In this document: piece after piece, positions 1 through 64,000 of the stretch | Position numbering within the stretch: position 1 is the first letter of the stretch | How the letters are laid out: each line of letters starts with the position of its first letter | Assembly: GCA_005799825.1 (NCBI GenBank) | Contig: SYFT01000034.1 | Location: 7,629-71,628 of the forward strand | DNA from: Acidobacteriota bacterium | GTDB taxonomy: Bacteria > Acidobacteriota > Vicinamibacteria > Vicinamibacterales > SCN-69-37 | Reading direction: 5' to 3' | DNA: 64,000 nt | Position numbers and translations under genes: made by a program | Notes under the pieces: generated by a model | Database searches by the model: none | What the model saw: the letters and a program-made list of their open reading frames with translations, nothing else | Told to the model about the DNA's origin: nothing

Positions 1-364
1 GCATTTCCTGCGGGGCATCGCTGCCGGTCATGGGGTTGATCATCCACGCTCTGGCGCCGTCGAACAGGTTCACGATCCTCACGGCCGGCTGACCCGGGAG
101 CCCGATCGTCAGCTCCTTGCGGGACAGGTTCGGTCGCTTGGCATAGGCCGTCATCGGCAGTTCGAAGCCCTGCGCCAGCGCCACGCCGGTCATGGTCTGG
201 CTCTGGATGGTCTTCCACTTCTCGGCGCCGCCCTTCGTCGCCAGGTGCTTCGTGACGATCTCGTCCACCGTCAGCGCCGCCGCAGACGTCTGCGCCGCAG
301 CCCCCGACACCAGTGCCACCATCAATGCCAGCGTCGTGAGTGCGGTCACTGTCCGTTTTCGCAT
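1..364 (-). CDS. secreted hypothetical protein, N-terminal part only (gene continues beyond window start)
   Basis: Absent from the ORF track because it is open at the window edge. Reverse-strand ATG at 362-364 has GAGGGAG about 8 nt upstream. Translation MRKRTVTALTTLALMVALVSGAAAQTSAAALTVDEIVTKHLATKGGAEKWKTIQ... shows a signal peptide followed by a soluble domain. Confidence 0.6.
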   Translation of the reverse strand, partial: MRKRTVTALTTLALMVALVSGAAAQTSAAALTVDEIVTKHLATKGGAEKWKTIQSQTMTGVALAQGFELPMTAYAKRPNLSRKELTIGLPGQPAVRIVNLFDGARAWMINPMTGSDAPQEM

Positions 365-413
365 GCCCAAATCTCCCTCACGCAGTGTACGACCAAGGCA
401 TTACTATTTCCAC

Positions 414-1778
414 ATGAAGAAAATGTTTCGGGCAATCGGAGCGGGCACGAGTGTCTTCGCGCTGACTTTGGTCACGAGTGCCCAGCAGGGGCCGCGGCTC
501 GGCTCGGACTGGCCTTCGTTCCGAGGCATACAAGGCGCGGGTGTAGCCGATGGCCAGCCGACAGCGATGACATGGGATGTGCCGCAAGGCAAGCGACTGC
601 GCTGGAAAACGCCGATTTCCGGCCTCGGTTATTCGAGCCCGGTCATCTGGGGCGATCAGCTGTGCGTGACAACCGCGAAGTCGGGCAAGGCCGACGCCGG
701 CCTGCGCCTTGGCCTTTACGGCGACATCGCCTCGGTGACCGACGACACCTCGCATGTCTGGCTGCTGACGTGTATGGAGAAGAACACCGGCACGGTGCTG
801 TTCGAAGTAAAGATGCACGAGGGTGTGCCGCAGATCAAACGACACACCAAGTCAACGCATGCCAATTCCACGCTCGCCACCGACGGCATGCATATCGTGG
901 CGATGCTCGGGTCCGAAGGGCTGTTTGCCTTCGACATGAAGGGCAAGCAGTTGTGGAAGGTGGACCTGGGCGTACTCGACTCTGGATTCTTTATGGTGCC
1001 GGCTGCGCAGTGGGAGTTCGGCAGCTCGCCGGTCATCCACGATGGAAAGATCATCCTGCAAGTGGACGTACAGAAGAGGTCGTTCCTTGGGGCGTTTGAC
1101 GTGAAGACCGGTAGGGAGTTGTGGCGCACGAATCGGCAGGATGTGCCGACGTGGAGCACGCCGACTGTGCATGTGGTGGGCGGCCGCCCGCAGGTGCTGG
1201 TGAATGGCTGGCGGCACATGGGCGCCTATGACTTTGCGACGGGCGAGGAAATCTGGCGGCTCAAGAGTGTGGGTGGAGACATTCCCGTGCCGACGCCAGT
1301 TGTGGGCCACGGCATGGTGTATCTGACAAGTGCGCACGGACCAGGCGCGCCCGTGTTTGCGATCCGCGAGACTGCCAGGGGTGATGTGACGCTTGCGCCT
1401 GAGACCACGAGCAACGCGCATATCGTGTGGAGTTATCCGCGCGACGGCTCGTACATGATGTCGCCCGTGTTGTATCGAGGCCTCCTGTACGTCTCAAAGA
1501 ACAATGGCGTATTCGCCGTGTTTGATGCCTCGACCGGCGAGAAGGTGTATCAGCAGCGGCTTGGCGACGGCACCACGGGGTTCACGGCGTCGCTTGTGGC
1601 TGCCGACGGCAAGGTGTACTTCACAAGCGAAGACGGCGATGTCTTTGTGGTGAAGGCCGGCCGCGAGTTCGAACTGCTGGCCAAGAATCCGCTGGGAGAT
1701 TACGCGATGGCGACGCCGGCGATTTCGGAAGGCACGCTCTACTTCCGGACCGGCGCAGCGGTGATCGCGGTCAAATAG
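414..1778 (+). CDS. PQQ-like/BamB-type beta-propeller repeat protein, secreted
   Basis: Inner part of ORF 192..1778. ATG 414 gives signal peptide MKKMFRAIGAGTSVFALTLVTSAQQ. Blade motifs recur (AFDMKGKQLWK, AFDVKTGRELWR, AYDFATGEEIWR, VFDASTGEKVYQ). Paralogous to the decayed gene at 22413-24216. Confidence 0.85.
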   Translation: MKKMFRAIGAGTSVFALTLVTSAQQGPRLGSDWPSFRGIQGAGVADGQPTAMTWDVPQGKRLRWKTPISGLGYSSPVIWGDQLCVTTAKSGKADAGLRLGLYGDIASVTDDTSHVWLLTCMEKNTGTVLFEVKMHEGVPQIKRHTKSTHANSTLATDGMHIVAMLGSEGLFAFDMKGKQLWKVDLGVLDSGFFMVPAAQWEFGSSPVIHDGKIILQVDVQKRSFLGAFDVKTGRELWRTNRQDVPTWSTPTVHVVGGRPQVLVNGWRHMGAYDFATGEEIWRLKSVGGDIPVPTPVVGHGMVYLTSAHGPGAPVFAIRETARGDVTLAPETTSNAHIVWSYPRDGSYMMSPVLYRGLLYVSKNNGVFAVFDASTGEKVYQQRLGDGTTGFTASLVAADGKVYFTSEDGDVFVVKAGREFELLAKNPLGDYAMATPAISEGTLYFRTGAAVIAVK

Positions 1779-1966
1779 TCCAGGGCTTGCCCGCCCTAGC
1801 GCGCGCTGGTTCTCAGGCGCGCGGCTCTGGTGACGGAATGTTGCGTACGCTCAGGCGCTCGGATGTACGCAGTTGTTGCAATATCCCGCAGCGGACTTCT
1901 AATTCAACGCCGAAATCCTGCTGGCCCGATTCCTGAATGGTCACCCTCCCATTGGAGGGCGAACAG

Positions 1967-2410
1967 ATGGGACATGTAATGAGGCGAGTAGGAACGGGAC
2001 TATGGGCGTTATTGGCCATGGTTGTGGTTGCGGGCGTGGCGTTGGTGGGATGGGCGCGACTCGATGCGCAGGACCCGGTAGTGACGGGGCAGGTCATGCC
2101 ATTCGTGCAGTTCCTGCCGTTGCAGGAGCGCGGTAGCGTGTTGGTAGTGGACGTCCGCGATATCGACAGCTTCGATCGCGGTCATATTCCTGGCGCCATG
2201 CATGTGCCTGTGCGCGAGGTGGAGGTGCGGGTCACTGAAGTCAGGCGCGCGGCCAAAGGCCGTCCTGTGGTGACCTACTGCTCGTGTCCGTCTGAGGCCA
2301 CCAGTCTTGCGGCGGTGCGCGTCCTCACTGACGCCGGTGTCAACGCGAGTGCGCTGGTGGGTGGGTTCCCGAGATGGGTGGAGTTCGGCGGCGCCGTCGA
2401 ACGGCGTTAG
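1967..2410 (+). CDS. rhodanese-like domain protein with N-terminal membrane anchor or signal
   Basis: ORF 1937..2410. ATG 1967 sits 7 nt after GGAGGG (1954-1959). Rhodanese-type segments are VVDVRDIDSFDRGHIPGAMHVP and VVTYCSCPSEATS (Cys loop). Confidence 0.8.
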   Translation: MGHVMRRVGTGLWALLAMVVVAGVALVGWARLDAQDPVVTGQVMPFVQFLPLQERGSVLVVDVRDIDSFDRGHIPGAMHVPVREVEVRVTEVRRAAKGRPVVTYCSCPSEATSLAAVRVLTDAGVNASALVGGFPRWVEFGGAVERR

Positions 2411-3157
2411 CTACCGCCCGACCTGCAGTTCGGCTTCGGCCTTCAGGAACGCCTGATACTCGGCCTCGGATTCCACGGTGATGACCGCGCGCATGCGGTA
2501 GTGGCCCAGACCGCAGAGCTGGGAGCATGCAATATCAAACTGACCCGCCATCGTCGGTGTGAACCACACGGGTGAGAGCAGGCCGGGCGTGGCGTCCTGT
2601 TTTATGCGCATGGCGGGTATGCCGAAGCTGTGGATCATATCTTTGCTCGAGAGCTGGATAACCACTGGCTGGTTGATGGGCAGATGGAGGTCGTCGAGCG
2701 TCAACAGGTCGTCGGCGCCGTGCGCCGACGACCTGTCGAGGCCCACCGGGTTGGTCGGCGAGACCAGGCTGAGCCTGGTCTCGCCGAATCGGCCGTCGGC
2801 GCCTGGATAGTGGATGTTCCAGGCGAACTGCTCCGCCACCACGCGCACCGCGACCGCCGACGGGTCGGCGGTCGCGGGCGCGGTCGTCTGGCGGTACCAC
2901 ACCGGCAGGGCGATCACGACCAGCAGCACGCCTTCGGCCATCACCACGCCGATCTCGGTCCACTGCGCTGGCCGGCGGGGCGGGCCTTCCGCGAGGGGTG
3001 CCGGCTGGCGCCCCTCGCGGAATCGCACCAGCATCCAGACGAAGTACACGCCCCACCCCACAAACAACACCAGCATCAGCCAGTGCACCAGCGTCAGCAC
3101 CAGGTCGATCTCGCCTGCGTGCGCCGAGGCCTGCGGGGGCAGCCACCGTTCAATCAC
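2411..3157 (-). CDS. coxB: cytochrome c oxidase subunit II (CuA subunit, no fused cytochrome c)
   Basis: ORF 2411..3157. Two N-terminal TM helices are followed by a cupredoxin domain with the complete CuA ligand pattern H-x34-C-x-Q-x-C-x3-H-x2-M (HSFGIP...IACSQLCGLGHYRM). Confidence 0.92.
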   Translation of the reverse strand: MIERWLPPQASAHAGEIDLVLTLVHWLMLVLFVGWGVYFVWMLVRFREGRQPAPLAEGPPRRPAQWTEIGVVMAEGVLLVVIALPVWYRQTTAPATADPSAVAVRVVAEQFAWNIHYPGADGRFGETRLSLVSPTNPVGLDRSSAHGADDLLTLDDLHLPINQPVVIQLSSKDMIHSFGIPAMRIKQDATPGLLSPVWFTPTMAGQFDIACSQLCGLGHYRMRAVITVESEAEYQAFLKAEAELQVGR

Positions 3158-3380
3158 GGACCACCCCCACGCACGGCCGCTTCTCCCGGTTCAGCTCACC
3201 CTCGCGCTTGGCAAACAACACGACGAATCGGGCGAACGCACCGAGCACGACAGTTGTCACCCCCACGAGCACCAGCACCGCCGCCCGCACGCCGTCGGTG
3301 GTGGCGTTTTCCTTCACCTGGAAACACACAGGACACGCGAGCGCCGTCGTCGTGGCCCCCAAAACCCCCGCCACAACCAT
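3150..3380 (-). CDS. small membrane protein of the cox operon (76 aa, CPVC motif)
   Basis: Distal part of ORF 3150..3494. The first 38 codons of that ORF are only the palindromic repeat read as protein, so the start is moved to ATG 3378-3380. Hydrophobic N-terminus, CPVC, and a clear TM segment VRAAVLVLVGVTTVVLGAFARFVVLF. It overlaps the coxB start by 8 nt. Function unknown. Confidence 0.5.
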   Translation of the reverse strand: MVVAGVLGATTTALACPVCFQVKENATTDGVRAAVLVLVGVTTVVLGAFARFVVLFAKREGELNREKRPCVGVVRD

Positions 3381-3385
3381 GCCAA

Positions 3386-3440
3386 CCCAAAAGACGTCGG
3401 GTGTCTTTTTTTCCGAAAAAGACACCCGACGTCTTTTGGG
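3386..3440. repeat. nested palindromic repeat, copy A (25-nt perfect arms, 5-nt spacer); probable hairpin/terminator-type element inside the cox operon
   Basis: The left arm cccaaaagacgtcgggtgtcttttt (3386-3410) is the exact reverse complement of aaaaagacacccgacgtcttttggg (3416-3440). Each arm is itself a 7-bp-stem hairpin (AAAAGAC gtcgggt GTCTTTT). Related copies lie at 12007-12029, 47388-47452 and 60705-60780. Confidence 0.9.
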
Positions 3441-3457
3441 GCGCTCGGTATTGCAGG

Positions 3458-5668
3458 TCATGAAAGGTACAGCCCCGCGAAGATGATCAGCCACACGAGG
3501 TCGACAAAGACCCAGTAGCGCCCCAGCACCTTCAGCCGGCCCGCAGTCATGATCTCGTCGGCCGACCTTGCACCCACGATCACCCAGAGGTTCGCCAGCA
3601 GCCCGCCGAACACGTGCGCGGCGTGAATGCCGGTCAGCGTGTAAGACATCGCCATGAACGTGCTCGTCGCCGGCACGAGCCCGGTCCGCAACTCCGCACT
3701 ATATTCAAGACCCTTGATGACGAGAAACAGCACCCCGAGCGCGGACGCGACTAGCAGCCTTCCCCGCGCTGCGTCCGGCCGGCTACGCCCTGCCCGCCAG
3801 GCCACGGCGGTGAGCAGCATCAACACCATCGTGTTCGTCAGTCCGAGCTGAGTGTTGAGCAGAGTATCGCCGTCCGGCCAGTCCGTCGCCGCCACCCGCA
3901 ACAACGCGTACGACGAGAACAACGCGCCGAACAACATCACCTCGGACGCAATAAACAGCCAGAACCCCAGGTTTCCACTGCTGACGCCTGTGTCGAATCG
4001 AGCAAGATAGGGGGATGGGTGTCGACCTGTTGAAAACGCCGGGGTAGGTGGATCGAGGTACACAGGGGGACGGGTGTCGATCTGTGGAAAACTCTGGGGC
4101 AGGTGATTCTCCGATCTGCCCAGAGGTTTCCACAGATCGACACCCGTCTCCCTTTTGGGCACCGCCTTCGGCTTCCGAAGCGTCAGCACGAGGTTGACGA
4201 TGAAGAACAGCTGCACCAAGCCCAGCGCCACGGCCGCCCACGCCTGGAGCTCGTAGCTGAATTCAAATCCGGCGCTGTGGCTGTACGTCCGGCCGCCATC
4301 GAATAACCGCCGATTGAGCCCAGCCAGGCCCTGCGCGAACATCGGCATGAAGATCACGTTCATCGCCACAAGCGATCCCCAGAAGTGCCATCGACCCAGG
4401 CGCTCGTTGAGCATCCGACCCGTGACCCGCGGGAACCAATGGTAAATCCCAGCAAACAGCGCGAACAACGTGCCCGGCGCCACCAGGTAATGGAAATGGC
4501 CGATGACGTAATACGTGTCATGCAGTGGAATGTCTGACGCCGCCAGCCCCAGAGGAAGCCCCGTCAGCCCGCCAATGCCGAACATCGGCAGGAACGCGAG
4601 CGCGAACATCGAGGGCACTGTGAACGTGATCGAACCCCCGTGCAACGACAGCACCAAGGACGTTAGGATGATCACCGACGGCACCGAAATGATCATGGTC
4701 GTTACCTGGAAGAAGCCGCTCATCGTGGGACCCATGCCCGTGAGGAACATGTGATGCGCCCACACCAGAAACGACATCGATCCCATAAATAGCGAGGCGA
4801 ACACCATGCCGCGGTATCCCCACAGGGGCTTGCGGGTGCTCGTGGCGATGACTTCGGCGACGATGCCAAACGCCGGCAGTACCAAGACGTAGACCTCGGG
4901 GTGCGCGAGGAACCAGAACAGGTGCTGCCAGAGAATCGGGCTTCCGCCCCCACTGACCTCTACAATTCGTCCCGACACGACCAGTCCGCTGGGCAGGAAG
5001 AAGCTGGTGCTCGCCAGACGGTCCATCAACTGGAGGATAGAGGCGGCCTGCAACGGCGGAAACGCCAGCAACAGCAGGAATGCCGTGACCAGCTGCGACC
5101 AGATAAAAAATGGCAGCTTCATCATGGTCAGCTCCGGCGCGCGCAGCTGCAGGATAGTCACGATGATGTTGATCGAGCCGAAGAGTGACGAGACGATCAG
5201 CACGAACATGGCGACGAGCCAGGCCGTCTGTCCCGAAGTGGCGAAGATCGCAAGGGGTGGGTAGGCCGTCCAGCCCGAACTGGCCGCCCCGCCGGGCAGG
5301 AAGAAGCTGGCGAGCATCACCAGACCCGCCGCCAGGTAGAGCCAGTAGCTCCACATATTGAGGCGCGGAAACGCCATATCCGGTGCGCCGATCATGAGCG
5401 GCACCAGGTAGTTTCCGAATCCGCCCACCGCCAGCGGCACCACGGCCAGAAAGACCATGATCGTGCCGTGCATGGCCCCGAGCTGGTTGTAGAACTCGGG
5501 CAGCATCAGGCCGGCTTCGGGCCAGGCGAGTTGCCAGCGCACAAAAACGATGAGGAGGAAGCCCAGCAGCAGGAACGTCAGGCTCGTCAGGGCGTACTGC
5601 ACGCCAACGACCTTGTGATCGGTGGAAAAAATGCGCATTGGCCGCGGTGATTCTATACTGCTCGCCAT
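3458..5668 (-). CDS. ctaD: haem-copper oxidase subunit I fused to a subunit III-like domain
   Basis: ORF 3458..5698 (746 aa). Subunit I motifs are GAPDMAFPRLN, WQHLFWFLAHPEVYVLVLPAFG, WAHHMF and VIGHFHY. The C-terminal ~190 aa resemble subunit III (GFWLFIASEVMLFGALF, GIHAAHVFGG, YWVFVDLVW). The start is ambiguous: GTG 5698, ATG 5668 (GGAG about 9-10 nt upstream, chosen) or ATG 5638. Confidence 0.93.
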   Translation of the reverse strand: MASSIESPRPMRIFSTDHKVVGVQYALTSLTFLLLGFLLIVFVRWQLAWPEAGLMLPEFYNQLGAMHGTIMVFLAVVPLAVGGFGNYLVPLMIGAPDMAFPRLNMWSYWLYLAAGLVMLASFFLPGGAASSGWTAYPPLAIFATSGQTAWLVAMFVLIVSSLFGSINIIVTILQLRAPELTMMKLPFFIWSQLVTAFLLLLAFPPLQAASILQLMDRLASTSFFLPSGLVVSGRIVEVSGGGSPILWQHLFWFLAHPEVYVLVLPAFGIVAEVIATSTRKPLWGYRGMVFASLFMGSMSFLVWAHHMFLTGMGPTMSGFFQVTTMIISVPSVIILTSLVLSLHGGSITFTVPSMFALAFLPMFGIGGLTGLPLGLAASDIPLHDTYYVIGHFHYLVAPGTLFALFAGIYHWFPRVTGRMLNERLGRWHFWGSLVAMNVIFMPMFAQGLAGLNRRLFDGGRTYSHSAGFEFSYELQAWAAVALGLVQLFFIVNLVLTLRKPKAVPKRETGVDLWKPLGRSENHLPQSFPQIDTRPPVYLDPPTPAFSTGRHPSPYLARFDTGVSSGNLGFWLFIASEVMLFGALFSSYALLRVAATDWPDGDTLLNTQLGLTNTMVLMLLTAVAWRAGRSRPDAARGRLLVASALGVLFLVIKGLEYSAELRTGLVPATSTFMAMSYTLTGIHAAHVFGGLLANLWVIVGARSADEIMTAGRLKVLGRYWVFVDLVWLIIFAGLYLS
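3965..4153. repeat. cluster of about 36-nt repeat units inside the coding linker of the subunit I-III fusion
   Basis: Arms 4064-4098 and 4119-4153 are reverse complements (21 perfect bp acgggtgtcgatctgtggaaa, then one mismatch, 7 more bp, and flanking pairs including one G-T). A direct copy at 4009-4044 matches 31 of 36 nt, offset by 55 nt. A weaker inverted copy lies at 3965-3994. Confidence 0.85.
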
Positions 5669-5806
5669 GAGTCTAGCTCCGTCGGAACGCCCGGGCACCC
5701 ATCCCGACGACTCGAACCTGTCGGCTACCTACGCCCTGGTCCTCGTCGTCGAAGTCATCGTGATCCTGGGTCTTTACTGGATCGGCCGTCAGTTTGGGTA
5801 GCGCCC

Positions 5807-7540
5807 ATGCAGTGGATTGATTGGGCCATCGTCGCTGTTTATCTCTTCTGGATCGTCTGGACGGGTCTTCGGATGGGCCGGAAGACCGAAGAACTGGAAA
5901 GTTACTTTCTCGCGAACCGTTCCCTGCCGTGGTGGGCAGTAGGCCTCTCGGTGATGGCCACGCAGTTGTCGGCTATTACGCTGGTCGGCACAACAGGGCA
6001 GGGCTACAACGCCGGCTTGAGTTTCATTCAGTTTTACTTCGGATTGCCACTGGCGATGATCATCCTGTCGCTTACGGTAGTCCCGTTGTTTCGTCGCGCC
6101 AACATCTACACGGCCTACGAATATCTGGAACGTCGCTTCGACAGCAAGACGCGGCTATTCACGTCGCTGCTGTTCCTGTTGTCACGCGCGATGGCTACAG
6201 GTGTGGTCATTGCGGCGCCGTCGGTGATCCTGTCTGTGATCTTTGGATGGAACCTAACCCTGACTATTCTCGCGTTCGGCATTCCGACTATCTTCTACAC
6301 GATGAAGGGCGGCGTGCAGGCCGTCACCTGGGCCGACGTGAAGCAGATGGTGGTCATCGTCGGGGGCCTCAGCGCTGCCGCTGTGGCGCTGATCATGGGA
6401 CTGCCGGACGACGTGACGGTTGGCGCTGCGCTTCGCACGGCGGGCGCTGTCGGCAAGATGCAGGCGCTGGATTTCACGTTCGATACCTCGACCACGTACA
6501 CATTCTGGTCGGGTCTCATTGGCGGTCTGTTTCTGTCGATGTCGTATTTTGGGTGTGACCAGAGTCAGGTGCAGCGTTACCTGACCGCCAAGTCCGTGGA
6601 CGAGGCGCGAGGCTCGCTTCTGATGAGCGCGTTCTGGAAAATTCCGCTCCAGGTGCTCGTGCTGATGGTTGGCGTCTTGATGTTCGTGTTCTTCCTGTTC
6701 AATCAGGGACCGATCCTCTTCAAGAACACCTATCTGCCCGCAGTTCAGTCCAGCACGCGCGCCGCCGAGTACGCGGGCCTCGACCGCGAATACGCCCAGG
6801 CATTCGAGAATCGAAAGCTGGCCGCGAGAGCCATGGCGGCCGCCCAAGCGGACGGCGCTCCGGCTGGGGCCGCGAGCTTCGCGCGCAGCGAGTTTGTCCG
6901 CAACGACACCGCTGTTCGCGAGGTGCGCGCCAAGGCCACGGCGCTTGTAAAAGACGTCACGGGTGACCCTGACTACAACGACACGAATTACGTCTTTCCA
7001 ACATTCGTCACCGAGCACCTGCCGGTGGGCTTGGTGGGCCTGATCATCGCCGCGATCTTTGCTGCAGCCATGTCCACCATTGCGGCCGAACTCAGTTCGC
7101 TCGCGACATCATCAGTCATCGACATTTATCGCCGGCATCTGAAGCCCGAGGCCGATGACGCACACTATGTGACGGTCTCGAAATGGGCCACGCTCTTTTG
7201 GGGATTGTTTGCCTGCTTTGTTGCGACCTTTGCCGCCGAGATGGGATCGCTCATTGAGGCAGTTAACGTACTCGGGTCATATTTTTACGGATCAATTCTC
7301 GGCGTGTTTATCCTCGCGCTTGGTGTGAAACGCGCGAACGGTGATGGTGCGTTTGTTGGACTGATCGCCGGTATGTCAGCGGTTTGGTGGGTGGACCAGC
7401 ACACCGCCACGGTCTACCTGTGGCTCAACGTCGTTGGCGCGGTGGTTGTGACAGTGGTTGGCACGATTGTGTCACTGCTCACCGGCGGTGCGACAGCTGG
7501 GCCCGATGCCGGCAAGTCGGCGGCCACCCGAGCGGCGTAG
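5807..7540 (+). CDS. sodium:solute symporter (SSS/SLC5) family transporter
   Basis: ORF 5807..7540 (577 aa) has many hydrophobic segments. The N-terminal NRSLPWWAVGLSVMATQLSAITLVGTTGQGY region is typical of the SSS family. A soluble Ala-rich loop lies mid-protein. Confidence 0.85.
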   Translation: MQWIDWAIVAVYLFWIVWTGLRMGRKTEELESYFLANRSLPWWAVGLSVMATQLSAITLVGTTGQGYNAGLSFIQFYFGLPLAMIILSLTVVPLFRRANIYTAYEYLERRFDSKTRLFTSLLFLLSRAMATGVVIAAPSVILSVIFGWNLTLTILAFGIPTIFYTMKGGVQAVTWADVKQMVVIVGGLSAAAVALIMGLPDDVTVGAALRTAGAVGKMQALDFTFDTSTTYTFWSGLIGGLFLSMSYFGCDQSQVQRYLTAKSVDEARGSLLMSAFWKIPLQVLVLMVGVLMFVFFLFNQGPILFKNTYLPAVQSSTRAAEYAGLDREYAQAFENRKLAARAMAAAQADGAPAGAASFARSEFVRNDTAVREVRAKATALVKDVTGDPDYNDTNYVFPTFVTEHLPVGLVGLIIAAIFAAAMSTIAAELSSLATSSVIDIYRRHLKPEADDAHYVTVSKWATLFWGLFACFVATFAAEMGSLIEAVNVLGSYFYGSILGVFILALGVKRANGDGAFVGLIAGMSAVWWVDQHTATVYLWLNVVGAVVVTVVGTIVSLLTGGATAGPDAGKSAATRAA

Positions 7541-7547
7541 GCTCAGC

Positions 7548-9128
7548 ATGCATGTTCGCCTGAGGTGCGCAACGCTTGTCGCGGTGGCTGTGTGTGCAGC
7601 CGTCGTTTCGGCTCAGAGGGAAACCTTCGACCTGGTAATCGTCAACGCCCGCATTGTTGACGGCACTGGCGCACCGGCTCGCGCCGGTAGCCTGGGGATT
7701 CGGAAAGGCCTGATCGCGCGCGTCGGCGGTGTGACAGCCGCGCAGGGCACACGCGTCATCGACGCGCGAGGCGAGATCGTCGCGCCTGGCTTCGTGGACG
7801 TCCATACGCACGCGGACGATCTGGCGGAGCGACCCGATGCAGCCAACTTCATCCGCATGGGCGTGACGACAATCGTCGCCGGCAATTGCGGGTCATCAGC
7901 GCTCGCCCTTGCTGAAGCGCTTCAAGCGATCACGGATGCCGGCCCTGCCGTCAATTACGCTACCCTCATCGGACACAACACCGTCCGCTCGGCGGTGATG
8001 GGCCGGGCCCAGCGGGCTCCCACCGTAGTCGAGATGCAGCGCATGAAGTCGCTGGTGTTCAAGGGCATGGCCGAAGGGGCCGTCGGGTTTTCCACCGGCC
8101 TACAGTACATCCCCGGGACGTATTCCACCGCGCATGAAGTGATCGAACTGGCGCGCGTGGCCTCCAACGACGGCGGCGTCTACGCCACCCACATGCGGAA
8201 TGAGGGCACAGCAGTGCTCGATGCCGTGCGCGAGTCAATCCATGTAGGGTCGATGCTGCGAATGCCCGTGCAGATCTCGCACCTCAAGGTGGACAGCCCC
8301 AGTCGTTGGGGTTCGAGCACCGCAGCGCTGGCTCTCATCGACGATGCTCGAGAACAAGGTGTAGACGTGGAGGCTGACCAGTACGCATACACCGCAGGCT
8401 CGTCATCACTTTCGATTCGTTTTCCGACGTGGGTGCTCGAAGGCACCAACGTCGACGTGGCTGCGCGCCTGAATGACTCGGACACCTGGACTCGGATCAA
8501 GCGCGAGATGATGCAGCTCTTGGCCGAGCGCGGGTTCGCCGATCTCTCGTGGGCGACGGTGGCCACGTATCGCGCCAACGAGACATACAACGGCCTGACG
8601 ATGAAGGCGGTGGCGCAGGCGATGTTTGGCCGTGATGGCGCGGACGATCAGCTCGAATCGGCGCGGGTTGTGATGCTCAACGGCGGTGCGTCTATGGTCT
8701 ATCACTTCATGACCGAAGACGATGTGGAGCGCATCATGCGGCATCCAATGGTGGGTATCGCATCCGACGCCGGCGTGGTGCCGTTCGGCAGCGGGGTGCC
8801 TCATCCCCGCGGAATGGGGAATACGGTGCGCGTGCTCGGGCGATACGTGCGGGAGCGGAAGGTTATTTCACTCGAAGAGGCTGTCCGCAAAATGACCTCG
8901 TTGCCTGCCCGTCAGTTCCGGTTGACTGGACGGGGTGAAATTCGCGCGGGTGCGGCGGCCGATCTAGTGATCTTCGACCCGACCCGCGTGGCGGATCTGG
9001 CCACGTTTGCGGCGCCTCATGCGTCCCCGGTGGGCATCTCTCACGTCATCGTGAATGGCGTGCCCGCAGTGCGAGGCGGCGAGGCGCTCGGAACCCGGTC
9101 TGGACAGGTCCTCAGACGGTCCTCTTGA
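7548..9128 (+). CDS. N-acyl-D-amino-acid deacylase (D-aminoacylase) family amidohydrolase, secreted
   Basis: Inner part of ORF 7458..9128. ATG 7548 gives signal peptide MHVRLRCATLVAVAVCAAVVSAQ. Family segments are DLVIVNARIVDGTG and GFVDVHTHAD (HxH metal site). It starts 8 nt after the symporter stop. Confidence 0.85.
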   Translation: MHVRLRCATLVAVAVCAAVVSAQRETFDLVIVNARIVDGTGAPARAGSLGIRKGLIARVGGVTAAQGTRVIDARGEIVAPGFVDVHTHADDLAERPDAANFIRMGVTTIVAGNCGSSALALAEALQAITDAGPAVNYATLIGHNTVRSAVMGRAQRAPTVVEMQRMKSLVFKGMAEGAVGFSTGLQYIPGTYSTAHEVIELARVASNDGGVYATHMRNEGTAVLDAVRESIHVGSMLRMPVQISHLKVDSPSRWGSSTAALALIDDAREQGVDVEADQYAYTAGSSSLSIRFPTWVLEGTNVDVAARLNDSDTWTRIKREMMQLLAERGFADLSWATVATYRANETYNGLTMKAVAQAMFGRDGADDQLESARVVMLNGGASMVYHFMTEDDVERIMRHPMVGIASDAGVVPFGSGVPHPRGMGNTVRVLGRYVRERKVISLEEAVRKMTSLPARQFRLTGRGEIRAGAAADLVIFDPTRVADLATFAAPHASPVGISHVIVNGVPAVRGGEALGTRSGQVLRRSS

Positions 9129-9132
9129 CAAT

Positions 9133-9147
9133 AGTCCTCACAACGAC
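9133..9147 (+). promoter_or_regulatory. candidate MarR operator, site 1, next to a TTGACA -35-like box (9125-9130)
   Basis: AGTCCTCACAACGAC matches 13 of 15 nt of AGTCCTCAATACGAC at 9649-9663, which lies upstream of the next gene. It sits within the imperfect palindrome CAATAGTC...GACTGTTATTG. Confidence 0.4.
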
Positions 9148-9163
9148 TGTTATTGCCGTTGTC

Positions 9164-9610
9164 ATGATGAGCCGCTCCAAACCCCGCCAGCTTTCTGCCG
9201 ATGCCTTCCTGGCAATCGTCCGAACGGCCGAAGCGCTGCAGCGCGGGGCGGTAGAGCTATTCAGGGATTACGACCTGTCGCCGGCGCAGTACAACGTGCT
9301 GCGGATTCTGCGAGGGGCGGGTTCGGCGGGTGCCACCTGCAGCGAAGTGGCCGGCAGCTTGATTCAACACGACCCCGATGTGACGCGGTTGCTCGATCGT
9401 CTCGACACCCGCGGCTTGATCGAGCGGAGCCGCGACGCGACAGACCGTCGCATCGTGCGCACGAAGATTACGAAGGCCGGTACGGCGCTCCTGGCCGAAC
9501 TGGACGAACCCGTCGCGTCCCTGCATGCCCGCCAATTTGGGCATGTGAGCGACAAACGCCTGGGCGAGTTGGTGGCGCTGCTTGGAGAAACCCGTGCGGG
9601 AAATTCGTGA
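9164..9610 (+). CDS. MarR family transcriptional regulator
   Basis: Inner part of ORF 9125..9610 with an ATGATG start at 9164. The winged-helix region is LSPAQYNVLRILRGAGSAGATCSEVAGSLIQHDPDVTRLLDRLDTRGLIERSRDATDRRIVRTKITKAG. Confidence 0.88.
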   Translation: MMSRSKPRQLSADAFLAIVRTAEALQRGAVELFRDYDLSPAQYNVLRILRGAGSAGATCSEVAGSLIQHDPDVTRLLDRLDTRGLIERSRDATDRRIVRTKITKAGTALLAELDEPVASLHARQFGHVSDKRLGELVALLGETRAGNS

Positions 9611-9648
9611 ACGTCGCTTTTGTGTGGCCAACCACTCGTTACAACGAC

Positions 9649-9663
9649 AGTCCTCAATACGAC
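9649..9663 (+). promoter_or_regulatory. candidate MarR operator, site 2, upstream of the DoxX gene
   Basis: AGTCCTCAATACGAC is the second copy of the motif at 9133-9147. It is flanked by ACGAC direct repeats (ACGACAGTCCTCAATACGAC) and lies 24 nt upstream of ATG 9687. Confidence 0.4.
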
Positions 9664-9686
9664 CGTGAATGCATAAGGAGTCCGTC

Positions 9687-10145
9687 ATGTGTCAGTCCGT
9701 TTCATCGCCGTCCGTTGATCGCGGTTTGTTGCTCATTCGCCTTGCGCTTGGTCTGGTCTTCGTCATGCACGGCTGGCAGAAGCTCGCCGTATTTGGCGTC
9801 GCCGGCACGGCTGGGTTCATGGCCTCCCTGGGTCTGCCGTTCCCAACCCTGAGCGCCGTCGCGGTTATTGCGGTGGAGTTGATCGGCGGCCTGATGCTCG
9901 TCGCCGGTGCCGGCACACGGATCGCCAGCGCACTGCTGTCGTTCTCGATGCTGGTCGCGGTCGTCACGGCACACGCCGCCAGCGGCTTTTTTCTGCCGAA
10001 CGGCTATGAGTTCGCGCTGACGATGGCAGTGGTCAGTCTCGCGGTGGTGCTGACCGGCGCCGGAAGGTACTCGGTGGACGCCCGCGTCTTCGGGCGCGCT
10101 CCGGTCCTCGACTACACGACACCGGTCTACCGCAAGCCCGCGTAA
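9687..10145 (+). CDS. DoxX family membrane protein
   Basis: Inner part of ORF 9669..10145. AAGGAG at 9675-9680 precedes ATG 9687. Four hydrophobic helices and LIRLALGLVFVMHGWQKL are typical of DoxX. Confidence 0.85.
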   Translation: MCQSVSSPSVDRGLLLIRLALGLVFVMHGWQKLAVFGVAGTAGFMASLGLPFPTLSAVAVIAVELIGGLMLVAGAGTRIASALLSFSMLVAVVTAHAASGFFLPNGYEFALTMAVVSLAVVLTGAGRYSVDARVFGRAPVLDYTTPVYRKPA

Positions 10146-10146
10146 C

Positions 10147-10713
10147 ATGGGAAGCCTCATGACACCACTCAACGTTCTTGTGATCCTGGGCAGTGTCCGT
10201 CGCGGCCGCATGAGTGAGCGCGTGGCGACGTTCGTGATGTCGCGTCTGGCCGCCACCGACGGCGTGACCGCTGAATTGATCGACCTGCGCGACCTCGACC
10301 TGCCCATCATGGAAGAGCGCCTGGGCCGCATAGAACCGACCCCGGCGCACGCGGCCGACCTTGGCGCGAAGATCGAACAGGCCGACGGGCTGATCATTGT
10401 CTCGCCGGAGTACAACCACGGCTATCCCGGTGTCCTGAAGAACGCCCTCGACTATTTCTATGCGCAGTACAAACGGACGCCCGTGGGGCTGGTCACGGTA
10501 TCCAACGGCGGCCACGGCGGCGTCAACTGCTGGGCGCAGTTAGTCACCGTCTTCGTCCAGTTGGGCGCCATCGTCTTACCAAGTTCCGTTGCGGTCTCCA
10601 ACGTGGAAAGATCATTCGCCGAAGACGGCACCCCGCTCGAATCGTCCTACATCACACGTATCGACGGAATGATCGCGGAACTCGTCTGGCTGGCGTCAAA
10701 GCTGAGGGCATAA
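10147..10713 (+). CDS. NADPH-dependent FMN reductase family oxidoreductase
   Basis: ORF 10147..10713. Family segments are VLVILGSVRRGRMS and IIVSPEYNHGYPGVLKNALD. ATG 10159 is an alternative start. Confidence 0.85.
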   Translation: MGSLMTPLNVLVILGSVRRGRMSERVATFVMSRLAATDGVTAELIDLRDLDLPIMEERLGRIEPTPAHAADLGAKIEQADGLIIVSPEYNHGYPGVLKNALDYFYAQYKRTPVGLVTVSNGGHGGVNCWAQLVTVFVQLGAIVLPSSVAVSNVERSFAEDGTPLESSYITRIDGMIAELVWLASKLRA

Positions 10714-10714
10714 T

Positions 10715-11188
10715 GTGCCCATAACGCCTTACGCTTCCTATGTTGCGGGCCAGGACCCGCTCACTGTCCTTCGATCAACTCTTGACGGTTACCGCGACGT
10801 CTTCGCGCGCAACGGTGCTGCGGAGTGGGCGATGCCCTGGTCGCCAGACAAGTGGACGGCTCACCAGGTCATGGTCCACGTCACGCAATGGGAACTGATC
10901 TTCAGCACGCGGATCCGGGCAGCCCTTGCAGCGCCCGGATACGTCGTGCAGCCGATGGAGCAGGACGATCTCCTGAACGTCGAAGCACCCGCCGTGGACG
11001 CGCAGACGGCGTCTTTGGCATTTGAAGCCGTACGCCGCATGAACATCGCTCTTGTTGCGGCGTTAACGCCGACTCAGCGCGCCACGAAGATCACCCACCC
11101 CGAACGTGGCATCATTGATATCGAAGACCTTCTCATCACGCTAGCGGGACACGCCGCGCATCATTTACTTCAATTGCGCTCCAATTGA
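10715..11188 (+). CDS. DinB-family (DinB_2-like) metal-dependent protein
   Basis: ORF 10715..11188 with a GTG start. WTAHQVMVHVTQWE and the C-terminal LAGHAAHHLLQL form a His-triad-like pattern typical of DinB/YfiT proteins. Confidence 0.7.
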   Translation: MPITPYASYVAGQDPLTVLRSTLDGYRDVFARNGAAEWAMPWSPDKWTAHQVMVHVTQWELIFSTRIRAALAAPGYVVQPMEQDDLLNVEAPAVDAQTASLAFEAVRRMNIALVAALTPTQRATKITHPERGIIDIEDLLITLAGHAAHHLLQLRSN

Positions 11189-11190
11189 GA

Positions 11191-12006
11191 ATGGCTGGAT
11201 TGAGGGGCTGTCTCGCGATTCTCGTGATCGGGGTGCTGGTCGTATTGGCGCATGCGCGGGTCGTCAATGCGCAGACTAGGACGCTTGCCAGCATCTGGTA
11301 TCGGGGCAAGCCTGCCGGTGTGCCGCGACAAATGGATCTCGACGCGATTGCGCTGGCGGGGTTCTCGGCCGTCACCTGGCCGATGGTGCAAGTGGACGGC
11401 GCCATGGAGCTTCGGCGCATGGCGGAGTCGGCCGAGCTGCAGGTGGTGATTCGTAGTGAGCCGTTTCCGCTGACCATCGAGTCCGCGCTTCGTCCCGATA
11501 CCTACGTGGACATCCTGGTGCCGCAGACGCCCGTGCCCCAGTACCCGACGTTGATGTGGCGCGCCGTGGCGCACGGCGCCAGGGTCATTTCGTTTGACAT
11601 CGGCGCAGCCGACGGCAACGCGCTGCTGGATCAGGCGGGCCGCCCGGCTTCGTGGGTTGCGCCCGTGTCGGCTGTGGCGCGTGATCTCGTGCGCCACGCG
11701 ACGATGGTCGATGTGCTCACCGCCGGGCCCGCTGTTCGCGTCGAACCTCAGGCGCCAGGGCTCGACGTCACGCTGCTCGATGCGCGCCGTTCATGGGTGC
11801 TCATCGCCACCAACCTGTCGCCCACAGGGACGCCGCCGGCCGACACGTATGCCTACTTGCCGCGACCGGTACTGCCGGCTGAGTGGCTGAACCTCCTCGA
11901 CGGGTCCACGATCGCCATGTTGCGACGACCCACCGATGTCCGCTGGCACGTCGTACTTGGCCCCGGCGACGTGCGGGTGTACGTGATTGGGAAAATCGAG
12001 GGCTAG
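11191..12006 (+). CDS. hypothetical secreted protein
   Basis: ORF 11185..12006. ATG 11191 gives signal peptide MAGLRGCLAILVIGVLVVLAHARVVNAQ. I recognise no family motif. Coding is supported by length, codon bias and operon position. Confidence 0.6.
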   Translation: MAGLRGCLAILVIGVLVVLAHARVVNAQTRTLASIWYRGKPAGVPRQMDLDAIALAGFSAVTWPMVQVDGAMELRRMAESAELQVVIRSEPFPLTIESALRPDTYVDILVPQTPVPQYPTLMWRAVAHGARVISFDIGAADGNALLDQAGRPASWVAPVSAVARDLVRHATMVDVLTAGPAVRVEPQAPGLDVTLLDARRSWVLIATNLSPTGTPPADTYAYLPRPVLPAEWLNLLDGSTIAMLRRPTDVRWHVVLGPGDVRVYVIGKIEG

Positions 12007-12941
12007 AAAAAAACACCCGACGTCTGTTTCCAGTTTCCCGACTTCGCTTCAGCCATCTCGCCGAACACGATGCCGAGTGTTCGCGCGGTGTGGGCGCCTA
12101 AGGCCTTGAATCCGGCTAACGTCGGCGTGGTGGCCGTGAACTGCTCCTTCGACTGGCCCGCCTTGATTGCCGCTCGAGTGTGATTGAGAAGCGCGGTGAG
12201 ATAATCGCGGAAGACCATCAGGTCGGCGCGTGTTCCAGTCACGGGCAAGCTGGTGCCGGTGTGTCCAAAGATGTACGTCGTGTCATTGGCGTAGTCTGCA
12301 GCCGCTTTCTCGATCACCGTGATCCCGGTGGCCACGATTGCGCCATTAATGCGGTCGATCGCCGGAACCCGCCGGTTGATCATTAAGTCGCCCATATGCG
12401 CCACATTGGCACGTTCGAAGGTGATCACGGCGTCGCCGCCGGTGTGTGCGCGCCCGTAGTACTTGGCCCGCACCCACTCGTCGCCCACCTGCTCGCGCTA
12501 CACGTCCGTGAACGTGGTGTCGGGCGACAACTGCTCGGCGAAATTCGGTGCGGCTGCAGCCTGCTTAATTAGGTTCGCCGCGAACTCGTGCGCCACCACC
12601 TTCTTCGCCAGGCCCTTGAATGCGATGTTGCCGCCGCTTTGGTCACCGTGGTGATGCGTATTGATCAGGCGATCGACCGAGCGGTTCTTCGACCGCTCAT
12701 TGAGCCCATCGACACAGAGTCTGGCCGAGTCGGGGAACTAGCTGTCTACGACCACCACGCCTCCAGAGTTAATCAGGTAGCCGATGGTGCCACTCCGGCC
12801 CGTGACAAATCCGGCGCCTCTCCTGATCTCGGTGAAGACGGGTGTGACCACCGGCGCCTGCTGCTGCCAGGCCCTGCCCAGCGCACCTGCACCCAGGGCG
12901 ACGGCAGACGTAGCAAGACAGTCACGGCGGGCAATCGACAT
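12003..12941 (-). pseudogene. Tat-signal MBL-fold metallo-hydrolase interrupted by two in-frame TAG codons
   Basis: ORFs 12738..12941 and 12003..12488 and the gap between them lie in one frame. The reading is MSIARRDCLATSAVALGAG...GGVVVVDS*FPDSARLCVDGLNERSKNRSVDRLINTHHHGDQSGGN...TFTDV*REQVGDEWVRAKYYGRAHTGGD.... It carries the HHHGD zinc motif. The stops are at 12738-12740 and 12498-12500 and there is no frameshift. Confidence 0.75.
12007..12029. repeat. solitary half-copy of the nested palindromic repeat
   Basis: aaaaaaacacccgacgtctgttt differs at 2 positions from the arm aaaaagacacccgacgtcttttt. It lies exactly between convergent stop codons (12004-12006 and 12003-12005). Confidence 0.7.
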
Positions 12942-12995
12942 GGTTCAGTTCTTCGAAAAAAGTATGTCCTTGAGTTCCTTCGTGCCTCGTGTGGA

Positions 12996-15392
12996 TCAGT
13001 GGGGCGTGTTCTTCACGTACTTGTCCAGCCAGTTGAGGGTCTCAGCCATCACGTGCATGTTGGACTCGCGCGCGGCGTAGCCGTGTGATTCGTAGGGCAG
13101 CGTCACATACCGCGCTGTGGCGCCGTGGCCCTTGAGCGCCATGTAGAATCGCTCAGACTGGATCGGGAACGTGCCCGAGTTGTTATCCAGCTCGCCGTGA
13201 ATGAGCAGGATGGGCTCCTTCACCTTGTGCGCGTGCCAGAAGGGCGACATCTTCGCGTACACAGCAGGGGCTTCCCAGAAGGTGCGCGTCTCACTCTGGA
13301 ACCCGAAGGGTGTCAGCGTACGGTTGTACGCGCCGCTGCGCGCCACGCCCGCCGCGAAGATGTCGGAGTGCGCCAGCAGGTTGGCGGTCATGAACGCGCC
13401 GTAGCTGTGACCACCCACGCCGATGCGCGCGCGGTCCGCGATGCCAGCGTTCACGGCGTAGTCCACGGCGGCCTGGGCGCTCGCGACCAATTGCTCGACG
13501 TACGAGTCGTTGGCCGTTTCGCCCGAACCAATGATCGGCATCGTGGCGCCGTCGAATACGGCGTACCCCTGCGTCAGCAGCAACAGGTGCGACGCGCCGC
13601 TCACCAGTGTGAAACGGTTGGGTGAGCCTGAAATCTGGCTGGCCGCGTCGGCAGTGGTGAACTCCCGTGGATACGCCCACACAAACATGGGGAGCCGCAC
13701 GCCCGGCTTGTAGCTCGGCGGCAGGTAGATGGTGCCCGAGAGCGTCACGCCGTCTGCGCGTGTGTAGGTCACAAACTGCTTCTGCACATCCGACAGCTGC
13801 GGATGTGGATCCTTGAACGCGGTGATGGCCGTCGTCGAGCCAGCGGTCCGGTCGCGCATGATGTAGTTCGCCGGAATCTGCTTCGTCTCGCGGCGCGTGA
13901 TCACCTTGCTTGCGTTGTCGTCTACGAGCGCCACGATGGACTCTAACGCCTGGTTGTCGCTCTGCCAGAGTCGTTCCTTCTGCATTGTCTTCAGGTTGAG
14001 CCGATCGAGGAACGGCATGTCGCCCTTGGCCGACGCACCGGTGCCGGTGAGGTACACGGAGTCGCCCACATGCATGACCTTGCCGGTGCCCGGTCGCACG
14101 AGCGGAAGGCCGGGGTCGCCGTAAAGATCCTCCTGCGCCAGTTCCCACATCTTGCGGGGCGTCGCGCCGAATCCTGTCTCAAGCAGCCAGGTCCGCCGCC
14201 TGCGGCTGGCACGGTCCGACTCGTTCACCATCACGGCGCCGCGTTCTGTGAATGACAGTCCACCGTAGCGCCACTCGGTCTTCAGTAGCTCTGCCGGCTG
14301 GCCGGTGAACGGCGCGGCCAGACTCATCAGGCGATCTCGATGAGCGACCTTGTTGCGGATGTCTCCCTTGTCGAGTGCCTCAGCGTAGAGCAGCGTCGCA
14401 GGCTCGAGGGGGTGCCACCGTGCACTGCGCGGACCCTGCTGCACGCCATTGGCAGGCACCACGTCGTCCATTGGAACGTCGGCAAGAGCTTTGAGCACCG
14501 CCCCCTTGCGATCCCAGACTTCCACGTCTCGAGGGAAGCTACTCGCGGGCAACAAATACGAGTACGGACGCTTGATGCGGGTGACGATGAGGAATTGGGA
14601 GTTGGTGGAGACCTGCAGGCCGGCGTACACGGCGGGTTTGCCGAACGGCGTCTTCGTGCCAGCCATGTCCACCCAGGCGGGCTGGCTGATGAAGTAGTAG
14701 TCGTAGAGGAGCTCGTCGTGAGAGCCCGTCAGCAGGTCCTGATAGGTGCGGCCTGCGGCGATGGTGCCCATGTTCTGCTGGATGTTGGGCGTGGTGGGCA
14801 CGCGAGGCGTGGCAGGCGCGGCGCCCAGGCCCGCAGGAATCAGTCCGCACATGAAGCCGGCGGAGTCGTCGAGCCAGGAGCAGCCGCCGCCAAGCCCGTT
14901 GACGCCGCCATCAAGGATCGTGCGCACCGCACCGGTGGCGACGTCGGCCACAAGCAGGCGTGTGCCGTTGTCTGTCGCATGGGCGATGGCGATCTTCTTG
15001 CCGTCTGGGGAGAAGGTCGGGCTGAAGGAGCCTTGGGCCGGCAGTGTGAGCTTGCGCTCGGCACCCGACGCGACGTCCTTCAATGTGATGCCGGTGACGC
15101 CGTTCAGCACGTGCGGGCCGTTTGAGAGCGGGCTGATGCGCGACCCTCCGAGCCGCAGCATCGGCGAGGCTACTTCAGCCAGCGTCGGCATGCTGCGCCG
15201 GTGGGTGAGCAGCAGCGTGCGCCGGTCCGGCGACACCGCCACGCCCGGCAGCGGCTCGGCATCCATGATGTCGGCGATTACTTTGGGTGGCATCTGGTAA
15301 CCGGACGGTGCTTGCGATTGGGCGAAGAGGGCAGCGAAGGTTAGGGCAACGAGTGTGCACACAAACCCCGCACGATGCAAAAATCTGGACAT
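12996..15392 (-). CDS. S9 (prolyl oligopeptidase family) serine peptidase, secreted
   Basis: Distal 798 codons of ORF 12996..16265. ATG 15390-15392 has GGAGG 7 nt upstream. Signal peptide MSRFLHRAGFVCTLVALTFAALFAQ. The catalytic GGHSYGAFM (GxSxG) motif is followed by a C-terminal Asp/His region (IHGELDNN, YESHGY). Confidence 0.9.
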   Translation of the reverse strand: MSRFLHRAGFVCTLVALTFAALFAQSQAPSGYQMPPKVIADIMDAEPLPGVAVSPDRRTLLLTHRRSMPTLAEVASPMLRLGGSRISPLSNGPHVLNGVTGITLKDVASGAERKLTLPAQGSFSPTFSPDGKKIAIAHATDNGTRLLVADVATGAVRTILDGGVNGLGGGCSWLDDSAGFMCGLIPAGLGAAPATPRVPTTPNIQQNMGTIAAGRTYQDLLTGSHDELLYDYYFISQPAWVDMAGTKTPFGKPAVYAGLQVSTNSQFLIVTRIKRPYSYLLPASSFPRDVEVWDRKGAVLKALADVPMDDVVPANGVQQGPRSARWHPLEPATLLYAEALDKGDIRNKVAHRDRLMSLAAPFTGQPAELLKTEWRYGGLSFTERGAVMVNESDRASRRRRTWLLETGFGATPRKMWELAQEDLYGDPGLPLVRPGTGKVMHVGDSVYLTGTGASAKGDMPFLDRLNLKTMQKERLWQSDNQALESIVALVDDNASKVITRRETKQIPANYIMRDRTAGSTTAITAFKDPHPQLSDVQKQFVTYTRADGVTLSGTIYLPPSYKPGVRLPMFVWAYPREFTTADAASQISGSPNRFTLVSGASHLLLLTQGYAVFDGATMPIIGSGETANDSYVEQLVASAQAAVDYAVNAGIADRARIGVGGHSYGAFMTANLLAHSDIFAAGVARSGAYNRTLTPFGFQSETRTFWEAPAVYAKMSPFWHAHKVKEPILLIHGELDNNSGTFPIQSERFYMALKGHGATARYVTLPYESHGYAARESNMHVMAETLNWLDKYVKNTPH

Positions 15393-15430
15393 GGTGAATC
15401 CTCCTTGAAACAGAAGGCATTCTACTCTTT

Positions 15431-15484
15431 GATTCTGGATCCTAGACTCTGCACCCTGGACTCTGGACTCTGGACCCTGGACTA
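15431..15484. repeat. tandem heptamer array, about 7.7 units of GACYCTG (GTCCAGR on the minus strand)
   Basis: The units read gattctg gatccta gactctg caccctg gactctg gactctg gaccctg gacta. The last unit contains the stop codon (15482-15484) of the upstream minus-strand gene. The array fills the gap to the S9 peptidase start. Confidence 0.9.
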
Positions 15485-16750
15485 CCGCGCCGCGCCCAAC
15501 CCCGCCGCGCGGCCGGTGGCCCACGCCCACGCGAAGTTGTAGCCGCCAATGGGGCCGAAGGCGTCGAGCATCTCTCCGCACATGAACAGGCCGGGGTGGC
15601 GGACGCTTTCGAGCGTGCGGGGGTGGACGTCCGTGAGGGCCACCCCGCCGCCGGTGACTTCGGCCTTCTTGTAGCCCTCGTCGCCTTTCCACGGCAATTC
15701 GTACGACGTCAGCGCGGCCACAAGCGCCGTCCGCTCCTGCCGGCGCAACTCCGGGCCGCGCCGGTCTGGCGGAAGGCCCGCCTCCAGGCACAACACCTCC
15801 GCGAGCCGCTCCGGCATGTGACGCGCCACCAGGCTCACCACCAGGCCGTGTGTCGCCGCCAATTCCCGCGACCACGTGTCCGCATCGCGATCGGTCCACT
15901 GCACGCGAAGGACGGCGGCCGGCCGTTGCCCGTGACTCCGTACCGCCACATGCGACACATCCAGCACCGACGGTCCGCTGTAACCAAAGTGCGTGAACAG
16001 GAACCCGCCGTGCGACTCCGTGGTGCGCCCCTGCCACTTCGCACGAATGCGCATGTCCAGCGAAATACCCGAGAGCGACGCCAGAAGCGGCGTGCTCCCG
16101 GTCAGCGGCGTCAGGGCCGGGTAGGTCGAGTGGATCTCGTGCCCGAGCTGTCGCGCAATCGCGAGCCCGGTGCCGTCGCTGCCGGTCAACGGCACCGACA
16201 GGCCCCCGGTAGCAAGAATCACACTCGATGCATCGAAGTCGCCGCGCGACGTAATGATGCGCCACGAGACCTCCGAACCGGCTGGACTGCCGGTGGCCTG
16301 AAGCCCGGTCACCGTGGTCTGCGTCTGCACCTCAACCCCTCGTGTACGCGCGAGGGTCATCAGGCCATCGCGCACGTCCCGTGCGCGGTTCGAGACCGGA
16401 AACAGCTTGCCGGTCTCTGCCTCCAGTGCAAGCGGAATGCCCACTTCCTCTTCGAAAAAGGCTCGCTGGGCCGCCAGCGGCCACGACCGCAACATCCCTC
16501 GGAGCAGCGGGGAAGGCGAGTCGGTCACGAATCTCTCGGGTTGAAGAGACGACGGCAGGATGTTGCATCGGCCGCCGCCGCTGATCAGGATCTTGCGCCC
16601 GCCGTCGGTGGTGCGCTCGATGAGCAATACCTCGCGGTTCATAGTCCGCGCGAAGATCGCGGCGACCAGCCCCGCCGCGCCGGCGCCGACGACAACAATC
16701 CCGCCTTCGCCCGGCGCTCCTTTCAGTCGCGGCTTCGGCGCGGCAAGCAC
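15482..16750 (-). CDS. HI0933/BaiN-like NAD(P)/FAD-dependent oxidoreductase
   Basis: ORF 15482..16750. It has the dinucleotide fold IVVVGAGAAGLVAAIFA, the GGGRCN motif and a C-terminal GEMLDAFGPIGGYNFAWAWATG segment. The GTG start overlaps the upstream stop by 1 nt. Confidence 0.85.
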   Translation of the reverse strand: MLAAPKPRLKGAPGEGGIVVVGAGAAGLVAAIFARTMNREVLLIERTTDGGRKILISGGGRCNILPSSLQPERFVTDSPSPLLRGMLRSWPLAAQRAFFEEEVGIPLALEAETGKLFPVSNRARDVRDGLMTLARTRGVEVQTQTTVTGLQATGSPAGSEVSWRIITSRGDFDASSVILATGGLSVPLTGSDGTGLAIARQLGHEIHSTYPALTPLTGSTPLLASLSGISLDMRIRAKWQGRTTESHGGFLFTHFGYSGPSVLDVSHVAVRSHGQRPAAVLRVQWTDRDADTWSRELAATHGLVVSLVARHMPERLAEVLCLEAGLPPDRRGPELRRQERTALVAALTSYELPWKGDEGYKKAEVTGGGVALTDVHPRTLESVRHPGLFMCGEMLDAFGPIGGYNFAWAWATGRAAGLGAAR

Positions 16751-18207
16751 TATTTCAGCACGTCATCGACCGGTACCACGCGCACCGGTCCAAGGTTGGC
16801 GGCGCGAATGGGCGCCTCTATCTTTGACAGGTCGCCGACGACGATGATGGCGAATTTATCGGGTTGGATGTACTGGTTGGCCGCACGCTGCGCGTCGGCC
16901 ACGGTGATGGCCTGGATGCGGCCGACATATGCGTTGAACAGCGATTCGTTCAGTCCGTAGATCACCAGTTCACCCAGTTGCGCGGCCACTGAACCTGTGG
17001 TTTCGAAGCCGGCGGGAAAACCCAGCGCTAGGTAGTTCTTCGCACGATCGAGTTCGGCGGCTGGAATGGGCTGCCGAATGGCCGTCAGTTCGTTGAAGAA
17101 CTCGCGTAGCGATTCCACAGTCTTGTCGGTCTGCACGCCAGACGACGCGTAGAAGGGGCCGGCTGTGGAGCGCATGTCGAACATCGAGCCGGCGCCGTAG
17201 GAGTAGCCGTTGCGCTCGCGCAGGTTCTGGTTCAGGCGCGACGTGAACGACCCGCCGAGCACGGTGTTTATGACTTCAAGGACGTAGAAGTCGGGGGTGC
17301 TGCGGGGCACACCGATCCAGCCGATGCGAATCTGCGACTGGGCGGCGCCAGGGCGATCGATCAGGTAGAGCTGTTTCGCCGCGTGCTGCTGGGCCGCGGG
17401 TAAGGCCGGCGCCGCGGGTGTCGCGCCGTTCTTCCAGTCGCCAAATGTCTTTTCCAGCTTCGGCAGGATCGTATCGGGTGTCATATCGCCCACCACCAGC
17501 AGATGCGAGTTCTGCGGCTGGTAGTACTGCGCGTGGAACGCGCGAATCTCCTGCGCGGTCATCTCGCCGTTCGACACGCTGTTGCCCATGGCCATGGCGC
17601 CGTACCGATGGCGCGGGCCGTAGACCAGCCGCCCGAATGCCGCGTTCGCGACCACACCGGCGTTGTCGCGCTGCTGCATCAGCGAGGTCAGCCGCTCCTT
17701 GCGGAGCCGCTCCACTTCGGCTTCCGTGAACGAGGGATGCAGCGCCACATCCGCCAGCAACGGCAGCGCATCGTCCAACTTTGATATCGGGCTAAAGAGA
17801 CCCACGGTGGAGGCGTCCCACGAGCTCCCGGTCGAGATGCTGATGCCGAGGAACTCGAGGGCGTCGGCCAGTGCAAGCGCGTCGCGCGTGCCCGCGCCCT
17901 CGTCGAGCATCGCGGAGGTAAAGCTGGCGAGGCCATACTTGCCCGTCGGGTCGGTGGCCGCACCTGCGCGCACGATCAGGGTGACCTGGACCACCGGCAC
18001 CTTGGGCATGGCGACAATCCACACCGGCAGGCCGTTCGCCAGCGTGCGCTTCTGGATTGGCGGCAGCTTTAACGCAGAGACCGGCCCCGGCGCAGGCGCC
18101 TTGGACCGATCCGGTGCCTGCTGCGCGGCAACCGGCGATCTGAACGCCGCTGTGACCACCGCGAGACCGACGAATATGCCGAGCGCAGCTTTGATTGCGA
18201 GTGTCAT
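16750..18207 (-). CDS. M16 (pitrilysin/insulinase) family peptidase, non-catalytic-type subunit
   Basis: ORF 16750..18207. It has a signal peptide and M16 fold-like sequence but lacks HxxEH. It is paired with the catalytic-type gene upstream. Confidence 0.8.
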   Translation of the reverse strand: MTLAIKAALGIFVGLAVVTAAFRSPVAAQQAPDRSKAPAPGPVSALKLPPIQKRTLANGLPVWIVAMPKVPVVQVTLIVRAGAATDPTGKYGLASFTSAMLDEGAGTRDALALADALEFLGISISTGSSWDASTVGLFSPISKLDDALPLLADVALHPSFTEAEVERLRKERLTSLMQQRDNAGVVANAAFGRLVYGPRHRYGAMAMGNSVSNGEMTAQEIRAFHAQYYQPQNSHLLVVGDMTPDTILPKLEKTFGDWKNGATPAAPALPAAQQHAAKQLYLIDRPGAAQSQIRIGWIGVPRSTPDFYVLEVINTVLGGSFTSRLNQNLRERNGYSYGAGSMFDMRSTAGPFYASSGVQTDKTVESLREFFNELTAIRQPIPAAELDRAKNYLALGFPAGFETTGSVAAQLGELVIYGLNESLFNAYVGRIQAITVADAQRAANQYIQPDKFAIIVVGDLSKIEAPIRAANLGPVRVVPVDDVLK

Positions 18208-18210
18208 GCC

Positions 18211-19575
18211 CTACTTGCCTTTCGGGTGAACGGAAAGCTCCAGGCGCCTGTCGAGCGGGAGCCATCGCCTGGTTGCCGCCTGGATGTCATTCGGTTGAAG
18301 CGCGAGGTATCGCGCCAGGTCTTCAGCGAAGTAGTCGGGATTGCCCGTCGCGAAGAAGTACGCGTTCATCACATCGGCCTTGTCGCCACTCTGCTGCATT
18401 GAATTGAGGAAGTTCGACTCGATGCCGTTGAGTGCGCGCTGCACTTCGCGCGCGGCAGGTGGTGCGGCCTTGAGCTTCTCAATTTCTTCATCGATGATCG
18501 TTGTGATCTTCGCCAGCACTTGATCGGGCGGCTCGTCGGATGGCCGGGCCGTGGCGACGATCTGGAACCGCGAACCCAGCGCCGCACTCGACTGGAATGC
18601 CTGGATGCTCTGCACGAGCTGCAGATCGTAGACCAGTCGTTTGTAGAGGCGCGAGTTCTTGCCGCCGGTCAACACGTTCGCCAGCACATCGAGCTCCGCA
18701 TCGCCCGGTGTGAACTGGGCGGGCGAGTGCCACGCCAGGATCAGCCTCGACAGCTGAACGTTGTCGGTCATCGTTTCCTTGATGACTGACGTCAACTCCA
18801 CTGGCGGCGCCTCGATGGGTGCGGGGCGCGGACCTGCTTTGATGTCGGCGAACCAGTGTTCCACCTTCTTCTTTGCATCCGCCGGATTGATGTCGCCGGC
18901 AATCACGATGCTTGCGTTACCCGGAGCGTAGTACTTCGTGAAGAACTCCTTCACGTCCTCGTGTGTCGCGGCGGTCAGATCTTCCATGTAGCCGATGACG
19001 GGCCAGTAGTACGGATGCGTCTTGGGATACATCAACTCCGTGAGCCGCACGTTCGACATGCCATACGGCGCGTTCTCGTAACTCTGGCGCCGTTCGTTCT
19101 TGACGACGTCACGCTGGCCGTTCACGAGCTGCGGCGTGACCACGTCGAGCAGGAATCCCATGCGGTCGGATTCCAGGAACAGGGCCAGGTCCAGTGCGTT
19201 GGAAGGCACCGACTCGTAGTAGTTCGTGCGATCGGTGGTGGTGGAACCGTTGTTGGTGCCGCCGGCGGCTTCAAGGAAGTTGTCGAAGTCGCCTTCCTTC
19301 ACGTTCTTCGATCCCTCGAAGAGGATGTGTTCGAAGAGGTGAGCGAACCCGGTACGACCGAACTTCTCGCGCGCGGATCCGGCGTGATACCAGACGTTGA
19401 CGGTCACCATCGGCACGCTGTGGTCTTCGTGGAGGATGACGGTCAAGCCGTTTGGCAGGGTGAACATTTCGTACGGCGCCGACACTTTCGGCACCTGCTG
19501 GGCGGCCACGGGCGCCAGCGTGAGCAGCGCCACCAGGGAAAGCGCCGTGGCCATGCGGGTACGTTGCAGCGTCAT
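18211..19575 (-). CDS. M16 family zinc peptidase (catalytic type)
   Basis: ORF 18211..19575. It has a signal peptide, the inverted zinc motif HLFEH (GFAHLFEHILFEGS) and a downstream NAYFFATGNPDYF region. Confidence 0.88.
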   Translation of the reverse strand: MTLQRTRMATALSLVALLTLAPVAAQQVPKVSAPYEMFTLPNGLTVILHEDHSVPMVTVNVWYHAGSAREKFGRTGFAHLFEHILFEGSKNVKEGDFDNFLEAAGGTNNGSTTTDRTNYYESVPSNALDLALFLESDRMGFLLDVVTPQLVNGQRDVVKNERRQSYENAPYGMSNVRLTELMYPKTHPYYWPVIGYMEDLTAATHEDVKEFFTKYYAPGNASIVIAGDINPADAKKKVEHWFADIKAGPRPAPIEAPPVELTSVIKETMTDNVQLSRLILAWHSPAQFTPGDAELDVLANVLTGGKNSRLYKRLVYDLQLVQSIQAFQSSAALGSRFQIVATARPSDEPPDQVLAKITTIIDEEIEKLKAAPPAAREVQRALNGIESNFLNSMQQSGDKADVMNAYFFATGNPDYFAEDLARYLALQPNDIQAATRRWLPLDRRLELSVHPKGK

Positions 19576-19667
19576 GCGCTCAAGTCTACTGTTGAGCGGG
19601 CCTGCCCGCCAGAGCGGCGCCTCAGTAGCGGGCCTTTAGTATCCAGGGTCCGTGATTAACTGTTGGC

Positions 19668-20834
19668 GTGTTCTCGTCGCGACTGCCGGCCCATCTGGAA
19701 TCAAACGCGTTCAGCATTGCTCTTGCCGGCCTTCGCCGCAAGGGCGTCACACTCGTTGACCTGACGGTCAGCAACCCTACGCAGGTTGGGCTCTCGTATA
19801 CGGCTAACCTTCTTGCTCCACTCGCTGACAAGAAATCGCTCTGCTACGACCCGGCGCCGTTCGGCCTCATGGCTGCGCGCGAGGCGATAGCCGCGTCGAT
19901 CTCGCGTCCCGACGCGAACGTGAACCCGGACCTTGTCATCCTCACGGCGAGCACGAGCGAGGCCTATGGCCTGTTGTTCAAGTTGCTGTGTGACCCCGGC
20001 GACGAAGTGCTGGTGCCGCAACCAAGTTATCCGCTCTTCGATCTGCTGACGGGGCTCGACGCCGTCGTGTCTGCGCTCTATCGACTTGAAGACCATGGCG
20101 CATGGTCCATCGATCGCGACAGTGTGACCGCCGCGTGCCGGCCGAATACCAGGGCCGTACTCGTCGTATCGCCAAACAACCCGACCGGGTCGATGCTCCG
20201 CGGCAGCGACCGCGAGTGGCTGGTCGCGTTTGCGCGGGAGCACGGCCTTGCGATCATCTCCGACGAAGTGTTTTCCGACTATCCAATCGATCCCAGGCCG
20301 GATGCAGTGTCCCTGCTGGGCGAGTCGCGCGTCTTGACGTTTACGCTCGGCGGTTTGTCCAAGTCTGCAGCGTTGCCGCAACTCAAACTGGGATGGATCG
20401 TGGTGAGCGGTCCGGACCGGACCGTGGCCGATGCCCTCGAGCGGCTGGAGATCATCTGCGACACATACCTGTCGGTCTCGACACCCGTGCAGGTCGCCGC
20501 GTCGCAGTTGATTGCCGGAGGTGCCGTGGTGCGCGATGCGATTCGTCAGCGAATCCATCAGAACTATCGTGAGCTCCAGCGCATTGCCTCAGCGCACCCG
20601 TCTGTGTCTGTCTTGTCTCCTGAAGGTGGATGGTCTGTAGTTGTCCGTATTCCTGAGACCATCGGCGAAGAGGCGCTGGTCATGGCGCTGCTGGAGCAGG
20701 CGCACATCGTGGTGCACCCGGGCTACTTCTTTGACATTCAGCGAGGCGCGCACATGGTGATGAGCCTGCTTCCTGACCCCGATCTGTTTGCGGACGCCGC
20801 CTCGAAGGTTCTAGCCATGGCGGAGGCGCGATGA
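19668..20834 (+). CDS. class I/II PLP-dependent aminotransferase
   Basis: ORF 19668..20834 with a GTG start. Family segments are VSPNNPTG and the lysine motif GGLSKSAALPQLKLGW. Confidence 0.85.
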   Translation: MFSSRLPAHLESNAFSIALAGLRRKGVTLVDLTVSNPTQVGLSYTANLLAPLADKKSLCYDPAPFGLMAAREAIAASISRPDANVNPDLVILTASTSEAYGLLFKLLCDPGDEVLVPQPSYPLFDLLTGLDAVVSALYRLEDHGAWSIDRDSVTAACRPNTRAVLVVSPNNPTGSMLRGSDREWLVAFAREHGLAIISDEVFSDYPIDPRPDAVSLLGESRVLTFTLGGLSKSAALPQLKLGWIVVSGPDRTVADALERLEIICDTYLSVSTPVQVAASQLIAGGAVVRDAIRQRIHQNYRELQRIASAHPSVSVLSPEGGWSVVVRIPETIGEEALVMALLEQAHIVVHPGYFFDIQRGAHMVMSLLPDPDLFADAASKVLAMAEAR

Positions 20835-22387
20835 TCCGCCATCGCGGAATCTCCCTGCCGCTTTCATCGATGCCTTCGTCGAGCAGTTGGGGTATCGGTG
20901 AGATTCCGGATCTGGTGCCGATGGGGCAGTGGCTGGAGGCGGCGGCGTTCGACCAACTGATGCTGCTGCCGGTCGGTACGATGGCCAGAGGTCAGTCGTC
21001 GCCCTATTCGGCGTGTTCGGCGATGGCGATTGATCCGATTTACATCTCGATCGAAGGCATTGAAGATTTCTCCCGAGCCGGTGGCCTCGAGAGCCTTTCG
21101 TCGGATGTACGCCGTTGGCTCGGCGAAGTGCGGGGAAGTTCACTGGTGCGGTTTGCCCAAGTACGGGAACTCAAGGAAGTAGCGTTGTGGATCGCCTTCC
21201 GCCAGTTCGTCAGTGACGAGTGGGACCAGCGGTCGATTCGCGCGGGCGAGTTCGCGGCGTTTGCGCACCGCGAGCGCTGGTGGCTGGACGACTATGCGTT
21301 ATTCCAGGCGTGTGCCGCAGAGTGGCCCGGCGGCACGTGGCAAGACTGGCCGGCGACAGTTGCGCGGCGCGAGCCGGCGGCCGTGAATGAGGTGCGTCGC
21401 CACCTTGGGCGCCGCCTGATGTTTAAGCAGTACGTGCAGTGGATAGCCAGCCTTCAGTGGCAATCGGCCAGGGCAGCACTGAAGGCGCACGGCGTGGCGT
21501 TGTTCGGCGACCTGCCGTTTGTGGTTGACGCCCACAGCGCCGACGTCTGGGCGCGCCAGGACGAATTCCTGACCGAGGTCTCAGTAGGTGTACCGCCCGA
21601 TGCGTTCAGCGACACCGGTCAGGATTGGGGCCTGCCGATGTACCGGTGGGACGTGGTTCATCAGTCGCACTTCGCCTGGTTGCGGCAGCGCGCCCAACGG
21701 ATGGCCGCACTCTACGACGGCTTCCGGGTGGATCACCTCGTGGGCTTCTATCGCACCTACGGCAAGTCGCCGAGCGGCGAGACGTTGTTCCTTCCGCCTG
21801 ACGAGCCGACACAGGTCGCGCTTGGCGAGCAGGTCATGCGCGTGTTCCTTGAAACGGGCGCCGACATCGTGGCCGAGGATCTCGGGACCGTGCCGGGGTT
21901 CGTCCGTGAATCGATCGCCCGCCTGGGTGTGGGCGGATACAAAGTGTTGCGATGGGAACGCGTCTGGTCGCAGCCGGGGCGGCCGTTTGTGGAACCGGCC
22001 CACTATCCTGCCCGGTCGGCGGCGACGACGGGCACGCACGACACCGAGCCGATGGCGGCGTGGTGGGACGAAGCCTCGACCGAAGATCGGTACGCGCTGG
22101 CGGAAGTGCTGCATCGCGCCGGTGCCGGCGGGTGGGACCCTTCCGCGCCCTGGAGCGACGCCCTGCGCGACGCCATCCTGCGACTCATGGCCACCGCTGC
22201 ATCCGATCACCTGTTCTTCCCCATCCAGGACGTATTCGGCTGGCGCGATCGCATCAACACGCCGGCAACAGTGGGTGAGCACAACTGGACCTGGCGCCTC
22301 CCGTGGACGGTGGACACGTGGCTGGACCGCGAGGAGACGCGGGAGCGGGCGACCTTCCTGCGCGGAACCGGACGGAACAAGCCGTAG
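20831..22387 (+). CDS. malQ: 4-alpha-glucanotransferase (GH77 amylomaltase)
   Basis: ORF 20831..22387. ATGA overlap with the upstream gene. Family segments are SSWGIGEIPDL, FRVDHLVGF, VAEDLGTVP and TGTHDTEP. Confidence 0.9.
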   Translation: MIRHRGISLPLSSMPSSSSWGIGEIPDLVPMGQWLEAAAFDQLMLLPVGTMARGQSSPYSACSAMAIDPIYISIEGIEDFSRAGGLESLSSDVRRWLGEVRGSSLVRFAQVRELKEVALWIAFRQFVSDEWDQRSIRAGEFAAFAHRERWWLDDYALFQACAAEWPGGTWQDWPATVARREPAAVNEVRRHLGRRLMFKQYVQWIASLQWQSARAALKAHGVALFGDLPFVVDAHSADVWARQDEFLTEVSVGVPPDAFSDTGQDWGLPMYRWDVVHQSHFAWLRQRAQRMAALYDGFRVDHLVGFYRTYGKSPSGETLFLPPDEPTQVALGEQVMRVFLETGADIVAEDLGTVPGFVRESIARLGVGGYKVLRWERVWSQPGRPFVEPAHYPARSAATTGTHDTEPMAAWWDEASTEDRYALAEVLHRAGAGGWDPSAPWSDALRDAILRLMATAASDHLFFPIQDVFGWRDRINTPATVGEHNWTWRLPWTVDTWLDREETRERATFLRGTGRNKP

Positions 22388-22412
22388 GCGCCCAGCGTCC
22401 ACACGCCACAGA

Positions 22413-24216
22413 TTGTCCCCGACTCAATCGCTCCGCCTCTGGCCCGGTGTCGTTTTCGCGGCGTTACTCGTCCTGACCAGATTCATCATGCCCGCCGTGG
22501 CGCCAAAAGCCGAGTTATTCGGCCTGGACACGGCTCTGGTGGCGGTTGTCGGCGGGCTGCTGTTCGCCGTGGCGATCCTGGTCTGGTGGATGTTCTTCAG
22601 CCGCGCCCCCTGGTCCGAGCGATTCGTCGCGCTGGCCGGGTTGGTCGTCGCCATATTCGCCATTGGGCCCCTCACGCACATCTCACTGCAGAACGGGATG
22701 ATGGGCAGCTTGTTGTACATCTATGCCTTCCCGCCAACCTTGGGTCTGGCGCTTGTGGTCTGAGCCGCGACGAGCCGTGGCCTCGACACAAGCCGTCGTC
22801 GCCTCACGCTCGTCGCCGCCATCCTGATCGGCTGCGGTGTGTGGACCCTCGCGCGGACGGATGGCCTGTTCTGGGGGCTCCCGCAACTCGCCTGGCGCTG
22901 GACGCCGACAGCAGAAGATCGCCTTCTGGCCCAGACGCCGCCGCGTTGTGCCCCCGACAAGCACGCCAGGCGTGACGCCGGCAGTAGTGGCCACCAGCGA
23001 GCCGGGATCGACGCCGACAGGGCCTGCCACGAGCGAGCCTGTGGTCGCGGGAGTCGAGTGGGCAGGTTTCCGCGGCTCCGATCGTGATGGCGTTGTGCGT
23101 GGCCTGCGCATCAACACCGACTGGTCCACAGCGCCGCCGGTCGAATTATGGCGACGGCCCGTGGGACCCGGTTGGTCATCATTCGCGGTCAGCGGCGACC
23201 TGTTCTACACGCAGGAACAGCGGGGCGAAGAAGAGATGGTCGCGTGTTATCGGCTCTCTATTGGAGAGCCAGTGTGGCGGCACAGCGACCCGGTGCGTTT
23301 CTGGGAGTCGAATGGTGGTGCAGGTCCGCGCGGCACGCCGACGATTCACAACGGTCGCGTATTCGCCCTCGGCGCCACCGGCATCATCAACGCGCTCGAT
23401 GCGCGCACGGGCGCCGTCATCTGGTCGCGCAACGCGGCCACCGACAACGAAAGAGCTCTTCCCGGCTGGGGCTTCACCAGTTCGCCGATCGTGGTTGACG
23501 ATGTCGTGATTGTGGCCACGTCGGGGACGATGTCGGCGTATGACACTGCGACCGGTGCGCCGCGCTGGATCGGACCGCGGCAGCTTGGCAGCTACAGCTC
23601 ACCGCATTTCGTGACGATCGATGGCGGATCGCAGGTGCTGCTCCTAACCGGATCGGGCGCCGTGTCTCTGGCCACGGCGACCGGCGAGGTGTTGTGGCAG
23701 CACGACTGGCCCGACGGTGGAACCACCATCGTTCAGCCGGCCGCGATATCCGGTGGTGACGTGCTGATTAACACGGCCTCTGCGATGGGTGGCCTGGGCA
23801 TCCGCCGGCTTCACCTGACGCGCCCCTCCACCACGGCCGCGACCTGGACGGTCGAGGAGCGCTGGACGTCAAACGGTCTCAAGCCGTACTTCAACGACTT
23901 TGTCGTCCACAAGGGACAGGCGTTCGGGTTCGACGGCGCCATTCTGTCGTCCATCAACCTCGAAGACGGCAAGCGCAACTGGAAGGGCGGACGATACGGC
24001 AACGGCCAGATGCTCCTGCTGGCCGACCAGGACGTGTTGCTGGTGTTGTCTGAAGAGGGCGAACTGGCGCTCGTGTCGGCGACCACCGACAAATTCACAG
24101 AACTTGCGCGATTCCCCGCGCTGAATTCCAAGGCCTGGAATCACCCCGTGATCGTCGGCGGCATTCTCCTTCTGCGCAACAGCGAAGAGATGGCGGCGTT
24201 CCGGTTGCCGCGGTGA
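22413..24216 (+). pseudogene. membrane-anchored PQQ-like beta-propeller protein disrupted by an in-frame TGA and a frameshift
   Basis: A TTG 22413 start gives MSPTQSLRLWPGVVFAALLVL... (TM-rich) up to TGA 22761-22763. The same frame then continues AATSRGLDTSRRRLTLVAAILIGCGVWTLARTDG...WRWTPTAEDRLLAQ. The propeller domain (ORF 22837..24216, EWAGFRGSDRDGVV...) is in another frame. The frame switch falls around 22925-22950. Confidence 0.65.
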
Positions 24217-24267
24217 ACTCCGGCCAGCCCGCCGACCGCCCGATCGGCGCTGTCATTCAGGGCGCCG

Positions 24268-25500
24268 TCATTTTCTCCGCCCCTTGATAAACACATCAAT
24301 GCCCTCAGGCCGTCCGTTGACGAAGTCGAGCCGCGTGAGGCCGTCGGGTGTCTGGCGAACCACCGCAGGAATAGACGACGCGGTGAGATGCCAGCCGGCA
24401 GGGAGGACCACAGAGTTACGCGTGCGGCCGAGGTTGCGCTCGAAGACAAGGTCGGCGCCGTCGAGACGGTAGCTCTCGGGGTGCGTGTACGTTTCGGTGA
24501 TGCGAAGGCGAATGGACTGGCCGGCCTTGACCGGGGTGAAGTGGATCACCACGACCTCGGTCTCCGGTGTCACGGTGCCGGCTTCAATTTTCGCGGCCGT
24601 GATCGCTTTACCCCTGAGCGTCTCGTGCCGCAACACTTCGCCGGTGTCGAGAATATAGGCCGAGGGGTTCGACACGCGTGAGCCCGCCCGCACCACGTTG
24701 AGGTACTTGTCCACGCCAGGGCGAGTCTCCGTGTAGTCGTGGTACAGGCTGAACGCATTTGTCGTTGGCTCCTGCAGGAAATACACGATGTCGCGATCCT
24801 GCGTAGCCCGTTCGGTCAGGCGCGCGCGTTCGGTCGGCTTCTGGCCCGCGGCTTCCCAGGTCCGGTTGTTGGTCAGCGCCTTCGGCGCTGCTGCCGCTCC
24901 CGTCGGCACCCCCGCCCTCATCGTCAACGTCATCGTCGCTGCGCCGGGGATCTGGTGCATGTAGCTCACGGCAACGCGGCCGTCAGCTTCGGACAGGATC
25001 TGCGCGGGAGTGTCACTCGACAGTAACTCGTAGCCGGCAGGAAGGACGATCGTGCCGCGCGGGGCGCGGAGGGGGAGCGTGAAGGTGGCCGCCTGTCCGG
25101 TGCGCCTGAACATCTGGGTGTTACCCGCGTCCAGTTCGAAGCGCAGTCGTCCGAGTCCGTCCTTCGGTACGGGTCGCGCGAGCATCACGCTGATCGCCGC
25201 CGCGCCGAACGCACTGACTCCGCTCCGCGGCCTGCCATTGACGATTCGTATGTCGGCCATGGGCGTGCCCGACATAAGGTCGGTCACCTTGGCGGCCAGC
25301 GCCTGTGTCTGCAGCCACAACGGCAGCGTGTACTCCTTCGCCCCGACGGTAGTGACTGCTACGTCATGGGTGAAGGTGAAGGTTCCGGTATCGGGGGACT
25401 GCAACTCGATGCGCGTGTACGCATCCTGCTCGCCCGCGGAAGGTGCCTGGGCGCTGAGGCTGGCTGTGGTGAGGATCAATCCGGCGATTGCGTTTCTCAT
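24268..25500 (-). CDS. hypothetical secreted protein (410 aa)
   Basis: Distal part of ORF 24268..25665. ATG 25498-25500 has AGGAGA upstream. Signal peptide MRNAIAGLILTTASLSAQA. It starts 10 nt downstream of the serine dehydratase stop. No family recognised. Confidence 0.65.
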   Translation of the reverse strand: MRNAIAGLILTTASLSAQAPSAGEQDAYTRIELQSPDTGTFTFTHDVAVTTVGAKEYTLPLWLQTQALAAKVTDLMSGTPMADIRIVNGRPRSGVSAFGAAAISVMLARPVPKDGLGRLRFELDAGNTQMFRRTGQAATFTLPLRAPRGTIVLPAGYELLSSDTPAQILSEADGRVAVSYMHQIPGAATMTLTMRAGVPTGAAAAPKALTNNRTWEAAGQKPTERARLTERATQDRDIVYFLQEPTTNAFSLYHDYTETRPGVDKYLNVVRAGSRVSNPSAYILDTGEVLRHETLRGKAITAAKIEAGTVTPETEVVVIHFTPVKAGQSIRLRITETYTHPESYRLDGADLVFERNLGRTRNSVVLPAGWHLTASSIPAVVRQTPDGLTRLDFVNGRPEGIDVFIKGRRK

Positions 25501-25510
25501 TGCGGTTCTC

Positions 25511-27130
25511 CTAGCACGCGCAGCCTGTGGAACAGCCCCGCTTCGTTGCGAGCGCGGCTTCAAGCCTGATGGCTGTCGGCGTTGTGGCCAGTCCGCCGAG
25601 CGAGGTGCAGCGAAGTTCACGGGGCATCTGTCCGGCCACGCGTCGGGCGGCGTCAATAACTTCATCGAAGGGAATCAGCGGGTCGTACCCGGCCAGCGCC
25701 ATGTTGGCGCAGGAGGCGGCATTGCTCGCGGCAATGACGTTCTTGCCCAGGCACGGGGCTTCGACACGTCCGGCTATGGGATCACAGATGAGCCCCAACA
25801 TGCTCTGCAGCGCCATCGATGACGCGCCCAGGGCCTGCGGCAATGTGCCATCTGCCAGCGTCACCAGAGCGGCCGCAGCCATCGCGGCCGCAGATCCGCC
25901 TTCCGCCTGGCAGCCTCCCACTTCGGCGGCAAACGTCCACTGACTCGCGATGAACAGCCCGACCGCGCCGGCCGCAAGCATCGCGCGCGCCATGTCCTCT
26001 TCCGACTTGCCCAGTTCCTCGGCAAAGGCGATACACGCGCCGGGCAGCGCCGCGCACGCGCCCGCCGTCGGGGCGGCGACGATGACGCCCATGGAACTTT
26101 TCACCTCCATGAGTGCCGTTACGTAGAGGACCGCTCGACTGAGTGCGCCGGTGTTGAGCAGCCGTCCGGCGTCGAGCTCGCGCTTGAATCCGCCAGACTG
26201 GTGGCCGAGCAACCGATCCTCGTAGGTGGTGCCCGCGATGCCCTGCGCAATGGACGCGCGTAACAACCGGACGATGTCCACCATCTTCGAGAGCACCTGG
26301 CTTTCTGTCAGGTCGCCGCGCGCCATCTCGTATTCGACAGCCCATTCCCACAGGCGCCGCGAGGCCCGGCCCGAGTCTTGTCGAACATTGTCGAGTGCGA
26401 CGAGTTCGGCGGCTGTCGAAAAGGGGATCTTCAAGTCTGCGCGCGAGCCCACGGGCAATACCGGCCGCAGGCGATGCAGGGTGAGTCCAGGAGCGAGCCG
26501 CCGAAGCTCGGCCTCAATCTCGGCGTCTGCGCATTCCTGCGCCCGCACCTGCACCAACTGCCTTCGCCGACCGCTGCCTTCGGTCGCAGCCCGAATCACC
26601 CGCACGTCGTCTATCGGCATCAGTGACTGCACCAGCGTTGCCACGTCGTCGCCCAGGCCATCTACAAAAATCAGCGTCTCGAAATAGTCGCCGCCGATCG
26701 AGACGGCGAAACCGTCGATGTTCGTGAGTTCCATCATGCCGCCGCCGGTGGAGATGGCGATGACGGTGTGGTGCTCACCGTTGGTGTTCTCGAGGGTCAG
26801 GCGGTAGGTGTTGGGATGCGGGTCGCCGGCATCGACCACCGCGATATCAAAAGTCATCCCCGCGGCCCGCAAAGTGTTCACCGACGTGGGCACGCCATCG
26901 TCTGCCGCTTCCATGCCGAGGAGGCCGCCGCACAAACCCATGTCTGAGCCCTGGCTGTCGTGAGTGGTGGGCAGTGAGCCCTGTCGGTCCATTTCGAAGA
27001 GCACGCGGCTGATGTTGGCGTTCATCAGGTCGCGAGCGAGCCGGCCTATTCGCAGCGCGGCCGCGCAATGGGAAGACGATGAGCCACGCATGACGGGGCC
27101 GATGACGTCGTTGAAGATGCTGACCTGCAT
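25511..27130 (-). CDS. sdaA: iron-sulfur L-serine ammonia-lyase, single chain with fused beta and alpha domains
   Basis: Distal part of ORF 25511..27244 with ATG at 27128-27130. Family segments are SIFNDVIGPVMRGSSSSHCAA, STGGGMMEL and EVGGCQAEGGSAAAMAAA. Confidence 0.88.
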   Translation of the reverse strand: MQVSIFNDVIGPVMRGSSSSHCAAALRIGRLARDLMNANISRVLFEMDRQGSLPTTHDSQGSDMGLCGGLLGMEAADDGVPTSVNTLRAAGMTFDIAVVDAGDPHPNTYRLTLENTNGEHHTVIAISTGGGMMELTNIDGFAVSIGGDYFETLIFVDGLGDDVATLVQSLMPIDDVRVIRAATEGSGRRRQLVQVRAQECADAEIEAELRRLAPGLTLHRLRPVLPVGSRADLKIPFSTAAELVALDNVRQDSGRASRRLWEWAVEYEMARGDLTESQVLSKMVDIVRLLRASIAQGIAGTTYEDRLLGHQSGGFKRELDAGRLLNTGALSRAVLYVTALMEVKSSMGVIVAAPTAGACAALPGACIAFAEELGKSEEDMARAMLAAGAVGLFIASQWTFAAEVGGCQAEGGSAAAMAAAALVTLADGTLPQALGASSMALQSMLGLICDPIAGRVEAPCLGKNVIAASNAASCANMALAGYDPLIPFDEVIDAARRVAGQMPRELRCTSLGGLATTPTAIRLEAALATKRGCSTGCAC

Positions 27131-27146
27131 GGAAAGGAAGTATAGC

Positions 27147-27187
27147 GTCCAGGGTCCAGGGTCCAGAGTCCGCGGGGATAGACTCTG
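27147..27187. repeat. short heptamer array GTCCAGG GTCCAGG GTCCAGA GTCCGCG plus an inverted unit GACTCTG
   Basis: It lies in the 61-bp divergent intergenic region between the sdaA start (27130) and the aminotransferase start (27192). CAGAGTC (27164-27170) and GACTCTG (27181-27187) form a 7-bp inverted repeat. Confidence 0.8.
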
Positions 27188-27191
27188 TTTT

Positions 27192-28364
27192 ATGGAATTT
27201 GGGCGATCTTTGCTTGCGCTGTGGCCTCTTGACCCTGCGGCCACCTATCTCAATCACGGCACTGTGGGTGTGGTGCCTGTCCGGGTGGCCGAGGCGCAGC
27301 AGGTGCTGCGGGCGGGAATCGAGCGGCATCCCGCGAAGTTCATGCTGCGCGACCTGTGGACGTTTACCGGGTCGGCGACGGGAGGCCCCACGTTGATGCG
27401 CCAGGCGGCGGCCGAGGTGGCAGCGTTTGTGGGCGCGCGTGGCGACGATCTGGTGTTTGTAGACAACACCAGCGCCGGCGTCAACGCGGTGTTGCGGTCC
27501 ACGCTGCTGGCGCCGGGCGACGAACTGGTGGTGACCGATCACCTCTACGGCGGCTTGCTGACCGCCGTCAACTACATCGCTCGCACCACTGGCGCCACGG
27601 TACGTGTGGTTGAGATCCCGTATCCGGCATTTGACGCGGCGGTCGCCGTGGAGCGCATTGCGTCGGCGGTGACGCCTCGCACCAAACTGGTGATCGCGGA
27701 CCACATCGCAGCCGAAAGTGCGATTGTGTTCCCGATCGCCGATATCGTCCGCGCCTGCAAGGCGAAGGGTGCGACGGTGCTGGTGGACGGCGCGCATGTG
27801 CCAGGCGCGCTGCCGTTGGATGTGGCCGCGATCGGTGCCGACTACTACGTAGCCAATCTCCACAAGTGGGCGATGGCGCCGCGCTCCAGCGCATTCATGG
27901 TGGTGGCACCCGAGCACCAGTCGTCGTTGCACCCGCCCGTCGTTTCATGGGGCCTGGACCAGGGCTTCACGCAGGAGTTCGACTGGGTGGGCACCCGAGA
28001 TCCTTCACCGTGGCTCTGCGCGCCTGACGGCATCCGCTTCCTCCACGATCTCGGCTACGACGCACTGCGTACATACAACCACGATCTCGCCTGGCACGCG
28101 GCGCAGTACCTGACCGGTCAGTGGGGTACGGCGCTGCAGATTGATGAGTCAGCGGTCGGGTGCATGGTCAGCGTCATGACGCCGGAGTCCATCGGCACCA
28201 CGAAGGCCGACGCCGTGCGCTTGCGCGACCGTCTGTTGTTCGAACACAACATCGAAGTGCAGGTGCACGCGCGCGCCGGCCGCGTCTGGGTACGAATCTC
28301 CGCGCAGGCCTATAACGACCGCGCGGACATTGAGCGGCTCTCCCTCCACGCCTCGTGTAACTAG
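27192..28364 (+). CDS. class V-fold PLP-dependent enzyme (isopenicillin-N-epimerase/cysteine-desulfurase-like)
   Basis: Inner part of ORF 26964..28364 with ATG 27192. Family segments are YLNHGTVGVVP and the lysine motif YYVANLHKWAMAP. Confidence 0.82.
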   Translation: MEFGRSLLALWPLDPAATYLNHGTVGVVPVRVAEAQQVLRAGIERHPAKFMLRDLWTFTGSATGGPTLMRQAAAEVAAFVGARGDDLVFVDNTSAGVNAVLRSTLLAPGDELVVTDHLYGGLLTAVNYIARTTGATVRVVEIPYPAFDAAVAVERIASAVTPRTKLVIADHIAAESAIVFPIADIVRACKAKGATVLVDGAHVPGALPLDVAAIGADYYVANLHKWAMAPRSSAFMVVAPEHQSSLHPPVVSWGLDQGFTQEFDWVGTRDPSPWLCAPDGIRFLHDLGYDALRTYNHDLAWHAAQYLTGQWGTALQIDESAVGCMVSVMTPESIGTTKADAVRLRDRLLFEHNIEVQVHARAGRVWVRISAQAYNDRADIERLSLHASCN

Positions 28365-29419
28365 TAGACGCCCTCGGTAACGGACGTGTGCAGCTTCGAG
28401 AACGGCCGCACGTTGCGTACGCCGTCCCAGGGATAGGCGTCGCATGGAGGCTCACGTTCGGCCTCGTCGCGCTCGAGGAACCGCGGAATAAAGAACTCCT
28501 TTGTCAGCGTCGTCAACCGGACCCGTCCGGTGTGGCCGTAAGGCACGAGCTTGGTGGGATGTTCAGAGTCAACCACTTCGAGCACCGCGCGCGGGATCGG
28601 CGGGTAGTAGATGATCGCGTAGTTGTCCTTGAGGTCGAAGGGCTTGTGGGTGGCCAAACCCATCAGCGTGTTGCCGTAGGTGGGCGCGAAGAAGATGCCC
28701 TCGAGCACTTCCTCTCGGACCCAGCGGTGGAACTGGGGAGTCATCTCAGTGCCGCCACAGAAAATGCCGGTGATGCCGGCCTTCTTCAGTGAGGTCTTCT
28801 CGGCCAGCGCCTCAAGCAGTTTCGGCGTGATGAACATGCACTTGATGTTGTCGTGCGCCTTGAGCAGCGTGAGCGCCTGGTCGATGACGTGGCGTTTGTA
28901 GGCTTCCACCTGATCCATCTGCCGCGACTTGACGAGCTTGATGACCCAGCGCGGATCCAGGTCCACGCAGAACGAGATGCCGCCGCGGTGCTGGGCGAGA
29001 TGTTCCACTGCCAGGCGCAGACGCCGAGGACCGGACGGTCCCACCATCAGCCAGTCGGAGCCCTTTGGGAAGAACTCGTCGGGCAGCGTGTCACTGAAGA
29101 TCTCGTAGTCGATGCGGAAGTCGTCAATCGTCACGCGCGATTTCGGGACGCCTGTGGAGCCGCCGGTCTCAAATGTGTAAATAGGCCGGTTGGCGTAGCC
29201 TTTTGGCACCCAACGGCGAACGGGCCCACCGCGCAGCCATTCGTCCTGAAAGAAGCCGAATCGATCCAGATCTTCGTACGTACGGACTTCCTTGCGAGGG
29301 TCCCAGTCGAGTTTGGAAGCGAAGTCGAGCCAGAAGGGGGTGCCCGTCTCCGGACTAAAATGCCAATGCACGATTTCACGGACATGCGCGTCCAACGCGT
29401 CCTTGGTCTGAGGCTGCAT
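28361..29419 (-). CDS. adenylate-forming enzyme of the PaaK/CapK/LuxE-like (ANL superfamily) type
   Basis: ORF 28361..29419 (352 aa). The phosphate-binding motif FETGGSTGVPK resembles SSGTTGKP of PaaK and FTSSGT of LuxE, and sits at the spacing from the N-terminus seen in PaaK-like proteins. FCGGTEMTP lies mid-protein. Substrate unknown. Confidence 0.65.
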   Translation of the reverse strand: MQPQTKDALDAHVREIVHWHFSPETGTPFWLDFASKLDWDPRKEVRTYEDLDRFGFFQDEWLRGGPVRRWVPKGYANRPIYTFETGGSTGVPKSRVTIDDFRIDYEIFSDTLPDEFFPKGSDWLMVGPSGPRRLRLAVEHLAQHRGGISFCVDLDPRWVIKLVKSRQMDQVEAYKRHVIDQALTLLKAHDNIKCMFITPKLLEALAEKTSLKKAGITGIFCGGTEMTPQFHRWVREEVLEGIFFAPTYGNTLMGLATHKPFDLKDNYAIIYYPPIPRAVLEVVDSEHPTKLVPYGHTGRVRLTTLTKEFFIPRFLERDEAEREPPCDAYPWDGVRNVRPFSKLHTSVTEGVY

Positions 29420-29449
29420 CTCGACAGCCTACCATCGTAGAATTCCCTG

Positions 29450-30880
29450 ATGGTGCACATTCCCCTCATCCGCCGCGGCAAGGCCTATCGCAGCATTGAT
29501 GTGGCGCGAATCGCCCATCACGCCACGCGGGAGCCAGTGGCCGAAATCAGCCAGGCCAATGTCGGCCTCATCCGCCGTGACTTGCTGGCGCAGGACGCCA
29601 TGCGCGCGTCCCTGGCCCAGTATCCGGTCGCACGCCTGATGGACATGACGAAGCAGGCCGCGCAGCATTTCCTGCACGACACGCTGCCCGTAGGCGATTC
29701 GTCTCAGTCGCCAGACGACTATGTGCTGCAGCTCTCGGCCACCACGGGCATGCCGCACGCGCTGGTCCGTCGCAACATGCAGCGCATTGTGTCGGTGATG
29801 GAGAACCTGCGGGAAATCCTGCGGGGGCTGACACGCGGACTCGATCTGGGCATCCTCGATCACGGTTTCGGCGAGGTGAATGGTCAGGCGCTCAGCTTCT
29901 ATCCCAACGCCAAGTCGCTGGGCGTGGTGCTGCCGAGCAACTCGCCCGGCGTGCACGGCCTGTGGATTCCCGCCATCGCGATGAAGACGCCGCTGGTGCT
30001 TCGCCCGGGCGGCACGGAGCCGTGGACGCCGTTTCGCTTGATCCAGGCGCTTATGAAGGCCGGCGTACCCGGCGATGCGTTCAACTATTTCCCCAGCGAT
30101 CACGCTGGCGCCGGCGAGATCGTGCGCCAGACCGGCCGCAGTATGTTTTTTGGTGACGTCGCGGCCGTGGGATCTGTCGCCGGCGACCCGCGCGTTGAAC
30201 TCCACGGGCCGGGATACAGCAAGGTACTGTTTGGCGCCGACCTGGCCGGCAACTGGCGCGAGTATCTCGATCTGATCGCCGGATCTGTCGCTGAAAACGG
30301 CGGCCGGTCCTGCGTCAACGCGTCCGGTGTGTGGACACCGGCGCACGGCCGCGAGTTGGCCGAAGCGCTGGCCGCGACACTGGTGGCCATTCAGCCACGC
30401 GCCGCCGACGACCCCGCCGCCGAGATCTCGCCGTTCGTGGACGCGCGGGTAGCCGAGCGCATCTCCCAGCAGATTGACGCCGGACTGCTCGAGCCCGGCG
30501 CTGAAGATGTGACCATGCGGCTGCGTAAGGGCCCGCGCCTCGTGACGGCCCATGGAGCCACGTTCTTATTGCCCACCGTCATCCACTGTTCCTCTTCGGA
30601 ACATCCGCTCGCCAATCGGGAGTTCCTGTTCCCGTTTGTCTCGGTGGTGGACGTGACGCCGGAGCAGATGGAGACGATGCCTGAGTGCGCCGGCGCCACC
30701 CTGGCCGCGACGGGGCTGACCAACGATCAGGAACTCATCACCCGCTTCGTGCAGTCTGACCTCATCGGGCGGTTGAACCTGGGGCCGCTGCGCACCAATC
30801 GCATCGCCTGGGACCAGCCGCACGAAGGCAACCTTTTCGACCACCTCTACGCAAGGCGAGCCTTTCAGATAGCGAACTAG
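29450..30880 (+). CDS. aldehyde dehydrogenase superfamily protein, LuxC-like acyl-CoA/acyl-protein reductase candidate
   Basis: ORF 29450..30880 (476 aa). The NAD(P) domain-like segment is GVVLPSNSPGVHGLWIPAIAMKTPLVLRPG. The candidate catalytic Cys lies in AENGGRSCVNASG (compare the ALDH FxNxGQxC pattern). Divergent from the adenylating enzyme across 30 bp. Confidence 0.65.
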   Translation: MVHIPLIRRGKAYRSIDVARIAHHATREPVAEISQANVGLIRRDLLAQDAMRASLAQYPVARLMDMTKQAAQHFLHDTLPVGDSSQSPDDYVLQLSATTGMPHALVRRNMQRIVSVMENLREILRGLTRGLDLGILDHGFGEVNGQALSFYPNAKSLGVVLPSNSPGVHGLWIPAIAMKTPLVLRPGGTEPWTPFRLIQALMKAGVPGDAFNYFPSDHAGAGEIVRQTGRSMFFGDVAAVGSVAGDPRVELHGPGYSKVLFGADLAGNWREYLDLIAGSVAENGGRSCVNASGVWTPAHGRELAEALAATLVAIQPRAADDPAAEISPFVDARVAERISQQIDAGLLEPGAEDVTMRLRKGPRLVTAHGATFLLPTVIHCSSSEHPLANREFLFPFVSVVDVTPEQMETMPECAGATLAATGLTNDQELITRFVQSDLIGRLNLGPLRTNRIAWDQPHEGNLFDHLYARRAFQIAN

Positions 30881-30907
30881 GAAATGGGCCAATGAGGCAA
30901 TGAGGCA

Positions 30908-32194
30908 ATGAAGCTGCTTGTGCTGACCGCGGGCGCCGCTGAGATGTATTGCGGTTCGTGCCTGCGCGACAACGCGCTGGCGGCGGCGTTGATGGCGCGT
31001 GGGCACGACGTGGTCCTGATGCCGATCTATACGCCAACGACGACCGATGAGGCCAACGTGAGCCAGGGCCGGGTGTTTTTCGGCGGCATCAGTGTGTATT
31101 TGGAGCAGAATGTGCCGCTGTTCCGACACACGCCGGCACTGCTCGACCGGCTGTGGGATTCGTCGGCCGTCCTCAAGATGGCCTCGAAGCATCAGATCAA
31201 GATTGATCCGGCGTTCCTTGGCGAGATGACGGTGTCGATGCTCAAGGGCGCCGACGGCTACCAGCGCAAGGAGGTGGACAAGATGATCCGCTTCCTCAAG
31301 CACGAATCGACGTTCGACGTCGTGAACCTGCCATTTGCGCTGCTGATTGGCCTCGCGAAGCCGATCAAAGACGCGCTCGGGTGTCCCATCGTCTGCACCC
31401 TTCAGGGCGAGGACCTGTTCCTTGACCAATTGCACGAACCGTGGAAAGCACAGGCGCGGGAGCTGATCCGGCAGGCCGTGCCGCACGTGGATCATTTCAT
31501 CGCGGTGAGTGAGTACTACGCGAAGTTCATGGTCCACTACTTCGGCATTCCGGCGGAGCGCATCAGCCTGGTGCCGATCGGCATCAACCCCGGAGGCCAC
31601 GAAGCTATCGAGGCGCGCACGGCGCCGCCGTACACCATCGGATTTTTTGCGCGCATCGCCCCGGAAAAGGGCCTGCACGTCCTGTGTGATGCGTACCATC
31701 GACTCCGGCATCGACCCGATGTGCCCGAGACCCGGCTGGTGGCGGGCGGGTACCTGCTCGAAGAACACCGCGAGTACCTGGTCGGCTGCCAGCGCCGCAT
31801 GCGCGATTGGGGGCTCGACGGCCACTTCACCTACGCGGGCGCGCCGGATCGTGAGGGCAAGATTGCCCTGTTGCGGTCGTTCGACGTCTTCTCTGTGCCG
31901 ACGACCTACGCCGATCCGAAGGGTCTCTTTCTCCTTGAGGCGATGGCGAACGGCCTCCCGGTGATTCAGCCCAAACACGGCGCCTTTCCGGAGATCATCG
32001 AGCGGACAGGCGGCGGAATCCTGGTGCAGCCCGAAGCTTCAGGTGCGCTGGCCGACGCGTTGTTTCAACTGCTGACGGATCGGCCCAAAGCGGCGGCGCT
32101 CGGCCGCGCGGCAGCCGCGGGCGTCCGCGCCCATTACACCGTGGACCAGATGGCGGCATCGGCCGAGCAAGTCTATGCAAAGGTGGCCCGCTGA
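30908..32194 (+). CDS. GT4-family (GT-B fold) glycosyltransferase with an atypical Cys-containing N-terminal motif
   Basis: ORF 30908..32194. The C-terminal half is typical of GT4 (FFARIAPEKGLHVL, PTTYADPKGLFLLEAMANGLPVI). The N-terminus AGAAEMYCGSCLRDN replaces the usual Gly-rich loop. Confidence 0.8.
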   Translation: MKLLVLTAGAAEMYCGSCLRDNALAAALMARGHDVVLMPIYTPTTTDEANVSQGRVFFGGISVYLEQNVPLFRHTPALLDRLWDSSAVLKMASKHQIKIDPAFLGEMTVSMLKGADGYQRKEVDKMIRFLKHESTFDVVNLPFALLIGLAKPIKDALGCPIVCTLQGEDLFLDQLHEPWKAQARELIRQAVPHVDHFIAVSEYYAKFMVHYFGIPAERISLVPIGINPGGHEAIEARTAPPYTIGFFARIAPEKGLHVLCDAYHRLRHRPDVPETRLVAGGYLLEEHREYLVGCQRRMRDWGLDGHFTYAGAPDREGKIALLRSFDVFSVPTTYADPKGLFLLEAMANGLPVIQPKHGAFPEIIERTGGGILVQPEASGALADALFQLLTDRPKAAALGRAAAAGVRAHYTVDQMAASAEQVYAKVAR

Positions 32195-32868
32195 TGTTGA
32201 TCGCTTCACACGTGTCGAAACACTACGAGACGGCGCGCGGGCCCGTGCCGATCCTGGAAGACATGTCGCTCGAAGTGGCGCGTGGCGATTCGGTGGCGAT
32301 CATGGGGCCTTCTGGTTGCGGCAAGAGCACGTTGCTCTACATGCTGGGCGCCCTCGAGCGGCCGTCGGCGGGCACAGTCACACTCGATGGTAGGAACCCG
32401 TACGAGTTGAACGACGCGGATCAGTCCGCGTTTCGCAACCAGCACATCGGCTTCGTGTTCCAGGATCATCTGCTGCTGCCGCAACTCTCTGCTCTCGACA
32501 ATGTGCTGGCGCCGACACTGGTCAGTCGCACTGCCGAAGCCGCAGCGGACCGGCTGAAACGCGCCCGCGGATTACTCGACGCGGTGGGGTTGGCGTCCCG
32601 CATCGATCATCGGCCTGGAGAGCTCTCCGGTGGTGAGCGGCAACGCGTAGCTATCGCACGCGCGCTGATCCTGCAACCTTCGGTATTGCTTTGTGATGAA
32701 CCCACCGGCAACCTGGATCGCGGGTCGGCGGATGCGGTGGCCGAGTTGCTTGTATCCCTCCAACAGGATCGATTAATCATACTTGTGGTTGTCACACACA
32801 GCCCGGTGCTGGCCGCGCGATTTGGACGCCGTTACGAACTGACTAATCGCGTCCTGGCCCCTGCATGA
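32194..32868 (+). CDS. ABC transporter ATP-binding protein, MacB/LolD/YbbA type
   Basis: ORF 32194..32868. Walker A is GPSGCGKST, the signature is LSGGERQR and Walker B is LLCDEPTGNLD. The start overlaps the GT4 stop by 1 nt. Confidence 0.92.
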   Translation: MLIASHVSKHYETARGPVPILEDMSLEVARGDSVAIMGPSGCGKSTLLYMLGALERPSAGTVTLDGRNPYELNDADQSAFRNQHIGFVFQDHLLLPQLSALDNVLAPTLVSRTAEAAADRLKRARGLLDAVGLASRIDHRPGELSGGERQRVAIARALILQPSVLLCDEPTGNLDRGSADAVAELLVSLQQDRLIILVVVTHSPVLAARFGRRYELTNRVLAPA

Positions 32869-35800
32869 CCGTGTTCAGACTGGCGCTGAAGAGCCTGTCG
32901 TACTACCGCCGTACTCACGTCGCCGTTGCTGCGGGCGTCGCTGCCGCAGTGGCCGTGCTGGCGGGCTCACTGCTGGTTGGCGCGTCAGTGAGGGCCAGCC
33001 TTGCGGGCTTGGTCACAGCGCGGCTTGGCAAGGCCGACCTTCTGGTGTCTGCAGAAAACCCCTTCTTGGACACGCTGGGTGATCGACTTCGAACGCAACC
33101 GCGACTCACGGCCGCCGTATCTGGCGTGGCGCCGGTCTTCGCCCTTGAAGGTGTTGTCACACATCAGTCGTCGAGCAGGCGCGCCGGCAACGTCAGCGTG
33201 TACGGGGTTGATGACAGATTCTTCGCGCTCCATGGCGCGACCGCTACCGCGCCCACCGGCACCAGCGTTCTGTTGAGTCCCGACCTCGCGAGTGAGCTGG
33301 GCGCCGCCGAGTCCGACTCGGTCGTCCTGCGCGTCGCGCGGCCCACCGACATCCCGCTCGATTCACTCCACGGCAGAAAAGACGACGTCGGCCGAGCGAT
33401 GAGGCTGCGGGTCCAGGGGGTGTTGCCGGCGGCGTCGATGGGAGAGTTCTCGCTATCTCCCCGTCAGGGTCCCGTGCGCGCGATGTTCGTGAATCTCGCT
33501 CGCCTCCAGCGCGACCTCGAACAACCGGGACGTGTGAACGCGCTGCTCGTGGCGCGCGTGCCAGGCGCGACCCTCGACGCGGCAACTGTGGTCGCCGCGC
33601 TGGACCAGGCGATAGAGGCCGCCGATCTGGGCCTGACCGTCAGTTCCGCCAGTTCCCCATTTCTCCAGATCGAGACGGCCAGCGGCCTGATGAGCGATGC
33701 GCAGGTGGCGGCAGCGACAAAGGCTTCAGGCGCGCGGCCGGAGTTCGTGACGCCGGTGTTGAGCTGGCTCGCGAACAAGATGACTGTCGGTGCGCGTTCG
33801 ACACCGTACTCACTGGTGGCGGGACTGGGCGCGTACGCGGCGGGTGATGAAAGGCTGTCGACGCTGTTGTCCGGAAGTCTGACCGTCACGTCAGGCGGCT
33901 CTCCCATTGTCCTGAGTGAGTGGACAGCCCGGGACCTCGTTGCGAAGATCGGCGACTCGCTCGAGATGGAGTACTACCGCTGGGCCGACGAGGGCCGGCT
34001 GATCACCGAACGTGCGACATTTCGCGTGGCGGGGATTGTGCCCATCGAAGGAGTGGCGGCCGATCGGCGGCTGTCGCCCGCGTATCCGGGCATCACGGAC
34101 AGCGAGAGTGTGGCCGACTGGGACCCGCCTTTCCCGATCGATCTGACGCAGGTGCGGCCCACCGATGAAGACTACTGGGATCGCTACAAGACCACTGCTA
34201 AGGCCTTCGTCTCGGTCGAGGCAGCCCAGCGTTTGTGGGGTACTCGCTACGGCAAGGTGAGTTCGTTGCGGGTGCCGAGCAGCGAGGATGGACCTGCCGA
34301 TGATGTGTCGCGTTCGGTCGCGACCGCAGTCACGCGGGCGGTGGGCAGTGCTGGCGCCGGACTCACGGTGGTCGATGTCCGCACGCAGAACATCGCGGCC
34401 TCGGCCGGCGCCACCGACTTCGGCGCGTACTTTTCGTACTTCAGCTTCTTCCTCGTCGTGTCTGCTCTCTTGTTGACGGCGTTGTTCTTCCGACTCGGTG
34501 TGGAACAACGGCTGCGCGAGATCGGCGTCCTGCGGGCCACTGGCTATTCGCTTCGTGCGATCGGGCGGGTCTTGATCATCGAAGGCGCACTCGTGGCCGT
34601 GGCCGGAGCCGTGGCAGGGACTGTCCTCGCGATGGCGTGGGCGCAACTGATGATGTACGGCCTGCGTACCTGGTGGGTGGGAGCGGTCGGCACCACCGCG
34701 CTGACCTTGCATGTTGATCCCCTCACGCTCGCGATCGGCGCGCTCGGTGGTGTGATCGCGTCGGTCGCATGCATCGCGTGGACCGTGCGCGGCCTCAGCC
34801 GTCGATCGCCGCGTGACCTGCTGGCCGGCAGTGCAGGCTCAGCCTCGGTTCGCCGCCGATCGCGCGGCTATCTCTGGGCCGTTGTGACGGCCGCGGCCGC
34901 GCTGGCGCTGACCGCCGCCACCACAGCTGGCGTTGTCCCCGCAGCGGCGGGCTTTTTCGGCGCCGGCGCCCTCGTGCTCATCAGCGGGCTCGCGGCTTTG
35001 TCAGGATGGTTGCGCCGCCGGACCGCCGCCGTGCTCCATGGTTCCGGCTCCATGGCCCTGGCGCGCCTCGGTTGGCAAAACGCCGCCTGGAGGCCGGGCC
35101 GCAGTCTCACCTCGACCGCGCTTGTCGCCGCAGCGGCGTTCTTGCTTGTATCGGTTGACGCGTTCCGCAAGGACACGGGCGCGGCGGCCAACCGCTCCGG
35201 CGGCACCGGTGGCTTTGCGCTCATCGCTGAGTCGGTCCTACCCCTGGTCAACGACCCCGCCGATGCTGCGGGACGTGAAGCGCTGGGCCTGGTGTTCGAC
35301 CAGAGTGACAACGCGCTGTCGGGGGTTTCACTTACCGCGGCACGCCTGCGGCCGGGCGACGACGCAAGTTGCCTCAATTTGTATCAACCGAAACAGCCGC
35401 GAGTCCTCGGTGTGACGGATCGCCTGATCAATCAAGGTCGATTTTCCTTCGCCGCCAGTCTTGCGGCCACCAACGACGAACGGGCCAATCCGTGGATCCT
35501 GCTCCGGCAGGAACAGGCAGATGGTCTGGTGCCTGCGATCGTTGACGCGACGTCGCTCCAGTACGTGCTGCACGCAGCCGTGGGCGACGAGGTGGTGATC
35601 GACGCCGAGACCGCCCGCCCCATCCGCCTTCGAATCGTCGGGACGCTTGCCGATAGCGTGCTGCAAGGCGAGATCATGATCGGCGAAGCCGCATTCACGA
35701 AGCTGTTCCCGGAGATTGTCGGCTACCGGGTCCTGCTGACGGATGTAGCCCCGGAGCGTGCCGGTGCGCTGGATGATGTGGCCGCGACGCTTGAAGAACG

Positions 35801-36248
35801 GCTTGCGCCGTACGGCGTGGACGCCCAGTCATCCCTGCGCAAGCTTGAGGCCTACCACCGCGTCGAGAACACCTACTTATCCACATTCCAGACGCTCGGC
35901 GGCCTCGGCCTCATTCTCGGTACCATCGGTCTGGCGGCCGTGACATTGCGCAATGTGTTTGAGCGCCGGCGCGAACTCGCCCTTCTGGCCGCCGCCGGGT
36001 ATCGCGTCCGCGAACTTTCGGTGCTCGTGGTCTCCGAGACGCTGGCGCTCGTCATGATCGGCCTGGGCGTGGGTGTCGTGGCCGCGCTTCTCTCCATCGC
36101 GCCGGTCCTGATGGCGCGTGGGGGGCGTCCGCCGGCGTTGTCCATGATCTGGTTGGCGGCCGTGGCCGTGTCGGGCGTACTCGCGTCTCTCGTCGCCACG
36201 CGCGCCGTCCGACGCCTGCCGCTCGTGGCTTCGTTGCGGAGCGAGTGA
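32865..36248 (+). CDS. large duplicated FtsX-domain ABC permease (YbbP-like, type VII ABC architecture)
   Basis: ORF 32865..36248 (1127 aa). There are two FtsX modules (FFLVVSALLLTALFFRLGVEQRLREIGVLRATGYS... and LGGLGLILGTIGLAAVTLRNVFERRRELALLAAAGYR...). Each follows a long extracytoplasmic domain. ATGA overlap with the ATPase gene. Confidence 0.88.
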   Translation: MTVFRLALKSLSYYRRTHVAVAAGVAAAVAVLAGSLLVGASVRASLAGLVTARLGKADLLVSAENPFLDTLGDRLRTQPRLTAAVSGVAPVFALEGVVTHQSSSRRAGNVSVYGVDDRFFALHGATATAPTGTSVLLSPDLASELGAAESDSVVLRVARPTDIPLDSLHGRKDDVGRAMRLRVQGVLPAASMGEFSLSPRQGPVRAMFVNLARLQRDLEQPGRVNALLVARVPGATLDAATVVAALDQAIEAADLGLTVSSASSPFLQIETASGLMSDAQVAAATKASGARPEFVTPVLSWLANKMTVGARSTPYSLVAGLGAYAAGDERLSTLLSGSLTVTSGGSPIVLSEWTARDLVAKIGDSLEMEYYRWADEGRLITERATFRVAGIVPIEGVAADRRLSPAYPGITDSESVADWDPPFPIDLTQVRPTDEDYWDRYKTTAKAFVSVEAAQRLWGTRYGKVSSLRVPSSEDGPADDVSRSVATAVTRAVGSAGAGLTVVDVRTQNIAASAGATDFGAYFSYFSFFLVVSALLLTALFFRLGVEQRLREIGVLRATGYSLRAIGRVLIIEGALVAVAGAVAGTVLAMAWAQLMMYGLRTWWVGAVGTTALTLHVDPLTLAIGALGGVIASVACIAWTVRGLSRRSPRDLLAGSAGSASVRRRSRGYLWAVVTAAAALALTAATTAGVVPAAAGFFGAGALVLISGLAALSGWLRRRTAAVLHGSGSMALARLGWQNAAWRPGRSLTSTALVAAAAFLLVSVDAFRKDTGAAANRSGGTGGFALIAESVLPLVNDPADAAGREALGLVFDQSDNALSGVSLTAARLRPGDDASCLNLYQPKQPRVLGVTDRLINQGRFSFAASLAATNDERANPWILLRQEQADGLVPAIVDATSLQYVLHAAVGDEVVIDAETARPIRLRIVGTLADSVLQGEIMIGEAAFTKLFPEIVGYRVLLTDVAPERAGALDDVAATLEERLAPYGVDAQSSLRKLEAYHRVENTYLSTFQTLGGLGLILGTIGLAAVTLRNVFERRRELALLAAAGYRVRELSVLVVSETLALVMIGLGVGVVAALLSIAPVLMARGGRPPALSMIWLAAVAVSGVLASLVATRAVRRLPLVASLRSE

Positions 36249-36967
36249 GCCACGCCATGGCGCCCTTCATCATCGTCCTTGTCCTGATCGGTGCGAGCGC
36301 AGGTGCGCTTGGTGCGCAGCCGGAGGAACTGCGCGTGTTGTTCATCGGCAACAGCCTGACGTCGGTGAACGACGTGCCGAAGCTGGTGGAGGTGCTTACG
36401 GCGCGCGGCGGGGTGCGTGTGCGAACCATGGTCGTGGCGAAGAATAACTTCAGTCTCGACGACCACCTGCAGGATGGTGAGGCCACCAAGGCCATTGCAG
36501 GGGGCGGCTGGACTTTTGCCGTCATGCAACAGGGGCCATCGGCTCTCGAGGAGTCTCGTGTCTCACGTCGCGCGGCGGCAAAGCGTTTCGACGCTCTTAT
36601 CCGCGGAGCCGGGGCTCGGGCCGCGCTCTACATGGTCTGGCCGGCATCGGCGCGTCGTGGCGACTTCGACCGCGTGCGCGAATCGTATGTGCTGGCGGCG
36701 TCGGACATCGACGGGCTGTTGATTCCCGCCGGCGATGCGTGGCGCGCCGCCTGGCGGCGCGACGCATCGATCCAGCTCTACGGCGGTGATGGGTTCCACC
36801 CCACGCCGCAGGCCTCGTATCTCTCGGCGCTCGTCATCGCGAGCGCACTGACAGGCCGCGCCTCCGGATCGCTCGCGGCACGGCCTGTAGGCTGGCCAGC
36901 CGATTGGTTGACCCCGGACCGCGCCCGCCTCCTGCAGGAGGCCGCAGCCGAGGCCCTGAAGCGATGA
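36245..36967 (+). CDS. secreted SGNH/GDSL-fold hydrolase
   Basis: ORF 36245..36967. GTGA overlap with the permease stop; ATG 36257 is an alternative start. Signal peptide MAPFIIVLVLIGASAGALGAQ. Block I is LRVLFIGNSLT (Ser nucleophile context) and block V is GDGFHPT (DxxH). Confidence 0.75.
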   Translation: MSHAMAPFIIVLVLIGASAGALGAQPEELRVLFIGNSLTSVNDVPKLVEVLTARGGVRVRTMVVAKNNFSLDDHLQDGEATKAIAGGGWTFAVMQQGPSALEESRVSRRAAAKRFDALIRGAGARAALYMVWPASARRGDFDRVRESYVLAASDIDGLLIPAGDAWRAAWRRDASIQLYGGDGFHPTPQASYLSALVIASALTGRASGSLAARPVGWPADWLTPDRARLLQEAAAEALKR

Positions 36968-37084
36968 TACGCAGACAGCGTGACACCGCGGCAGCGTGAC
37001 CAGGCATGGGGTTTGTGCCGACAGGAATACTCGGAGCCTCCTGGGATCTGTCGTAATCGCCGCGGGCCGCTATAATAAGCCCGC

Positions 37085-37672
37085 GTGCATTACCACCTTC
37101 GCGAGTATCCCCTCAAGCAAGGCGCGCTTGAAATCGCGTACATCGAAGAGTTCTTCAACGAGTTTCCCAAGCGGAAGAGTGCTACCGAGATCATGACTCG
37201 GCTGCAGGACCGCGAGTGCCAGATCCTCATGGCCGAAGCGCCGCTGCCCGATGATCCAGGCACGGTGGTGCCGGTGTCCTACAAGGTGTCGCACGAGTTG
37301 CGCGAGCATGAAACTGACTCCGTGCTGGCGGATCTGGTGGACCGGCTCAGGGGCGCGGTGATCTTCTCGGGCCGGCGGGTCCTCTATACATGGCTCGGCG
37401 CCACGCGGCGTGACTGGCGCGGCCAGGGGCATTTTCGCGCGCTCACCGAGGAACAGGAAGTGTGGGCCGTCAACCGCGGGTTCGATGAGGCGGTGGTCAA
37501 GACGAAGAACCGCTACTTTGATATGCGGGCGGCGCTCGATATGCTCCAGTTCAACGTCATCAAGCTTGAAGTGGCGCCGGACGTCCTCGACGCGAAGGTC
37601 TACCTGAGCAAACCCCTCGGCCTTTCCGTGCTCGACGCACACCGCAGCCATCGTCAGGTCACGCGTGCGTGA
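37085..37672 (+). CDS. GNAT-family acetyltransferase-like protein
   Basis: ORF 37085..37672 with a GTG start 8 nt after TATAAT (37071-37076). The acyl-CoA-binding-type segment is TWLGATRRDWRGQGHFRALTEE (Q/R-x-x-G-x-G/A pattern). Confidence 0.65.
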   Translation: MHYHLREYPLKQGALEIAYIEEFFNEFPKRKSATEIMTRLQDRECQILMAEAPLPDDPGTVVPVSYKVSHELREHETDSVLADLVDRLRGAVIFSGRRVLYTWLGATRRDWRGQGHFRALTEEQEVWAVNRGFDEAVVKTKNRYFDMRAALDMLQFNVIKLEVAPDVLDAKVYLSKPLGLSVLDAHRSHRQVTRA

Positions 37673-38451
37673 CCGGTCCGCTGCCCGAAGGGGCGTTTGA
37701 GCACATTCGTGATCATGCATGGCTTCGCGCGAACCGTCTGTTCGTCGCTGAAGGTCGCCACGTTGCGACGCGCCTGATTCAGTCGCCCAACTTCAGTGCC
37801 GTCGCGCTCATGGTGACGCCGACCGCGCAGGCAGCCATGGCCGACGCCATTGCATCGATTGAGCCTGCGCGGCGACCGGTGGTGTTCGTGCGCACACAGG
37901 TCGAGCTCGATGCCATCACCGGATTTCGCCTGCATCAAGGATGTGTCGCCCTCGGAGAGCGCCCGATTATGCAGACCGAGGTACCTGTTGCAACGGCCGG
38001 CCCCATCATCGCGCTCGAGCGCGTCCGCGATCCTGACAACGTCGGCAGCATCATCCGAACGGCCGCGGCATTGGGCGCCGCCACTTTGTTGCTCGGGCCC
38101 GAGTGCGCCGATCCGTTGTATCGGAAGGCCGTGCGCACTTCGATGGGATCGGTGTTCACGTTGCCGTTCGCCACCGCCCCGGAGTGGCCGGGCGCCCTTC
38201 GAGAGCTCAAGGCGCAAGGGCGGGTGATCGTGGCCCTCACGCCTGACGGGCGAGACATCCTGTTGGCGGCGAGGGCCGCTGTGGCCACTCGGCCGGTGGT
38301 GCTCTTGCTTGGCTCAGAAGGGGAGGGCCTGACGCCAGGGGCCCGGGCACTGGCAGACGTCGAGGCCAACATCCCCATGGCGTCGATGGCGGATTCCCTG
38401 AACGTCGCAGTCGCCGCGGCTGTGGCACTCTATGCGTGGAGGAGGGACTGA
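37669..38451 (+). CDS. TrmH/SpoU family RNA 2'-O-methyltransferase
   Basis: ORF 37669..38451 with GTGA overlap. SpoU motifs are ALERVRDPDNVGSIIRTAAALG, VLLLGSEGEGL and IPMASMADSLNVAVAAAVALY. Confidence 0.88.
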   Translation: MTGPLPEGAFEHIRDHAWLRANRLFVAEGRHVATRLIQSPNFSAVALMVTPTAQAAMADAIASIEPARRPVVFVRTQVELDAITGFRLHQGCVALGERPIMQTEVPVATAGPIIALERVRDPDNVGSIIRTAAALGAATLLLGPECADPLYRKAVRTSMGSVFTLPFATAPEWPGALRELKAQGRVIVALTPDGRDILLAARAAVATRPVVLLLGSEGEGLTPGARALADVEANIPMASMADSLNVAVAAAVALYAWRRD

Positions 38452-39335
38452 TGATGCGTCGATACGGTGCCATGGTCGGCCTGGCGATGGTGGCGGCAAG
38501 TGTGCTGGTGGCGCAGGCCCCGGCCACCGAGATCTATCTGGCCCCGTTCTCCGAGGCAGGTGCAAAGGTCACGGTCGGCAGGGCCGTGAACATCACGAAC
38601 AATCCTGGCTATGACAATCAGCCCCAGTTCCTGGCGGATTCGAGCGGCATCCTGTTCTCGTCGAACCGCGACGGCGCGCAGAGCGACGTCTACCGGTACG
38701 ACATTGCGTTGAAGAGGATCGCACAGGTCACGGCAACCGCCGACAACGAGAACTCGCCGACGCTGACCCCTGACGGCCAGACGTTCACCACGGTACGTGG
38801 CTCGGCGCAGAGACTCTGGCGCTACACGCTCGAGGGCGAAGATGCCGGCCTCGCGTGGACGCATCAGGGCCTGATTGGGTATCACGTGTGGGTCTCGCCC
38901 ACGCAGTTGGCCACGTTCATCCTTGGTGCGCAGCGCCAACCCGCCACACTGCAACTGCTCGACATGCGGAGCGGCTCATCGACGGTCATTGAGAGCAGCA
39001 TTGGCCGCTCGCTGCTGATGCGTCCTGGCCGGGGCACGGTGAGCTTCGTACACAAGCCCCAGGGAGCGCCCTGGCAGATCAAGGAACTGGATCCCGTGAC
39101 GCGCATTGTGACGACGCTGACGCCGACACCCGAAGGTACCGAAGACCTCGCCTGGACGCCGCAGGGCTCCATCGTCATGGGTCAGAAGTCGAAACTGTTC
39201 CTGTGGCGCCCAGACGCCAGTGGATGGCCGGAGATTGCGGACCTGACCCGGCAGGGCGTGGGCAACATCACGCGCCTCACCGTGAGCCCCGACGGTAAGT
39301 GGATCGCCGTAGTGGGGCAGGCGCCCGCTCAATGA
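38451..39335 (+). CDS. TolB-like PD40/WD40 beta-propeller protein, secreted
   Basis: Inner part of ORF 38436..39335. GGAGGG at 38441-38446 precedes ATG 38451, which overlaps the upstream TGA. Signal peptide MMRRYGAMVGLAMVAASVLVAQA. PD40-like segments are GYDNQPQFLADSSGILFSSNRDG and NENSPTLTPDGQTF. Confidence 0.8.
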   Translation: MMRRYGAMVGLAMVAASVLVAQAPATEIYLAPFSEAGAKVTVGRAVNITNNPGYDNQPQFLADSSGILFSSNRDGAQSDVYRYDIALKRIAQVTATADNENSPTLTPDGQTFTTVRGSAQRLWRYTLEGEDAGLAWTHQGLIGYHVWVSPTQLATFILGAQRQPATLQLLDMRSGSSTVIESSIGRSLLMRPGRGTVSFVHKPQGAPWQIKELDPVTRIVTTLTPTPEGTEDLAWTPQGSIVMGQKSKLFLWRPDASGWPEIADLTRQGVGNITRLTVSPDGKWIAVVGQAPAQ

Positions 39336-40507
39336 CGTTGAAGGTACTGTCGCAATCACGCCGCCTCGCGGCCGTCCAGTCGCCCATCATCCCTATCGTC
39401 AGCCGCTGGATCGAAGAGACCCCTGGAACGGTGTCGCTCGGGCAAGGCGTGGTGTCGTACGGGCCGCCCGAGGAGGCGGTGACCGCCGCGCACGCGTTTC
39501 CGGTGCAGTCGAGCGATCACCGCTACGGCGCTGTCGAGGGCGAGCCAGCCCTGGTTGCCCTCGTGGAGGATAAGCTCCGCCGTGAGAATGCCACCGAGGT
39601 GCGGGGCGCAAGTCGCGTGGTGGTGACCGCGGGCAGCAACCAGGCGTTCATGAACGCCATCCTGGCAGTCACCGATCCTCGCGACGAAGTAATCCTGCAG
39701 GTGCCGTACTACTTCAACCACGAGATGGCGATTGAGATGGCGGGCGCCGTCGTGGTGCCCGTGCGCACGGATGACGCGTGCCAGCTGGACCTGGCCGCCA
39801 TCGAGGCCGCCATCACCCCGAAGACCCGGGCCATCGTGACCGTGTCGCCCAACAATCCGACGGGCGCGGTGTATCCGGAAGGCGCCATTCGCGCGGTCAA
39901 CGACCTGTGCCGCACTCGGGGGTTGTTCCACATCTCCGATGAGGTGTACGAATACTTCACCTATCAGGAGACGCCACATTTCTCGGCCGGGTCCATTGCC
40001 GGTGCGGCGCCACATACCATCTCGCTCTATTCGCTGTCGAAGGCGTACGGCATGGCGAGCTGGCGCATGGGCTACATGGTGATTCCCGAGTCGCTGTGGG
40101 AGGCCGTGAACAAGATTCAGGACACGTTACTGGTGTGTCCGCCCCTGGTGTCGCAGCACGCGGCGATGGCTGCGCTTCGTGTGGGTCGCTCATATTGCGC
40201 CGGACATATTGCGCGCCTCGACCAGATGAGGACGATGATGTCCGAGGCGCTGTCGGCGCCGGGGCTGCCCTGTGAGATGCCGGTGGCGCGCGGGGCGTTT
40301 TATTACTTCATCGACGTGCGCACGTCGCTCGATTCACACACGCTGGCCGAGCGGTTGATCCGGAGGCACAAGGTGGCGGTGATTCCGGGGTCGGCGTTCG
40401 GTGCCTCGGATGGCTGCCGCGTTCGTGTGTCGTATGGCGCGCTAGACGTCGCGACGGCGGCCGAAGGTGTCTCGCGGCTTGTGAATGGATTGAAACAGTT
40501 GTCATGA
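39332..40507 (+). CDS. class I/II PLP-dependent aminotransferase
   Basis: Inner part of ORF 39299..40507 with ATGA overlap at 39332. Family segments are VSPNNPTGAVY and YSLSKAYGMASWRMGY. Confidence 0.88.
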   Translation: MTLKVLSQSRRLAAVQSPIIPIVSRWIEETPGTVSLGQGVVSYGPPEEAVTAAHAFPVQSSDHRYGAVEGEPALVALVEDKLRRENATEVRGASRVVVTAGSNQAFMNAILAVTDPRDEVILQVPYYFNHEMAIEMAGAVVVPVRTDDACQLDLAAIEAAITPKTRAIVTVSPNNPTGAVYPEGAIRAVNDLCRTRGLFHISDEVYEYFTYQETPHFSAGSIAGAAPHTISLYSLSKAYGMASWRMGYMVIPESLWEAVNKIQDTLLVCPPLVSQHAAMAALRVGRSYCAGHIARLDQMRTMMSEALSAPGLPCEMPVARGAFYYFIDVRTSLDSHTLAERLIRRHKVAVIPGSAFGASDGCRVRVSYGALDVATAAEGVSRLVNGLKQLS

Positions 40508-41262
40508 AGATCGCCACATGGAATGTCAACGGCATCCGCGCCAGGCAGGCGCAGTTGCAGGAACTGCTGACCGCCGAGCAACCGGACGTGGTGTGCCTGC
40601 AGGAGATCAAGGCCACGCCGGAACAGGTGCCGGCGTTGATGGTGTCGCCCAGTGAGTACTGGACCTACTGGCATGGCGGTGGGGGTTATTCCGGCGTCGC
40701 GCTGCTGATTCGACGGGAATTCGCGCCCGAACCGCCTCACTTTTCCCACCCGGCCTTTGATTTCGAACACCGCATCGTGGAGGTCCGCGTCGCCAACCCT
40801 GGCGAGCTTCGGTTCGTCTCAGTATATGTGCCGAACGGCGGAAAAGACTTTGAGGCCAAGATGCGCTTCGCGCAGGCGTTGCGTGAGTGGCTGGCTGAAA
40901 CGTTGACCCCGGGTACGGCGCTAGTCCTTTGTGGGGACTTGAACATCGCCCTCGAGGAGCGGGACGTGCATCCAAAAGAACGCAAGCTCAACCAGATCGG
41001 CACTCGTCCCGAAGAGCGGGCGCTGCTGGCTGGTGTGCTTGCCAGCGGGCTGGCCGATGTCGGCCGAACACTCGATCCCGACAACGATCAGCTCTTTACC
41101 TGGTGGGCTCCCTGGCGGGGTTTGCGGCAGCGGAACATCGGATGGCGAATCGACTACATCCTGGCGACGCCGTCAGTGTCCAACGCCGCCACCCAATGTG
41201 TTTCCATGCGCGAGTTCGGCACAAGCGACCATGCTCCGGTCGTGGCAACTTTTTCATTATGA
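40504..41262 (+). CDS. xth: exodeoxyribonuclease III
   Basis: ORF 40504..41262. Family segments are MKIATWNVNGIRAR, CLQEIK, CGDLNIA, IDYIL and SDHAPV. Confidence 0.92.
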   Translation: MKIATWNVNGIRARQAQLQELLTAEQPDVVCLQEIKATPEQVPALMVSPSEYWTYWHGGGGYSGVALLIRREFAPEPPHFSHPAFDFEHRIVEVRVANPGELRFVSVYVPNGGKDFEAKMRFAQALREWLAETLTPGTALVLCGDLNIALEERDVHPKERKLNQIGTRPEERALLAGVLASGLADVGRTLDPDNDQLFTWWAPWRGLRQRNIGWRIDYILATPSVSNAATQCVSMREFGTSDHAPVVATFSL

Positions 41263-43589
41263 GACTTCGCACCCAGCTCATCGTCGCATTCCTGATCGTG
41301 TCGGTTGTGCCCCTGGCTACAGTGACGTTCTACTCGTACACGAGTCAGGTGCGTGCGTTGCGGGACCTCGCCACCAGTGAAGCGGACGCATTGTCGGGTG
41401 AGATGACCCACCGCATGCAACTCGTCACTGGAGAATTGACGACCAGAGTTGAGCAGTTGATGGACATGCAGCCGGTGCCGATGCAGGCCGCACAGACGAA
41501 GGCCACGACGGTGGTACTGCCGCCCGCACCTGCGCCGACACCCGCGGCGTCTGCCGCAATCGCGCTGGTCGAAGTGGCAACCAACGAGACCCAGGCCGCC
41601 GAGGCGCTTGGTGCAGCCGCGATGTTGCTCAAGTCTGTCGAGTTGCGCGGCGCCAGAGGTATCGGGAGGCCGCCCGAGGGTGGCCGCGGTGACCAGGGTC
41701 GCGGCGGATCGGGACGGAGCGCGACACAGTCGCTCGGTGGTGCCACGTCGGGGCTAGGCAACCGGGAGGGGCCACCTACCGGGCAACGGACCCGTCCGGC
41801 GCGACTGGAGGGTGAGCCCCCGCGAGTGCCACCGCAGATGCGGCCGGCACCGATGCCATCCGGGTCGTCACCGGCGGTCGCGGAGACGTCAAAGGTCGGC
41901 GACACGCCGAAGGTGGCCGGTGCTCCGCAGGTTGCGCCGGTCGCGCGCGTACCCTCGACCCTTCCCGCCGAACGCATCGTCATCGACATGGGCGCGATCA
42001 CGCGCGAGATGTTCAACAAATATGTGCCCGAGGGCGGACTGGACAAGTTGACGTCGGAACAGCGCCAGCAACTCGGCCGCGACATCAGCCAGCGTATGCA
42101 GGGCATTGCAGAGGGCATCAGGCTCAGTGCAGAGCAACTGCAGAAAAAGGCGGATGAAGCGAAGCTGAAGCCCACGCCCGCCGCTCCGGCGGTATCGGCC
42201 CCTGCGCCGCCCACTGATCCTGTGCCCCCGCCGGCGCCGATTACGCGCGCGTCCAGGCTCGTAGGCAACCGCCTCGACGTCACGTTGAGTCAGGGTGGCA
42301 AAGTGGTCAGCCAGGTCAACGCCACAATCGATCTCGAAAACGTGCTGGCTACCGTGTTCTCGCCGACGCGCCGCGAGCGGGGTGAAGTGGCATTTGCCAT
42401 TGGTGCGGACGGCCGGGTTTATACCGCCACTGACGCGGATCGAAAAATGGTGGAAGGTCTGGGCGCGGTTGCGCGTCCCGACGGTCCCCTGGGCAAGACG
42501 GTGCTGCCGGACTGGGTCGTGTTCACACAAACCGATCCGAGCGGATCGGGTCTGCGCTTCGGCATCGCGCGCCCAGTTGGCGACTCACTGGGCGCGTTGC
42601 GGCGCACTGCAGGACGCAACGCCGGCCTCGGTCTCATGCTCATCAGCCTCGCCACCGTCCTGGCGGTGGCCTTGTCCGGGCGCCTCACGCGCAACCTGTC
42701 GGCGCTGACTGACGGTGTGGATCGTATTTCTCACGGCGACTATCGGGCGCGTGTGCCCGTTCACTCGAAGGATGAAATTGGCGATCTGGCGATGGCGTTC
42801 AACAAAATGGCCGCCGACGTGGAACTGCACCAGCAGGCGGCGATCGAGCAGGAGCGCCTCCACCGTGAACTGGAACTGGGCCGGCAAATTCAGAACGACA
42901 TGTTGCCTCGCGAGCCGATGCTGTTCGGACTCACCCAGGTGCAGGGCGTGTCCATCCCCGCGCGGGAAGTGGGTGGGGATTTCTTCAACTACTTTGCTCT
43001 TGAGAGCGGCCAGGTGGCGCTGATTGTCGGCGACGTTTCAGGCAAGGGTGTCGGTGCCGCACTCCTGATGGCCAACATCCAGGCTTCGTTGCGCACACGT
43101 CTCGCTCTGGGTCAGAGTCTGGCCGACATCGCTGTAGCCATCGATCGCGACCTGGCGACCACCGCCACCTCACGGCTCTATGTGACGCTGTTCCTTAGCG
43201 TGTTTGATCCCGTCACACGGCGGCTGTTGTATGTGAACGCGGGTCACAACGCGCAGTTCGTGCTGCGTCCGAATCAACCCATCGAAACGATGCCGGCGAC
43301 CGGCATTCCCATCGGCCTGATGGCAGGCCGGGGTTACCAACAGCGCGAAGTCAGTCTCGCGTCCGGCGACCTCTTGTTTTTTTATACCGACGGTTGCGTC
43401 GAAACCGAGAACGAGGCCGACGAGATGTTTGGCAACGGTCGTCTCGAGTCACTGCTCGTGTCTATCGCCACCCAGGGCCCAGTGACGCCCGACCGCGTGC
43501 TGCACCAGGTTGAGCAGTCGGTGACAGCCTTCCGCGGCACCCGCGAACCCTTCGACGACGCGACGATGATGGCGGTGAGCATTGGGTAG
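41259..43589 (+). CDS. membrane sensor phosphatase: TM, long low-complexity extracytoplasmic region, TM, HAMP, PP2C/SpoIIE domain
   Basis: Inner part of ORF 40929..43589 with ATGA overlap with xth at 41259. HAMP segment DEIGDLAMAFNKMA. SpoIIE motifs are GGDFFNYF, VGDVSGKGVGAALLMA and FFYTDGCVE. Confidence 0.85.
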   Translation: MRLRTQLIVAFLIVSVVPLATVTFYSYTSQVRALRDLATSEADALSGEMTHRMQLVTGELTTRVEQLMDMQPVPMQAAQTKATTVVLPPAPAPTPAASAAIALVEVATNETQAAEALGAAAMLLKSVELRGARGIGRPPEGGRGDQGRGGSGRSATQSLGGATSGLGNREGPPTGQRTRPARLEGEPPRVPPQMRPAPMPSGSSPAVAETSKVGDTPKVAGAPQVAPVARVPSTLPAERIVIDMGAITREMFNKYVPEGGLDKLTSEQRQQLGRDISQRMQGIAEGIRLSAEQLQKKADEAKLKPTPAAPAVSAPAPPTDPVPPPAPITRASRLVGNRLDVTLSQGGKVVSQVNATIDLENVLATVFSPTRRERGEVAFAIGADGRVYTATDADRKMVEGLGAVARPDGPLGKTVLPDWVVFTQTDPSGSGLRFGIARPVGDSLGALRRTAGRNAGLGLMLISLATVLAVALSGRLTRNLSALTDGVDRISHGDYRARVPVHSKDEIGDLAMAFNKMAADVELHQQAAIEQERLHRELELGRQIQNDMLPREPMLFGLTQVQGVSIPAREVGGDFFNYFALESGQVALIVGDVSGKGVGAALLMANIQASLRTRLALGQSLADIAVAIDRDLATTATSRLYVTLFLSVFDPVTRRLLYVNAGHNAQFVLRPNQPIETMPATGIPIGLMAGRGYQQREVSLASGDLLFFYTDGCVETENEADEMFGNGRLESLLVSIATQGPVTPDRVLHQVEQSVTAFRGTREPFDDATMMAVSIG

Positions 43590-43616
43590 GGGTGGCCGGT
43601 GGGGAGACCAGTCCCC

Positions 43617-44594
43617 CTAATTTGTTCGCAGCGCGATGAGCGGATCCACTGATGCGGCGCGGCGGGCCGGGACCACGGCGGCCGTCGCGCCGATCAGCCC
43701 GACAGCAATGATGTAACTGACAGGGTCCGACGAGGTGACGCCGACCAGGACCGTGGCGAGCGCCTGGGTGCCGTACCATGCCAGCAACGAACCGGACACC
43801 GCGCCCACCAGCACGAGGGCCAGTGCTTCGCGCAGGACCTGACGCACGACAAGCCCACGTGTGGAACCCAGCGCCATGCGAATGCCGATTTCCCGAGTGC
43901 GCCGGGCGACGCCGAATGCGATCACGCCGTAGAGGCCGAGGCCGGCGAGCAGCATGGTGAGCGCGGCCGGTCCGCCGAAGAGCGAGGCGCCGACGCTGAC
44001 GGCGAGCAGAGATGCCGCCACCAGGCGGTCGAGCGGCCCCAACTCGAGGAAGACCAGTTGCGGCTCCAGGTCGCGCAGCGTGCGTTCGACGCCGAGGGTC
44101 GTCGCGGCCGGATCCGACGCCGTGCGCACTAGGAGGCTGCCGGCTGACCCGGGCCGCTGCGGTCGGGCGAAGTGGACCACCGATCGGGGCGCCTCGGCCA
44201 CCGAGCGCACGTTGTAGTCTCGAGCGACGCCGATGATCTCCACGAGCGGGCCGGCGTGGTCGCGGCGGCGCAGCTGTTGGCCCACCGCGCCATCGGGGAA
44301 GGACTTCGTGGCGAACGCCTGGGAGACGACCGCGACGACCGGGGTGTTCGGCGTGTCGCGGGTGTTGAACCCACGACCCTTCAGGAGCGGTACACCGAGC
44401 GCGGCGAAGTAGTTGTCCGTCACCGCATTGGTATCGACCGACAGGCCCTGCTGCGGTGTTGCTTCAGGCCGGCCGACCCCGATGCGTCTTTGCCCAGCCG
44501 CAGGATGGCCAGCAACACCAGTTGCGCGAACTCGCCCAGGTGCGTGGTCGCGGTCTGACACCACGTTGTAGTTACAGGCCGGGTTCACTTTCAT
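43617..44594 (-). pseudogene. ADOP/MacB-type FtsX permease, C-terminal module only (probable 5'-truncated remnant)
   Basis: ORF 43617..44594. Family-like sequence begins only at VDTNAVTDNYFAALGVPLLKGRGF and runs to the FtsX TM bundle and the C-terminal VDPLIALRTN. There is no preceding TM helix. The first ~50 codons are non-hydrophobic filler. The ORF start lies 12 nt from the divergent gene at 44607. Confidence 0.5.
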
Positions 44595-44606
44595 TACAAT
44601 CTACGC

Positions 44607-47387
44607 ATGCGCACACTGGCGACGCTTGTAGTGATTCTGCTGGCCGGCAGCCTGGGCGTGGCGCAGGGGCCTGCGCAAGCGCCAGCTGAGTATTCGCCGC
44701 TCGGGTACTACGATCTGGTGCAGCACGAGCAGGCGTATCCGGGCGTGGTGGGCAGCGCCGAGGTTCGGGCAGCGCAGGCACAACGCTTCTGGGCCTTCCG
44801 GGGACTGGCCTACCGATCGGCACCCGATCCACTTGCGCCCGTCTGGTCCAGTCTCGGCCCCGAGACCGTCCTCCAAACCACCACGTCCGGCCTGGCGAAC
44901 AGCGTGTCCGGCCGCGTCTCAACGCTGGCCATTTCACCGCTGTGCGAGAAGGACGGGCCATGCCGGCTCTGGGTCGGCACCGCCGGCGGCGGTGTCTGGC
45001 GCACCGACGATGCGCTGAATACGTTGGATCCCAAGTGGCAGTGGATCGGGCGCGGCCTCGGTACCAACAGCATCGGCGCTCTTGGACTCGACCCCAACGA
45101 TCGTACAGGCAAGACGATCTTCGTCGGTACGGGTGAAACCAATCAGTCGAACAACTCGGCGGCAGGCACGGGGCTGTATCGATCCACGGACGGCGGCGAC
45201 CGATGGGTGCGCGTCAACACCATGGTGATCGACACGGTGCTCTCTCCGGCGCCGATCGACTTCACCGCTACCCGCGGCATCAGCACCGTGCTGATTGAGC
45301 CAGGCAACTCACAGACGATCTACGTGGCCACGGCCACGGCGATGTACGGCATGACCGCTGTTCGTGGTGGCCAGAGTCAGGTCACCGGCTCGCTACAGCC
45401 GCGCCCTGGGCTCTACAAGACCGACAATGGCGGCACAACATGGTCACTGGTCTGGGTGCCGCCGCTGGCACCCATCCTGCCCGTGAATCCCCATCTGGGT
45501 GTGGGCGTCAGCGACACGATGACCGGGGTGCGGCACGCGAAGCTCGACCCGCGCAACGCGAAGATCGTCTATGCCTCGGCGTGGAACAACGGCATTTACC
45601 GATCGGCTCCGAGCCTTGAGGCGGGCGATGCCTCCTTCAAACAGGTCTACGCCATCGTCAGCCTCCAGCAGTTCCAGGACCTGGCGATGTTCGACCTGAC
45701 GGCGAAGGATGGCCGTACGCGCATCTACGCCTACAACGGGACAAAGGCGACGGAGCCGCAAGGGCTGTATCGGCTCGACAATGCGGAAGTGGCCGCGTCC
45801 GCGCTGGTCAGCGGCGGGGCCAACACATCGGCGTGGGTCAGTCTGAGTTCTTCGAATACCTCCCAGCCCGGCTCGACGAGCCGGTCCATCTGTTCGTCCC
45901 AGTGTTTCTATGACCTCGTGGTGGCGGTGCCGGAAGGGCAACCCGACACGGTGATCCTGGGGGGCGTGCAGTTGCCGACGTTTGGTGAAGCCACCATTCG
46001 TTCGACGAATGCGGGTGTGAGTTTTGCGGCCCATGGGAGGGACGCGCAGAATCCGCGCGTTAACAGCCACGTGGATGTGCGATCTGTGGTGTTCCATCCC
46101 GAAGACCCGGACATCGCGTTTGTCGGATCTGACGGTGGAGTGGTTCGCACCGACGGGTTGTTCGTGGACATCAGCAGCCGATGCTCGTCGCTGTTTCCCA
46201 CCGCACCACAATGTGCCACGGTGCTGGCGCGTGTGCCCAGCCGGTTGATCTTCATGAACCGTGGGTTGCAGACGATGCAGTTCTATAACGTGTCGATTGA
46301 CCCGAGAGATCCGCTGAAGCGACTCATCGGCGGATTGCAGGACAACGGAACGATCTGGCACGACGGTATCGCTGAGCCGCGCGTGTGGAAGCCGTTTTTT
46401 GCCTCCGGTGACGGCACGTCAGCGTCCGGGTTTCACCCGACCCGTCCAGAGGTGGGCTTCGCCAGCTTCCAGAGCAACAGGTACTTCACGAACTTCCGGA
46501 ACGGCGACCAGAACATGTGGGTGCGGACAGACGTTCCCATCGTGAATTCCGGGGAGCGCGCCACGATCACTGCATCCACGGGCCGGCAATTCATCACGTT
46601 CGATCAGGTCAATCCCGACACGCAGTTCACCGCGTTCCAGCACGTCTGGCGCACACAGACGAACGGTGGCGGCCAGGCATTTCTCGAAGTGAACTGCCGC
46701 ACCACCGGAGCCGTCGCCGGTGCCACGTGCGGGGACTGGCGCCCGCTGGGCGTCGCGTACCCGTTCGCGGCACAGAGTACGCCCGACTCAGCCTCGCGCA
46801 AGCCGGGCGATCTGACGTCTGACTTTTATGGGAGCGACCGCGTGGGGGGCCTCATCGTGGCTGCGGACCGCACGCCCGCTGATGCAGGCACGTTGTGGGC
46901 GGCCACCAACCTCGGCCGGCTGTTTGTCTCAAAGAATGCCGATGGCGTGTCGGCCGACGTGACGTTCACCCGTATCGACACGCCCTCGCTTCCCAATCGT
47001 TTCGTGACGCGCATCGTTGTGGATCGCGCGAACCCCAACGTGGCGTTTATCTCGTACGCCGGATTCAACGCGATTACTCCCTCCACGCCTGGGCACGTCT
47101 TCCGCGCGGTGTATGACCCCGCCACCGGCCGCGCCACCTTCACGTCGTCGGACTTTGACCTCGGAGACCTGCCGGTCAACACGCTGGCGTACGACGACGC
47201 CCGGGGGGATCTGTACGCGGGCACCGATTTCGGTCCGCTGGTGCTGAAGGCCGGGTCATCGCGATGGGTGCTGGCCGGCCGCGGGTTCCCCGAGGTCGTG
47301 ATCGTGGACCTCGAAATCTCGCCGTCGCACGGCGTGCTCGTGGCGGCCACCCACGGCATGGGTATTTTTTCGCTCAATTTGCGGTGA
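44607..47387 (+). CDS. secreted sortilin/VPS10-like BNR (Asp-box) repeat beta-propeller protein
   Basis: ORF 44607..47387 (926 aa). Signal peptide MRTLATLVVILLAGSLGVAQG. Asp-box-like repeats are LYRSTDGGDRW, LYKTDNGGTTW and IRSTNAGVSF. Confidence 0.8.
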   Translation: MRTLATLVVILLAGSLGVAQGPAQAPAEYSPLGYYDLVQHEQAYPGVVGSAEVRAAQAQRFWAFRGLAYRSAPDPLAPVWSSLGPETVLQTTTSGLANSVSGRVSTLAISPLCEKDGPCRLWVGTAGGGVWRTDDALNTLDPKWQWIGRGLGTNSIGALGLDPNDRTGKTIFVGTGETNQSNNSAAGTGLYRSTDGGDRWVRVNTMVIDTVLSPAPIDFTATRGISTVLIEPGNSQTIYVATATAMYGMTAVRGGQSQVTGSLQPRPGLYKTDNGGTTWSLVWVPPLAPILPVNPHLGVGVSDTMTGVRHAKLDPRNAKIVYASAWNNGIYRSAPSLEAGDASFKQVYAIVSLQQFQDLAMFDLTAKDGRTRIYAYNGTKATEPQGLYRLDNAEVAASALVSGGANTSAWVSLSSSNTSQPGSTSRSICSSQCFYDLVVAVPEGQPDTVILGGVQLPTFGEATIRSTNAGVSFAAHGRDAQNPRVNSHVDVRSVVFHPEDPDIAFVGSDGGVVRTDGLFVDISSRCSSLFPTAPQCATVLARVPSRLIFMNRGLQTMQFYNVSIDPRDPLKRLIGGLQDNGTIWHDGIAEPRVWKPFFASGDGTSASGFHPTRPEVGFASFQSNRYFTNFRNGDQNMWVRTDVPIVNSGERATITASTGRQFITFDQVNPDTQFTAFQHVWRTQTNGGGQAFLEVNCRTTGAVAGATCGDWRPLGVAYPFAAQSTPDSASRKPGDLTSDFYGSDRVGGLIVAADRTPADAGTLWAATNLGRLFVSKNADGVSADVTFTRIDTPSLPNRFVTRIVVDRANPNVAFISYAGFNAITPSTPGHVFRAVYDPATGRATFTSSDFDLGDLPVNTLAYDDARGDLYAGTDFGPLVLKAGSSRWVLAGRGFPEVVIVDLEISPSHGVLVAATHGMGIFSLNLR

Positions 47388-47452
47388 GGGAAAAAGACGT
47401 CGGGTGTCTTTTTGGCGGGGGCAGGCAAAAAGACACCCGACGTCTTTTTCCC
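47388..47452. repeat. nested palindromic repeat, copy B (26-nt perfect arms, 13-nt spacer); likely bidirectional terminator
   Basis: gggaaaaagacgtcgggtgtcttttt (47388-47413) is the exact reverse complement of aaaaagacacccgacgtctttttccc (47427-47452). It starts on the base after the TGA at 47385-47387 and ends 11 nt before the convergent stop at 47464-47466. There are T-runs on both sides. Confidence 0.9.
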
Positions 47453-47463
47453 TCGGGCCTGAT

Positions 47464-48528
47464 CTAGAACTTGACGAAGAGTCCTGCAGTGATGACGTAG
47501 CGCGTCTGGAGCCCGGTGGTGGAGAACGCCTTGAAGCCCGTGAGGGGCGGGCCGGAGAGGCTGGATTCGCGGCCGGTGGTGCGGTTGTTGCTGAACTGGA
47601 TCGCGGGCGTGGTGAAAGACTCGATGAAGCCTTCAGGTGTGCCGGTGGTGACCGCTGGCTCGGAGTCGAGCAGAAGTGCGAGCGTCTGCTGCCCCAGTAA
47701 TAGGCGGCCGTCGAAGGAAAATCCCAACCGATCGCTGAGTGTGCGTCTGACGCCGACCCCAACAACGCCCGCCAGAGCCGTTCCCTGTTCATAGCGCAGA
47801 CGGAGGATGTCTGTTTCGCTGATGGGCACGCTGCCGAGAATGTTGAAGCGGTAAGTGCCGGTCAGCGTGAGCGATGGCAACTCGCCCACCCGGTGCACCA
47901 GGCCAGCGCCGAGCGTGACGTAGGGCGAAAAGCTGCGAGTTCCGATCGTCCACTGTGCGGCTACGGTGGTCGCGAGGTCGCGGCTGGAGGGATTGGCCAC
48001 CAACGTCGTTGCGGCGACCGATGTGTTGGTAAACGGACCCGTCGAGAGAAGGCTCGAGAAGGCCGTCACAAAACTCGCCCGTGCTGTTTCAACCGCGGTG
48101 GTCAGTTCCGGCGATACCGTGCGTGAGCCGGGCAGCATGTCCGCGCTCAGTTCAAGGGCCAGGCGACCGCTGAGCACACGCCTGATGCGGAGGCCAACCG
48201 CGGACGCATTATTGCCGGAGAGGCCGAGCGATGTCAGGGCCGAGTCGAGCGACGCGATGCGGCCGGACACGCCGAATTCTGCATTCACACCGTTGAGCAG
48301 GTTTGATCCGTCGCCCAGGAACCACGTGGACACGCGGCGGCTGGGGTTGATCGGCCCCGAGGTCGTCAACGGCGCGCCGGCTCGAGGCAGCGCCGATTCG
48401 CCTCCGGTGGGCAGATCGAAGAGTGAGAGTCCGCCAACTCCTTCCACGTGCCAACGGAATGTGCTCGTTGGTGACTGCGCGGCGGCCGGTACTGCCAGCA
48501 GGGTGAGGACGCAAGCGACCCATCTCAT
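47464..48528 (-). CDS. outer-membrane beta-barrel protein (hypothetical)
   Basis: ORF 47464..48528. Signal peptide MRWVACVLTLLAVPAAAQ. The sequence alternates hydrophobic residues in a Ser/Thr/Gly-rich background. The C-terminal ...YVITAGLFVKF ends in Phe, as in OMP sorting signals. It is the last gene of the efflux operon strand. Confidence 0.7.
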   Translation of the reverse strand: MRWVACVLTLLAVPAAAQSPTSTFRWHVEGVGGLSLFDLPTGGESALPRAGAPLTTSGPINPSRRVSTWFLGDGSNLLNGVNAEFGVSGRIASLDSALTSLGLSGNNASAVGLRIRRVLSGRLALELSADMLPGSRTVSPELTTAVETARASFVTAFSSLLSTGPFTNTSVAATTLVANPSSRDLATTVAAQWTIGTRSFSPYVTLGAGLVHRVGELPSLTLTGTYRFNILGSVPISETDILRLRYEQGTALAGVVGVGVRRTLSDRLGFSFDGRLLLGQQTLALLLDSEPAVTTGTPEGFIESFTTPAIQFSNNRTTGRESSLSGPPLTGFKAFSTTGLQTRYVITAGLFVKF

Positions 48529-48549
48529 ACAGTCGAGACTGTATCAGTC

Positions 48550-51500
48550 TTACGAGGGCCGGCGCACCAACCGGCCGACCCTTGTGCGCAGACCCGACAG
48601 GACGTCGTAGAACGTCGGGATCACGAGCAGGGTCAGCACGGTTGACGTGATGACCCCTCCAATGACGGCACGGCCCAGCGGTGCTCTGAAGTCGGCGCCT
48701 TCGCCAATCCCCAGGGCAACAGGCACCATCCCCGCGATCAACGCAAAGGTCGTCATCAGAATCGGGCGCAGGCGCTGGCGCCCGGCTTCGATAATCGCCT
48801 CCTGGCGCGGCATGCCGGTGGCTTCAGCCATTTTCGCGAAGTCAATGAGCAGGATGGCGTTCTTGGCGACAATGCCCATGAGCAGGATGACGCCGATGAG
48901 GCTCATGATGTTGAGCGTGTCGCCGGTCAGCATGAGCATGAGCACCACGCCGATGAGCGACAGCGGCAGCGAGAGCATGATCGCCAGCGGATCGAGGAAC
49001 GATCCGAACTGCACCACAAGCACGAGGTACATCAGCACGACGGCCACGCCCAGCGCGATGATGATACGTGAGAACACTTCGGCCTGATCCTCGGTCTCAC
49101 CGCCCTGCGTGATGGCGTAACCTGCCGGCAACGTAACGCCGTCGATGCGCGTCTGGATGTCGGCGATCACCTCGGTCAGCGGCCGTCCCTGTGTGTTGGC
49201 CTGGATGGCAATGACGCGATCGCGGTCCAGGTGGTCGATACGGGCGGGCCCCAGAGCCGAGGTAATCGTCGCCACCTGGCCCAACGGAATTGCGCCCTGA
49301 CGGCCATCGGCAGCACGAATCATGATGGGAAGTGACGCGAGATCGCTGGACCGCTGCCGGGCGTCGGGCGCCAGGCGCACCGTCACATCCCTGGTTTTAC
49401 CGGTGGGGTCCACCCAGTCGCCGGCATCAACGCCCGCGAATGCCGGCCTGAGCGCCTGCGCCACGTCGGCCACGCTGATGCCGAGCGAGCCGGCGAGGGC
49501 CCGATCCACGCGCACATCCATCTCCGGCTTCTGGCCGCGCGTGGAGAATCCGACGTCCACCGCTCCGGGCACCTGCCGTACGTGCGTGATGACTTCGTCG
49601 GCGATACGCGTCAATTCCCGGGAGTCCGCGCCCCGTACCTGCACCTGAATCTGTTTCTGGTTGTCGAGGCGCCCGCTCGAAAGCGACGCCACAACGCCAC
49701 CCAACTGGCTGTACTGGCCCCGAAGGTCTGCCGCGATCTCGTCCTGGTGGCGCGCCCGCGTCGCTTTCGGGGTCAGCCGCACGTAGACCGTGCCTTCATC
49801 CACGGCGCCGGTCTGATTGCCAATGGTGGTGTAGGTGTAGAGCACTTCACCCGTCTTCGCGCGCGCCAGTGCGGCCGCCTCCTCGGCCTTGCGCTTCGTG
49901 TAGGCCAGACTCGACCCCGGCGGCGTTTCCACCTGCACGATGAATTCGGAGACGTCCTGCGTCGGGAACAATCCGCCGCCGAGGTAACCGAGCGCAGGCA
50001 TCGCCAGGGCGAAGACGAACGAACCGATCGCCAGCGCGACCATCGCAAATCGATGCCGCAGCGCCCAACTAATCACGGTCTTGTAGCAATCGGCCTGCCG
50101 GTCAAACCAGCGATTGAACACAGCCAGGCCGCGCGAAATGAACCAGCGCTGGGCCATCGGCACCTGCGGGTCGGGCCAGTACGCCGACAGCATGGGGTCG
50201 AGTGAGAATGAGACAAACAGCGACACCAGCACCGAGAAGGCAATCGTCAGGGCAAACGGCGCGAACCACTGTTCCGCTTCGCCACCCATGAAGGCGATCG
50301 GCACAAACACGACAATGATCGACAACGTGGTGGCCGTGACCGCGAGGCCGATTTCCGACGTGCCTTCGCGCGACGCGTCAAAGTGGCTTTTGCCCATCTC
50401 GATATGGCGAACGATTTTCTCGCGGACCACGATGGCGTCATCGATCAAGATGCCGATCGCGAGTGAGAGGCCGAGCAGCGACATGGTGTTGAGCGTGAAG
50501 CCAAACGCCATGACGGCGATGAACGACGCAATCACCGATACCGGCAGCGCTAGGCCGGTGATGACAGTGGACCGCCAGGAGTTCAGGAACAGGAACACCA
50601 CCAGGACCGTGAGTAACGCGCCTTCAATCAGCGCGGACCGCACGTTGGCCACAGAGTTCTCCACTCGCGTGCCGGAATCGCGGACGATGTGCAGCACCAC
50701 CCCCTCAGGTAGGGAGGCCTTGATGCTGTCGGCTTCGGCGCGGACGGCGTCGGCCACAGCCGTCGTGCTGAAGCCGCGCGACTTCTTGATGTCGATGCCG
50801 ACCGCGTCCTGCCCGGAGTACACCGCCGTGGTTCTCGGCTCCTCGACGCCCACCCGAATCGTGGCGACGTCTCCGAGCCGAATCACGCGACCGTTGCGTT
50901 GCGCCACCGTCACGCGTTCGAAGTCTTCCGCCGTCTCCACCCGACCCCGGAGCCGAATCGTCCGCTCGTCGTTCGTACCCTGCAGGCGACCCACGGGCGC
51001 GGCCAGATTCTGCAGACGGACCGCCGCCACGATCTCCGCCACGCTGACGCCGGCCATCTGCAACGCCTCGGTGCGGATCTCCACCGACATCTCACGCGTA
51101 TTCGCACCGGATACGTCCACAGACCCCACCCCAGGCAGGGCGCGCAGCCTGCGGGTAATTCCGGGATCTGCAAGCAGCGTCAGCTCCGAAATGGCGAGGG
51201 TGTCGGATGCCAGCGCGAGCGACACGACTGGAAAATCGGTGAAGCTGATCTTGGTGAGCACCGGCTCTTCCATCTCGGGAGGCAGGTCGTTCCGGATCTC
51301 GTTGATCTCGTCACGAATCTCCTGCACCGCTTCCTGCAAGTCCTTCTCATACGTGAACTGGATCGTGATTGTCGCGAAGCTGTCGAGCGATGACGACTGA
51401 ATGTCCTTCACGCCGCTGATGCCGGCCAGCGATTCTTCAATCGGTTCAACGATCTCCCGCTCCACGTTGTCGGGTGACGCACCCGGATACGGCACGGCAA

Positions 51501-51639
51501 CGACGACGATCGGCGGCTGGACTTCCGGAAACTCATCGGTGTGAAGCTGCGTCAGCGCCACGAGGCCGAAGACGACGAGAGCCAGCATGGAGACGACGGT
51601 GATGACCGGTCGCCGGATGGCAAAATCTGAGATGACCAT
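48550..51639 (-). CDS. RND efflux transporter permease (AcrB/CzcA superfamily)
   Basis: ORF 48550..51639 (1029 aa). It has an N-terminal FAIRRPVITVVSMLALVVFG segment, two large periplasmic loops and 12 predicted TM segments. Confidence 0.92.
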   Translation of the reverse strand: MVISDFAIRRPVITVVSMLALVVFGLVALTQLHTDEFPEVQPPIVVVAVPYPGASPDNVEREIVEPIEESLAGISGVKDIQSSSLDSFATITIQFTYEKDLQEAVQEIRDEINEIRNDLPPEMEEPVLTKISFTDFPVVSLALASDTLAISELTLLADPGITRRLRALPGVGSVDVSGANTREMSVEIRTEALQMAGVSVAEIVAAVRLQNLAAPVGRLQGTNDERTIRLRGRVETAEDFERVTVAQRNGRVIRLGDVATIRVGVEEPRTTAVYSGQDAVGIDIKKSRGFSTTAVADAVRAEADSIKASLPEGVVLHIVRDSGTRVENSVANVRSALIEGALLTVLVVFLFLNSWRSTVITGLALPVSVIASFIAVMAFGFTLNTMSLLGLSLAIGILIDDAIVVREKIVRHIEMGKSHFDASREGTSEIGLAVTATTLSIIVVFVPIAFMGGEAEQWFAPFALTIAFSVLVSLFVSFSLDPMLSAYWPDPQVPMAQRWFISRGLAVFNRWFDRQADCYKTVISWALRHRFAMVALAIGSFVFALAMPALGYLGGGLFPTQDVSEFIVQVETPPGSSLAYTKRKAEEAAALARAKTGEVLYTYTTIGNQTGAVDEGTVYVRLTPKATRARHQDEIAADLRGQYSQLGGVVASLSSGRLDNQKQIQVQVRGADSRELTRIADEVITHVRQVPGAVDVGFSTRGQKPEMDVRVDRALAGSLGISVADVAQALRPAFAGVDAGDWVDPTGKTRDVTVRLAPDARQRSSDLASLPIMIRAADGRQGAIPLGQVATITSALGPARIDHLDRDRVIAIQANTQGRPLTEVIADIQTRIDGVTLPAGYAITQGGETEDQAEVFSRIIIALGVAVVLMYLVLVVQFGSFLDPLAIMLSLPLSLIGVVLMLMLTGDTLNIMSLIGVILLMGIVAKNAILLIDFAKMAEATGMPRQEAIIEAGRQRLRPILMTTFALIAGMVPVALGIGEGADFRAPLGRAVIGGVITSTVLTLLVIPTFYDVLSGLRTRVGRLVRRPS

Positions 51640-51642
51640 TGG

Positions 51643-52812
51643 TTAGATACCCGACGGGAACGCGGCGGTCTTCGGAATGGCGCCGACCACGCGTACCGGA
51701 GTGCCTGACGTGAGTGTTTTCGCCGCACCCAAAATCAGGACGTCGCCTTCAGCCACTCCGCTCCGCACTTCGATCAGTTCGGTGTCCGATTGCCTGATGC
51801 CAAGCGTCACCGTGACACGTTCGGCTTTGCCGTCGCGGATGCGCGTGACCGTGGCGGTGGGTCCGGTTTCGTCCACGGCGCCTGCCGGGACGACGACTCC
51901 GCGCCGGGTTTCGGCGTCGACACGGCCTTCAGCGAAGAGTCCGGCGATGAGCCGCCCCCCGGTATTGGGCAGCGTGACAAAGATCGTCACTTGGCGCGTG
52001 ATGGGATCCGCCGTGGGACTCAGGCGATCGATGGTGCCGGTTACAACCTCATTCGCCAGGCCGCGGATGCGGAACCGCACCTTGGCGCCGGGGCGCACGA
52101 GCGAGATCTGGTCTGAGGTGACCGCGGCTTCCAGCCGCAGGCTCGACGGGTCGATGATGGTGACGATCGCCGTGCCGGGCGAGACGATGTCTCCGGCGTT
52201 GGCGGCCCGCTCCGAGACGATGCCGCTGATGGGCGCCTTGACGACCGTATCGTCGAGTTGCTGCCAGATGGCCTTTTCGCGGGCTTTGGCGGCCGCCAGT
52301 TGCGCCTCCGCACCCGAGACTAGGTTGTGCGCCTGCTCGAGGTCGCGGGCTGCGAGCGCGCCGCCTTTGACCAGCGACTCGCTGCGGGCGGCTTCGCTCC
52401 GGGCCACAGCCAGCGACGCTTCGGCGGATTTGACCGCCACCTGCGCCGACGCCATTGCATCATCCAGATCGCGCGCGGCGATGCGGCCGATGACGGCATT
52501 GGCCCTCACCGCCTGGCCGCGGTCGATCGTGAGCGACACGAGCGGTCCGCCGACCTGCGCACGCACCGTTGCTTCGCGGGCGGGTGTCAATTGGCCCGAG
52601 ACAAACGGGCCGGACGTGATGTCGGCCATTGTCGCGGCCGTCACGTTCTCCGGCGCGAGCTGGACGACCGCGGGCGCGGCTGTGGCTGCCGATCCAGGGG
52701 CGGTCTCGGCCCCACGAGTGGCCCCGGGCTCCGGGGAGGCGTCGCCGCAGGCGGCAAGAGTGGCGGCCATGGCGACAAGTGCCGCTGTGAGTACGATTCG
52801 TGAGTGACGCAT
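51643..52812 (-). CDS. RND efflux periplasmic adaptor (membrane fusion protein)
   Basis: ORF 51643..52812. It has a lipoprotein-like signal (LAACG), a coiled-coil hairpin region and a beta-barrel segment VVKAPISGIVSER. Confidence 0.9.
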   Translation of the reverse strand: MRHSRIVLTAALVAMAATLAACGDASPEPGATRGAETAPGSAATAAPAVVQLAPENVTAATMADITSGPFVSGQLTPAREATVRAQVGGPLVSLTIDRGQAVRANAVIGRIAARDLDDAMASAQVAVKSAEASLAVARSEAARSESLVKGGALAARDLEQAHNLVSGAEAQLAAAKAREKAIWQQLDDTVVKAPISGIVSERAANAGDIVSPGTAIVTIIDPSSLRLEAAVTSDQISLVRPGAKVRFRIRGLANEVVTGTIDRLSPTADPITRQVTIFVTLPNTGGRLIAGLFAEGRVDAETRRGVVVPAGAVDETGPTATVTRIRDGKAERVTVTLGIRQSDTELIEVRSGVAEGDVLILGAAKTLTSGTPVRVVGAIPKTAAFPSGI

Positions 52813-54176
52813 TATTCGTTTCCTACCGGAAGGTGTGGCAGCAGGGCGACTCGGGCCCGCGCCAGTTGGAGGTCGCTGGCGGCCTGGGCGCGATTGGCCT
52901 GCGCGGACTGCAGCGCGAAGCGGGAGTCTGAGAGTTCGAGCTGAGTGGAGAGCCCCTCACGAAATCGAAGATCGGCGATCTCAAAGGCGCGCGCCGCCTG
53001 CGTGATGGTGCCCGCCGTGGCTTCCCACGCGGCCTGGGCGGCGCCCAGGTCGCGCAGGGCCGTGTCTCGTTGAAGCGTCGCGGCCTCTCGCGCCTGTTTG
53101 AGCCGCGCCTGGGCTTCAGTCAGATCCGCGCGGGCGGCGCGGGTTTCGGCCCGGGCCAGATAGCCCATGAACACCGGCATTGTGACCTGTGCGCCCAGGG
53201 TCCAGTTCTTCCTGATCTTGCCCAGGTCGGGAAGGAGGTTGCCGGGATAGTTGGTGAGGCCGAAACCCGATACGAAGTTCACAGCGGGCTTTTTGGCGGA
53301 GTCTACGATCGTGATGCCCAGCTCGCGGACGCGCACCGTGAGTTCGGCTTGTTCGAGCGTGGTGCGGAATGCATCGTTGGCAGAACCCTCGGCTTCAGCG
53401 AGTGCGCCAGCGAACGGCGCCGGCGCGGCCAGTTCGGCCGCTTCAAGGTCCACGTCCAAGCGGAGGTTGGTGTCGGCCGGCAGTTCGACCAACTGTCGCA
53501 GCCGCCGGTAGGTCGCGTCGCGATTGGCGCGCGCGCGAATCACGGCCGGGCGCTGGTTGTCGCGTTGCACCTGCGCGCGCAGGACTTCGAACTCCGCCTG
53601 GCGGCCCGCGTCGAACGCCTGGCGGGTCTGCTGATACGCGGCGTCGGCCTGTTCGTAACCCGACTGCGCGATGGCGGCCAGGCGGTCGCTGAGCGCCGCG
53701 TCGTAATAGGCGCGGGTCACGTCCAGTTGCATCAGCGCGCGCGCGGAGGATGTGCCCAGTTCAGCCGCACGAATGCCCGCCGTGGCCTGCTGCCGTTGCG
53801 CCCAGATGCGTCCCCCCGAATACAACGACTGCGACAGTGAAAACATAAGGCGGTAGGTGTTGGCCTGGCCGAAGGGTAACTCGCTGAAGTCCGTGCCCTC
53901 GTCTCCACCTCCGCCACTGTCGTCGAAGATGCCGCTGAATTCGGACGCAAGGGTGCGGTCGTAGGCACCGGCGAAGGTGATCTGTGGATAACGCTGACTG
54001 TTGGCGCGTCCGAGGCCGGCATGAGCGCGGGATTCGCCGGCGCCGGCAATGACCAGGGACTCGCTGTGGGCCTCTGCGCGGCGCAGGGCCTCTTCGAGCG
54101 ACAGTACCACCGGCGATTGGGCTGCTGCCGCCGAGGCGACCAGGACGAAGACGAGGAACGCGGGAACTATGCGCAT
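52812..54176 (-). CDS. TolC-family outer membrane efflux protein
   Basis: ORF 52812..54176. It has a signal peptide, LSLEEALRRAEAHSE at the N-terminus and duplicated coiled-coil repeats. The stop overlaps the MFP start by 1 nt. Confidence 0.9.
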   Translation of the reverse strand: MRIVPAFLVFVLVASAAAAQSPVVLSLEEALRRAEAHSESLVIAGAGESRAHAGLGRANSQRYPQITFAGAYDRTLASEFSGIFDDSGGGGDEGTDFSELPFGQANTYRLMFSLSQSLYSGGRIWAQRQQATAGIRAAELGTSSARALMQLDVTRAYYDAALSDRLAAIAQSGYEQADAAYQQTRQAFDAGRQAEFEVLRAQVQRDNQRPAVIRARANRDATYRRLRQLVELPADTNLRLDVDLEAAELAAPAPFAGALAEAEGSANDAFRTTLEQAELTVRVRELGITIVDSAKKPAVNFVSGFGLTNYPGNLLPDLGKIRKNWTLGAQVTMPVFMGYLARAETRAARADLTEAQARLKQAREAATLQRDTALRDLGAAQAAWEATAGTITQAARAFEIADLRFREGLSTQLELSDSRFALQSAQANRAQAASDLQLARARVALLPHLPVGNE

Positions 54177-54766
54177 TGCGAATTTACCGGACGCGCGCCA
54201 ATCGCGCGGAGGAAGAGGCCGAGATATAGCTCGATGCCGTCTTTCATCGAGTAGGGATAACGCTCCGGCATGGGGTCGCGGCCCATGGCATCGGCAAAGA
54301 GGGTGCCCATGAGCATGGCCGCGGCGGCGCGAGGTTCGAAGTCGGCGGCGAGCAACCCCCGCGCGCGGGCATCAGCCAGATATCCCGTGAGCTCGTTGTT
54401 GATCGTGATCGAAACGCACATGGCCTGTTTGCACTGTTCGGGGTGTTCCTCAAATTCTCCCATCGAGGTGCGGATCAGGGAGCGGAGCTTGTGGAGATGT
54501 GTGTGATGGTCGCGCGCCCATTCGGTGAGCTCGGTCGTCGGGTCGGTCGGCACCTCCGGTAGGCGCTTGTACTTGGTCTGTTCCACGAACGCATCAAGGG
54601 CGGCGTGGATGAGGGTTTCCTTGGTGGGGAAGTGGCGGAACAGGGTCACTTCGTTGACCCCGGCTTCCTGCGCGATCCGCCGGGTGGTAGCCCCGCGGCT
54701 GCCCATTTCGGCAAACAGCTTCAATGTGGCTTTCAGGAGCGCTTCGCGGACGTCGCTAGCAACCAT
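54167..54766 (-). CDS. TetR/AcrR family transcriptional repressor
   Basis: ORF 54167..54796 begins at TTG; I prefer ATG 54764-54766 (MVASDVREALLKATLKLFAEMGSRGATTRRIAQEAGVNEVTLFRHF is the HTH). The 3' end overlaps the TolC start by 10 nt. Confidence 0.88.
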   Translation of the reverse strand: MVASDVREALLKATLKLFAEMGSRGATTRRIAQEAGVNEVTLFRHFPTKETLIHAALDAFVEQTKYKRLPEVPTDPTTELTEWARDHHTHLHKLRSLIRTSMGEFEEHPEQCKQAMCVSITINNELTGYLADARARGLLAADFEPRAAAAMLMGTLFADAMGRDPMPERYPYSMKDGIELYLGLFLRAIGARPVNSQCA

Positions 54767-54799
54767 GGCTTTCGACGTTACTCGCTTTTTGGGCAAGTT

Positions 54800-54817
54800 A
54801 GCAAGTAGCTACTTGCT
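54800..54817. promoter_or_regulatory. perfect 18-bp palindrome, candidate TetR operator
   Basis: AGCAAGTAGCTACTTGCT is its own reverse complement. An extra GCAAGT half-site lies at 54793-54798. It sits between divergent starts (tetR 54766/54796 and 54845). Confidence 0.55.
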
Positions 54818-54844
54818 TACAAGACGTGATGGTACTCTCCCCGC

Positions 54845-55573
54845 ATGCAGTTGGTGCTGCCATGGATGAGCCCCAAACCCCGTGTCACTGGGGCCGAACG
54901 CGCTCCCGCTTCCGTTGAAGTCGGGCCCCATTCATACCCGGTGACCATCACCCGGCATCGCAGGGCTCGGCGTTTTGTGTTGCGCATGACGCCCGAAGGC
55001 GTGCTGCGGCTGACTGTGCCTCGCGGGGCGTCCATTGCCGGCGGCCTGGCATTCGCAAAGGGACAGGGTCGTTGGATTGCCAGGGAAGCGGCGCGGCGCG
55101 CCGAACGCGCCGGGCCCTGGGCCACGGGCACGATGATCTGGTTCCGCGGGGCGGAAGTGCCGCTGGCCGTAAGCGACGCACGCGTGTCGTTTGCCGACGC
55201 ATCAGTCGCGTTACCCGACGGTGTAGCGAGCGTGCGCCAGGCGAGTGAGGCACATCTGCGTAGGACGGCAGCTGCTGAGTTGCCGCCGCGATGTCTGGAC
55301 CTGGCGCGCCAGCATGGTCTGACCGTCTCACGCGTCTCGGTCAGGAATCAGCGGTCGCGCTGGGGAAGCTGTTCATCGAGAGGCGCGATCGCCCTCAACT
55401 GGCGCCTGATCCAGATGCCGCCCGAGGTGTCCGACTACGTGATCCTGCACGAGCTTATGCACCTGAAGCAGCCCAACCACTCGCGCCAGTTCTGGAGGGA
55501 AGTCGCGGCCGTTAGTGCCTCGTGGCGGGAGTCCGAAGCGTGGCTCAAACGGTACGGAAGAGAGCTGCTCTAG
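54845..55573 (+). CDS. DUF45/YgjP-like (M48-related) zinc metallohydrolase
   Basis: ORF 54845..55573. The C-terminal motif YVILHELMHLKQPNHSRQFW carries HExxH. Confidence 0.8.
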   Translation: MQLVLPWMSPKPRVTGAERAPASVEVGPHSYPVTITRHRRARRFVLRMTPEGVLRLTVPRGASIAGGLAFAKGQGRWIAREAARRAERAGPWATGTMIWFRGAEVPLAVSDARVSFADASVALPDGVASVRQASEAHLRRTAAAELPPRCLDLARQHGLTVSRVSVRNQRSRWGSCSSRGAIALNWRLIQMPPEVSDYVILHELMHLKQPNHSRQFWREVAAVSASWRESEAWLKRYGRELL

Positions 55574-55575
55574 CG

Positions 55576-55690
55576 GTCCCAGAGTCCAGAGTCCAGGGTT
55601 CGTGGTGCCTGCACCTTCGGTTGCAGGGGCTTCACTTAACGAAGACCCGCGAAGCGGCTCCGTGAACTCTGGACTCTGGACTCTGGACTA
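55576..55690. repeat. inverted pair of heptamer arrays flanking a UUCG-loop hairpin; probable bidirectional terminator
   Basis: The left array is GTCCCAGA GTCCAGA GTCCAGG (55576-55597). The right array is CTCTGGA x3 + CTA (55667-55690) and ends in the minus-strand stop codon. 55580-55596 and 55669-55685 are perfectly complementary over 17 nt. An internal hairpin cctgca-cc-ttcg-gt-tgcagg lies at 55608-55627. Confidence 0.85.
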
Positions 55691-58600
55691 CCTGACGATC
55701 GCGTTGAGCTCTTCGATGATCTTGTCGAGCTCGGCTTTCAGAACGCCGTATCTCTCGATCGCGTCCCGGCCCACTTTCTGATCCACGCCCATACCCAGGC
55801 GCGAGACGTACTGCACGTGCGCCTGAAGCCCGGGGCGGCCGTATCGAATCGGCTGGGTATTGAGTTTGTCGGCCAGTGCCGTGACCTGCTTCAGCTTCCC
55901 GGGGTCAGCGGTTGTTCCGCTGCCGAGCTGCGTCTGCGCCGCACGTACGCGCGCCACCGTCTGGTTGACGCTGGATACAAGTGCGGCCATCTTCACGCCG
56001 TGGTCGAACTGCTCCTGCAGATCGGCAGTGGTCACGCCGTCTGCCGCCACGCGCGGGTCGATGAGCACCGTGAGATTTTCGGTGAGGGTGGCGTCGCCCA
56101 CCTTCATGCGCACCTGATATTGCGCGGGTGCCATGGTCAATCCGTTCTGGTGGCGCACATCCCACACGAAGCGGTTGAAACCGGCGGTGCGTGTCACACG
56201 CCCGACGGGTTGCGCGTTGGCAGGCGCCGTGCGGCCCGCCATCATCGGCGCATCAGGGTCCGCTTGTGCCGCCGGCGCGCTGCCGGCCCGTCCACCGCGG
56301 CCTCCTCGTCCGGCGCCACCACCTGCGGCTGCACCGCTGCTGTAGGAGTTGACCACCTGGCCCTTTCCGTCGAGCACTTCAATCGTGACCTGGCCCTCAG
56401 GCGCCGCCGGCAGGTAGTAGTCCACCGTCGGTCCCAGCGTCTCCGGGCTGCTGCGCGTGCGATAGCCATCGCGCGGCTTGAACAACTTCGGCGCGGCGGG
56501 CGCCGTCACCGGTGCGGCGGGCGGCTCCATCTGCTGCAACGGACTGAGATTGTCGAAGATCCAGAAACCCCGTCCCTGCGTCGCAATCACCATGTCGCCC
56601 TTATGGAGCGTGATTTCATTGATTGGCACGTTCGGCATGTTGAGCTGGAACGACTTCCAGCTGCTGCCATTGTCAAACGAAATGAACATGCCGAATTCGG
56701 TGCCGGCGTACAGCAGTCCCTCGCGAGTGCGATCTTCGCGCACGACGCGCGTCGGCCAGTCCGCCGGAATGCCGTTCTTGCCGTCGGTCAGCCGCTGCCA
56801 CGTCGTGCCGTAGTCGTCGGTGCGGTAAATGTACGGCTGATAGTCGCCAAGCAGGTACCGATAGACGGTGAAGTACGCTGAGCCCCGCCGATGCTGAGAG
56901 GCATCAATCCATGCCACGCGCCCGCCTTCCGGCAGGTCCTTCGGCGTAATGTTCTTCCACGTCTTGCCGTTGTCGCGTGTGACGTGGAATGGGCCGTCGT
57001 TGGCTCCCGTCCAGATGACTCCGGCCTCAAGCGGTGATTCGGCAATCGCGTAGAGCGTGCTGTAGAACTCTTCGCCTGTCACGTCGCGCGTGATCGGCTC
57101 TCCGCTGCCGCCCTGGCAGCACGGCGGGAAGGCGGTCAGGTCCGGGGAGATCTTCTCCCACGTCACCCCGAGGTCGCGTGTGCGATGCACGTGCTGCGAC
57201 CCGTAGTAGAGCACCAGCGGGTCGTGTGGCGAGAGCGCCATTGGCGATACCCGCTGGAAGCGGAAGATCAGGTCGCCGCCGTCATTACCATAGAGCGACT
57301 GACCGCCGATCCAGTAATTCTTCGTCTGGCCAGTCTTGCGGCTCATTACCGCGTACTGGCCCTTGCAGGAGCCGTAGACGATGTCGGGTTTGCTCGGGTG
57401 GGGCATGATGGGCCCGGTCTCGCACCCGGGCCCGCTCACCAGATTGTTTTCGTACACGTCGCGATCGCTTTCAAGCACGACCGTGCTGTTGTCCTGTTGC
57501 GCGCCATAAACCCGGTACGGGAATTCGTTGTCCACGGCCGCGCCGTAGAACTCGCCCGTCGGCTGGTTGTCCTGCGCCGACCACGTCCGGCCGCCATCGG
57601 TGGACACATTCGCGCCGCCGTCGTTCGCCTGCACCATGATCTGGCCGTGAGTCGGGTTCACCCAGATGTCGTGGTTGTCTCCGTGCGGTGTACGTATCGA
57701 TTGAAACGTCCTGCCGGCGTCGGTGGACTTGTAGAACCCTTCGGCGCCTCCATACACCACATCCGCGTTTGTCGGGTCCGCGCCAAGCGTCGTGTAGTAA
57801 AACGGGCGCTGCGTCATCGCGGCCTGGATGTTGGCAGGGGCACCCGTGTTGGCCCACGTCTGTCCGCCGTCGTCGGATCGGTAGAACCCGCCGCCAGGCA
57901 GGGCCTCAATCAAGGCGTAGATACGGCTAGGGTTGGCCGCCGTCACCGCGAGATTGCCCTTGCCAATCAACTCCTGCGGCAGGCCTGTGGCGATCTTGGT
58001 GAACGTCTCACCGGCGTCGGTGCTTTTGTAGAAGCCGCCCACCCTGCCGCCGCTGATAATTGTCCACGGCTTACGTTCCAGTCGCGCCATCCATGCGTAG
58101 ACGACGTTCGGGTTGCCGGGCTGAATCTCGACATCCGCCGCGCCCACTTCGTTTGAGAGGTACAGCGTCTTCTTCCAGGTCTGGCCACCGTCGACCGTCT
58201 TGAAGACACCACGTTCGCTGGAGGGTTTGAAGACGTCCCCTGTGGCCGAGAGCCAGACGATGTTGGGGTTGGTGGGGTGGATGCGGACCGCGCCGATCTG
58301 GCCGACGTTGTACAGACCGGAGAACGCCCACGTCCTGCCGCCATCAATGGACTTGTAGACCCCGCGTCCGGTGGACACGTTGCTGCGCGCGCCGTCGGAT
58401 CCCGTGCCGACGTAGATGATGTTCGGGTCGGAGTCAGCGACGGCAATCGCGCCTATCGAGCCGAGGGGGATCTGGCCGTCGGTGAGGGGTTCCCAGCTCT
58501 GACCGTTGTTGGTGGTGCGGAACACGCCGCCGCTGGCCACGCCCATGTAGAACGTCGTCGGCTGTGAAGGCACGCCCGTGACCGCCGTGACCCGGCCGCC

Positions 58601-58768
58601 GCGTGACGGTCCGATCGATCGGTACTTCAGACCCTGGAACATCGCCTGGTCCGATACCACCGGCGGCGCCTGCCTGGCGAAAAGCGGAGTGAGTGTGGCT
58701 GCAGACAGCGCCAACGCGCCCGCACAGAAAGTCAGAAGTCGAATGTATCGAATGTGTCGAGTGGTCAT
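55688..58768 (-). CDS. secreted sortilin/VPS10-like BNR (Asp-box) repeat glycosidase-like protein
   Basis: ORF 55688..58789; ATG 58766-58768 is preferred (MTTRHIRYIRLLTFCAGALALSAA signal). Many Asp-box repeats occur (FRTTNNGQSW, YKSIDGGRTW, FKTVDGGQTW, YKSTDAGETF, YRSDDGGQTW, YKSTDAGRTF, STDGGRTW, HVTRDNGKTW, YRTDDYGTTW). Confidence 0.88.
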   Translation of the reverse strand: MTTRHIRYIRLLTFCAGALALSAATLTPLFARQAPPVVSDQAMFQGLKYRSIGPSRGGRVTAVTGVPSQPTTFYMGVASGGVFRTTNNGQSWEPLTDGQIPLGSIGAIAVADSDPNIIYVGTGSDGARSNVSTGRGVYKSIDGGRTWAFSGLYNVGQIGAVRIHPTNPNIVWLSATGDVFKPSSERGVFKTVDGGQTWKKTLYLSNEVGAADVEIQPGNPNVVYAWMARLERKPWTIISGGRVGGFYKSTDAGETFTKIATGLPQELIGKGNLAVTAANPSRIYALIEALPGGGFYRSDDGGQTWANTGAPANIQAAMTQRPFYYTTLGADPTNADVVYGGAEGFYKSTDAGRTFQSIRTPHGDNHDIWVNPTHGQIMVQANDGGANVSTDGGRTWSAQDNQPTGEFYGAAVDNEFPYRVYGAQQDNSTVVLESDRDVYENNLVSGPGCETGPIMPHPSKPDIVYGSCKGQYAVMSRKTGQTKNYWIGGQSLYGNDGGDLIFRFQRVSPMALSPHDPLVLYYGSQHVHRTRDLGVTWEKISPDLTAFPPCCQGGSGEPITRDVTGEEFYSTLYAIAESPLEAGVIWTGANDGPFHVTRDNGKTWKNITPKDLPEGGRVAWIDASQHRRGSAYFTVYRYLLGDYQPYIYRTDDYGTTWQRLTDGKNGIPADWPTRVVREDRTREGLLYAGTEFGMFISFDNGSSWKSFQLNMPNVPINEITLHKGDMVIATQGRGFWIFDNLSPLQQMEPPAAPVTAPAAPKLFKPRDGYRTRSSPETLGPTVDYYLPAAPEGQVTIEVLDGKGQVVNSYSSGAAAGGGAGRGGRGGRAGSAPAAQADPDAPMMAGRTAPANAQPVGRVTRTAGFNRFVWDVRHQNGLTMAPAQYQVRMKVGDATLTENLTVLIDPRVAADGVTTADLQEQFDHGVKMAALVSSVNQTVARVRAAQTQLGSGTTADPGKLKQVTALADKLNTQPIRYGRPGLQAHVQYVSRLGMGVDQKVGRDAIERYGVLKAELDKIIEELNAIVR

Positions 58769-58813
58769 ACAGGTCTCACTTTCGAACAAAACTCTACCCG
58801 ATTACCGATTCTT

Positions 58814-59962
58814 CTAATACGTCTGCCTGGCGACCCATTCGCGCAGCAGCGAATCCACCATGGTGTAGCGCGGGCCGTCCTTGGTGACGAGGTCGGCCTT
58901 CACCAGACCCGCGAGTGACGACTGCACGCTCGATGCCCCTGCCAGCCGGTGCCTGGCGCGAACATCGGCCGACAGGACCTCGCGCCCCTGCTCAAGCACC
59001 AGCGCGCGCAGCGTGGCGCGCTGTGCGAGCGTCAGCCGCTGCCAGGCTTCTTCAAACATGGGGCCGTGTTCCTGCAGCAACCGCGACAACGTGGCGTGCA
59101 GGTCGTCCAGTGTGGCGGTCTTCCGCCCAGCGGCGCGCATGTCGTCCCACAATTCGTGAGCCAGCCGCTGCACGTCATAGGGCACGTTGCCGGCCAATTC
59201 GACGATGGCCGCGCCGAGGCCGGCTTCAGGGCGAATGCCACTGCCGGCAAAGCGGCCCTCGACAAATTCGGCGAAGTCGCCCGGATGAATCTTTGTCAGG
59301 CGCATCACCGGGCCGGCCTTGTAGAAGGGGCGCTTTGAAGTGAGCATCCGTTCCATCAGCGACGGCTCGGATCCAGCGAAGACGTACCCAACCTGCCGCT
59401 GATCCTGCACGGCCGCGCGCAGGGCGTGTTCGACGTTGCCGCCGTTGAACGCACCAATCGCCTGAAACTCGTCGAGGGCCACGGCCATGCGGCGCTTGCG
59501 GGCTGCGGCGATGCGTCCGGGGAGGGCGAAGACCTCATTCGCCAGACGCGTGATGTCGCGACCGCTTTGTGCCGCCGGGAAGGCAATGACAAACCGGGGC
59601 GCGCCGGTGGGCGCCGCCTCGAAGCGCACCTCGGGCCTGACCGATCGCAGCAAGTCCGCAGTCCATTGCCGCAACCGGCCGGCGGGCATGTCGGCCAGCA
59701 GCATCGCCCGGGCGTACGCCTCAAGGAAGCCGACGTACGAACTGGAACTGGCCACGGTGACTTCCACGGTCAGCACGCCCTGCCTCGCCAGGCCGCGCAG
59801 GACGTGACGCACCAGCGACGACTTGCCGTACCGGCGCGGCGAGATCAGGAACACCTTCTGGCCGGCGAGCAGATCCCGGCTCAGCCGATCGCGCTCGATC
59901 TCCCGATCGGCAAATGCCGCTGCGGTCACGATTTCGCCGTACACAAACGGGTTGTCTGCCAT
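58814..59962 (-). CDS. orphan AAA+/archaeal-ATPase-type (PF01637-like) ATP-binding protein with C-terminal winged-helix-like domain
   Basis: ORF 58814..59977; ATG 59960-59962 is preferred (MADNPFVYGEIV...). Walker A-like segment LISPRRYGKSSL and Walker B-like segment MAVALDEFQ. The sequence immediately upstream is AT-rich. Confidence 0.7.
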   Translation of the reverse strand: MADNPFVYGEIVTAAAFADREIERDRLSRDLLAGQKVFLISPRRYGKSSLVRHVLRGLARQGVLTVEVTVASSSSYVGFLEAYARAMLLADMPAGRLRQWTADLLRSVRPEVRFEAAPTGAPRFVIAFPAAQSGRDITRLANEVFALPGRIAAARKRRMAVALDEFQAIGAFNGGNVEHALRAAVQDQRQVGYVFAGSEPSLMERMLTSKRPFYKAGPVMRLTKIHPGDFAEFVEGRFAGSGIRPEAGLGAAIVELAGNVPYDVQRLAHELWDDMRAAGRKTATLDDLHATLSRLLQEHGPMFEEAWQRLTLAQRATLRALVLEQGREVLSADVRARHRLAGASSVQSSLAGLVKADLVTKDGPRYTMVDSLLREWVARQTY

Positions 59963-59982
59963 TACCCTAAACTTCATAATGA

Positions 59983-60693
59983 TTATTTAGAATAGCGTAA
60001 TCTCTCCGGTTCCGGTATCGGCCCCGGGCCAAACGCCGGATCCAGCAGCGCCGCGAATTCCCCCAGGATCATGGCCGTGGCTCCCCAGACCTGGTGCCCG
60101 CCCACGTCAAAATACGGCACCCAGATCGGCAAACCCTCCTGGCCACCGGGCTGTGGCCGCAGACGCCGGTCCCATTTCAGGCCGGTGGGATCCCACAGCG
60201 TGGCCAGCGGCATTTCGATGAGCGACTCCACCTCGCGCGGCGCGGCCGCAAACGCCGGCCGGATCTCGGCAACCGCGATGATCGGGTGCACCACGAAACG
60301 GCTCACGATGACCCACAGCGTGGAGAGGGCTCCGACGACGCGGACACCCGAGGGGTCGAGCCCGATCTCCTCGTGGGCTTCACGCAGCGCGCCTTCGGCC
60401 GCAGTCTCGCCGCCGTGCAGGCCGCCGCCGGGCAGGCTGATCTGGCCGCCGTGGTGGGACAGGTCCGCGTGCCGCTGTGTCAGCACAATCGATGTCCCAT
60501 GAGAGCCCGGATACAAGAGCAACAGTGCGCCCGCGCGGCGCGCCTCCGGCGGTTGCGCCGCCGGATCCCAGGCAGATCTTGCCGGCTGAGGACAGAACCG
60601 ACGTTGTGCGTCGGGCCCGGGCAAGGGCACCTGCAACCGCGCGCGCAATGCCGCCTCAAGTGAAGCCAGATCGGCGCCTGGCGCAGAAGTCAC
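59983..60693 (-). CDS. Nudix hydrolase, CoA-pyrophosphatase-like
   Basis: Distal part of ORF 59983..60984. The part of that ORF upstream of 60693 reads through the palindromic repeat and is discarded. Nudix box GGGLHGGETAAEGALREAHEEIGL. The preceding LTQRHADLSHHGGQISLPGGG resembles the CoA-pyrophosphatase signature. The GTG 60691-60693 start is tentative. Confidence 0.75.
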   Translation of the reverse strand: MTSAPGADLASLEAALRARLQVPLPGPDAQRRFCPQPARSAWDPAAQPPEARRAGALLLLYPGSHGTSIVLTQRHADLSHHGGQISLPGGGLHGGETAAEGALREAHEEIGLDPSGVRVVGALSTLWVIVSRFVVHPIIAVAEIRPAFAAAPREVESLIEMPLATLWDPTGLKWDRRLRPQPGGQEGLPIWVPYFDVGGHQVWGATAMILGEFAALLDPAFGPGPIPEPERLRYSK

Positions 60694-60704
60694 CCGGCGA
60701 TTAT

Positions 60705-60780
60705 GACTGTCGGAAAAGACATCGGGTGTCTTTTTCAGAAGGTGATGTGAAAAAGACACCCGATGTTTTTTCCGACAGTC
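60705..60780. repeat. nested palindromic repeat, copy C (31-nt arms, 1 mismatch, 14-nt spacer), variant core GACATCGGGTGTC
   Basis: gactgtcggaaaagacatcgggtgtcttttt (60705-60735) pairs with aaaaagacacccgatgttttttccgacagtc (60750-60780). It lies between the ADOP remnant stop (60797) and the Nudix gene start. Confidence 0.88.
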
Positions 60781-60796
60781 GCCTCCGAGGTCATTG

Positions 60797-61832
60797 TTAT
60801 TCCGACTGCAAGGTGAGCGACGGGGCGGTCCGCGTCGCACGGTACGCGGGGAGCCAGGTGGCCGCGGTCGCCTCGACGAAGAGCGCCACAAATGCGGCCG
60901 CCACAATCGGCAGGTCGAAGCCACCGCCACCAAACACGAAGCTGTCAATCGCACGAACTGCCAGCGCCGATAACCCCAGGCCAAGGACCAACCCCGCGGC
61001 TGTTAGTGACAACCCATCGCGCATCACAAGTGAGACTACGTTCCGCGACGTGGCTCCCAACGCCAGCCGAACACCGACCTCACGTGTGCGGCGCGCCACG
61101 AGATACGCCTTGACACCATAAAGTCCTAGCGCAGCCATGAACACCGCGGCGGCGCCGAAGACGCCGAACAGTGTCGCACCAGTCCTGATGATCCACAACA
61201 TCGCATTTCGTTCACGGAACAACGGCGCGGTCTCGAGTGTGACCACCGGCAGGTTCGGGTCGATGTCGCGAAGCAACGCGCGCAGCGCCAGAAGCATCGC
61301 AGCTTCACCCTCGGCATTCGTCGTCTGCGCGTGTAGGCACACCAAAGCGGAAGTTCTGCGCGTAAGGGCGATACAGATGGGGGCCATGCAGCGCCGTCGA
61401 TCGGGTGCGGTCGTAGTTGGCCAAGCTGGAATCCAGGTTGGAGAAAATGCCGCGGTCAAACGAAAAGCCGGGATCGACATCCGCGGCCACCATCGCCGCT
61501 CGGATGAACGCCCCGGCCGTGGTAAGCAGCGCCAGTTATCCCATGACCAGCAGGTTGCGCGTGGCGAAACGTGCGCGGCTGATTCTCAGTTCGCCCGCGT
61601 GTTCCTTCAGTTGCGGCAGTACGGCGGTGCGCACTGAGGCGAGCGCCGGCCCCAGACTCGACATCACCGTGCCGGCCACGGCAAAGGCCAGCGTGGCGAC
61701 AAAAATTCTCCAGTCGGGCGCTAGGTCGATGCTGACGAGCACCGGCAAGAGTCCGCTCATGCCGCGGGCGAAGCCCAGCTAGCGTTGAAACAGGCGGAGG
61801 CCGAGGCGAAGGTCCTGAAGTAGCGTCGGCAT
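60797..61832 (-). pseudogene. heavily decayed ADOP-family duplicated FtsX permease (internal deletion, two in-frame stops, one frameshift)
   Basis: The reverse-strand reading from ATG 61830-61832 is MPTLLQDLRLGLRLFQR*LGFARGMSGLLPVLVS...RNLLVMG*LALLTTAGAFIRAA...HLYRPYAQNF. A frame change then leads into ORF 60797..61480 (...LVCLHAQTTNAEGEAAMLLALRALLRDIDPNLPV...FtsX TMs...APSLTLQSE). About 345 codons remain; my recollection is that the family is roughly 800 aa. Confidence 0.7.
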
Positions 61833-61920
61833 GAGGTCAAACACGGGTTCAATGGCACTGAAGTTTAGGATCTGGCGATACAATCGGGCCGGGCGACGGA
61901 AAGTCACAAGGGAGCTGGGT

Positions 61921-64000
61921 ATGCGACGTGTATCGATTGTTGTGGGCTGTGTGCTGACGCTTTCTATTGCCGTTCCGGCTGGCCTGTCAGGGCAGGCGGG
62001 GGCTGGCCCCCAGGGGGGCAGTCAGGCGGCGGGTGGGCGCGGCGGCGCGCAGGGGGCCGCGAGCGTCCGCTCTATTGCCGATCGTACGGCGGGGATGCAG
62101 AAGATCGACGGGTTCTTCCCCATGTACTGGGAAGAGGGCACGGGCAACCTGTTCCTCGAGATTCCGGAGCTCGGCAAGGAAGTGTTGTGGTCCAAGGGAT
62201 TGTCGGCCGGCCTGGGGTCGAACGACATCGGCCTCGATCGCGCGCTGCTGGGCGGTTCCGCCATTGTGAGCTTCCAGCGCGTGGGGCCTCGGATCCTGAT
62301 GGTGGAGCCCAACTATGCCTACCGGGCGAACAGCGCGAATCCAGCCGAACGAAAGGCCGTGGAAGATGCCTTTGCCAAGTCGGTGCATTGGGGCTTTCAA
62401 GTGGCGGCCGAAAACGGTGGGCGCGTGCTCGTCGATTTGTCCGACTTCCTCATGCGCGATACGCATAACGTGTCGGGCCGATTGGGCGCCGGGTACCGCT
62501 TCGACCGTGCGCGCAGCGCGATCAACCTGACCGACACCAAGGCGTTCCCGAAAAATTCCGAGATCGATCTTACCGCGACATTTGTGACCGATGTCGCAGG
62601 CGGGGGCGGCGGCCGGGGCGGGGGCGCCGGGGGCGCAGGAGGCCCCCAGCAGGGCGGGCGCGTCTCAGATGTCGCGCCCGATGCGTCCGCCGTGACACTG
62701 CGTCAGCACCATTCGTTCATCGAGTTGCCGGACCACAACTACACGCCTCGGCTGTCGGATCCCCGCTCAGGGTTCGGCGGCGTCAGTTATGTGGACTACG
62801 CGGCACCCATCGGCACGGACATGCGGACGCGGTATGTCAATCGGCACAGACTGCAGAAGAAGGATCCCACGGCCGCGGTGAGTGAGCCCATCAAGCCGAT
62901 CATCTACTACGTCGATCGCGGCACGCCCGAGCCCGTATTGTCGGCGCTGCAGGAAGGCGCACGTTGGTGGAACGACGCCTTTGAAGCCGCTGGATTCCGG
63001 AACGCGTTCCAGGTGCAGGTGATGCCGGAAGGCGCGCATCCGATGGACGTGCGCTACAACACCATTACGTGGGTGCACCGGTCCACGCGCGGATGGAGCA
63101 CGGGCGGGTCCATCACCGATCCCCGCACGGGCGAAATCATGAAGGGCCATGTGATTCTCGGGTCCCTCAGGTGGCGACAGGACTACCTGATCTTCGAGAG
63201 CCTGCTGTCGCCGTATGTCAACGGCAACGAGAAGCCGGCGGTGCTCGAACAAACAGCCCTCGCGCGCCTCCGTCAGCTTTCCGCGCATGAGGTGGGTCAT
63301 ACGATCGGCCTTGGCCACAACTACTACAACAGCTCAAAGGGCCGGATCTCGGTGCTGGACTATCCGCATCCCCTGATCACGCTGCGCCCGGATGGCACGA
63401 TGGATTTCTCCCAGGCGTACGACACTGGCATTGGCGAGTGGGACAAGGTCTCGATTCAGTACGGCTACTCACAGTTCCCCGCCGGCACCGACGAGAAGGC
63501 CGCGCTCGCCAAGATCCTTAATGACGCCTGGGACCAGGACTATCGGTACATGTCCAACCAGGACACCGACGTCAACCCGAACGTCGATCAGTGGAACAAC
63601 GGCACCGATGTCGCCGCCGAGTTGACGCGCCTTCTCGCCCTGCGACGCGCGGCCATGGAAGGATTCGGCGAACGCGCGATCCAGATCGGCCGGCCGATGG
63701 CGCAGATTGAAGAAGCGCTCGTGCCGCTGTACCTGCATCACCGGTATGCGGTGGAGTCTGCGGTCACCGCAATGGGTGGCCAGGAGTACATCTACGCCAT
63801 TCGCGGGGATGGACGGACGCCGATGAAGTGGGTGCCTGCGGCCAAGCAGAAGGCCGCGCTCGATGCGCTCATGAGTGCGTTGCGTCTCGGGGATCTTGTG
63901 CTGCCGTCAGCTGTGGTGCAAGGGATTCCACCGCGTCCGCCAGGCTTCGGCCTGACGCGTGAGTCATTCGCGCGCACCACCGGTGGCGCCTTCGACCCGG
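61921..64000 (+). CDS. secreted zinc-dependent metalloprotease (HExxHxxGxxH), 3' end beyond window
   Basis: Absent from the ORF track because it is open-ended. ATG 61921 follows GGGAG. No listed ORF shares its frame. Signal peptide MRRVSIVVGCVLTLSIAVPAGLSGQ. Zinc motif LSAHEVGHTIGLGHNYY. A Gly-rich insert VAGGGGGRGGGAGGAGGPQQGG is present. Confidence 0.85.
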   Translation, partial: MRRVSIVVGCVLTLSIAVPAGLSGQAGAGPQGGSQAAGGRGGAQGAASVRSIADRTAGMQKIDGFFPMYWEEGTGNLFLEIPELGKEVLWSKGLSAGLGSNDIGLDRALLGGSAIVSFQRVGPRILMVEPNYAYRANSANPAERKAVEDAFAKSVHWGFQVAAENGGRVLVDLSDFLMRDTHNVSGRLGAGYRFDRARSAINLTDTKAFPKNSEIDLTATFVTDVAGGGGGRGGGAGGAGGPQQGGRVSDVAPDASAVTLRQHHSFIELPDHNYTPRLSDPRSGFGGVSYVDYAAPIGTDMRTRYVNRHRLQKKDPTAAVSEPIKPIIYYVDRGTPEPVLSALQEGARWWNDAFEAAGFRNAFQVQVMPEGAHPMDVRYNTITWVHRSTRGWSTGGSITDPRTGEIMKGHVILGSLRWRQDYLIFESLLSPYVNGNEKPAVLEQTALARLRQLSAHEVGHTIGLGHNYYNSSKGRISVLDYPHPLITLRPDGTMDFSQAYDTGIGEWDKVSIQYGYSQFPAGTDEKAALAKILNDAWDQDYRYMSNQDTDVNPNVDQWNNGTDVAAELTRLLALRRAAMEGFGERAIQIGRPMAQIEEALVPLYLHHRYAVESAVTAMGGQEYIYAIRGDGRTPMKWVPAAKQKAALDALMSALRLGDLVLPSAVVQGIPPRPPGFGLTRESFARTTGGAFDP

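Follow-up and report, generated by a model that had tools for sequence, protein, structure and literature searches.

The window, by which we mean the whole 64,000-nt stretch of DNA that was analyzed, carries a cytochrome c oxidase operon in which subunits I and III are encoded by a single gene, a ctaD-ctaE fusion (Table 1). Pfam searches placed COX1 at residues 31 to 486 (E = 4e-133) and COX3 at residues 572 to 744 (E = 6e-10) of the encoded protein, and both CtaD/CoxA and subunit III models of NCBIfam matched it with scores below their curated cut-offs. In an AF2 model, which is of low confidence overall (mean pLDDT 54.7), the polypeptide is predicted to have 12 + 5 helices, and its two domains are separated by the only long coil (residues 509 to 573), where pLDDT is the lowest of the model (28 to 37). 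In CyoB/CyoC-type subunits, both ends that meet at the I–III join are cytoplasmic, and the linker here is probably a disordered segment on that side of the membrane. The oxidase would be produced as a fused protein. The order of the oxidase genes, including the subunit II gene, is the same at an orthologous locus (L137). The spacer between the fusion gene and the next gene, which encodes a small membrane protein, contains an inverted pair of a palindromic repeat that we named family B, 18 nt past the oxidase stop codon. At L137, the oxidase and small membrane-protein genes overlap and this spacer is absent.

Table 1. Features of the oxidase locus (positions in the window)
Feature	Position	Strand	Remark
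Cytochrome c oxidase subunit I–III fusion (ctaD-ctaE fusion)	3458..5698	-	Single uninterrupted 746-aa ORF
Linker, about residues 513–566, from last helix of subunit I to first helix of subunit III	4001..4162	-	Translation RETGVDLWKPLGRSENHLPQSFPQIDTRPPVYLDPPTPAFSTGRHPSPY
Family A arm 1, forward in gene, read ETGVDLWKPLG	4119..4153	-	Inverted repeat
Family A arm 2, reverse in gene, alternative frame, read PQSFPQIDTRPP	4064..4098	-	Pairs with arm 1
Family A arm 3, reverse in gene, diverged, read PAFSTGRHPSP	4009..4043	-	Direct and inverted repeat
Claimed weak fourth copy, over DTGVSSGN start of subunit III domain	3965..3994	-	18/24 match, probably coincidental
Family B inverted pair, AAAAGACGTCGGGTGTCTTTTT	3386..3440	.	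Read from sequence
Oxidase subunit II gene, same operon, downstream of fusion	2411..3157	-	NCBIfam CoxB, E = 1e-36, below curated cut-off

The DNA encoding the linker is composed of the arms of a second repeat, family A, and their flanks. Arms 1 and 2 are 35 nt each, 20 nt apart and 94% complementary, which bears out the inverted repeat described in an earlier sequence-only reading of this DNA. Arm 1 differs from arm 2 of the window at two positions and is read in the same frame as the copies in uvrC and metH (see below) and in all orthologous linkers, while the 18-nt core of arm 2 matches the family core exactly. Arm 3, with five mismatches to arm 2 and 80% complementarity to arm 1, is contained within a 54-nt direct repeat (3997 to 4050 versus 4052 to 4105, 81% identity, 55-nt spacing). 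A spacing of 55 nt is not divisible by 3, so that the arms with the same orientation fall in different frames, giving SFPQIDTRPP and AFSTGRHPSP, and the earlier claim of a third copy at about 4009 to 4044, read in another frame, was thus correct. With up to three mismatches allowed, a 21-nt core matched the window three times, and 0 of 100 shuffles gave any match. The linker RNA has a predicted folding energy of -107.4 kcal/mol (z = -7.9 versus shuffles), and an Rfam search returned only subthreshold matches to miRNA-precursor models, i.e., generic hairpins. The fourth copy that had also been proposed is marginal and probably coincidental: the similarity covers 18 of 24 positions, an equally good score is reached by about 0.8% of 46-nt windows drawn at random from the genome (p ~0.008 per window), and the DTGV codons that form part of the match are conserved in element-free oxidases too. 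Across the repeats, the frame stays open for all of its 746 codons, with COX1 and COX3 on either side, so that the repeat is indeed read through as coding sequence, as had been proposed.

Family A is dispersed. Its core is found at ~14 loci in the 2.9-Mb genome to which the window belongs (G000), ~13 of them besides the oxidase, and most are hairpin pairs. Related species have dozens of copies, and the family, which is present in 12 of the 20 genomes of the genus (a reversed control gave 0 matches), is restricted to one subclade of this Vicinamibacterales (Acidobacteriota) genus. The host of the window is an uncultured Vicinamibacterales acidobacterium from soil or freshwater. The element consists of two inverted arms of ~31 to 32 nt, A-GGGGGACGGGTGTCGATCTGTGGAAAACTCC, that enclose a variable interior, for a total of 74 to 169 nt, and a consensus of 142 arms showed that the arms are sharply bounded by unconserved flanks. 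The two arms of a hairpin covary, with 52 changes common to both as against 13.4 ± 3.0 with shuffled partners, which we read as selection or homogenization of the hairpin. The arms are stop-free in six of six frames, and the element can therefore reside in genes wherever an extra peptide is tolerated. In 62 hairpins, direct duplications of 2 to 5 nt at offsets 0 to 3 were at chance level. A classical MITE was considered since terminal inverted repeats of ~31 nt are present, but dropped because there is no target-site duplication. A GTAG/CGTC end tag is not evident: the consensus arm begins with A-gGGGGAC next to an unconserved flank, and GTAG occurs in a few copies only. Judged from these sequence features, family A appears to be a small noncoding mobile palindromic element of the REPIN or TIR-repeat type, and the previous description of the linker as REP-like DNA holds.

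The G000 genome contains one PF01797 gene (IS200-like Y1 transposase; C15, positions 1453 to 2061) that scores above the Pfam cut-off, and its best NCBIfam match is REP_Tyr_transpos (REP-associated tyrosine transposase), with 63 bits versus a cut-off of 80 bits. Of the relatives that bear the element, 8 of 9 have an orthologue with at least 67% identity, compared with 0 of 10 relatives that lack it, and this co-distribution, which is what links the transposase to family A, is confounded by relatedness. No full family A arm, with up to 8 mismatches allowed, was found within 1.5 kb of the RAYT-type gene. A single partial arm (TAGGGGGACGGGTGT/GTTTTCCACAG), spotted by eye, precedes the gene by ~120 nt in 9 of 9 orthologous loci, and the gene lacks arms on both sides. 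Family B repeats, on the other hand, are found on both sides of RAYT paralogues in three genomes (G008, G010, and G015). Family A is probably mobilized by this single-copy IS200-like Y1 (RAYT-type) transposase.

The oxidase gene is not the only one with family A in its reading frame. In G000, copies lie in frame in the interdomain linkers of uvrC and metH, where they are read GxGVDLWK...STDRHPSPY, and in both UvrC and MetH homology continues in frame on both sides of the element. Depending on the species, relatives have family A, family B, or nothing at these sites, and insert-free orthologues of both genes exist in several genomes of the same genus. Within one genus, the linkers of uvrC, metH, and ctaD-ctaE have thus been colonized repeatedly by two repeat families.

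A comparison of the oxidase junction across relatives showed how the element and the fusion are distributed. The nearest unfused relatives, G013 and G003 (the latter is a partial sequence placed in a polytomy), have separate ctaD and ctaE genes that overlap by an ATGA stop/start in different frames, with no spacer and no element. In five species with the fusion, the linkers are 150, 153, 162, 222, and 234 nt long, all in frame, and have two to four arms. Independent NCBI/ENA assemblies (P0001 to P0004, with P0001 represented by 10 contigs) encode the same three-arm linker, and other public assemblies display other linker architectures or relics. P0008, for example, has a decayed relic in which the long stem is absent, linkers of the P0012 to P0018 type are decayed relics as well, and certain lineages retain just the arm heads in recognizable form. 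Such relics also occur on long contigs (e.g., of 5.8 Mb), where the gene is still fused. In the oxidase tree, these sequences form a clade with 100/100 support in which G013 is basal: 20 of 20 fused members have the element or a relic of it, always in frame, and both element-free members are unfused. A single origin is not rejected (AU test, p = 0.54). At its right end the element reads CCCCCTAT, translated PSPY, which falls on the IPY that subunit III had ancestrally. The linker arms are close to the family consensus although divergence between species is saturated, which calls for gene conversion, reinsertion, or selection on the hairpin.

These findings bear on the origin of the fusion. The sequence-only reading proposed that an intergenic repeat cluster between formerly separate genes had become open reading frame and thereby created the fusion. 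The association stands, since fusion and repeat co-occur without exception in the clade, but the prior intergenic cluster does not: none of the relatives compared has separate ctaD and ctaE genes with repeats in a spacer. Since the nearest unfused relatives have no spacer, the repeat must have entered either the coding junction or an already fused linker rather than drifted open as an intergenic cluster. Fused linkers without repeat structure, which were expected to argue against a role of the repeat, were encountered only as decayed relics such as that of P0008 and as more distant element-free fusions that appear to be independent.

We favor an account, with a probability of roughly 70%, in which a mobile family A element entered the ctaD/ctaE junction, bridged the frames, and became the linker. 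In the ancestor, ctaD and ctaE would have been separate genes in different frames, overlapping by ATGA. A family A element would have inserted at their junction. This insertion, along with the deletion of a little flanking DNA, would have eliminated the stop codon and connected the frames, yielding one subunit I–III polypeptide. The element would then code for a flexible cytoplasmic tether running from transmembrane helix 12 of subunit I to the first helix of the five-helix subunit III. In each species, the linker would since have been remodeled by duplications, deletions, and nested insertions, with the frame always kept, and in certain lineages the element would have decayed to ordinary linker sequence. 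The insertion event itself could not be reconstructed from the G003 and G013 junctions, since the flanks are too remodeled and the flanking residues vary by species. That the insertion caused the fusion is what the joint distribution of the two suggests.

The main alternative, which is less likely, is that the fusion came first, i.e., that ctaD and ctaE were joined by a small frameshift or loss of the stop codon, and that the element later entered a permissive linker. Element-free fused oxidases do recur in near outgroups (P0019, P0022 to P0024, G024, and G031), the fused and ATGA-overlap forms are colinear and approximately one indel apart, hence easily interchanged, and in uvrC and metH the element inserts into linkers that already existed. 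However, the 100/100 clade includes no fused gene lacking the element or a relic, and its only element-free members are unfused. With G013 basal, an unfused ancestor requires one change, whereas a fused ancestor requires two or three. Moreover, the outgroup fusions retain the N terminus of subunit III (IPYTTE or IPFATE), whereas IPYTTE is missing from element-bearing linkers.

It is improbable that the hairpin is there for a function at this locus, either by pausing translation so that subunit I is inserted in the membrane or assembled before subunit III, or as an RNase III or other processing site controlling how much of each half is made. The folding energy indicates a very stable hairpin, its arms are near consensus, and there are compensatory changes between species (in G004, the same change is found in both arms). 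However, intergenic copies covary likewise, which makes covariation characteristic of the family rather than the locus. Sister lineages stay fused as the hairpin decays, the number of arms varies between species, and the same element is present in unrelated soluble enzymes. After cleavage, the 3' half would also lack a start site, since no Shine-Dalgarno sequence with a start codon was seen by eye before the subunit III domain. The oxidase hairpin would be tolerated baggage rather than a device. Finally, that the open frame is a misassembly at the repeat (a collapse, chimera, or wrong copy number) of what are truly two genes is hardly credible: although family A copies are frequently at contig ends in the 111-contig MAG and the repeat does break assemblies, an in-frame repeat linker is found at the same place in assemblies of five species, the three-arm architecture is shared by independent NCBI/ENA assemblies, and relics on long contigs remain fused.

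To return to the insertion of family A at the junction, this account has a bolder version that we regard as doubtful. Here, a REPIN-type selfish element would have directly made a new respiratory fusion at an ATGA junction, the intact hairpin would be kept by homogenization or selection, palindromic repeats would be a recurrent and mechanistically specific source of fusions and linkers in the clade, and the hairpin might tune translation or assembly of the oxidase.

A process that as a rule is only inferred can be followed at this locus through most of its stages: two overlapping genes, a fusion with an intact hairpin, remodeling with two to four arms, and decay. The locus documents how an interdomain linker can come from selfish palindromic DNA, which can probably also tie two respiratory-enzyme subunits together. 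There is also a lesson for annotation, since such linkers may resemble frameshifts, pseudogenes, or misassemblies in MAGs, in which these repeats do break assemblies.

Natural subunit I–III fusions of heme-copper oxidases are known, e.g., subunit I/III of Thermus thermophilus caa3 and Sulfolobus SoxM, and Ma, Lemieux and Gennis reportedly found in 1993 that E. coli cytochrome bo3 stays active when its subunits are fused by engineering. As in these proteins, COX1 is followed by COX3 in one polypeptide, and the join would be cytoplasmic with no extra helix; fusions of this kind are functionally tolerated. In contrast, their linkers are ordinary protein sequence, whereas here an origin in a mobile repeat is legible in the DNA. 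A literature search for neighboring genes fused by REPs, and for fusions of subunits I and III in Acidobacteria, returned nothing relevant, which does not imply that none has been described.

The element itself is best compared to REPIN–RAYT systems (Bertels and Rainey 2011, PMC3116915) and to TIR repeats with their TIR-associated tyrosine transposases (Di Nocera 2013, PMC3733652). Common features are inverted doublets forming a long hairpin, covarying arms, absence of target-site duplication, tens of copies per genome, vertical inheritance in a clade, and a co-distributed single-copy IS200-like Y1 transposase, for family A a candidate RAYT, and the sister family B has the textbook layout of a transposase gene with repeats on both sides. 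Family A differs in that its transposase gene has one partial arm nearby, no GTAG/CGTC tag is evident, the arms are not palindromic themselves, and mobilization by the transposase is putative. Furthermore, 3 of the ~14 loci in G000 are inside genes, whereas the definition of REPINs makes them mostly extragenic.

In-frame palindromic repeats in genes, Uvr genes included, have been reported before, as intragenic REPs (Di Nocera et al. 2013, PMC3733652) and as Rickettsia RPEs (Ogata et al. 2000, reviewed in PMC10969869). These too are short dispersed palindromes, often inverted dimers or clusters, that add 20 to 80 residues in frame in linkers or loops of conserved proteins, and related genomes differ in whether they have a given insertion. 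Recurrent hosts include excinuclease (Uvr) genes, and uvrC is one here. The words "fusion" and "fused" do not occur in the text of PMC3733652. Unlike these repeats, family A is from Acidobacteriota (Vicinamibacterales) and belongs to another sequence family, its cluster sits precisely where two once separate, overlapping genes met, its arrival coincides with their fusion, and orthologues grade from an intact hairpin to a decayed linker. Most likely, family A is a new family of the kind already described, with gene fusion as a consequence, which extends in-frame insertions of the REP/RPE type to Acidobacteriota. The oxidase linker is a clear, though not unprecedented, case of selfish DNA incorporated into a protein.

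The oxidase is encoded in the window by a single uninterrupted ORF, for which the best NCBIfam matches are the CtaD/CoxA and subunit III models, with scores under the curated cut-offs. The linker between its two domains is made up of three arms of a palindromic repeat, family A. Repeat search and translation upheld the sequence-only reading that an inverted repeat and a third copy, read in a different frame, lie inside one ORF. The two arms that share an orientation are spaced by 55 nt, a distance not divisible by three, and they are thus translated in different frames, as SFPQIDTRPP and AFSTGRHPSP. A 21-nt core has three matches in the window and none in shuffles, and the predicted fold of the linker RNA has an energy of -107.4 kcal/mol (z = -7.9). 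The "fourth copy" proposed at 3965-3994 proved marginal: 18/24 positions match, a score equaled by ~0.8% of random genome windows, and part of the match corresponds to DTGV codons that are conserved in element-free oxidases too.

Coordinates of the oxidase ORF, its repeats, and related in-frame or junctional hairpins (window positions unless a contig is named)
Feature	Position	Strand	Details
Oxidase ORF, single and uninterrupted	3458-5698	minus	746 aa; ORF list
COX1 domain of oxidase ORF	residues 31-486		Pfam
COX3 domain of oxidase ORF	residues 572-744		Pfam
Inverted repeat in linker	4064-4098 / 4119-4153		arms of 35 nt, 94% complementary, 20 nt apart
Third arm	4009-4043		80% complementary to 4119-4153
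Direct repeat, 54 nt	3997-4050 vs 4052-4105		81% identity, 55-nt spacing
Family-A hairpin in uvrC (L085)	G000:C101:21999-22086		in frame, interdomain linker (KGTGVDLWKTPAPSDARNQKFSTDRHPSPY)
Family-A hairpin in metH (L105)	G000:C53:482-572		in frame, between homocysteine S-methyltransferase and pterin-binding domains
Family-B inverted pair (AAAAGACGTCGGGTGTCTTTTT)	3386-3440		18 nt beyond oxidase stop codon

Family A is a dispersed element that is confined to one clade. In the window's own genome (G000, 2.93 Mb in 111 contigs, with the window on C18), its 18-nt core GGGTGTCGATCTGTGGAA occurs at ~14 loci, nearly all of them inverted pairs and many close to contig ends. The core is present in 12/20 genomes of the genus, ~10 of which have 4 to 50 arms, and a reversed control pattern gave 0 hits. 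The consensus from 142 arms has sharp boundaries (A-gGGGGACGGGTGTCGATCTGTGGAAAACTCc), with unconserved outer flanks and a variable interior that in some cases holds other small hairpin modules; full elements are 74-169 nt. The arms of a hairpin co-vary, with 52 positions showing an identical departure from consensus in both arms, compared to 13.4 ± 3.0 for shuffled partners (maximum of 26 in 500 shuffles). Such a layout is that expected of a REPIN or TIR-repeat mobilized by a Y1 (IS200/IS605-type) transposase, not that of a classical MITE. No target-site duplication was found around family-A hairpins. In relatives, composite elements at L025, L027, L028, and L036 have arms that enclose a family-B module (family B being a second palindromic family) or a third module (GAAAACGACCTCTGAGGTAGTTTT), a pattern suggesting that hairpin elements insert into one another or are put together from modules. 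On G000 contigs C2, C53, C56, C78, and C89, family-A copies are often a few hundred bases from the ends. Contigs are thus interrupted at the repeat, and this MAG probably contains more copies than were counted.

Two more family-A copies in G000 lie inside long ORFs of coding-like composition. In UvrC (GIY-YIG, UVR, and two UvrC RNase H domains) the element peptide ...EIEAKGTGVDLWKTPAPSDARNQKFSTDRHPSPYIPESP... is at residues ~291-320, and in MetH (S-methyl_trans and Pterin_bind) it reads ...GVADAGAGVDLWKSPGDQSPAPALEISTDRHPSPYVDPAA...; both are located between Pfam-matched domains and read in the same frames as in the oxidase. The consensus arm is stop-free in all six frames. Across genomes of the genus, the uvrC copy is present in G001 and G006 as in G000, reduced to a shortened in-frame relic in G013, and absent from G016, G019, G004, and G002, while the metH copy is shared by G000, G001, G006, and G016. 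More distant members carry in-frame inverted pairs of family B in the same linkers (peptides KTSGVF...KDTRRL or KRHPTSF), at the uvrC site in G005, G007, G008, G010, and G015 and at the metH site in G004, G007, G008, G010, G012, and G015. Other genus members have neither family at these sites. In G016, the metH frame shifts right after the element, within C runs (L112, G016:C22, ~1532534-1532630). Either the assembly is wrong at a homopolymer, or metH is really split at the element.

How does the oxidase junction look in relatives? More distant members of the order mostly have separate ctaD and ctaE, the genes for subunits I and III, with subunit I ending in ...NPWxATTLEW...PQ* and subunit III starting with M(E/D)IPYTV..RPDTG; G031, of the same order, is fused without the element. 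Within the genus, G013 (...REWQGRS* / MSGHAPIPYTTEPRADTGV) and G003 (...MRRPR* / MIPYTTEARQDTGV) have separate, element-free genes in different frames, with a 4-nt ATGA stop/start overlap. G000, G001, G006, G004, and G017 have a single ORF in which the linker contains 2-4 family-A arms, the first always read GTGV(D/E)LW and the last (E/A)FSTDRHPSPY followed by xxRxDTGV. Their linker lengths (162, 222, 234, 153, and 150 nt, respectively) all differ and are all divisible by three. A database search found further fused proteins from independent assemblies. P0001-P0004 (P0001 on 10 contigs) have the three-arm architecture of the window; in P0006, P0007, P0009, P0010, and P0011 the linker is a single-hairpin, duplicated, minimal, or degenerate version; and P0008 and P0012-P0018 carry decayed relics. 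P0008 DNA keeps the arm heads only (AGAGGACGAGTGTC...CAACACCCGTCCGCCTAT), next to genes identical in kind to those of the window. As a separate observation, the C-terminal tail of the window's subunit I (~4150-4200) is without the NPWQATTLEW motif, which is kept in G001, G006, G004, and G017 and in those more distant relatives that were examined. The tail seems dispensable since several branches, namely the window group, P0007, the relic group, and G003, have each lost it independently.

A maximum-likelihood tree computed from both oxidase domains, with the linker left out, recovered a 22-row clade (support 100/100) with G013 as the first branch, in which 20/20 fused rows have the element or a relic. 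G003, a partial sequence, is in a basal polytomy. A topology that forced the 20 element-bearing rows into one clade was not rejected (p-AU = 0.54); its likelihood was slightly above that of the free tree. Near outgroups are mixed, with separate genes and with element-free fusions retaining IPYTTE (P0019, P0022-P0024, and G024). The most parsimonious scenario would be a single event after the G013 split, possibly after G003. A family-A element would have entered the ATGA-overlapped ctaD/ctaE junction, with loss of flanking codons (the subunit I stop and the first subunit III residues), and insertion and codon loss together would have bridged the two reading frames. PSPY, the translation of the element's right end (CCCCCTAT), now occupies the former IPY position, which may reflect microhomology. 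In a less likely order of events, which requires more changes on the tree, the genes were first joined by a plain fusion and the element later colonized the linker, as it did those of uvrC and metH. The original proposal of an intergenic repeat cluster between separate genes is not borne out by the relatives: no examined genome has this arrangement, and unfused relatives have no spacer.

The frame is kept across at least five architectures, and the fusion persists in lineages where the hairpin has decayed; both observations point to selection for the fused ORF. By eye, no Shine-Dalgarno sequence and start codon were seen ahead of the subunit III domain, so this domain is most likely translated solely within the fusion protein. 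An AlphaFold model, weak overall (mean pLDDT of 54.7), has 12 helices followed by a coil (509-573, the stretch of lowest pLDDT) and then five helices. By established topology, subunit I ends on the cytoplasmic side, where five-helix subunit III of the CyoC type also begins; the linker would then tether the two in the cytoplasm and require no additional helix. Active I-III fusions are found naturally in Thermus caa3 and SoxM and have been engineered in E. coli bo3. The hairpin itself looks like tolerated baggage since covariation is genome-wide rather than locus-specific, arm number varies among species, and relics have no stem. Linker arms have 0-5 mismatches from the family consensus in species where oxidase proteins differ by up to 22%, which implies that the arms are still being homogenized, by conversion or re-insertion, or that selection acts on the stem. 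An effect of the hairpin on pausing or processing, as had been suggested, is improbable.

A candidate transposase is encoded in G000 by a single PF01797 gene (C15:1453-2061, L084/L125; 202 aa), which is IS200-like (RAYT-type) and has "REP-associated tyrosine transposase" as its best NCBIfam match (63 bits, below the 80-bit cut-off). It adjoins purN (Formyl_trans_N), and the ORF on the opposite side resembles purM by eye. Orthologs with at least 67% identity are found in 8/9 element-bearing relatives (G001, G019, G016, G006, G017, G004, G013, and G002), the ninth being G003, which is 85% complete, and in 0/10 element-free genomes, which have only paralogs (identity ≤54%); this co-distribution is confounded by relatedness. 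No full family-A arms bracket the gene. A partial arm (TAGGGGGACGGGTGT|GTTTTCCACAG) lies ~120 nt upstream (~1300-1345 of the C15 locus) in 9/9 orthologous loci, where it overlaps the purN start and encodes part of the PurN N terminus (MANAVENTPVPL...). Paralogous RAYT genes of G008, G010, and G015 (L134, L135, and L136) have inverted family-B pairs on both flanks, the textbook arrangement of REP-RAYT systems. Family B contains GACGTC, and its association with RAYT may bear on the report that CGTC-type REPs have no dedicated transposase (PMC3733652). In the window, a family-B pair takes up the 77-nt spacer that separates the oxidase stop codon (3458-3460) from the ATG at 3380 of a small membrane-protein gene. 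At the orthologous locus L137 the same two genes overlap with no spacer, and this pair is therefore another insertion at a gene junction.

In-frame palindromic repeats, including in Uvr genes, and subunit I-III fusions are already known. Our literature search found no report of REP-mediated fusion of adjacent genes, which does not prove that there is none, and the words "fusion" and "fused" are absent from PMC3733652. What is new here is 1) the host phylum, Acidobacteriota, and the repeat family, 2) an element located precisely where two genes meet, its presence coinciding perfectly with their fusion, 3) a visible gradation that starts with the intact mobile hairpin and ends in ordinary linker sequence, and 4) linkers that have been colonized repeatedly, by two repeat families. 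Known REP-decorated hosts include excinuclease genes, and as many as 82 residues can be encoded by a repeat cluster (PMC3733652, PMC10969869); the polymorphic in-frame behavior of Rickettsia RPEs and "REP-decorated" proteins is like that of the uvrC and metH copies.
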